A stretch of 25,783 nucleotides of DNA from an uncultured virus (IMG/VR IMGVR_UViG_3300018414_000001). Taxonomy: Duplodnaviria > Heunggongvirae > Uroviricota > Caudoviricetes. The notes under the pieces are model-generated. The model saw only the letters and a program-made list of their open reading frames with translations. It was not told where the DNA came from and did not search any database. Location of the stretch: IMG/VR virus record IMGVR_UViG_3300018414_000001; one strand, written 5' to 3'. Below are positions 1 to 25,783 of the stretch, one piece after another. The translations under genes and the position numbers were made by a program. Numbering within the stretch: position 1 is the stretch's first letter; each line of letters begins with the position of its first letter.

Positions 1-79
1 ACGTAACGGCGACAAAAAACAGAATACTCAAGCCAATTACATACGCATTATTCTTTAGTGCCTTACGGAACTTTTTCAT
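1..79 (-). CDS. 5' end of a gene running off the window; N-terminus resembles a signal peptide or membrane anchor
   Basis: Manual translation [26 protein letters not shown]...; ATG overlaps the upstream TGA (TGATG); GGAGG at 86-90 (minus strand). Confidence 0.7.
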   Translation of the reverse strand, partial: MKKFRKALKNNAYVIGLSILFFVAVT

Positions 80-3000
80 CATAGTCCTCCAAAGGATGCC
101 ATCGCCACGGAGGCGGTCATGGCTTTTACAAACGGGGGCATGTCCGCGACCACTGCGGCGCGGAAAGTCGGTGCGGCGGCCGAGCCAGAGGCCGGGCCAT
201 AAAAGCCGGTATTGGCGTTCTGATTGGCCAGCGATCCGGTCAACGTGCCGGAAGTGGTGATCGGCGTCCCGGACCAAGTGAGTAGGCTGCTTGGGCCGGT
301 GATTGCGACGCTGCTGACACCGCCGGTTGGCGTCGCCCACGTCCCATCTCCCCGCCAGAACGTGCTGGACGAAGCCGACGTGCCGGAGTTGAGGTTGTTT
401 ACGGAGAGGTTCCCCGATACGTCCGTCGCCAGCGCCACCGCCCCAAATGTCGGCGCTCCAGCAGCGTTGCCATGCAATACGGTCGAGGTCGTTCCGAGCG
501 ATCCGAGAACCGTTGGCGTCGCACCAGCGCCGCCGCCAAGCACCAGAGCGTTGGCTGTCAGCAAGCCCGATGAAGCCAGCGTTCCGCTCGCCGTGTAGCC
601 AAGGATACCGCCGCTGGTGCCGCTCGCGAGGTTCGTGCCGCCCGATGCCACGGGGACCAGTGTGATCCCCTGTATCGTCGTCGCCCCGGTCCACTGAGCG
701 ATCTGCCCGTTCGTCGGAGTTCCGACGTTGGATACGTTGCCGCCCCCCGTGGGCGATTGCCACGTCGCCGTCGTGCCGCTGGTCGCGGTCAAAATCTGGC
801 CGTTGGTTGGAGCCGTCGCCGCGCTAACCGAAACCGTCGTGGTGGCCGAGGTCAATCCATTCGCGGTGGTCGCCGTGCCCGCCGTCAGGCCCGAAGCCGT
901 CCCGGTCAGGTTGGTCGCGACACCGCTGGCGGGGGTGCCGAGGATTGGCGCGACAAAGGTTTGCTGGCCAGACCATGTGTTCGCGTGACCAAGGGCGATA
1001 GAGGCAACCACGGCGCCCGTGGTGGGGGAGATCGTCAGGGTGCCGTCGCTGTTGGATACCGAACTGACGGCACCCCCACCACCCGCGAAACAATCCGCGC
1101 TCGCCGTCGAGAGAATGAAATTCCCCGAGGCATCCACGCAAACCGCGTTGGTCAGGGTGCCGGAGGTAAGGAGGCCGTTGGCGATGACGTGACCATTGAG
1201 ATTAATGGTCGCCGTTCCGGATGGCGTCAACGTAACTTCCACATTGCCAGCGGACTTTTCCGTCCCGGTGACGCTAGCCGTGCCGGTACCGTCATTCCAG
1301 CCAATGCCAGCACCAGGCACGCTCGTAACGCATAATCCATCATCGAATTTCGAGTTCGAGGCACATGCATATCCGTGCTTAAACTCACCCTGGGCCTGTG
1401 CCGGGGCGTAGGGGACGAGCGTGGCGAAACTCATCCACTGATTCGTGCCGCCGCCCGATCCGCTCGCGCTCGCGGTACCTGTACCGGTGATCGTGAAGTT
1501 GGTCGAGGTCACGTTGGCGATCGTATAGTTACCACCCCCGAACGTCACGCCGTTGATGGTGTATATCGAGGGAATGTAGACGGTGTTGCCGTTGACCTGA
1601 GATACACCAGCAGTATTGTTGGCGATGGTGACCGTGCTGGTACCGTTCGCCGTCGTGAATGGATTGATGCTTAGAAACTCGATCGCGCCCATGAAATCGT
1701 AGCCAACGCCTCCATGACCGCTCGGATCATTAGCTGCACCGACCAGGGAATCCGCTTGGTTCGAGTTGCAATCGTAGATGCCGACCAAGCCAAACGCTGA
1801 AAAGCATGAGTAGATCGTGTTCCAGTTGTGACCCGAACCACCACCGGGAACGAAGCCAGTGACGGTACCCCCTTGAGCGCCATACCACATACCGATCGTC
1901 GGGCGCGGCGCAGCATAGAGATTTGGAAAATATCCTTCATCGGAACCCCGATTGATGTAATCTTGCTCGTGTCCCGTCGCGCCGAAGTAGTGCGTTTTTG
2001 TTGTGTCGTTGGGCGTATAAAACTGAGAATAGAACTCCTGATATTGAGGACCTACACCCGCCGCCGCAAGCGGAAGAAATGACGGATTTGCGATGACATA
2101 ATCTGAGTGTCCGACCGGAAAACCAGTTGCCCCACTCGTGAATGTTGTAAAGAACTTGCTCCCTTGCGTAACAAATGACGGCTGTGCCGTGACCGATGCC
2201 CCACCGCCTGTTGCGCTGCTGGTCGCGTTGGATGTCCATGTCACCGTAAAGTTGTTCGCATCTATGAGCGTTTGGACCTGGAGCCAGCCCGAGGGAGTGA
2301 TGCCGCCAACCGCCGCCGCGCCAGAAAGATTGACCCAGGCGCTTCCGGTTCCACCGAAACCATAAAGTACGCCGTTGACAGCACAGCAGTTCGGCCAATT
2401 TACCGTAACGGTCGGTGAACTGTTCACGACTGTCAGAGGGTTAGACCCTAGCGTGGCAATTGGCTGAGCGTCTGATGTCGTGCCAAACTCTACATCGTTC
2501 CCGATCACGCCGCCCGGCGTGGTGGCACGAGGGGTCTGTTGTACAAAGGGTTGCATATAGCTGAAGTATGGTTGACCAGTTCCGAACGGTCCGCTCGCAC
2601 GAGACGCCTGGAAGAGCGACCCTATCGTACTACCAGCGTCATTGAACGAACGCATCCAAAGACTTGTGCCGCTATTATTCCCGCTTTCCGCGTCGTTCTG
2701 CCCGAAGAGTTGCCACCGCTGCGCCCCGCTTGTATTGATCCTGTATGCTCGCTGCGTCCCAGAGGCCCCGTCCACCGATATTGTCGATTGGAACGTCGGG
2801 CTTGTCGCCAGCGCGATCCCCCCCGACCCAGTGACTGCCTGACCAAGCGCCGTCCCGACGCCGGTTCCGAGGCCGGTCAACCCGGCGACCGGCAATCCCG
2901 TCGCGTTCGTCAACGTCAGCGTCAGTGGAGTCCCAAGCGCGTTTGAGGCACCGGTCAATGACACCAGCCCACTCAGTGCCACCGGACTCGCGCTGGTCAG

Positions 3001-3309
3001 GGTGCCGTTGGTGCCGCCTGTGATGAGGGCGTTACCGGACGCGGAACCAAACAGTTCGAGAGAGCCGATGACCGAGCCGTTGGTCCCGAGGGTGAGGCCG
3101 CCGTTAGTGATGTTGGCGCTTGCCGCCGGATTACACGTCCCCCCGGCGCCGTTAAGCAGAAGGTTGGTCGTCAGACCGCCGGATGGGACGCAGCCGGTTC
3201 CACCACCGCCGCCTCCGCCCGAACCAGGACCCCAAGGCCCATACTGAGCCTGAGCAAATGCCGGGCTACTGGCGAGAAGTGCCAGAAGAAAAAGAAGGAT
3301 ACGGGTCAT
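79..3309 (-). CDS. Large Gly/Thr/Ser-rich tail fibre-like protein with predicted signal peptide (1076 aa)
   Basis: Long ORF; fibre-like motifs ([41 protein letters not shown]); N-terminus [23 protein letters not shown] overlap with the upstream gene. Confidence 0.75.
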
Positions 3310-3761
3310 TGCAGGCCCTCGCCGCCGAGGCTTACCGAAGACCCGGAGGAATTAACCGAAACCGCATGAGTGCTTGGAACCAAATAGAACGGGACGTTCT
3401 GAGCGACGCACCCGGTCGATGATGGCGTCCCGGTTGTGGTCCCCGCTGTCGTGACCTGATCGACGCAAATACCAGCGGAATTCGCGGTGGCGAGCCAGCC
3501 ACCAGCCGCGGCATGACCGGCGTTCAGCGCCGTGACAGCCGTACCGCCGGTTGTGACGGTGGCGATATCGAGGGGGATGATGGTCAACCCTCCGGGCTTG
3601 GTCGCGGCCTGTCCACATATATTGCCGTTCTGATCCATATATCCTTGCGATGACCCCTGCGGAGGCGATGCTGTGTTGCATGTAGGGATTCGGATATAGC
3701 CGGTCTGCGCCCATACGGATGCCGGCGACAGAAGAACCAGCGCGAACCAGAGAAATCTCAT
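3306..3761 (-). CDS. Hypothetical beta-rich protein with predicted signal peptide and 4 Cys (151 aa)
   Basis: ORF packed in the operon; N-terminus [19 protein letters not shown]. Confidence 0.75.
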
Positions 3762-3777
3762 CGGGAAAGCCTTTCGT

Positions 3778-4488
3778 TCATGTTGGCCCGACAGCGAACC
3801 AGAAGAAGTTGGCGGCGACTCCAGTTGCTGGGGCGGTGATTGTCTCAGCGGTAAAGCCCGTCGCGGAATAGGCCGTCGTCAGTTCGACGAAGACCGCCAA
3901 ACCGCCAGAAGGAGCGTCTTTGAGCGTGCATTGCACCGAATATGGCGTCGCGGAAAACGCATACGGGAACGTGACGGTAGCTGTCGGCCCCGAAGAGTTG
4001 CCCCATTGCAGCGTTATTCCGTTTGGCAAATGAATGGACCCAGCCGGGTTGTTCGTCGCGCCGAACTGACTGAAATTAACAACCTGACTCCCCGCCGTCC
4101 CGTTCGCCGCCGTGATAACCCCCGTCGCCGCGATCGTCCCATCAACCGTCAACGGTCCCGTCAGCGTGCCCCCTGTCAACGGCAGAAACTCGCTCGCGAT
4201 CAACGACAGTGGGTCCTGGCTAAGACCCGAATAGGCCGGAACCGCGTTACCAAGGGCATCAGTCACTGTAATCTGATAGGCGCCGTTACCATATAGAAGG
4301 CACGATCCGTTGGCATCCAAGGTGACCGGATTCGAGTTCGGCGTGGTCTGCATATCATCTTGCCACGTCGTTTTCGGTGTCGTGCCACCGGGGACGTAGG
4401 TATAAACGAAACCACCGGACAAAGGGGCGCCGTTTGCGTCATAGAAAACCGCCCGGGGTTCTGGTAGAAGGGACGCGGAAGCAGACAT
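3778..4488 (-). CDS. Short tail fibre / fibre anchor protein (236 aa)
   Basis: N-terminal virion-attachment-like domain (FYDANGAPLSGGFVYTY...NSNPVTLDANG), fibre repeat FLPLTGGTLTGPL, C-terminal tip-like motif (LPNGITLQWG...VTFPYAF...FFWFAVG). Confidence 0.8.
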   Translation of the reverse strand: MSASASLLPEPRAVFYDANGAPLSGGFVYTYVPGGTTPKTTWQDDMQTTPNSNPVTLDANGSCLLYGNGAYQITVTDALGNAVPAYSGLSQDPLSLIASEFLPLTGGTLTGPLTVDGTIAATGVITAANGTAGSQVVNFSQFGATNNPAGSIHLPNGITLQWGNSSGPTATVTFPYAFSATPYSVQCTLKDAPSGGLAVFVELTTAYSATGFTAETITAPATGVAANFFWFAVGPT

Positions 4489-4489
4489 C

Positions 4490-4496
4490 AGGAGGT
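4490..4496 (+). promoter_or_regulatory. Shine-Dalgarno sequence of the plus-strand membrane protein gene
   Basis: AGGAGGT ending 4 nt before the ATG at 4501. Confidence 0.65.
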
Positions 4497-4500
4497 GCCT

Positions 4501-4764
4501 ATGTGGTTGGTATGGACTGTCTTAGGTGGCGCGCTGGTATACTTCTGGGCCATGGGAAACCGTCCCGCTCGCATCGGTATATTTTTAGTCTTTCTTCCCG
4601 TGTGCCTGGTGATCATGGACAGAATAACGGGGGCGTTTATTAGCCCAGAAGAAGCACTGATATGCGTTCCTCTGTTGGCGTGGATTTTAAGCGGGATTCC
4701 ATCTTTCATTCGCAAGAACCGCGCATTCGTAACAGATGAGCCGTTCAATTTAAGGTTGCCCTGA
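4501..4764 (+). CDS. Small membrane protein with about 3 hydrophobic helices (87 aa); moron or superinfection-exclusion candidate
   Basis: Strong RBS; hydrophobic segments; fills the gap between two minus-strand genes; visibly more AT-rich than the tail-fibre gene beside it. Confidence 0.65.
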   Translation: MWLVWTVLGGALVYFWAMGNRPARIGIFLVFLPVCLVIMDRITGAFISPEEALICVPLLAWILSGIPSFIRKNRAFVTDEPFNLRLP

Positions 4765-7380
4765 AAGAGACTGAACGCCTTTATTGTTTATGTTCAGCAA
4801 TCTGTCTCTTAATTCCTTCATCAACATTTGCCGTCCGGTTTCCGCTCGCGCGGCGGCGGCAACGGCTTGTTTTTCGGCGTAACCTTTCGCGACACCAGAT
4901 ATCGCGTTGCCAACCACCGCGCCTGTCAATCCACCACCGCCCGCTACCATATCGGTTAGCGCGCCGACGCCAGTTCCGACCAGCGCATTACCGACGTGTC
5001 CGGCAAGTCGCCCCGTGATAGAATTCGTGGCGAGATTCTGGAATGTATTGCTTCCCAACGCTTTCCCCGCCGTCGCGGTAAAATGTTCGCGTTGAAGTTG
5101 CTGGCGGATATCCTCAAGTTTCGATAGGGTGTCAGGAGAGAGGCTATCAGCGGGCTTAATGCCATTCGCACGCTGCTGTTTCGCGATATCATCCATCATG
5201 GATTGCAGCTTTGGCAACGTAGTCTCGTCCTGCAAATTAGTTAGCTTTCGGCTTTGCAGATACTTCATTTCCGTGACAGGCTTTGCCAATTCAGCATATT
5301 TCGCCATATAATCGTTGAAACCAGGGGCGCCTTGCTCAATCGCCCCTCTCAGTGCGTCGCGAACCTGCATGAGTTCCGAAGCCGCCAATCGGCCATCCGC
5401 CTTAGTTCCGGCGGCGAGGGGCGTCATTGCGTCACGAATAGCCTTGTCAACGCCATAAAGTTGTTCAGGGTCAGTCGCTTTTGGTAAAATTTCGCCGTCT
5501 TTATCAACCAATTTTGTAAGCACATTCCCCAGACTGGATACCACGGCATCACGTTGACCCGCCGGGCTCGCCAGGATGTTATGAATCGTATCAATGACAG
5601 GCGTAGGATCAGTTTCAGTCTTGTTCGCAAAAACCGCATCCCGCATCGGTTTTGTTTCAGTTTCTAACCTGTTTGCGAGAGAGCCCGCTACATCCGGATC
5701 AACGTCTTCCGGCTTTCCGACAAGGTTTTCTAGCTGTTGGCCAATTTTGGCCTTCCCTGCACTTTCCAGTGTCGTGAAAGGAACCGGCGTGTCAGAATCG
5801 CGAACGGCGCGGTAAAGTGTTGCAAGCCCAGAGTTTCCGGTAATGGTTGGAAGGGAACCTTCCGCGCCAGGAATTGGCGTTTTGTTTCCGATGCTGGCGA
5901 AATGATTGATGATCTGATCGGCTCGATTGGCAGCATCCGCCGGGGTACGAATTTGTCCTGACATCGGCGGTAATTCTGTTGGTATATGTTCGAATTCGGC
6001 TACCTGCGCGGGTGTGAGCCCGTTTGGGATCATTTCCGGTGCCGTCGCGGTTGACGCGGGGGACGGAGCGGGTGGATGAACAACCACATTTGCCTGTGGA
6101 ACAGTCGCGGGGCCACCGCTCAGCGGATTAGCGGGTTGTGCCACTGGCGCGTACGGTCTCTCGGCATTTAATGGGTTGTCAGTTGCGTTTGGCGGAATTT
6201 CCGTGGGGCGTGTTCGCGCCATCGCGTTATCAGCCTCGATCAACTGCTGAATACGCGGTAGAATTGGAACCTCCGCCCCAGGCGGCACAAAACTGGGAGC
6301 CGGAAGAGCGGTCGGAGTCGCCAAGGGATTAGGTGCAACCACGGGAGAAGCGGCTGGCGCGGGCGGTAAATTCCGGGCTGTGTAGGCATCGGCTATAGCG
6401 CGCCCGGCCCCAGCCGCCGGAGAGGCCATTAAGCCGGGAACAACATTAATCAAAGCCGCCGTGGCAGATGGTGTCACGGTTCCCAACGCAGGGCTAAAAG
6501 CAAGATCAGTCGCGCCTTGCGCCAATCCGCGCATCCATCCCGGAATACCTGGACCAATCGCGCCAGTCGCATCATTCCGTGATAGTGGATAAATCGCGGA
6601 ATTCGTATAACCCGTTGGTGGTGCCAGCGCGTTCGTTATTGTCTGATAGGCTGACGAAAGCGGGTTCGGCGCGGCATTCGGGATGAACTGATCGCCACCA
6701 AGCGCATTTTGAGCAACGCGAGGGTCGCCCATGACAGGGGAAACCGGGGCAGGCTGCGCCATGGTGGCCGCAGGGGCAGCAGCGGCCTTCGCGCCCGTCG
6801 CGGTCAGAAAATCTTCATCGCTTGGTAAGGCAGGAGTCTCGGCACTCGGATGGATCACCATCGTTTGTACACCGGAAACCGGCGCGGCGCCTCTCTGCCC
6901 GGTTGTTTGCGCCAGAAAGTCAGCGTCCGATGGTAGAGTTTCAGACGGCGGGGGCGGGGAAGCCTTTGCTTTCGCGAACATCGCATAATTTGCCGCGACA
7001 GATGGCACATAAGCGCCCGTCTCGGCGGGGAGTGGCGTTCCGTTTGCCAGATGGGCGTCCATCCTGTCAGGCCCAGCATTATACGCCGCGACCGCCAACT
7101 CTGGGCGTTGATAGCGGTCAAGCATCTGACTGAGATATTTCGCGCCGCCATAGATCGATTGGTAGGGATCGTCGGGATTGGATACACCAAGACCGGATTG
7201 CGTTTCCGGCATTATCTGCATCAGCCCAGCCGCTCCGGCGGATGATCGAATCGGACGACCGCTTTTATCGACTGGATTGCCACCGCTTTCCTGCTGCATG
7301 ACAGACCGCAATAGGTTCGGATCAACGTTCCACTCTCGCGAGGCTTGTTCGATAATTGGATCGTAATCACTGACCGGCAT
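4750..7380 (-). CDS. Large ejection / internal virion protein with N-terminal lytic transglycosylase (SLT) domain
   Basis: SLT motifs QQESGG (catalytic E-S), GLMQIMPET, AVAAYNAGP; Pro/Ala linker and helical C-terminus; P22 gp16-like position; ATG at 7380 preferred over TTG at 7392. Confidence 0.85.
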   Translation of the reverse strand: MPVSDYDPIIEQASREWNVDPNLLRSVMQQESGGNPVDKSGRPIRSSAGAAGLMQIMPETQSGLGVSNPDDPYQSIYGGAKYLSQMLDRYQRPELAVAAYNAGPDRMDAHLANGTPLPAETGAYVPSVAANYAMFAKAKASPPPPSETLPSDADFLAQTTGQRGAAPVSGVQTMVIHPSAETPALPSDEDFLTATGAKAAAAPAATMAQPAPVSPVMGDPRVAQNALGGDQFIPNAAPNPLSSAYQTITNALAPPTGYTNSAIYPLSRNDATGAIGPGIPGWMRGLAQGATDLAFSPALGTVTPSATAALINVVPGLMASPAAGAGRAIADAYTARNLPPAPAASPVVAPNPLATPTALPAPSFVPPGAEVPILPRIQQLIEADNAMARTRPTEIPPNATDNPLNAERPYAPVAQPANPLSGGPATVPQANVVVHPPAPSPASTATAPEMIPNGLTPAQVAEFEHIPTELPPMSGQIRTPADAANRADQIINHFASIGNKTPIPGAEGSLPTITGNSGLATLYRAVRDSDTPVPFTTLESAGKAKIGQQLENLVGKPEDVDPDVAGSLANRLETETKPMRDAVFANKTETDPTPVIDTIHNILASPAGQRDAVVSSLGNVLTKLVDKDGEILPKATDPEQLYGVDKAIRDAMTPLAAGTKADGRLAASELMQVRDALRGAIEQGAPGFNDYMAKYAELAKPVTEMKYLQSRKLTNLQDETTLPKLQSMMDDIAKQQRANGIKPADSLSPDTLSKLEDIRQQLQREHFTATAGKALGSNTFQNLATNSITGRLAGHVGNALVGTGVGALTDMVAGGGGLTGAVVGNAISGVAKGYAEKQAVAAAARAETGRQMLMKELRDRLLNINNKGVQSLSGQP

Positions 7381-8806
7381 TTGGCGTCCCAATCAATCCC
7401 TGGGCTTGTGCCCATCCATAGGACTTTTTAAGCGCGGCTTTGTCTGCTGGGCTCATGCTCTGGAAATAGGTTTGTTTCTGCGCGGGCGAAAGTTGCGCGA
7501 ACTGGAACGCACGGGGGTCGAGATTCGCCGCTAACCTGGCGGTAAATCCCTGGTAGTCCGTTTTATCTGGATATTGAACTGCGAGTTGCTGTTGGGCGCG
7601 GAGATAATCCGTATTGCCGCGAAGTTGACGAATGATGAGATCAGCGCCTTCTGGCGACAATCCGGCATGCGGGTTCGCGGCTTGCGTCACATCGAGACGA
7701 TGATCGCTTCCCGCTCCCTGAGCATCCGCGATCTGGGCCGCGAGTTTGTCGAAAGACTCGTTTGCCGCGACGGACTTTGGATCGACCCCCAACGCGGGCG
7801 CGAGTTGAGGTGCCCAGGAGACAATCGCCCGTTTGAAGTCGAGTGTCTTATTGACACCAGTCCCAGAAGCGAACTGCGCCAGATCGTTTTGCATATTGCT
7901 GAGAATGGCGTTTTGCTGAACGGCCTGATTCCCTCGATCTGTAACACCTTGGAATGCGACCTGGCTTTGTGGGCCTTTCGTGGTAAGAGCGGCTTGTGTC
8001 GCCGGGTCCAGAGCGCCAATAACGGGCACCGGTGTCCGATTGGGGTTGAGTAAAGCCGGGGGCAACCGCCCCGTTCCCATGGGGCTTGGACCAGACGCTC
8101 CGGGCGCGGGATTGACCAGACTCCCGGCCCCTTGCTGTTGAAGCCGTTGGGCCAGCGTTTCGTTGATGATCGTGCCGGGAGGGACACCTAACGCCACGGC
8201 TTCTTGCGCTGTAACGGGACGACCAACCTGAGAAGCGGATTCCGAAGGAGAAAGACCAACCGGCACCGCGCCGCCGTGCGCCTGGAATGTACCAAAACCG
8301 GGAGCGCCAGGGCCGGGAGTAATGCCCGTCTGAATAAAAGGTCCCTGATTGATTTGCGTCGGCGTCCCCGTCACGGCTGCGACGGAATTCTCCGGACTCT
8401 TCATCGCCTGAGACGTGATCAAGGACCTAATCGCCTGATCAAATGCAGGGCCGTCACCCATCGGGGCCATGGAATTGAGAGCCCCCAGGAAGCCACCCGT
8501 AGGCACCCCACGGGCCTCCACGCCGCCGAGCGCATCGGTAAGCGCTTTGTGTGTGATGCTGCCCGCGGGCTGCGCCAGAAGCGGCGTGAGGCTCTGATTG
8601 ACAGCCTGATTGATCTGTTGCGACAGATTGACCGCGCCGCCTTGAACCGCCTGCCCTTGTAACGCTTGCTGGCCAGGGAATAGTTTTAATTGATTTAAGG
8701 CGTTCGCGGCATTGGCGAAATTACCAATCTGGGCAATCGGATCGGGGGGCGGAGGCGCTTTCGCCTGCAAAGGGATACTCGCATTGATGCCGCCAGTCTC
8801 AGACAT
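7367..8806 (-). CDS. Putative ejection / DNA transfer protein (479 aa)
   Basis: Gln/Ala/Gly-rich, N-terminus INASIPLQ; position equivalent to P22 gp20; GGAG RBS. Confidence 0.7.
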   Translation of the reverse strand: MSETGGINASIPLQAKAPPPPDPIAQIGNFANAANALNQLKLFPGQQALQGQAVQGGAVNLSQQINQAVNQSLTPLLAQPAGSITHKALTDALGGVEARGVPTGGFLGALNSMAPMGDGPAFDQAIRSLITSQAMKSPENSVAAVTGTPTQINQGPFIQTGITPGPGAPGFGTFQAHGGAVPVGLSPSESASQVGRPVTAQEAVALGVPPGTIINETLAQRLQQQGAGSLVNPAPGASGPSPMGTGRLPPALLNPNRTPVPVIGALDPATQAALTTKGPQSQVAFQGVTDRGNQAVQQNAILSNMQNDLAQFASGTGVNKTLDFKRAIVSWAPQLAPALGVDPKSVAANESFDKLAAQIADAQGAGSDHRLDVTQAANPHAGLSPEGADLIIRQLRGNTDYLRAQQQLAVQYPDKTDYQGFTARLAANLDPRAFQFAQLSPAQKQTYFQSMSPADKAALKKSYGWAQAQGLIGTPNAGQ

Positions 8807-9275
8807 TCGACACTCCCGGCGTCATCGATGCTGGCGGGGGCGCCACGCTTTGCAGAGGCGCCCCCGCCGGAGCGTTTTGCGGCGCCTGCGAGGGTTGCTG
8901 AGACTTCTGGATGATCGCTGCCTTCATATGCACCTGAGCAGCCAGATTCGCCGCGTAGAGAGTTTTGAGCCATCCCTGAAGTTTGTCGGGATCAGGCGGC
9001 ATTCCGGAGATAAACTTAACGGCCTCATCTGGACTGACCTCGCCGTCCGCCGCTGCCTGAGCCGCCGCCTTGATCACATCCTTGGATTTGACGTTCGGAT
9101 TCCCGGCCAGTTCGCCAAGACGTGGAAGGATATATTCTATGGATTTCGATTTTTGGATGACATCAGAATACGGCAACGAATTGACGTGCTGCCAAACACG
9201 GGCATGATGCAGCATGAGATCGTTTGCCGCGATCTTTTGGGGACGGTCAGAGGTGAGAGGGTTGGGGGATGGCAT
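8799..9275 (-). CDS. Hypothetical protein in the ejection protein cluster (158 aa)
   Basis: ATG immediately follows the upstream TAA; its stop overlaps the next gene. Confidence 0.7.
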   Translation of the reverse strand: MPSPNPLTSDRPQKIAANDLMLHHARVWQHVNSLPYSDVIQKSKSIEYILPRLGELAGNPNVKSKDVIKAAAQAAADGEVSPDEAVKFISGMPPDPDKLQGWLKTLYAANLAAQVHMKAAIIQKSQQPSQAPQNAPAGAPLQSVAPPPASMTPGVSNV

Positions 9276-10058
9276 TTAATAATACCCGCTTGAAGCAGCG
9301 TTTCCAACGCCCACATTACCACCCAGCAACTGACTATATAGCGCATAATTCAGCGGCGCGTTCGCAACCGAGGAAAGCCCCGATGTCAATGCGTTTGCCG
9401 CCCCCACTGTCCCGGCTGCTGAAGCATTCGCGCCGCCCACCGCGAAAGCATTCGCGTTCTGCGTGGCCTGGAGGCCCTGCTGGCCAACCTGAAGTCCTGC
9501 CTGCTGGCCGGAATTAACGAGGGATTGAAGGGGTGTCAGCACGTTTGAGAGATTTTGCTGATAAATTCCCTGCTGAGTCGTAAGGGTGTTATTTGCAAGC
9601 CCGGTCGCATAAGCGGCGGCACCCTTAAGGGCATTACCGGAGACCCCATTTCCCGTCGCGGAATTTGCATTCTGTGTCGCCTGCAATCCCTGTTCAAGAT
9701 CGAATTGATAACCCGGCGTTGCTTCAAGTTGCGCCTGAGTGGGTTGAAACGTGAGACCCGGTATCCCGTTAGCCGTCAGAGGATTATTCGATGCCGGACC
9801 CGCGCTACCACCGGGCCCGGTTGTGTTGGGCAAACCAAGCCCGCTTTCCAGGCTTCCAAGCGCGGTTGAACCGGCCTGGACGAAAGGCGCTTCCGTCTGT
9901 TGCGTTTGCTCAAACTGGGCTTGTGCGGCGGCCGTGGCATTATTGGCGGCGGCGGCCTGAGTGGAGGCAGCAGACTTCGACGCACTGGATGAGATCAGCG
10001 CACCGCCAATCGCGCCAACGGCGCCGACCCCTGCTGCTACCGCTGCCCCGATTCCCAT
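9276..10058 (-). CDS. DNA pilot / ejection protein, P22 gp7-like (260 aa)
   Basis: Gly/Ala hydrophobic N-terminus then SKSAASTQAAAA; QAQLEATPGYQFDLEQGLQA motif; synteny. Confidence 0.8.
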   Translation of the reverse strand: MGIGAAVAAGVGAVGAIGGALISSSASKSAASTQAAAANNATAAAQAQFEQTQQTEAPFVQAGSTALGSLESGLGLPNTTGPGGSAGPASNNPLTANGIPGLTFQPTQAQLEATPGYQFDLEQGLQATQNANSATGNGVSGNALKGAAAYATGLANNTLTTQQGIYQQNLSNVLTPLQSLVNSGQQAGLQVGQQGLQATQNANAFAVGGANASAAGTVGAANALTSGLSSVANAPLNYALYSQLLGGNVGVGNAASSGYY

Positions 10059-10059
10059 C

Positions 10060-11121
10060 TCAATGCACCGTCATGTTGAGTTTGAACATCTGCCCAAAAT
10101 TTTCAGCACCCAACCGGCGATATAGAACATCCAATCGAGGGCCATCGCCGCGCGTTCCAGCAATCCAGAAAGCCTCGTCTACGCCACGTTTCCGGAGCGC
10201 CGCGAGAGAGGCCCGCTGTAGCTTCATCCCAAGACCAGGAACATCGCGAGATGCAAAAAAGGTCGTGTGTATCGCCGTTGTGATCGCTTCGGACTCCATT
10301 GAAGGATTAACAAGGGCCATGAGGTATCCGAACATCCGTCCATTTGATCGGGCCGTCGTGATCTGCATAACCCCCGCATCGTATAAATGCCGCATCATCG
10401 GGACGTTCTTGTTGAGATAAGCCCCTGGCTCTTCTCCTACCAAGACCAGATGTTCGTCAAACAAATGGCGGCCATCCTGGAAAAACGTCTCGAATGATTC
10501 CTGCTGAATGGTCATTCCTTCAATATCATACGTTCTTGGTCTCATATCCGCGAGAATGCGATGTTTTGCTATCGATGCGATTTTTGTTAGTTGAGGCTGA
10601 TTCGCATGATAATAGCGAAGACACGCGCCAAAGTTCATTTGAATGTTCAACGGAACCATGACCGCGTACCATTCAGGATTGAGCGGGGCGCCCAGGCAAT
10701 GCTCAAAAACCGTGGCGCAAACACTCTCTGTCATCAGATCAGAGAAAGTCACAGATAACACATTGGGCACGCGCCGTTCGATCTGATCAAGTTTACGGTC
10801 AAGGTGCCGGAGGTTGGTGGCAACGGATGTAGGATCGAAGCGGAGCCCAAGCCGCGCCATGCTGTCCACGACCTCGTCAACTGGCCTCCGCACCACGACC
10901 GTCTTAATACCTGGCTGCATATTCTGAACCAAACGCCACCATGGCGCGGCGGCAGTTTCCACGGTCCCGGTAAAGTCCTGAGAGAACCAGGATTTTATAT
11001 CGTCCATTGACCGCGCGTGTCTGATCTCATCGTGGCCGCAATGCCATTGGCCGAATGACAGAAAACGCGAGAGCCAAAAAGTGCGGGACCTCGGCAGACC
11101 GTAGACGATAAACTGGGTCAT
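10060..11121 (-). CDS. Two-domain protein: sulfotransferase-like N-terminus plus GNAT-like C-terminus (353 aa)
   Basis: FIVYGLPRSRTFWL and VVVRRPVDEVVDS resemble PAPS-binding motifs; TTFFASRDVPGLGMKL...LYRRLGA resembles GNAT motifs A/B; ATG at 11121 forms an ATGA overlap. Confidence 0.7.
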   Translation of the reverse strand: MTQFIVYGLPRSRTFWLSRFLSFGQWHCGHDEIRHARSMDDIKSWFSQDFTGTVETAAAPWWRLVQNMQPGIKTVVVRRPVDEVVDSMARLGLRFDPTSVATNLRHLDRKLDQIERRVPNVLSVTFSDLMTESVCATVFEHCLGAPLNPEWYAVMVPLNIQMNFGACLRYYHANQPQLTKIASIAKHRILADMRPRTYDIEGMTIQQESFETFFQDGRHLFDEHLVLVGEEPGAYLNKNVPMMRHLYDAGVMQITTARSNGRMFGYLMALVNPSMESEAITTAIHTTFFASRDVPGLGMKLQRASLAALRKRGVDEAFWIAGTRGDGPRLDVLYRRLGAENFGQMFKLNMTVH

Positions 11122-11684
11122 ACCCCAGCCACCGGGTTCCACGTCCCGCCACCTTGACTGACGTATAAGGTCGATCCCACGCCGCCTCCAACACGGGAGT
11201 AAAGAGAGCCTCGCGGCATTGTCGATGAAGGAACGCCGCCACCTGTAGACCAGGTAGGACCCGCGGATGTTCCGACCGCGTATTCTGGCGAGGTTGCTAC
11301 CCCCGTGAATGTGGGAGACGCGATCGGTGCCAATAGCGCCTCCGCGGCCTCGGCGCGGGCAGTCTCAGCAACAACATCGGTAATCGCGGTATTCGCGGTC
11401 GTTTGCGCCGTCGTGGCATCTGTCAACGCGGTGTTTGCTGTTCCTTGAGCGGCGGCCGCGTTGGTCAACGCGGTGTTTGCTGTTCCTTGAGCGGCGGCCG
11501 CGTTGGTCAACGCTTCATTGGCGACAGCCGCGACATCCGCGGTTCCGATCCCCAAAGGACCGCCGGTCCTGATCAGGAACCCCTGGAACATATACCAGAA
11601 CGATGTGGTTGGAGTACCCGTCGCGGGATCGACCACGGGGACTTGTCCGTGGGGAAAGTTGATCGCGAGGGGGTTCAGGGCCAT
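11118..11684 (-). CDS. Tail needle-like coiled-coil protein, P22 gp26-like position (188 aa)
   Basis: N-terminus PVVDPATGTPTTSFWYMF; heptad repeats; AETARAEAAEALLAPIASPTFTG fibre motif. Confidence 0.7.
   Translation of the reverse strand: MALNPLAINFPHGQVPVVDPATGTPTTSFWYMFQGFLIRTGGPLGIGTADVAAVANEALTNAAAAQGTANTALTNAAAAQGTANTALTDATTAQTTANTAITDVVAETARAEAAEALLAPIASPTFTGVATSPEYAVGTSAGPTWSTGGGVPSSTMPRGSLYSRVGGGVGSTLYVSQGGGTWNPVAGV
11422..11513. repeat. Perfect 42-bp tandem repeat, 2 copies plus 8 bp
   Basis: GTCAACGCGGTGTTTGCTGTTCCTTGAGCGGCGGCCGCGTTG at 11422 and 11464, partial copy at 11506; encodes ALTNAAAAQGTANT. Confidence 0.95.
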
Positions 11685-11686
11685 CG

Positions 11687-11977
11687 TTAATGCGGCTTTT
11701 CGGAAGATTCAGGAGCAACGGATTTTGGCGCCCGGTCCTGGATCGCCTTCGACACCGCCGGACACTGCCCATGATCGGCGATGACGCCATTTTGCGGGAC
11801 CTGCACCGATACGCAGGTCTCAATCCCGGTGATCAGCGCGGCGACCTGATCATGCGGAAGAGTGCCGAGGAACTGGCGCAGTTTCACGACAAGATCGGTC
11901 GGCAATTCAACCGTTGGCGGCGGTTCGGCCAGGGCCAGCGAGGGCCAGAGGGCGGCGAGAAGGAGGATACGTTTCAT
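11687..11977 (-). CDS. Small protein with predicted signal peptide; possible fibre chaperone (96 aa)
   Basis: MKRILLLAALWPSLALA-E; amphipathic helices LRQFLGTLPHDQVAALITGIE; one Cys pair; GAGGA RBS. Confidence 0.75.
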   Translation of the reverse strand: MKRILLLAALWPSLALAEPPPTVELPTDLVVKLRQFLGTLPHDQVAALITGIETCVSVQVPQNGVIADHGQCPAVSKAIQDRAPKSVAPESSEKPH

Positions 11978-11983
11978 GGGTCC

Positions 11984-13135
11984 TCAAAAAGTCGGAATGT
12001 AGCGGATATTTGTTCCATCACTGATCACAAGCCATTCCTGCACGGTCGAATGCGCTCCAGGAGGACCGATGTTGGTAAGCGAAAGAGCCGTTGATCCATT
12101 AGCGGCAAACGCGCCCGACGCAACGATGTTACCACCAAGCGCCACCCCCGCATTATTGATGCCAAAAATGATCGTGCCAGCAAGATTCTTCGAGGCAAGC
12201 GTGTATGTCCCAGCGGCATTATCGGTCCCCTGAATCCCAATGACCGAACCAAGCGCGGAAGGCTGAACCACGACCTGACCAAATCCAAGTGACACCTGAC
12301 CGTTATCCGCGACTGCGAACAACGTCGAAGTGGCAGCATTTTTCATAAAGGTTACCCAGGAACTGCCAAGATTATCAGGCCCAGAGATACTGAGGTTCGT
12401 GTTGCTGTAACCTGCCGCACCGAGACCACCGATCAACACCTGACCGATAGTCGATATGGTCCCATTGGGATCGGCGTTTCGGATCGCGTAGTAGTTCGTC
12501 GGTTTTGTTCCGGCCCCAATCATGGCCTCGATGTCGATGGCGGCCCATGTGCCAATCGAGGCGGCCGTAGTGTTGCTGTTCGTCAGGCCAAATTTCGCGC
12601 CGTAAATAGTCCCGGCTGTTCCGGCCGTGTCGTTCGTGAAAACGCCGAGATACCCTGCAAATTGCCCGCTAATATTGCCTTTATTGAACATTGACGCTTC
12701 GTATGTTTCCAGCCCGGCAACCGTCGCACCAGCATTAAACTGCATATAGGCATGGAAAGCGTTGATTTCTCCGTTAGCGGTCCCTGGACCATTGACCGTA
12801 ACGAAAGAATCGGCATTTTCCCAAATGGTTGATGATGTGCTGCCATAACTCAGCGTCGTGAAAAACATATTCTGGCGCGGGTTTGCCGAAAGTGTCGATG
12901 GATCGGCGCTGCTCGCGGACTGGAACTGGTAGGGACTTCCGCTTGTGGTTCCATTCCCGACCAATAACGCACTTAAAGCCCCGCCAGTAATGTTAAGATT
13001 GGTCCGGGCAGCCGCCTGCGCGGCAGTCCCATTCGCGGCGATTTCCGCCAGATTGTTTTGCGCCTGAAGCGGCCCCACGACCTGGGCCGCCGCACTCCAC
13101 GACATCAACAAGAAGACGGCAAAAAATCGCATCAT
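11984..13135 (-). CDS. Tail fibre/spike-like beta-rich protein with predicted signal peptide (383 aa)
   Basis: MMRFFAVFLLMSWSAAA-Q followed by the fibre motif NNLAEI...AARTNL; start at 13135 or 13132 overlaps the upstream stop. Confidence 0.75.
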   Translation of the reverse strand: MMRFFAVFLLMSWSAAAQVVGPLQAQNNLAEIAANGTAAQAAARTNLNITGGALSALLVGNGTTSGSPYQFQSASSADPSTLSANPRQNMFFTTLSYGSTSSTIWENADSFVTVNGPGTANGEINAFHAYMQFNAGATVAGLETYEASMFNKGNISGQFAGYLGVFTNDTAGTAGTIYGAKFGLTNSNTTAASIGTWAAIDIEAMIGAGTKPTNYYAIRNADPNGTISTIGQVLIGGLGAAGYSNTNLSISGPDNLGSSWVTFMKNAATSTLFAVADNGQVSLGFGQVVVQPSALGSVIGIQGTDNAAGTYTLASKNLAGTIIFGINNAGVALGGNIVASGAFAANGSTALSLTNIGPPGAHSTVQEWLVISDGTNIRYIPTF

Positions 13136-13572
13136 CGCGCATATACCTGAGTTGTGGAGCACAGCACGAAAGTCGCCGAGCCTCCTGGGAGAATGATGGC
13201 AGCCGCGTTGGTTGCAAATGAATTTATCACGCCGCCCGTAGGAGGATAGATCGACAGATTATTGGCCCCGGCATTCCAGACCTCATAAATACTCCTTACC
13301 GCGGCCCCGGCTGGGATTGCTCCCCCCGTTCCAGATGCCACCGTCGTAAAGACGCTGAGCCCCGGTGTTAACTGAAAAGCGGTGCCTTGGGAGTTCCCGG
13401 CCGCCGTCAAGTTCACCATGGCACCCTGATAAACCCCGGCCGCGATCTGAGCCAAACTGGCCTGCCGTGTGGTCGCTGTGCCTGGCACACCCGGCGTGCC
13501 GCCCTGGTCAAGAGCGATCACATCCGCGCCATTGGCGGTCGATGCAGGAGGAAGCCCGTCGATATAGGGCAT
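13132..13572 (-). CDS. Putative tail-associated structural protein (146 aa)
   Basis: N-terminal IDGLPPA...D.I.LDQ...TR fibre-type motif; C-terminal domain similar to that of 15149-15622; TGATG coupling. Confidence 0.75.
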   Translation of the reverse strand: MPYIDGLPPASTANGADVIALDQGGTPGVPGTATTRQASLAQIAAGVYQGAMVNLTAAGNSQGTAFQLTPGLSVFTTVASGTGGAIPAGAAVRSIYEVWNAGANNLSIYPPTGGVINSFATNAAAIILPGGSATFVLCSTTQVYAR

Positions 13573-15143
13573 CAGTTCCTCATCGGGATGGGCTCGGGGT
13601 CGAGAAACGCCCCATTTATCGCGATCTTACCGGGAATCGTGCCATAGACCTCAAACACCCTGTCTCGCGCCCGCCCAAGGCGCTTCCAGGCGGGTTGCGC
13701 GAGATAGTGACCGGTAGCCCCGAGTGTTTGAGGAACGGGCTGGCCCCATGTCCGGCCGCGCGTATCGCTCCATCTGAGGTTGACCAGAGGTTGCGCGTTA
13801 ACCCCCGCAGGCACCGGACCAGCGAGAATCGCATCTTCAACTGGCCCGGCATCTACCGTTTGGATCAATGGTGCCGGGTCCGTAAAAACAGGGAATGGCC
13901 CCGCTACAGACACGGTATCAGACGATGTAGCGGCTTCAACATCCAGGGTGAAGCCACAATAAATCACCTGATGACCATCCTTCATCATATGCGGATATCC
14001 GCGCCGAAACTGCATCGGCGCACCATTATCGGTATGGTTGTTCAGATCGAAGGCATACAATTCCCCAGTCTGCCAGTCCGCGCAAACATTTTTTCCATAG
14101 GCCCAGGCGGCACAGTTAGCGCGATGCCGGTTGTCGTTGCCGTTGGTATCCGTCCATACAGCCTCATGCCAAAGCGTCGGGGTTCGTTCGTCCCAACGCC
14201 AGGTCTTGTTCGCCGTTGGGAAGGTGATCTGGTAAAAAGTGTGTCCGTTCATCGTGAAACAAAGACCAATGGCATCTGAGACCGTAGGATAGGACGCAAA
14301 CTCATTTTCCATCGCGGCATTGCTAATCGGCTTCACCTCGAACCCCTCGCCCCTCACGATAGTAAAGGTCCCGGCTTGATCCTGCGAGAGCCAGAAGATG
14401 GCGCCGTCAACCTGGGCTACGCTGTATTTCGCGATGCATCCATGCTGAATGAACGGTCCTGGCATGATCTGGAACGGAAAGTTTGGAGCTCCTGCATTAA
14501 ACCATATTTCCGAGGTGCGCTCACCCAGGAGCCAAATTGTCCGCCGCGTCACGATCACCGCGACAAGATTATCCGAATACCCGTTCTTTTCAGCGAAATA
14601 GGTTGAATCGAACACAACCTCGTTGTCATACGTCGAATAGAACGTCTGCGTTCCCGGGTAGTTCAGCAAAATGAAACCATCCAATATATCCACACGATCC
14701 GCGCCATAGAACGCATAAACGGCAGGACCTGGCGGCGAATTGTTCGTTATATTGATTGGCGTCATCGCATGACTGGCAAGGTTGATCTCGTATCCATTCG
14801 CGGACCCATCGACCAAAACGATATTTGATCCATTGTCCACCATACTGACAGGATTTACGGACGTTCCGATTGTGCCAAGAGAGGTCAGCACCCATGACGG
14901 AGAGACGTAATAGACTGTATTCCCGCACACATAAAAAAGCGCACCTGAGTTCGCCCAATAAAGCCCGCGTCCTTGCCCGGAAGTAGCCGGATACGCCAAA
15001 TGCGTTAGCCCAGGAACATTGTAATAGGTGAACGGAACTTCTGAGTCAGGCGGGTTTTTTTCAGCGAAAAGGTTGACGCATCTCTGCGCCGAAGAAATTA
15101 CACTTCTTGCCGTATAGGCGCCGCTTGTAAGGGGAATCCGCAT
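13572..15143 (-). CDS. Tail hub / packaged DNA stabilization protein, P22 gp10-like (523 aa)
   Basis: SSAQRCVNLF, WLLGERTSEIW, FPFQ, NGHTFYQITFPTANKTW, LRWSDTRGRTW, WKRLGRARDRVFEV; synteny. Confidence 0.85.
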   Translation of the reverse strand: MRIPLTSGAYTARSVISSAQRCVNLFAEKNPPDSEVPFTYYNVPGLTHLAYPATSGQGRGLYWANSGALFYVCGNTVYYVSPSWVLTSLGTIGTSVNPVSMVDNGSNIVLVDGSANGYEINLASHAMTPINITNNSPPGPAVYAFYGADRVDILDGFILLNYPGTQTFYSTYDNEVVFDSTYFAEKNGYSDNLVAVIVTRRTIWLLGERTSEIWFNAGAPNFPFQIMPGPFIQHGCIAKYSVAQVDGAIFWLSQDQAGTFTIVRGEGFEVKPISNAAMENEFASYPTVSDAIGLCFTMNGHTFYQITFPTANKTWRWDERTPTLWHEAVWTDTNGNDNRHRANCAAWAYGKNVCADWQTGELYAFDLNNHTDNGAPMQFRRGYPHMMKDGHQVIYCGFTLDVEAATSSDTVSVAGPFPVFTDPAPLIQTVDAGPVEDAILAGPVPAGVNAQPLVNLRWSDTRGRTWGQPVPQTLGATGHYLAQPAWKRLGRARDRVFEVYGTIPGKIAINGAFLDPEPIPMRN

Positions 15144-15148
15144 CAGAC

Positions 15149-15622
15149 TTACGAGCTAACGCCGCCCTCGGGACCGGAGACATAGGCACCGCTCGCCGTC
15201 GCGGTAAAGAAGCATCGATGGGTATTCGTCAACGTAACGCCCGTGGTCCCCGCCGTTCCGTCAATCGTATCGCCGCCCGAACCGTAAATATGGACCGCCG
15301 CCGTGCCAGTGTTAATAAGAAAAAGCGGAAGACCGGGAACATTCGTGGACAACGGCAACGCAGCCCCCGTGGTGGACGCGGCGGCTCCGAGATTTGTCAC
15401 AACGGAACCAATAAGCGGCGCGGTCGCCAGATTAGAACCCGCCGGGGTGATGCTGGCGAAGTTTGTCAAAGCGAAACCTGTTGAGGACGTTACAACGGTT
15501 CCTCCGTTGATCGCATTCGCGAGGCTGACCTGTGTGCCGCCTGGAGGGGTGATAAGAACGGTGGCAGCGGGGACTTGCTGAAACGTGGGTCCGCTGACGA
15601 GAAGGCTATCGGGTGTTGCCAT
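15149..15622 (-). CDS. Putative structural protein (157 aa)
   Basis: Thr/Gly/Ala-rich ORF with AGGAG RBS, between the adaptor and hub genes. Confidence 0.75.
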   Translation of the reverse strand: MATPDSLLVSGPTFQQVPAATVLITPPGGTQVSLANAINGGTVVTSSTGFALTNFASITPAGSNLATAPLIGSVVTNLGAAASTTGAALPLSTNVPGLPLFLINTGTAAVHIYGSGGDTIDGTAGTTGVTLTNTHRCFFTATASGAYVSGPEGGVSS

Positions 15623-15643
15623 TGGAGTGCTCCTTGGTCTAGG

Positions 15644-16381
15644 TCAGTATGTTTGGTCGCTAAACACATTATAAAGCGCGGGTCTCGACAATCCGGCTGG
15701 CATCCTCAATCGAGGAATTTGCGTGTTCGCGCTTTCTATCGCCGCCAGTGATGCCTTGGCGAGATTTCTGGTGTCATCGGTAATGGACGCTCCTGGGTAA
15801 ATAGCCCCCAGACGTAACGCTAGATTAGACCACAGAGTTTCAAAAAACTCAGGCGGCAGGTTTATGGATTGAACAGGAGAAGAAAACGCCCTTATTGTGT
15901 CCATCGTCGTGATGTGGAGTTCGTAAATACTGGCCTGCGGAACCGGCCAGGGATACACGAACCCAGTCGGAAATGCCGCATCGTAAAATATGTAGGTGGG
16001 CCAGCTTATCAGCGTTTTCAGAGCGATTTGATTGTAGTCTTCGCGCGACTGAAGAATCTCCAACGGATAATCAACCGTCTGCGGTTCATCGCTTGGGTAT
16101 TGGCGGAAAAACGCTGCCTCAAGACGTGGCGGTCTAGGGATATTGAAATTTCCACCCGGTCCCACCGTGTAAGAGAGGGAACCAGTGGAAACATAAGCCG
16201 TGTCGATCAGATGCCATATTAGCCAACGGCGCCGATTCCATACCCCGATCATCGCATTCAGAGCGGCGAACACATCGGAGTTATCTTCCGCCAGTGTAGA
16301 TTGCCCCACACCCAGGATGCCCGCCGCTTTCAAGGAGAAAGTGACGATATCCTGGGGTGTGACAAGATTGTTGGCGGTCAT
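15644..16381 (-). CDS. Head-to-tail adaptor, P22 gp4-like N-terminus (245 aa)
   Basis: TPQDIVTFSLKAAGILGVG...ALNAMIGVW and LPPEFFETLWSNLALRL patterns; synteny. Confidence 0.8.
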   Translation of the reverse strand: MTANNLVTPQDIVTFSLKAAGILGVGQSTLAEDNSDVFAALNAMIGVWNRRRWLIWHLIDTAYVSTGSLSYTVGPGGNFNIPRPPRLEAAFFRQYPSDEPQTVDYPLEILQSREDYNQIALKTLISWPTYIFYDAAFPTGFVYPWPVPQASIYELHITTMDTIRAFSSPVQSINLPPEFFETLWSNLALRLGAIYPGASITDDTRNLAKASLAAIESANTQIPRLRMPAGLSRPALYNVFSDQTY

Positions 16382-16704
16382 GCGGCCTCGGCCACCCGCA
16401 TATGGATATGTCCGGCTTCATCCGCGAAAAAAGGGATACCCATTTTCTTGAACCGTTTCGCGGTTCGGTCATCCGCGATGGTCGCGTATGTCTTCCCAGG
16501 TTGGCAGTTTTCAAGATTGTAAAGCATTAGGCGCACGGTTCCACGCCGGAGTGGCAACGCGACATCAGAAACGTATTCGCCCATCCAGAGCGTGAAGAAC
16601 TCCTTGCCGTCTTTGCCGGTGCCGACAAGGCCGTCTTTGCCCTGCATTTTGGCGTGCCGCCATGTGAACTGGGGATTGGCGGCAATGATATCATCAGCGG
16701 TCAT
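16378..16704 (-). CDS. Hypothetical protein (108 aa)
   Basis: ORF tightly packed; ATGA overlap with the downstream gene. Confidence 0.7.
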   Translation of the reverse strand: MTADDIIAANPQFTWRHAKMQGKDGLVGTGKDGKEFFTLWMGEYVSDVALPLRRGTVRLMLYNLENCQPGKTYATIADDRTAKRFKKMGIPFFADEAGHIHMRVAEAA

Positions 16705-16707
16705 GTG

Positions 16708-17079
16708 TTATTCAGGCGCCATCAGCGGGACGGGTTCATGCGGCTGGACTACCGGATCAGGTGGAACAACCATCCCGGAAAAGACGGGTGCGGGTTCAAC
16801 GTATGGCGGCGTCGGCGGAGCCGCTTCCACTCTCGCGAATTCGGATGTTGGCTCCGGTTCGACCTCCGCGAGTGGCTCAGTGCCAGCAGGCGGACGCCCC
16901 CCAAGGAAAGCCCGCATGTCGGCCCTTACCTTGGCGCCCTCAGTGTGCCTTCCGAGTTCAATCTCCCGTGCGGCAGCGGTGGCCGCATCATCGCTTTCCC
17001 ACCGCGCTTTCAACTCAGCAATGGCGGTCTCGGCGTCCCGTTCAGCGATTTCCAGGAGCGCCAGCCGATCTTCGTTCAT
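16708..17079 (-). CDS. Hypothetical protein, helical N-terminus and Pro/Glu-rich tail (123 aa)
   Basis: ATG at 17079 forms an ATGA overlap with the upstream stop and is preferred over the 17139 start. Confidence 0.7.
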   Translation of the reverse strand: MNEDRLALLEIAERDAETAIAELKARWESDDAATAAAREIELGRHTEGAKVRADMRAFLGGRPPAGTEPLAEVEPEPTSEFARVEAAPPTPPYVEPAPVFSGMVVPPDPVVQPHEPVPLMAPE

Positions 17080-17726
17080 GCCACTTTCTCCGGTGCGGTA
17101 GCCTTCTCCAGTTCTTCCCGGAGACGTGGAGCGCCCCACCGGTTATCTGGCTTGATATCGAGCGCCAGCAGTTGTGCCCGCAATTCCTCGACATCATCCG
17201 GCTGTGGCGTAAGTTGCGCCTTGAGATCGTCGATCTCCTTACGGAGCCTCTGCATCTCGCGAAGGTCTTCAAGCTCCTTCCGCATCGCCGCCATCTGATC
17301 GACAGGATCGGGCGCATCGACCTTTTCGCCCAATTCACGCCGCAGCCGTGTTGCCGACCAATTCAGATCGACGGTGATGCCATGGATACGGCATTTCGCG
17401 ATCAACGCCTGACGTTCATCTTCGACCTGGTCGCGGGTCTTGCCGCCGGAAAGCACGCGCTCTTCTTCTTCTTCGGAATGAACGATCACATCGCGAAAGA
17501 TTTCCTCATCGACGGTCCAGGAGCGGGTGCTTCCTTTGATGGTTTCCGTTTCGTAGTGCCGCTCCTGGATACCCTCGGAGATTCGCAACATCTTTGGGTA
17601 TTCTTGGAACTGATAGGCCCCGCGGCGGTGCATTTCGCCGGTTTCCTGCTTCTTGGCGATAGCACGTGCCAGCACGCCGCCGCGTTCCAGGAACTGGGTC
17701 TGGGCGAGTTCGGTTTCGATTGACAT
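17076..17726 (-). CDS. Capsid-adjacent protein with two short helix-loop-helix repeats and a coiled coil (216 aa)
   Basis: AGGAG RBS; FQEYPKML and VIVHSEEEE motifs; repeats GITVDLNWSATRLRREL and DIKPDNRWGAPRLREEL. Confidence 0.8.
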   Translation of the reverse strand: MSIETELAQTQFLERGGVLARAIAKKQETGEMHRRGAYQFQEYPKMLRISEGIQERHYETETIKGSTRSWTVDEEIFRDVIVHSEEEEERVLSGGKTRDQVEDERQALIAKCRIHGITVDLNWSATRLRRELGEKVDAPDPVDQMAAMRKELEDLREMQRLRKEIDDLKAQLTPQPDDVEELRAQLLALDIKPDNRWGAPRLREELEKATAPEKVA

Positions 17727-17748
17727 CGGTTACTCCTGACTGTTAAGT

Positions 17749-17842
17749 GAGAAAGAAGGGATCGCCGCCGCGATTAGGTAGGCCGTTAACCTTGGGCGCA
17801 CAGGGCCAAAGCCAGTCCATCGCAGCGGCGACCCCATTTCTC
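17749..17842 (-). terminator. Long stem-loop right after the capsid stop; possible terminator, mRNA stabiliser or processing site
   Basis: 17-bp arms 17819-17835 and 17758-17774 (2 G-U pairs), 44-nt loop, followed by UUCUUUCU; outer GAGAAA/UUUCUC pairing is possible. Confidence 0.5.
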
Positions 17843-18959
17843 AAAGGGCATCTGCGACGACTGTCGCCCATTCCGGCCTTATCCAAAGCGCACCCCAAAC
17901 CACGTCAAGCCGGGTTCCCGTCTGATCAGTCCCAATCACATATTGAGTGACCATCCGCATCGACACACCGTCAAACTCATGGCGGGCGGCATCAACCTTA
18001 GGCGGGATTTCCAGATCGGCCGTCGCCATCGTAATCGCCTCGGGGACAAAGACGATGTTCTTCCGGTAGGTGGTGTTGGCCGGCCCTTGCAACGTGATCG
18101 TGGCCGAGTTCGCCGGGCTGATATCGGTCGTCTGGTATTGGACCTGGGCACCCCCAACGCCCCCAGGGATCAACGCCGGATAGATCGTGATGGAGGTCCC
18201 GCTTGACGCCACCGCATTCACCACCACGAACTGCCGAAGCTGCCCGTAGGATTTCTTGGTGATACGGTTGACCCCATTCACGCTGGCGAACGTGATGATA
18301 TCGCCCGCCGCCAAAGTGCCGGTGATCGCGTTGACGGTGATCACGCTGCCGGTCTGCCCGGCGCCAGAAACAGTCCCGGCCGTGAAGGTGCCGGAAGTGT
18401 GCTGGATGACGGTTTGATCGCTCAGCCAATCGAGGCCAAGCGCGTTCTTCATCCCACCTGAACGATACTGTTCGCTGATTTCAGTAGCGGGATTGAAGAG
18501 CCCAGCCAACGCTCCGGCGGTTCGGGCATCGGTGTACGGGTTGATCACGATCCGATGGTTAAGCACGGGCGCCGACTGCGTAGCCAGGATGGCGTTCGCG
18601 GTCAGGAACGTGTTGATCGACGGGGTGATGATCACGCCAGCGGCTTCGTTGTCGATGTAGTTGCAGACGCCGCCCTCGGCACCCGCCATCACACCGACCG
18701 CGACATCGCCAGCGAGGTTGTTCACCGCCGGGGCGATATAGCGTTCCGCGAAGTCATCAATGGACAGCGTGAGATCGATGGACGGGAACGTCATATCCAC
18801 GCCGTCCTGCGTCGCCATCGTCAGGGTCGTGAACTGTTCGCTCACATCCTGGAACGATGCCGCCGCGCCATGCCGCACGGTGAAATCGACGGGCAGACGG
18901 ATACGCAACTGACTGCCGATCTTGGCGCCCTCGCGGGCGTATTGGTCGTCGTACTGTGT
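17841..18959 (-). CDS. Major capsid protein, P22 coat family, exon 2 (372 aa; spliced product 402 aa)
   Basis: Frame extends 17 codons above the TTG at 18908: TQYDDQYAREGAKIGSQ-LRIRLP; coat motifs LSIDDFAERYIAPA and TRLDVVWGALWIRPEWA. Confidence 0.92.
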   Translation of the reverse strand, partial: TQYDDQYAREGAKIGSQLRIRLPVDFTVRHGAAASFQDVSEQFTTLTMATQDGVDMTFPSIDLTLSIDDFAERYIAPAVNNLAGDVAVGVMAGAEGGVCNYIDNEAAGVIITPSINTFLTANAILATQSAPVLNHRIVINPYTDARTAGALAGLFNPATEISEQYRSGGMKNALGLDWLSDQTVIQHTSGTFTAGTVSGAGQTGSVITVNAITGTLAAGDIITFASVNGVNRITKKSYGQLRQFVVVNAVASSGTSITIYPALIPGGVGGAQVQYQTTDISPANSATITLQGPANTTYRKNIVFVPEAITMATADLEIPPKVDAARHEFDGVSMRMVTQYVIGTDQTGTRLDVVWGALWIRPEWATVVADAL

Positions 18960-19255
18960 CTTTCTGTTCGTTCAAGATCGCTATCCTTGAACCGCCAAGG
19001 CTGCTGCAACTTTCATTGCAGAACAGATCATATCATCACCCCGTATCGGGGGCTGCGCGCTTCGGGCCGCTTGGCCCTACTCCCTTGCGGGATGATCGTT
19101 GAACCTTACCCACTTGCGAGGGTCTTGGCTGCTGATTGCCCAATCCATTGTGCTTTTTGACCTTCGCGCCTGCTCTTTCGGGCTACGCTGTGGCGACAAT
19201 GGCTCTAAGGGTGTCCCAGTCAATTCACGCAGTTTATTCTCGACCGTACATGTTA
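18960..19255 (-). ncRNA. Group I self-splicing intron, 296 nt, no endonuclease ORF
   Basis: Exon ends in U, intron ends in G; P1 CUCGAU/GUCGAG with U-G at the splice site; P3 CUGCGUG/CGCGCAG; P4 UUGACUG/CAGCAG; P7 A(C)GAUCA/UGAUCU; J8/7 GAUA; P9 with GAAA loop; excision restores the reading frame. Confidence 0.92.
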
Positions 19256-19345
19256 ATCGAGGTTGCGCATAAACGCATTCGTATTTTTCCACAGTCTGAC
19301 GGCCAGCCTTGTGATCATGTTGATCGTAAGCAGGCTGTTGGCCAC
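19256..19345 (-). CDS. Major capsid protein exon 1 (30 codons)
   Basis: GTG start with GGAG 9 nt upstream; MANSLLTINMITRLAVRLWKNTNAFMRNLD resembles a P22-family coat N-terminus; directly followed by TAA. Confidence 0.9.
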
Positions 19346-19547
19346 TTTATTCTACTCCAAACGAATGCACGAGCCGAAGCTACAAGTGCTGGACAAACAA
19401 AAATCCATCTCACTCCCTAAGAGGTCTTGACGGAGGTCTGATTTGCCACTCGCGTTGGAGTTGTATCGTTAGCCACGCAACGTAGTGGTAGGCTATTCGC
19501 ACATTTAAGGCCCGGCGGCCCTTACCGCTTAACTTAGAAACCGAACG

Positions 19548-20360
19548 TCACCGCCCCGGCCTCCGTCCCAACAACTTCCTCCCCAGGTCCGACTTCTCGA
19601 AAATCGCGTTCCATTCTGCCATGGAAAGATTATCGTCGAAGATCGTGGGCTCCGGCAGCACCGCCGCGACCTGAAGCGGAACGGCGGGACGAGGCGCGGC
19701 AGACGATGGCGGCGTTTTGATCGGCGGGGGCGGCTGAGACATTTTTGCGTCCATTCGGCCAATCGCCGCCGCCATCGCAGTCGGGGTTTTGGCAAGGAGT
19801 TCGACAAGACCGTCGGCGTCGTCTGCCAAGGCGGCGAAGACTTTCTCGGGCGCTTCAGTTTCGGCAAGCGCCTGAAGAAATGTTTGGTTCGCCGTGGCAC
19901 CGAGCGCCGTCATGGTTGCCTTGGCGGATTCCCATGTTTCCGCGCCCAATGCCTCCTTGCCCTTACTGTCGATCTGCCCTAGCCGCGAGTTCAACTGTCG
20001 TTGCGCGATGACCTGAGCGATGCGGGCTTCATCGTCAACCACCGGGGGCGGTGGCGCCTGATCGGTTGGCGCTTTGTTTGCATTGAGCAACGCCTCGGCG
20101 GCTTCAGCGCGGCGTTCAGCGGCGGCTCTTGCCTCTGATTCAGCCGCGAGCCGGGCTGTTACCTGAGCAAACCGGCGGTCACCTTGTTTGGGCTTAGGAG
20201 GCGGTGGCGTGTCACCGGGTTGATCGGCGTCGGGGACGGCCTTGGTGTCGTCTGGTGCCGCGTCTTGCGTTTGGGGAGTATCAACTACCGTTTGATCGGC
20301 CGGGGCCACTGCAACGTCTTGTGGCGCGTCCTGGGGGGTATCCGTCAGTGTATCGCTCAT
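19548..20360 (-). CDS. Capsid scaffolding protein (270 aa)
   Basis: Acidic Pro-rich N-terminus, DRRFAQVTAR coiled coil, MAAAIGRMDAK, C-terminal LSMAEW; between portal and coat; GAGG RBS. Confidence 0.85.
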   Translation of the reverse strand: MSDTLTDTPQDAPQDVAVAPADQTVVDTPQTQDAAPDDTKAVPDADQPGDTPPPPKPKQGDRRFAQVTARLAAESEARAAAERRAEAAEALLNANKAPTDQAPPPPVVDDEARIAQVIAQRQLNSRLGQIDSKGKEALGAETWESAKATMTALGATANQTFLQALAETEAPEKVFAALADDADGLVELLAKTPTAMAAAIGRMDAKMSQPPPPIKTPPSSAAPRPAVPLQVAAVLPEPTIFDDNLSMAEWNAIFEKSDLGRKLLGRRPGR

Positions 20361-20599
20361 GGTGCCTCTCGGTTAGTCGCACGGGGAACCGCCCCGGACG
20401 GGTAAAGATCGCACGTCTCATCATTTGTCCAACTGCCCACGACAAATTCACGAGGCCGAGGAGGTTCCAATTTTGTTCTGGTCACCCAGGCCGCGAAACG
20501 GACGAGCCAATGATAGCGGGTTACACCCGCGAAGGTGATGACATCCCCAGCGGTTAAAGCGCCGGTCATAGTTGTAATTTTGATCAATGGATTAACCAT
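20357..20599 (-). CDS. 80-aa protein resembling an internal segment of the coat protein
   Basis: TGALTAGDVITFAGV...REFVV...LYP versus coat TGTLAAGDIITFASV...RQFVV...IYP; ATGA overlap with the scaffold gene. Confidence 0.7.
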   Translation of the reverse strand: MVNPLIKITTMTGALTAGDVITFAGVTRYHWLVRFAAWVTRTKLEPPRPREFVVGSWTNDETCDLYPSGAVPRATNREAP

Positions 20600-20605
20600 C
20601 TCATC

Positions 20606-21004
20606 TCAATGCAAGCTACTCGGAAACGTCGCCTCTTCCGGCGCGACAAAACGCTTCGCCCGGAGGTCGTTATCCAGCAACAGAGCCTCGTATATCTCCT
20701 GTTTCATGTGCTCGGAAACCACGTCTTCCGGCTGTCCGAGCATGGAAACCAGTGTCTTGCGGGCATCTTCCAAAAGCCGAGGCGCGACCCGTTCCACGAA
20801 CACCTTGCGGGCCTGTTTTTCGGTTACCGCACCGTCAGCGCGCATCTTGCGATACCAAGCATTATCCTGGGCATAGAGTTCGAACATGGCCTCGGCCATC
20901 TCGATCGCGGTCTTCGCGACAAGCCTGTGCGCGTTAAGACCGGGACCAAACGGGAGCGAATCGACGAGGCGCTTCGTGCGGATATGGGGCGCGCGCCGCT
21001 TCAT
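20606..21004 (-). CDS. Hypothetical helical phage protein (132 aa)
   Basis: Packed ORF; ATGA overlap with the upstream gene. Confidence 0.75.
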   Translation of the reverse strand: MKRRAPHIRTKRLVDSLPFGPGLNAHRLVAKTAIEMAEAMFELYAQDNAWYRKMRADGAVTEKQARKVFVERVAPRLLEDARKTLVSMLGQPEDVVSEHMKQEIYEALLLDNDLRAKRFVAPEEATFPSSLH

Positions 21005-21219
21005 CTCGCCATTCTCCGATCCTCTGGATTTGGAAACGCATACGCCCTTCGATCCCGTTCCGGCAACCTTTCCCAGTCACGGACAAACCCGGCGCACATA
21101 TCGTGCAACTTTTCCCATGTGGGGGCGCCGCGTTGTGCGATGAAACCGTTCGGATCGGGAGCCGCACTCATACGATCGTGCCAGTCGGCGTCCTGGAAAC
21201 TGGTAGGGTAGCGTTTCAC
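21001..21219 (-). CDS. Hypothetical protein (72 aa)
   Basis: GTGA and ATGA overlaps at its two ends. Confidence 0.65.
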   Translation of the reverse strand: MKRYPTSFQDADWHDRMSAAPDPNGFIAQRGAPTWEKLHDMCAGFVRDWERLPERDRRAYAFPNPEDRRMAR

Positions 21220-21350
21220 TTCTTCTTCGCCCCCTTGTGCCCGATCTCGATCTTCGGATGCCGCCTGGCGTTTTTCGCGGCGCCGGTCCTCTTGTCCGGT
21301 TCGCGATCATCGGGCTTCTTCCCCTTGATACCGCGCTTCTCAGGTTTCAT
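21216..21350 (-). CDS. Small Lys/Arg-rich protein (44 aa), absent from the ORF track
   Basis: Manual translation MKPEKRGIKGKKPDDREPDKRTGAAKNARRHPKIEIGHKGAKKK; ATGA overlap with the portal stop, GGAGG upstream, GTGA overlap downstream. Confidence 0.7.
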   Translation of the reverse strand: MKPEKRGIKGKKPDDREPDKRTGAAKNARRHPKIEIGHKGAKKK

Positions 21351-23512
21351 GGCGCCATCCCTCCTGGACTCGCGGCCTGTTGTCCAACATCCGGCACCCT
21401 GATCGGCAATTCACCGGAACCGTCGCCAGACGCGGGATCGGCATCCCGTTGCACGCCTTGCACAAGGTTTCCAATAACTGGCCCCAAATTGTCCTGCAAC
21501 GCCTGCCGCATGGTCTCATGGATCAGTTTCTGCAACTCCTGGGCATCCATCGGCAGCATCTTCTGCATCGCACTGAGGCGGCGTGTATCGGCGTCAAACG
21601 CCTTGACGGTGTTTTCCGTGTCGTAATCCTTGGCCTTCAACCGCTCCTCAGATAACGCCTGCATAGCCTCTCCAAGAAGCCTATTTTGGTTCTGTAGCTG
21701 CTTCTGAAGCCCCGTAATCGCCTGTTGCGCCTCCGGTGGCAGCCCGGGTTTCAGCCGTTCCGCGATCTGATCCGCCAGTGGGAAGTCGGCCACCTTGAAC
21801 AACAGGTCTCCAATACGATCAATTAGCTGCGGTGCCTGCGTCAGAATTTGCACGATCGCATTGAACGCTTCCTGCCGTTGCGTGGCATAGTCAGGCCCCA
21901 CATCGGAAACGACTTCATACCTTCCTACAGCGGGGTTCAGGATCGCCGCCGCGCCATCGGCCGTTCGCTGATGCGCCACCATAGCTTCAGGATCGATTTG
22001 AACGTGTGATTCGGTTCCGTCTTCCCCGATAATCCGCAACACGCGAGGCGTGTCATAAATCACCGGTATCCATTCCTTGATGATCTCGCCTTGCCGCCTG
22101 ATTGCCAGAGCCTGATTATCGATAAAATGATAGGTAGCGCGGTCGCCTTGTCTCTGCCGTTCGTTGATCGCCTTCCCCGACCTTTCATTCCCAGGAGCGC
22201 CAAGTTCCGCCTCATATTGGCCGCTGGCCGATAGCATGAACTGCCTCGCCATGGTGACACCTTCAAGATAGGCGGGAGCACTCACGGGAGGCTGTTGGCG
22301 TTGAGGGGAGGGGATATCCTTTCCGTTTTCATCAACGTGTATCCAAGGCAGAAACGCCGGATTTTCCGTGTTGGCGTTTGCCCAATAAGACATATAGGTG
22401 CCTATGGCCGCCGCCGCGATCAACCATGGTGTCTTACTTTGTAGCGCGCCAAACTCCACGGAAGCAGACCAGTTATAATTCTCCATCTGCTGCGCGCTCA
22501 GCATGCAACGGGTGTGGCCCTTACGATCAAGACGCTGATCTATGACCGTAACCTCTCCGACCCATGGAATGATCGGCACGGATGTCCCTGGGATATCGGT
22601 CTCATCAACAATGATGTCGCCAACAATCAGATACCACTTAACAGACTTCCGCACGATAGGGCGGCGCTTTAGTTTTGAACCTCGTGCCTTGGCCTCTTCT
22701 TCCCACCTCTTCAATAAGTTCGCCGGGGTTTGACTACGGAATATCACGTTCCCTTCGTCATCTCCTAGCAACTCATCCCGATCTTCGGTGACCTCGTAAT
22801 ACTCCGCCTCGCGGATATGATCTTCTCTGATCCAACCGCTGTCTTGACCGTCAACCGCGTTTGCCGTGGCCCCACGATTGCGTAGGCGCTTATATTTTTC
22901 CTCCATTTCGTCTCTGGGTCTATCCGCGAAGATAAATCCGAAACGGGCGTCAGAACCGTCAGGTTGAACTGAATCAGGATCAAGCGCGACGGCAAGAGGA
23001 TTGGGACAACCATCAATCCATATATCCTGATCAAAGGATTTCTGATCGATAAACTTAGACCGGATAATGGTGTAGCCGAGACCTGCCTGGACCTGAAAAC
23101 TAATCGCTTGCCCCTGCGCCATCTGTCCGTTGCTAAGGTTTTGGATGTGGCGATAAATGCCTTCCATAGCCTCGGCGCTTTCAGGGGAGGCGCCGTCGCC
23201 GACAGGTCTGTATCGGACGCTGGCTTTGTTCTGTTTGGCCTCATTGATAATGTGAAGATTGTGCTGGCGTGTCTCATTGACTGTAAGAGTGGGGCGATCC
23301 CCCCGGGTCTGATAGATCGCGTCAGGCCACTGAAAGTTGTTGTAAGCATCGCCATTAGCGAACTTGTAGTCGCTCAGCCAATGTTCTCCGGCCTCTTTCT
23401 CCCACGCCTGCCACTTCTTGAAGCGGCGGTGCGCGCGACGCACGATAGCGGCTTCTTCGGTTTCGCCTTCCGTTTCAATCTCTGTGTCTGGTCCGTCAAT
23501 GGATAGCGACAT
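21347..23512 (-). CDS. Portal protein, P22 gp1-like (721 aa)
   Basis: RPTLTVN, IPWVGE, SGKAINERQRQGDRATYHFIDN, GRYEVVSDVGPDYATQRQEA; C-terminal barrel-like coiled coil. Confidence 0.92.
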   Translation of the reverse strand: MSLSIDGPDTEIETEGETEEAAIVRRAHRRFKKWQAWEKEAGEHWLSDYKFANGDAYNNFQWPDAIYQTRGDRPTLTVNETRQHNLHIINEAKQNKASVRYRPVGDGASPESAEAMEGIYRHIQNLSNGQMAQGQAISFQVQAGLGYTIIRSKFIDQKSFDQDIWIDGCPNPLAVALDPDSVQPDGSDARFGFIFADRPRDEMEEKYKRLRNRGATANAVDGQDSGWIREDHIREAEYYEVTEDRDELLGDDEGNVIFRSQTPANLLKRWEEEAKARGSKLKRRPIVRKSVKWYLIVGDIIVDETDIPGTSVPIIPWVGEVTVIDQRLDRKGHTRCMLSAQQMENYNWSASVEFGALQSKTPWLIAAAAIGTYMSYWANANTENPAFLPWIHVDENGKDIPSPQRQQPPVSAPAYLEGVTMARQFMLSASGQYEAELGAPGNERSGKAINERQRQGDRATYHFIDNQALAIRRQGEIIKEWIPVIYDTPRVLRIIGEDGTESHVQIDPEAMVAHQRTADGAAAILNPAVGRYEVVSDVGPDYATQRQEAFNAIVQILTQAPQLIDRIGDLLFKVADFPLADQIAERLKPGLPPEAQQAITGLQKQLQNQNRLLGEAMQALSEERLKAKDYDTENTVKAFDADTRRLSAMQKMLPMDAQELQKLIHETMRQALQDNLGPVIGNLVQGVQRDADPASGDGSGELPIRVPDVGQQAASPGGMAP

Positions 23513-23565
23513 AGACTAAGGCGCGCACAAAATTTTTTCGAAGATCATGTTAGAGTGGCATTCGG

Positions 23566-23787
23566 TCACCGCTTCTTAATCTCGCGACGTTTGTCCCGTT
23601 CCTTCTTCGGCGGTTCGCGCCCAGCAACCTTTTTCAGGTCCGTGGCCAGCACGCGAACGTCATCCATGAGTTTCGGGTCTTTACGAATCTGTTCCGCGCG
23701 AACCAGCGTGCGCATCGCATCTTCGACCTCATACCGGCGGCGGTCTTTCGCTTCAGCCTGAGCGGCAACAGGAACACGCGCCATCAC
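23566..23787 (-). CDS. Small basic hypothetical protein (73 aa)
   Basis: YEVEDAMRTLVRAEQIRKDPKLM helix; start overlaps the upstream stop; AGGAG RBS. Confidence 0.7.
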   Translation of the reverse strand: MMARVPVAAQAEAKDRRRYEVEDAMRTLVRAEQIRKDPKLMDDVRVLATDLKKVAGREPPKKERDKRREIKKR

Positions 23788-23978
23788 CGTTTCTCCTTCT
23801 CTCTGCCGGGCGACCGGGTATTATCGCGGCCCCGGGGGATTTCCGTTGAAAGCGGCGAACGGGTGTCGATGTTCTCCCGCCGCACCGTCCCGGGATCGAC
23901 GCGCCGTTCGTCCAGAGAACGCAACGGCGGCTGCGAGAAGTTGCCCGTTGGTTTGGGGTCGCTGATGTTGTGGTTCAT
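23784..23978 (-). CDS. Small disordered hypothetical protein (64 aa)
   Basis: Overlapping start and stop codons at both ends. Confidence 0.6.
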   Translation of the reverse strand: MNHNISDPKPTGNFSQPPLRSLDERRVDPGTVRRENIDTRSPLSTEIPRGRDNTRSPGREKEKR

Positions 23979-24172
23979 ATCATCTTCCCTGAACCGAGAT
24001 GTTCCACCGCTACGCCTTGCCAGTCACATTCCGGGCAGCGCAGCGCCTCATACGGCACCTTTCCGTCCGGCCAGCCCTTATCAGGCGTCCCACCGCGCAT
24101 CAGGCGCACGTCGCGATCCTGGACGCGGCATGACGGGCAGCAAAGCGGCGGCGCGGCAAAGGATGCACTCAC
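23975..24172 (-). CDS. Small zinc-ribbon-like protein (65 aa)
   Basis: CPSC and CPEC pairs; GTGA and ATGA overlaps. Confidence 0.65.
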   Translation of the reverse strand: MSASFAAPPLCCPSCRVQDRDVRLMRGGTPDKGWPDGKVPYEALRCPECDWQGVAVEHLGSGKMI

Positions 24173-24498
24173 CGCACCCGCATCTCAGCCGCCTTCATAG
24201 GCGACAACTTCGATGCACCACGTTCGCCGCGCGCCGCTATCTTCATCCCGTCCGACTTGAGCGACGGCTGCTTACCCATATTGGGCTTACCCCGTTCGGT
24301 TCCGGGCTTTTCGCGGGTGGCCTCACGCATCCCGTCACCGCGGCCACCAGCCTTGGTCTCAGGATCGCCAGGGTTCGCGGGCCTCCCCGCCTTGCCGTCT
24401 TTATGGCCGCGCATATACGCTTCGTGATGCGGCTTACGGGGTTCTTCCTTCCGCTTCGGCTCTTCGCGACGCATTTCTTTACGATGGGGTTCACGCAT
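24169..24498 (-). CDS. Highly charged basic low-complexity protein (about 109 aa)
   Basis: ATG at 24498 follows AAAGGAAAGG; alternative start at 24555; rich in R, K, E, P and G. Confidence 0.65.
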   Translation of the reverse strand: MREPHRKEMRREEPKRKEEPRKPHHEAYMRGHKDGKAGRPANPGDPETKAGGRGDGMREATREKPGTERGKPNMGKQPSLKSDGMKIAARGERGASKLSPMKAAEMRVR

Positions 24499-24539
24499 GG
24501 GGATGGCCTTTCCTTTAGGTGTAACTGAACCGATGGTGA

Positions 24540-25783
24540 CTAACGCCGGAGCCATGAGGCGCCGTTGGAACCGGGTCGAAGCGGCGGGATTTTTGGGACG
24601 AAGGTGGGAACGGCATCAACAGTTTTAGATCGCGTCATGGCACCGAATAGCTGCGTCAGACCCCAAACCAATGCGTCAACCCTGTCAGGGCTCCCTTCGC
24701 CAGCGTAACCACCCGCCGTCATCTGGCACATCTGCATTTCGAGTTCAGGAAACGTGCCGACATGGCCGATTTTACCTTGAGCGTAAAGCGCGGCGATCGG
24801 CTCGGCCCGAACATGCTTGCCACGGGTTGCCGTAACTTCAATAACCGGAAGACCGGGCCTTACCGTGCGAAGTGTGTAGCGACACATATCACCACCTTGA
24901 TTACGTTCAATCACCACCGCATCTGCGTCCCATTTATCGAATGCTGTCACAGCCGCCTGAGCCCAAATCTCCGGGCCACCCCGGCAACTAAGGTCATCAA
25001 CGACGTAACCGTGACCATCATCGCCAACGCCAGAAACAATAATCCCATGCTCATCGCTATGCGCCTCATCAGAGACAGCAGGATCGACTGACACAACAAT
25101 TCGTTTTAGAGAAGGCAATTCAGCCTTTCTGTTCCGGTGGATTACCAAGCGGTCCCATATCGCTCCGATTGCCTTTGGTTCGTAGTCGCCTTCCCAGATG
25201 TGCATATAACGATCTGGTTTAGCACGAAGATCATGAAGACGCTCTTCTTCGAGTTCGGCGGGGAACCAGGGGTTATCACGCCAGTTCACTCGGATCGTTT
25301 TCGCGCTGGCCGGAGGCACTAATCCTCGGAGCAAGTCATCAACCGGATCAGTCGCCGCGCGGGGGTTCCAGCTAAACCACAATTCTGACCCAGGCATTCG
25401 AATTGTCGGCCTGATCATTTCAAGAGAGCGCGCGGACATGGTTTGCGCTTCTTCGCCCCACATGCCGTGGAAACCCTCCAGGGATTTTATGCTTTCGGCG
25501 GTATAATCTTGCATCCCCTGATAAAGAATGACGCCGCCGCCAGGGGTAAGAGTGCTGTCGTGCCGGTAACCAAACTGAGAACCTACTTCAAGACCCGAAA
25601 TTTTATCCTCAATCAAACGCTTCACAGAATCCTTTAGAGACCTTTGAACCTCGCGAACGCAAACCCATCGCGTGCCTGGGCACATAAGACAGCGTTCAAC
25701 AAGGCTTTCCGCGAAGAAGTGGGATTTGGCCGAGCCTCGCCCACCATGAGCGCCCTTATATCGCGCTGGCTCCAAGAGCGGGA
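24540..25783 (-). CDS. terL: Terminase large subunit, probably missing a few N-terminal codons
   Basis: Walker A GGRGSAKS, IKSLEG, Walker B WGEEAQ, SWNP; nuclease motifs VSVDPA and SPDRVDALVW; frame is open to the window edge. Confidence 0.95.
   Translation of the reverse strand, partial: PLLEPARYKGAHGGRGSAKSHFFAESLVERCLMCPGTRWVCVREVQRSLKDSVKRLIEDKISGLEVGSQFGYRHDSTLTPGGGVILYQGMQDYTAESIKSLEGFHGMWGEEAQTMSARSLEMIRPTIRMPGSELWFSWNPRAATDPVDDLLRGLVPPASAKTIRVNWRDNPWFPAELEEERLHDLRAKPDRYMHIWEGDYEPKAIGAIWDRLVIHRNRKAELPSLKRIVVSVDPAVSDEAHSDEHGIIVSGVGDDGHGYVVDDLSCRGGPEIWAQAAVTAFDKWDADAVVIERNQGGDMCRYTLRTVRPGLPVIEVTATRGKHVRAEPIAALYAQGKIGHVGTFPELEMQMCQMTAGGYAGEGSPDRVDALVWGLTQLFGAMTRSKTVDAVPTFVPKIPPLRPGSNGASWLRR

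Follow-up and report, generated by a model that had tools for sequence, protein, structure and literature searches.

We conclude, at a probability of about 0.9, that the coat gene of an uncultured phage of the Caudoviricetes is split after codon 30 by a 296-nt group I intron that contains no open reading frame (ORF) and that splices. The gene lies in the stretch of DNA analysed here, 25,783 nt in its full length and called the window below. The insert itself (18960..19255, minus strand) is a group I intron, on the combined evidence of a covariance model, covariation over a 39-row alignment of relatives and collinearity of the exons with uninterrupted homologues.

The interrupted coat gene

The minus strand of the window carries a P22-like morphogenesis module, recognized by Pfam and PHROG profile matches: large terminase, portal, scaffold, coat, head-closure protein, ejection proteins and lytic transglycosylase. 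Neither Pfam nor PHROG profiles match a 221-aa ORF on the opposite strand (23863–24528, plus), whose neighbours are the portal gene and the large terminase gene.

The coat gene starts with a GTG codon, 9 nt downstream of a Shine–Dalgarno motif GGAG read from the sequence (19355..19358, minus). Exon 1 (19256..19345, minus) has 30 codons, ends in ...NLD with U as its last base, and is followed directly by an in-frame TAA (19255–19253). Exon 2 (17841..18959, minus; 372 codons and a stop) opens with TQYDDQYAREGAKIG and matches two coat profiles: PF11651, the P22-type coat (E 3.4e-29, profile positions 37–417 of 423), and phrog_283 (E 4e-53, profile positions 36–382 of 385). Both matches begin at profile position 36 or 37; about 30 residues are therefore absent from exon 2. 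A first reading, made from the sequence alone, had claimed that the called coat ORF lacks its N-terminus and had placed a 30-codon exon with a ribosome-binding site, ending in NLD before a TAA, upstream of it; the profile starts agree with the former claim and every coordinate of the latter holds.

Removal of positions 19255–18960 joins the 30 and 372 codons into a protein of 402 aa. Read together, the exons match the P22-type coat family along its length, exon 1 aligning with the N-termini, that is, the first 30 residues, of the 402-aa members. On these profile matches the host gene is identified as a P22-type coat gene.

Of 8000 candidate proteins scored in a homologue search with exon 2, 4440 had E <= 1e-10, and most of the best 120 of these are about 402 aa long. 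Exon 2 is 91% identical to P0003 and P0004. In P0004, an uninterrupted protein of 402 aa, an exon 1-like part is followed by an exon 2-like part with no gap and no extra residue. The same comparison was extended to 63 coat loci of IMG/VR: the coding parts are directly adjacent in all 32 loci with a clear exon-1 match (E <= 1.1e-6) and also in 28 loci with a weak one, the remaining three having no usable match. Since the exons abut in uninterrupted homologues, the insert represents extra sequence in a gene that is otherwise continuous. The continuous 402-aa frame proposed earlier for the spliced gene thus proved, once the alignment was run, to be exactly collinear with its intronless homologues.

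The nearest relatives (L001–L003 and L030, 86–96% identical) have no intron. The last base of exon 1 is C in these four loci, in the synonymous codon GAC, and T in the window; a U at this position is shared by the window and all five other alleles with an intron at the same site. The T fits the U.G pair that the splice site requires.

It had also been predicted that standard gene callers would truncate such a gene, and a 324-aa call from an internal Met (P0031) is indeed found among the close homologues. Capsid-based phage taxonomy and marker-gene surveys would consequently overlook genes of this kind or record them at the wrong size.

Because the window comes from a metagenome, a type of sample rich in this intron family, an assembly chimera, in which an intron from another phage was joined into the contig, has to be weighed. 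We regard it as extremely improbable. The guide sequence of the intron is complementary to the end of the coat gene's own exon, and excision leaves a perfect reading frame. Sequence G001 is 100% identical to the window over 18900–19400 (501 nt), although it is the same virus and therefore not independent. Intron and exon 1 are also spanned, without difference over 18993–19355, by a contig (X5 record 1) from a DNA run that carries no flag as a possible source. All sampled words are present in runs X1–X4, the four freshwater-metagenome runs that contain the window DNA in full and are possibly its source; the DNA run of X5 record 1 contains part of it.

Structure and splicing of the intron

The proposal of a group I intron could be checked by an Infernal search. 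RF00028 is the sole Rfam match in the window; it is full-length (model 1–253 of 253, window 19281–19004) and scores 60.5 bits against a gathering cut-off of 50, with E 2.9e-13, which is far beyond chance. The boundaries of the intron were set by protein collinearity, by P1 and by the terminal G (18960), at which the exons join in frame. P1 was placed by hand because the Rfam alignment puts it on the wrong exon bases. An intein or a frameshift was considered and rejected in view of the in-frame stop, of a length that is not a multiple of three (296 mod 3 = 2) and of the covariance-model match.

No homing endonuclease is encoded in the intron: Pfam gives no match for the only overlapping ORF, which is out of frame and 71 aa long, and no endonuclease domain was found in it or in the 22 large ORFs of the window that were scanned. 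By this measure the window copy is not a mobile (homing) intron.

The minimum-energy fold of the insert is unremarkable (z = -1.83; 8 of 200 shuffles fold as well), and minimum-energy folding cannot represent the P3/P7 pseudoknot. The fold was therefore tested on relatives. These were gathered by a near-invariant motif at the P5/P4/P6 junction, which yielded at least 120 IMG/VR stretches, and an alignment of 39 rows (the window, 34 ORF-less IMG/VR members and four GenBank phages) was scored against a hand-drawn structure. With the structure drawn on the sequence of the window and the relatives chosen by a motif inside P4–P6, two choices that favour the observed pairing in the P5/P4/P6 helices, 85.4% of the cells are paired, compared with 34–44% when the partners are slid by 1–3 columns. 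Changes on both sides occur in 47 of 67 pairs, and the covariation score is 0.48 versus at most 0.124 in the controls, a value reached by none of 500 shuffles. P4, P5 and P6 are nearly invariant; P3, P5a, P6a, P7.1, P7.2 and P9 covary.

All helices are given here on the minus strand. P1 (19239..19261) pairs the exon end CUCGAU (19261–19256) with the guide GUCGAG (19244–19239) and has the U.G pair at the 5′ splice site. P3 has 7 bp between its 5′ strand (19226..19232) and its 3′ strand (19053..19059); 93% of its cells are paired and five of the seven pairs change on both sides. P4 (19222–19216 with 19135–19130, region 19130..19222; 98.7% paired) encloses P5 with its P5a–c extension (19211–19139), in which P5 is paired in 99.1% and P5a in 89.8% of the cells and six of seven P5a pairs covary. 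The P6/P6a hairpin, with a GCAA loop (19103..19129), is 100% and 96.1% paired, and all four P6a pairs covary. P7 is formed by GAUCA (19093..19097) and UGAUC (19026..19030), as supported by covariation in the alignment. Then there are the hairpins P7.1 (UCCC GCAA GGGA, 19081..19092; 78% paired, four of four pairs covarying) and P7.2 (GGGCC AAGC GGCCC, 19064..19077; 69–81% paired, all pairs covarying). The P8 hairpin (19039..19051), the site of an HNH gene in relatives, is paired in 63% of the cells, in a stretch that aligns poorly. P9 (19004..19021) has 7 bp and a GAAA tetraloop; it is 78.5% paired, and seven of seven pairs covary. Two peripheral hairpins follow on the 3′ side (18971..19003), the first with a CUUG loop (19003–18992) and the second at 18991–18971, and after them the intron ends with CGAACAGAAAG, the last base being the terminal G. 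These hairpins have counterparts in relatives, and the coat-gene relatives have related 3′ ends, mostly GAACA...G. P10, read from the sequence, has at best 3 bp.

The P3–P9 core, including the P3/P7 pseudoknot, is thus supported, with the exception of the outer two pairs of P7. In this helix the window differs from the family consensus GACUA/UAGUC by two compensated changes; the fifth pair is G–C in 35 of 39 rows, and the four innermost pairs are 94% paired. The sequence-only reading had given exact coordinates for P1, P3 and P9, as found on reading the sequence, and its P4, P6 and P8 recur in the aligned relatives at the frequencies reported above. Its bulged P7 stood in part: the inner pairs are retained by the family, and the two outer ones, with 54% of cells paired, are not.

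In introns of subgroup IA (IA2-like phage introns), P7 and P3′ are separated by an additional pair of hairpins, P7.1 and P7.2. Both are found here (19092–19081 and 19077–19064), all nine of their pairs covarying at 69–81% paired cells. The overall architecture comprises no P2 (6 nt separate P1 and P3), an extended P5, P7.1 and P7.2, P8, P9 and the two 3′ hairpins; the absence of P2, the extended P5 and the P7.1/P7.2 pair together make up what we take to be the layout of subgroup IA. Judged by helix layout, the intron is classed as IA-like. The helices P7.1 and P7.2 are named in PMC3984707, and in the accessible part of Selles Vidal et al. 2025 (PMC11835236) IA2 accounts for over half of viral group I introns.

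On the basis of this structure a splicing pathway can be proposed. In the pre-mRNA, the exon end CUCGAU would pair with the guide GUCGAG to form P1, and an external guanosine bound at P7 would attack after the U of exon 1. The freed exon 1 would then attack after the terminal G, joining ...NLD to TQY... in the 402-aa coat protein. Without splicing, translation would end at the TAA with which the intron begins, and capsid production would therefore depend on the ribozyme. The earlier reading had drawn attention to this in-frame stop and to a length that is not a multiple of three, from which the dependence of coat synthesis on splicing is predicted to follow; both were confirmed in the sequence.

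No exon–exon joint was found in the contigs of three RNA libraries, which cover only 19055–19286 and 19311–19589, nor in those of one DNA run. One of these contigs (X6 record 3, 19136–19286) crosses the 5′ splice site unspliced; it could be precursor RNA or carried-over DNA. The RNA-library contigs neither support nor refute splicing.

A decayed relic that no longer splices, within the coat pseudogene of a defective phage, would be consistent with the lack of spliced RNA and with the contig that is unspliced across the 5′ junction, and the missing endonuclease gene and the unexceptional fold energy could be understood in the same way. This is very improbable, however, given the state of both gene and intron. 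The exons are intact, with no frameshift or stop and 91% identity to full-length homologues, and the remaining head and tail module is intact as well. All core helices are kept, the two changes in P7 are compensated, every invariant column of the family is present in the window intron, and the U at position −1 and the 3′-terminal G are retained.

It is also conceivable that a real intron requires a phage or host protein for splicing in vivo, as some group I introns do; the weak P10, the absence of P2 and the lack of a maturase-like ORF in the intron would fit such a requirement. Nevertheless, the core is complete, as seen from the RF00028 match and the covariation, and small ORF-less phage introns of related architecture generally self-splice in vitro, which counts against the need for a protein. 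We consider this alternative improbable, and infer that the insert is an intact group I intron that splices efficiently.

Staggered insertion sites and the wider intron family

A search pattern that links the J8/7–P7 core of the intron to the downstream coding motif GAKIG was found in 27 IMG/VR stretches and in 21 metagenome stretches, 11 of the latter repeating IMG/VR matches. The same linked pattern had no match in the genomes of 185,579 species, prophages included, so that no host can be named.

The 27 coat introns of IMG/VR are located at three staggered sites within 19 nt. The window's site, after codon 30, is used in five (L190, L201, L205, L209 and L213); a site 7 nt further on in 21, including L199 and L200, which have further upstream interruptions; and a site at +19 nt in one (L191). 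The coat proteins concerned are only 34–61% identical to that of the window. Most of the 27 copies are about 700–800 nt long and six are short like the window's. An HNH_3 gene was found inside P8 of both coat-intron relatives that were scanned, L083 at the window's site and L106 at the +7 site.

All 19 distinct junctions in coat genes allow a P1 that has 6 bp or more and U.G as its last pair, and they show 10 different combinations of exon and guide. This count is not fully independent because P1 pairing was partly used to place the sites; by our estimate, a P1-type helix would occur by chance at roughly one locus in ten. At the +7 site, the exon reads CGTGAGT in L203/L206 and CGCAGGT in L195, versus CGTCAGT elsewhere, and the guides, GCTCACG and GCCTGC, respectively, change in step. 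Compared with the other +7 loci this is, at the level of the sequences, exon–intron co-variation across phages.

In L199 and L200, whose coat genes are 61% identical to the window's, the first ~33 codons contain several interruptions. L199 has two separate Rfam-scoring group I introns (77.3 and 60.9 bits). In both loci (L199, oriented ~800–1620; L200, oriented ~1090–1640) an insert of ~55–90 nt, starting after a U, follows the KNT codons, and part of this insert is complementary to the exon bases just before it. The insert is followed by a 31-nt micro-exon, which holds the missing ten residues, and then by the +7-site intron. The short insert is too small for a group I intron.

The coat-gene intron copies are 64–80% identical to the window's in the 5′ core whatever their site, and for this reason no donor can be named. 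The best IMG/VR relative among the matches listed, L092 (204 of 274 aligned bases identical), lies outside a coat gene. We infer that the ORF-less copy of the window most likely descended from HNH-carrying introns at the same or neighbouring sites of other coat genes, and that it would now be fixed in its phage lineage.

The sites could be explained by a single intron family contesting the first ~37 codons of P22-type coat genes, an ORF-less copy shielding its gene from the endonucleases of its relatives. We put this forward as a tentative and rather unlikely reading. In it, the window copy would break up the conserved target sequence, most relatives having an HNH gene, and the staggered sites would reflect several rounds of re-targeting, either through reverse splicing or through offset cleavage followed by repair. 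Modest interest is added to the case by the staggered hot spot and by the idea that an intron copy without an ORF may guard the coat gene against endonucleases encoded in its relatives; the hot spot may be used for studying how group I introns change their target sites.

The family extends well beyond coat genes. There are 228 records with relatives in deposited phages, and some of the best deposited matches are in N4-like Pseudomonas phages. In Serratia jumbo phages a relative is located inside an RNA polymerase subunit gene. The closest deposited relative, in Escherichia phage nepoznato (L067, MN850571.1 140830–146057), lies just upstream of the tape-measure gene. Its other neighbour is an endonuclease-like ORF (phrog_681). 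The tape-measure gene matches its profile only from position 17, which suggests that this gene is split near its 5′ end.

The host genes were surveyed with PHROGs in 62 ORFs upstream of sampled IMG/VR copies. They include 12 endonucleases, five major head proteins of five different PHROG families, five DNA polymerases, two NrdD, two Sak4-like proteins, two virion structural proteins and one each of portal, terminase, RNA polymerase and tail-associated hydrolase. Capsid genes host eight of 78 distinct sampled copies, including three P22-type coat genes from tblastn. In the textbook view phage introns favour genes of DNA metabolism; capsid genes as frequent hosts in this sample qualify that view.

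Comparison with known systems

The T4 introns in td, nrdB and nrdD (sunY), of subgroup IA2, are small group I introns in protein-coding genes of nucleotide metabolism, and those of td and nrdD carry endonuclease ORFs. From their general description, they resemble the window intron in having P7.1/P7.2 hairpins and an in-frame stop codon close to where the intron begins, and differ from it in their host genes and in these endonuclease ORFs.

Group I introns in capsid genes are already published and are common in environmental phages, which runs against the novelty implied by the sequence-only reading: they are in print for the mycobacteriophage LittleE (PMC3706429) and for the major capsid protein (MCP) genes of crAss-like phages (PMC7886860), as the accessible text of both papers indicates. 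What appears to be new here, from sequence comparison, is the recurrence of one family in 27 IMG/VR coat genes, at three sites in a single 19-nt stretch and with site-matched guides. For an intron in a P22-type coat gene no published description was found in our search, the scope of which did not include subscription journals and supplements. Several other papers were examined as possible capsid precedents and set aside: in its accessible part PMC12880540 concerns terL and nrdD instead of the MCP gene, and the accessible parts of PMC6669764, PMC8594841, PMC11283397, PMC9769974, PMC8557907 and PMC2248197 do not bear on capsid introns.

LittleE is a Cluster J phage in which RT-PCR and N-terminal sequencing demonstrated splicing of the major capsid transcript (Pope et al. 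2013, PMC3706429; this and what follows from the available portion of the article, which also cites a capsid-gene intron of the lactococcal phage Tuc2009). Like that of the window, its capsid intron is near the 5′ end of the part encoding the mature protein and was judged most likely to be of group I; exon 1 ends in U, the intron in G, and capsid is made only after splicing. The window would thus offer another example of a ribozyme on which the most abundant virion protein depends. Unlike the window's, the LittleE intron is about 820 nt long and has a homing endonuclease gene on the opposite strand, and the phage is a siphovirus of a high-GC Gram-positive host with another capsid family; the two ribozymes are likened by class alone.

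Group I introns in the MCP genes of crAss-like phages were reported by Yutin et al. 2021 (PMC7886860, available in part), with up to four interruptions per gene. As in the window, a capsid gene is split in uncultured phages and gene calling is confounded; in contrast, those introns were recognized by their endonuclease domains, in gut phages of another capsid lineage.

Vibrio phage 1.232.O (MG592596.1) has the second-closest deposited relative, 69% identical over intron positions 21–256 and located directly 3′ of a truncated 'major capsid protein' CDS, in a record without annotation of the intron. It differs from the window in its capsid (phrog_1357), in an insertion near the 3′ end of the gene and in the HNH_3 gene within the intron. 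In this record (L066, 5084–10305) the annotated 289-aa MCP matches only positions 36–260 of the 356 of phrog_1357 and is followed by the unannotated group I intron, then by the HNH_3 gene and lastly by a hypothetical protein of 72 aa. The MCP gene is probably split here without having been annotated so, and the truncated CDS is a further example of the gene-calling problem.

By its sequence, the window intron is a member of a large phage intron family that includes the gp210 intron of the jumbo phage PhiPA3: intron positions 31–160 of the window copy share 73% identity with the non-coding stretch that separates gp210 from gp209. According to the accessible part of Birkholz et al. 2024 (PMC11620839), the PhiPA3 intron lies in a virion RNA polymerase gene, unlike the window's, and its active HNH nicking endonuclease handicaps a co-infecting phage, whereas the window copy, in a coat gene, is ORF-less.
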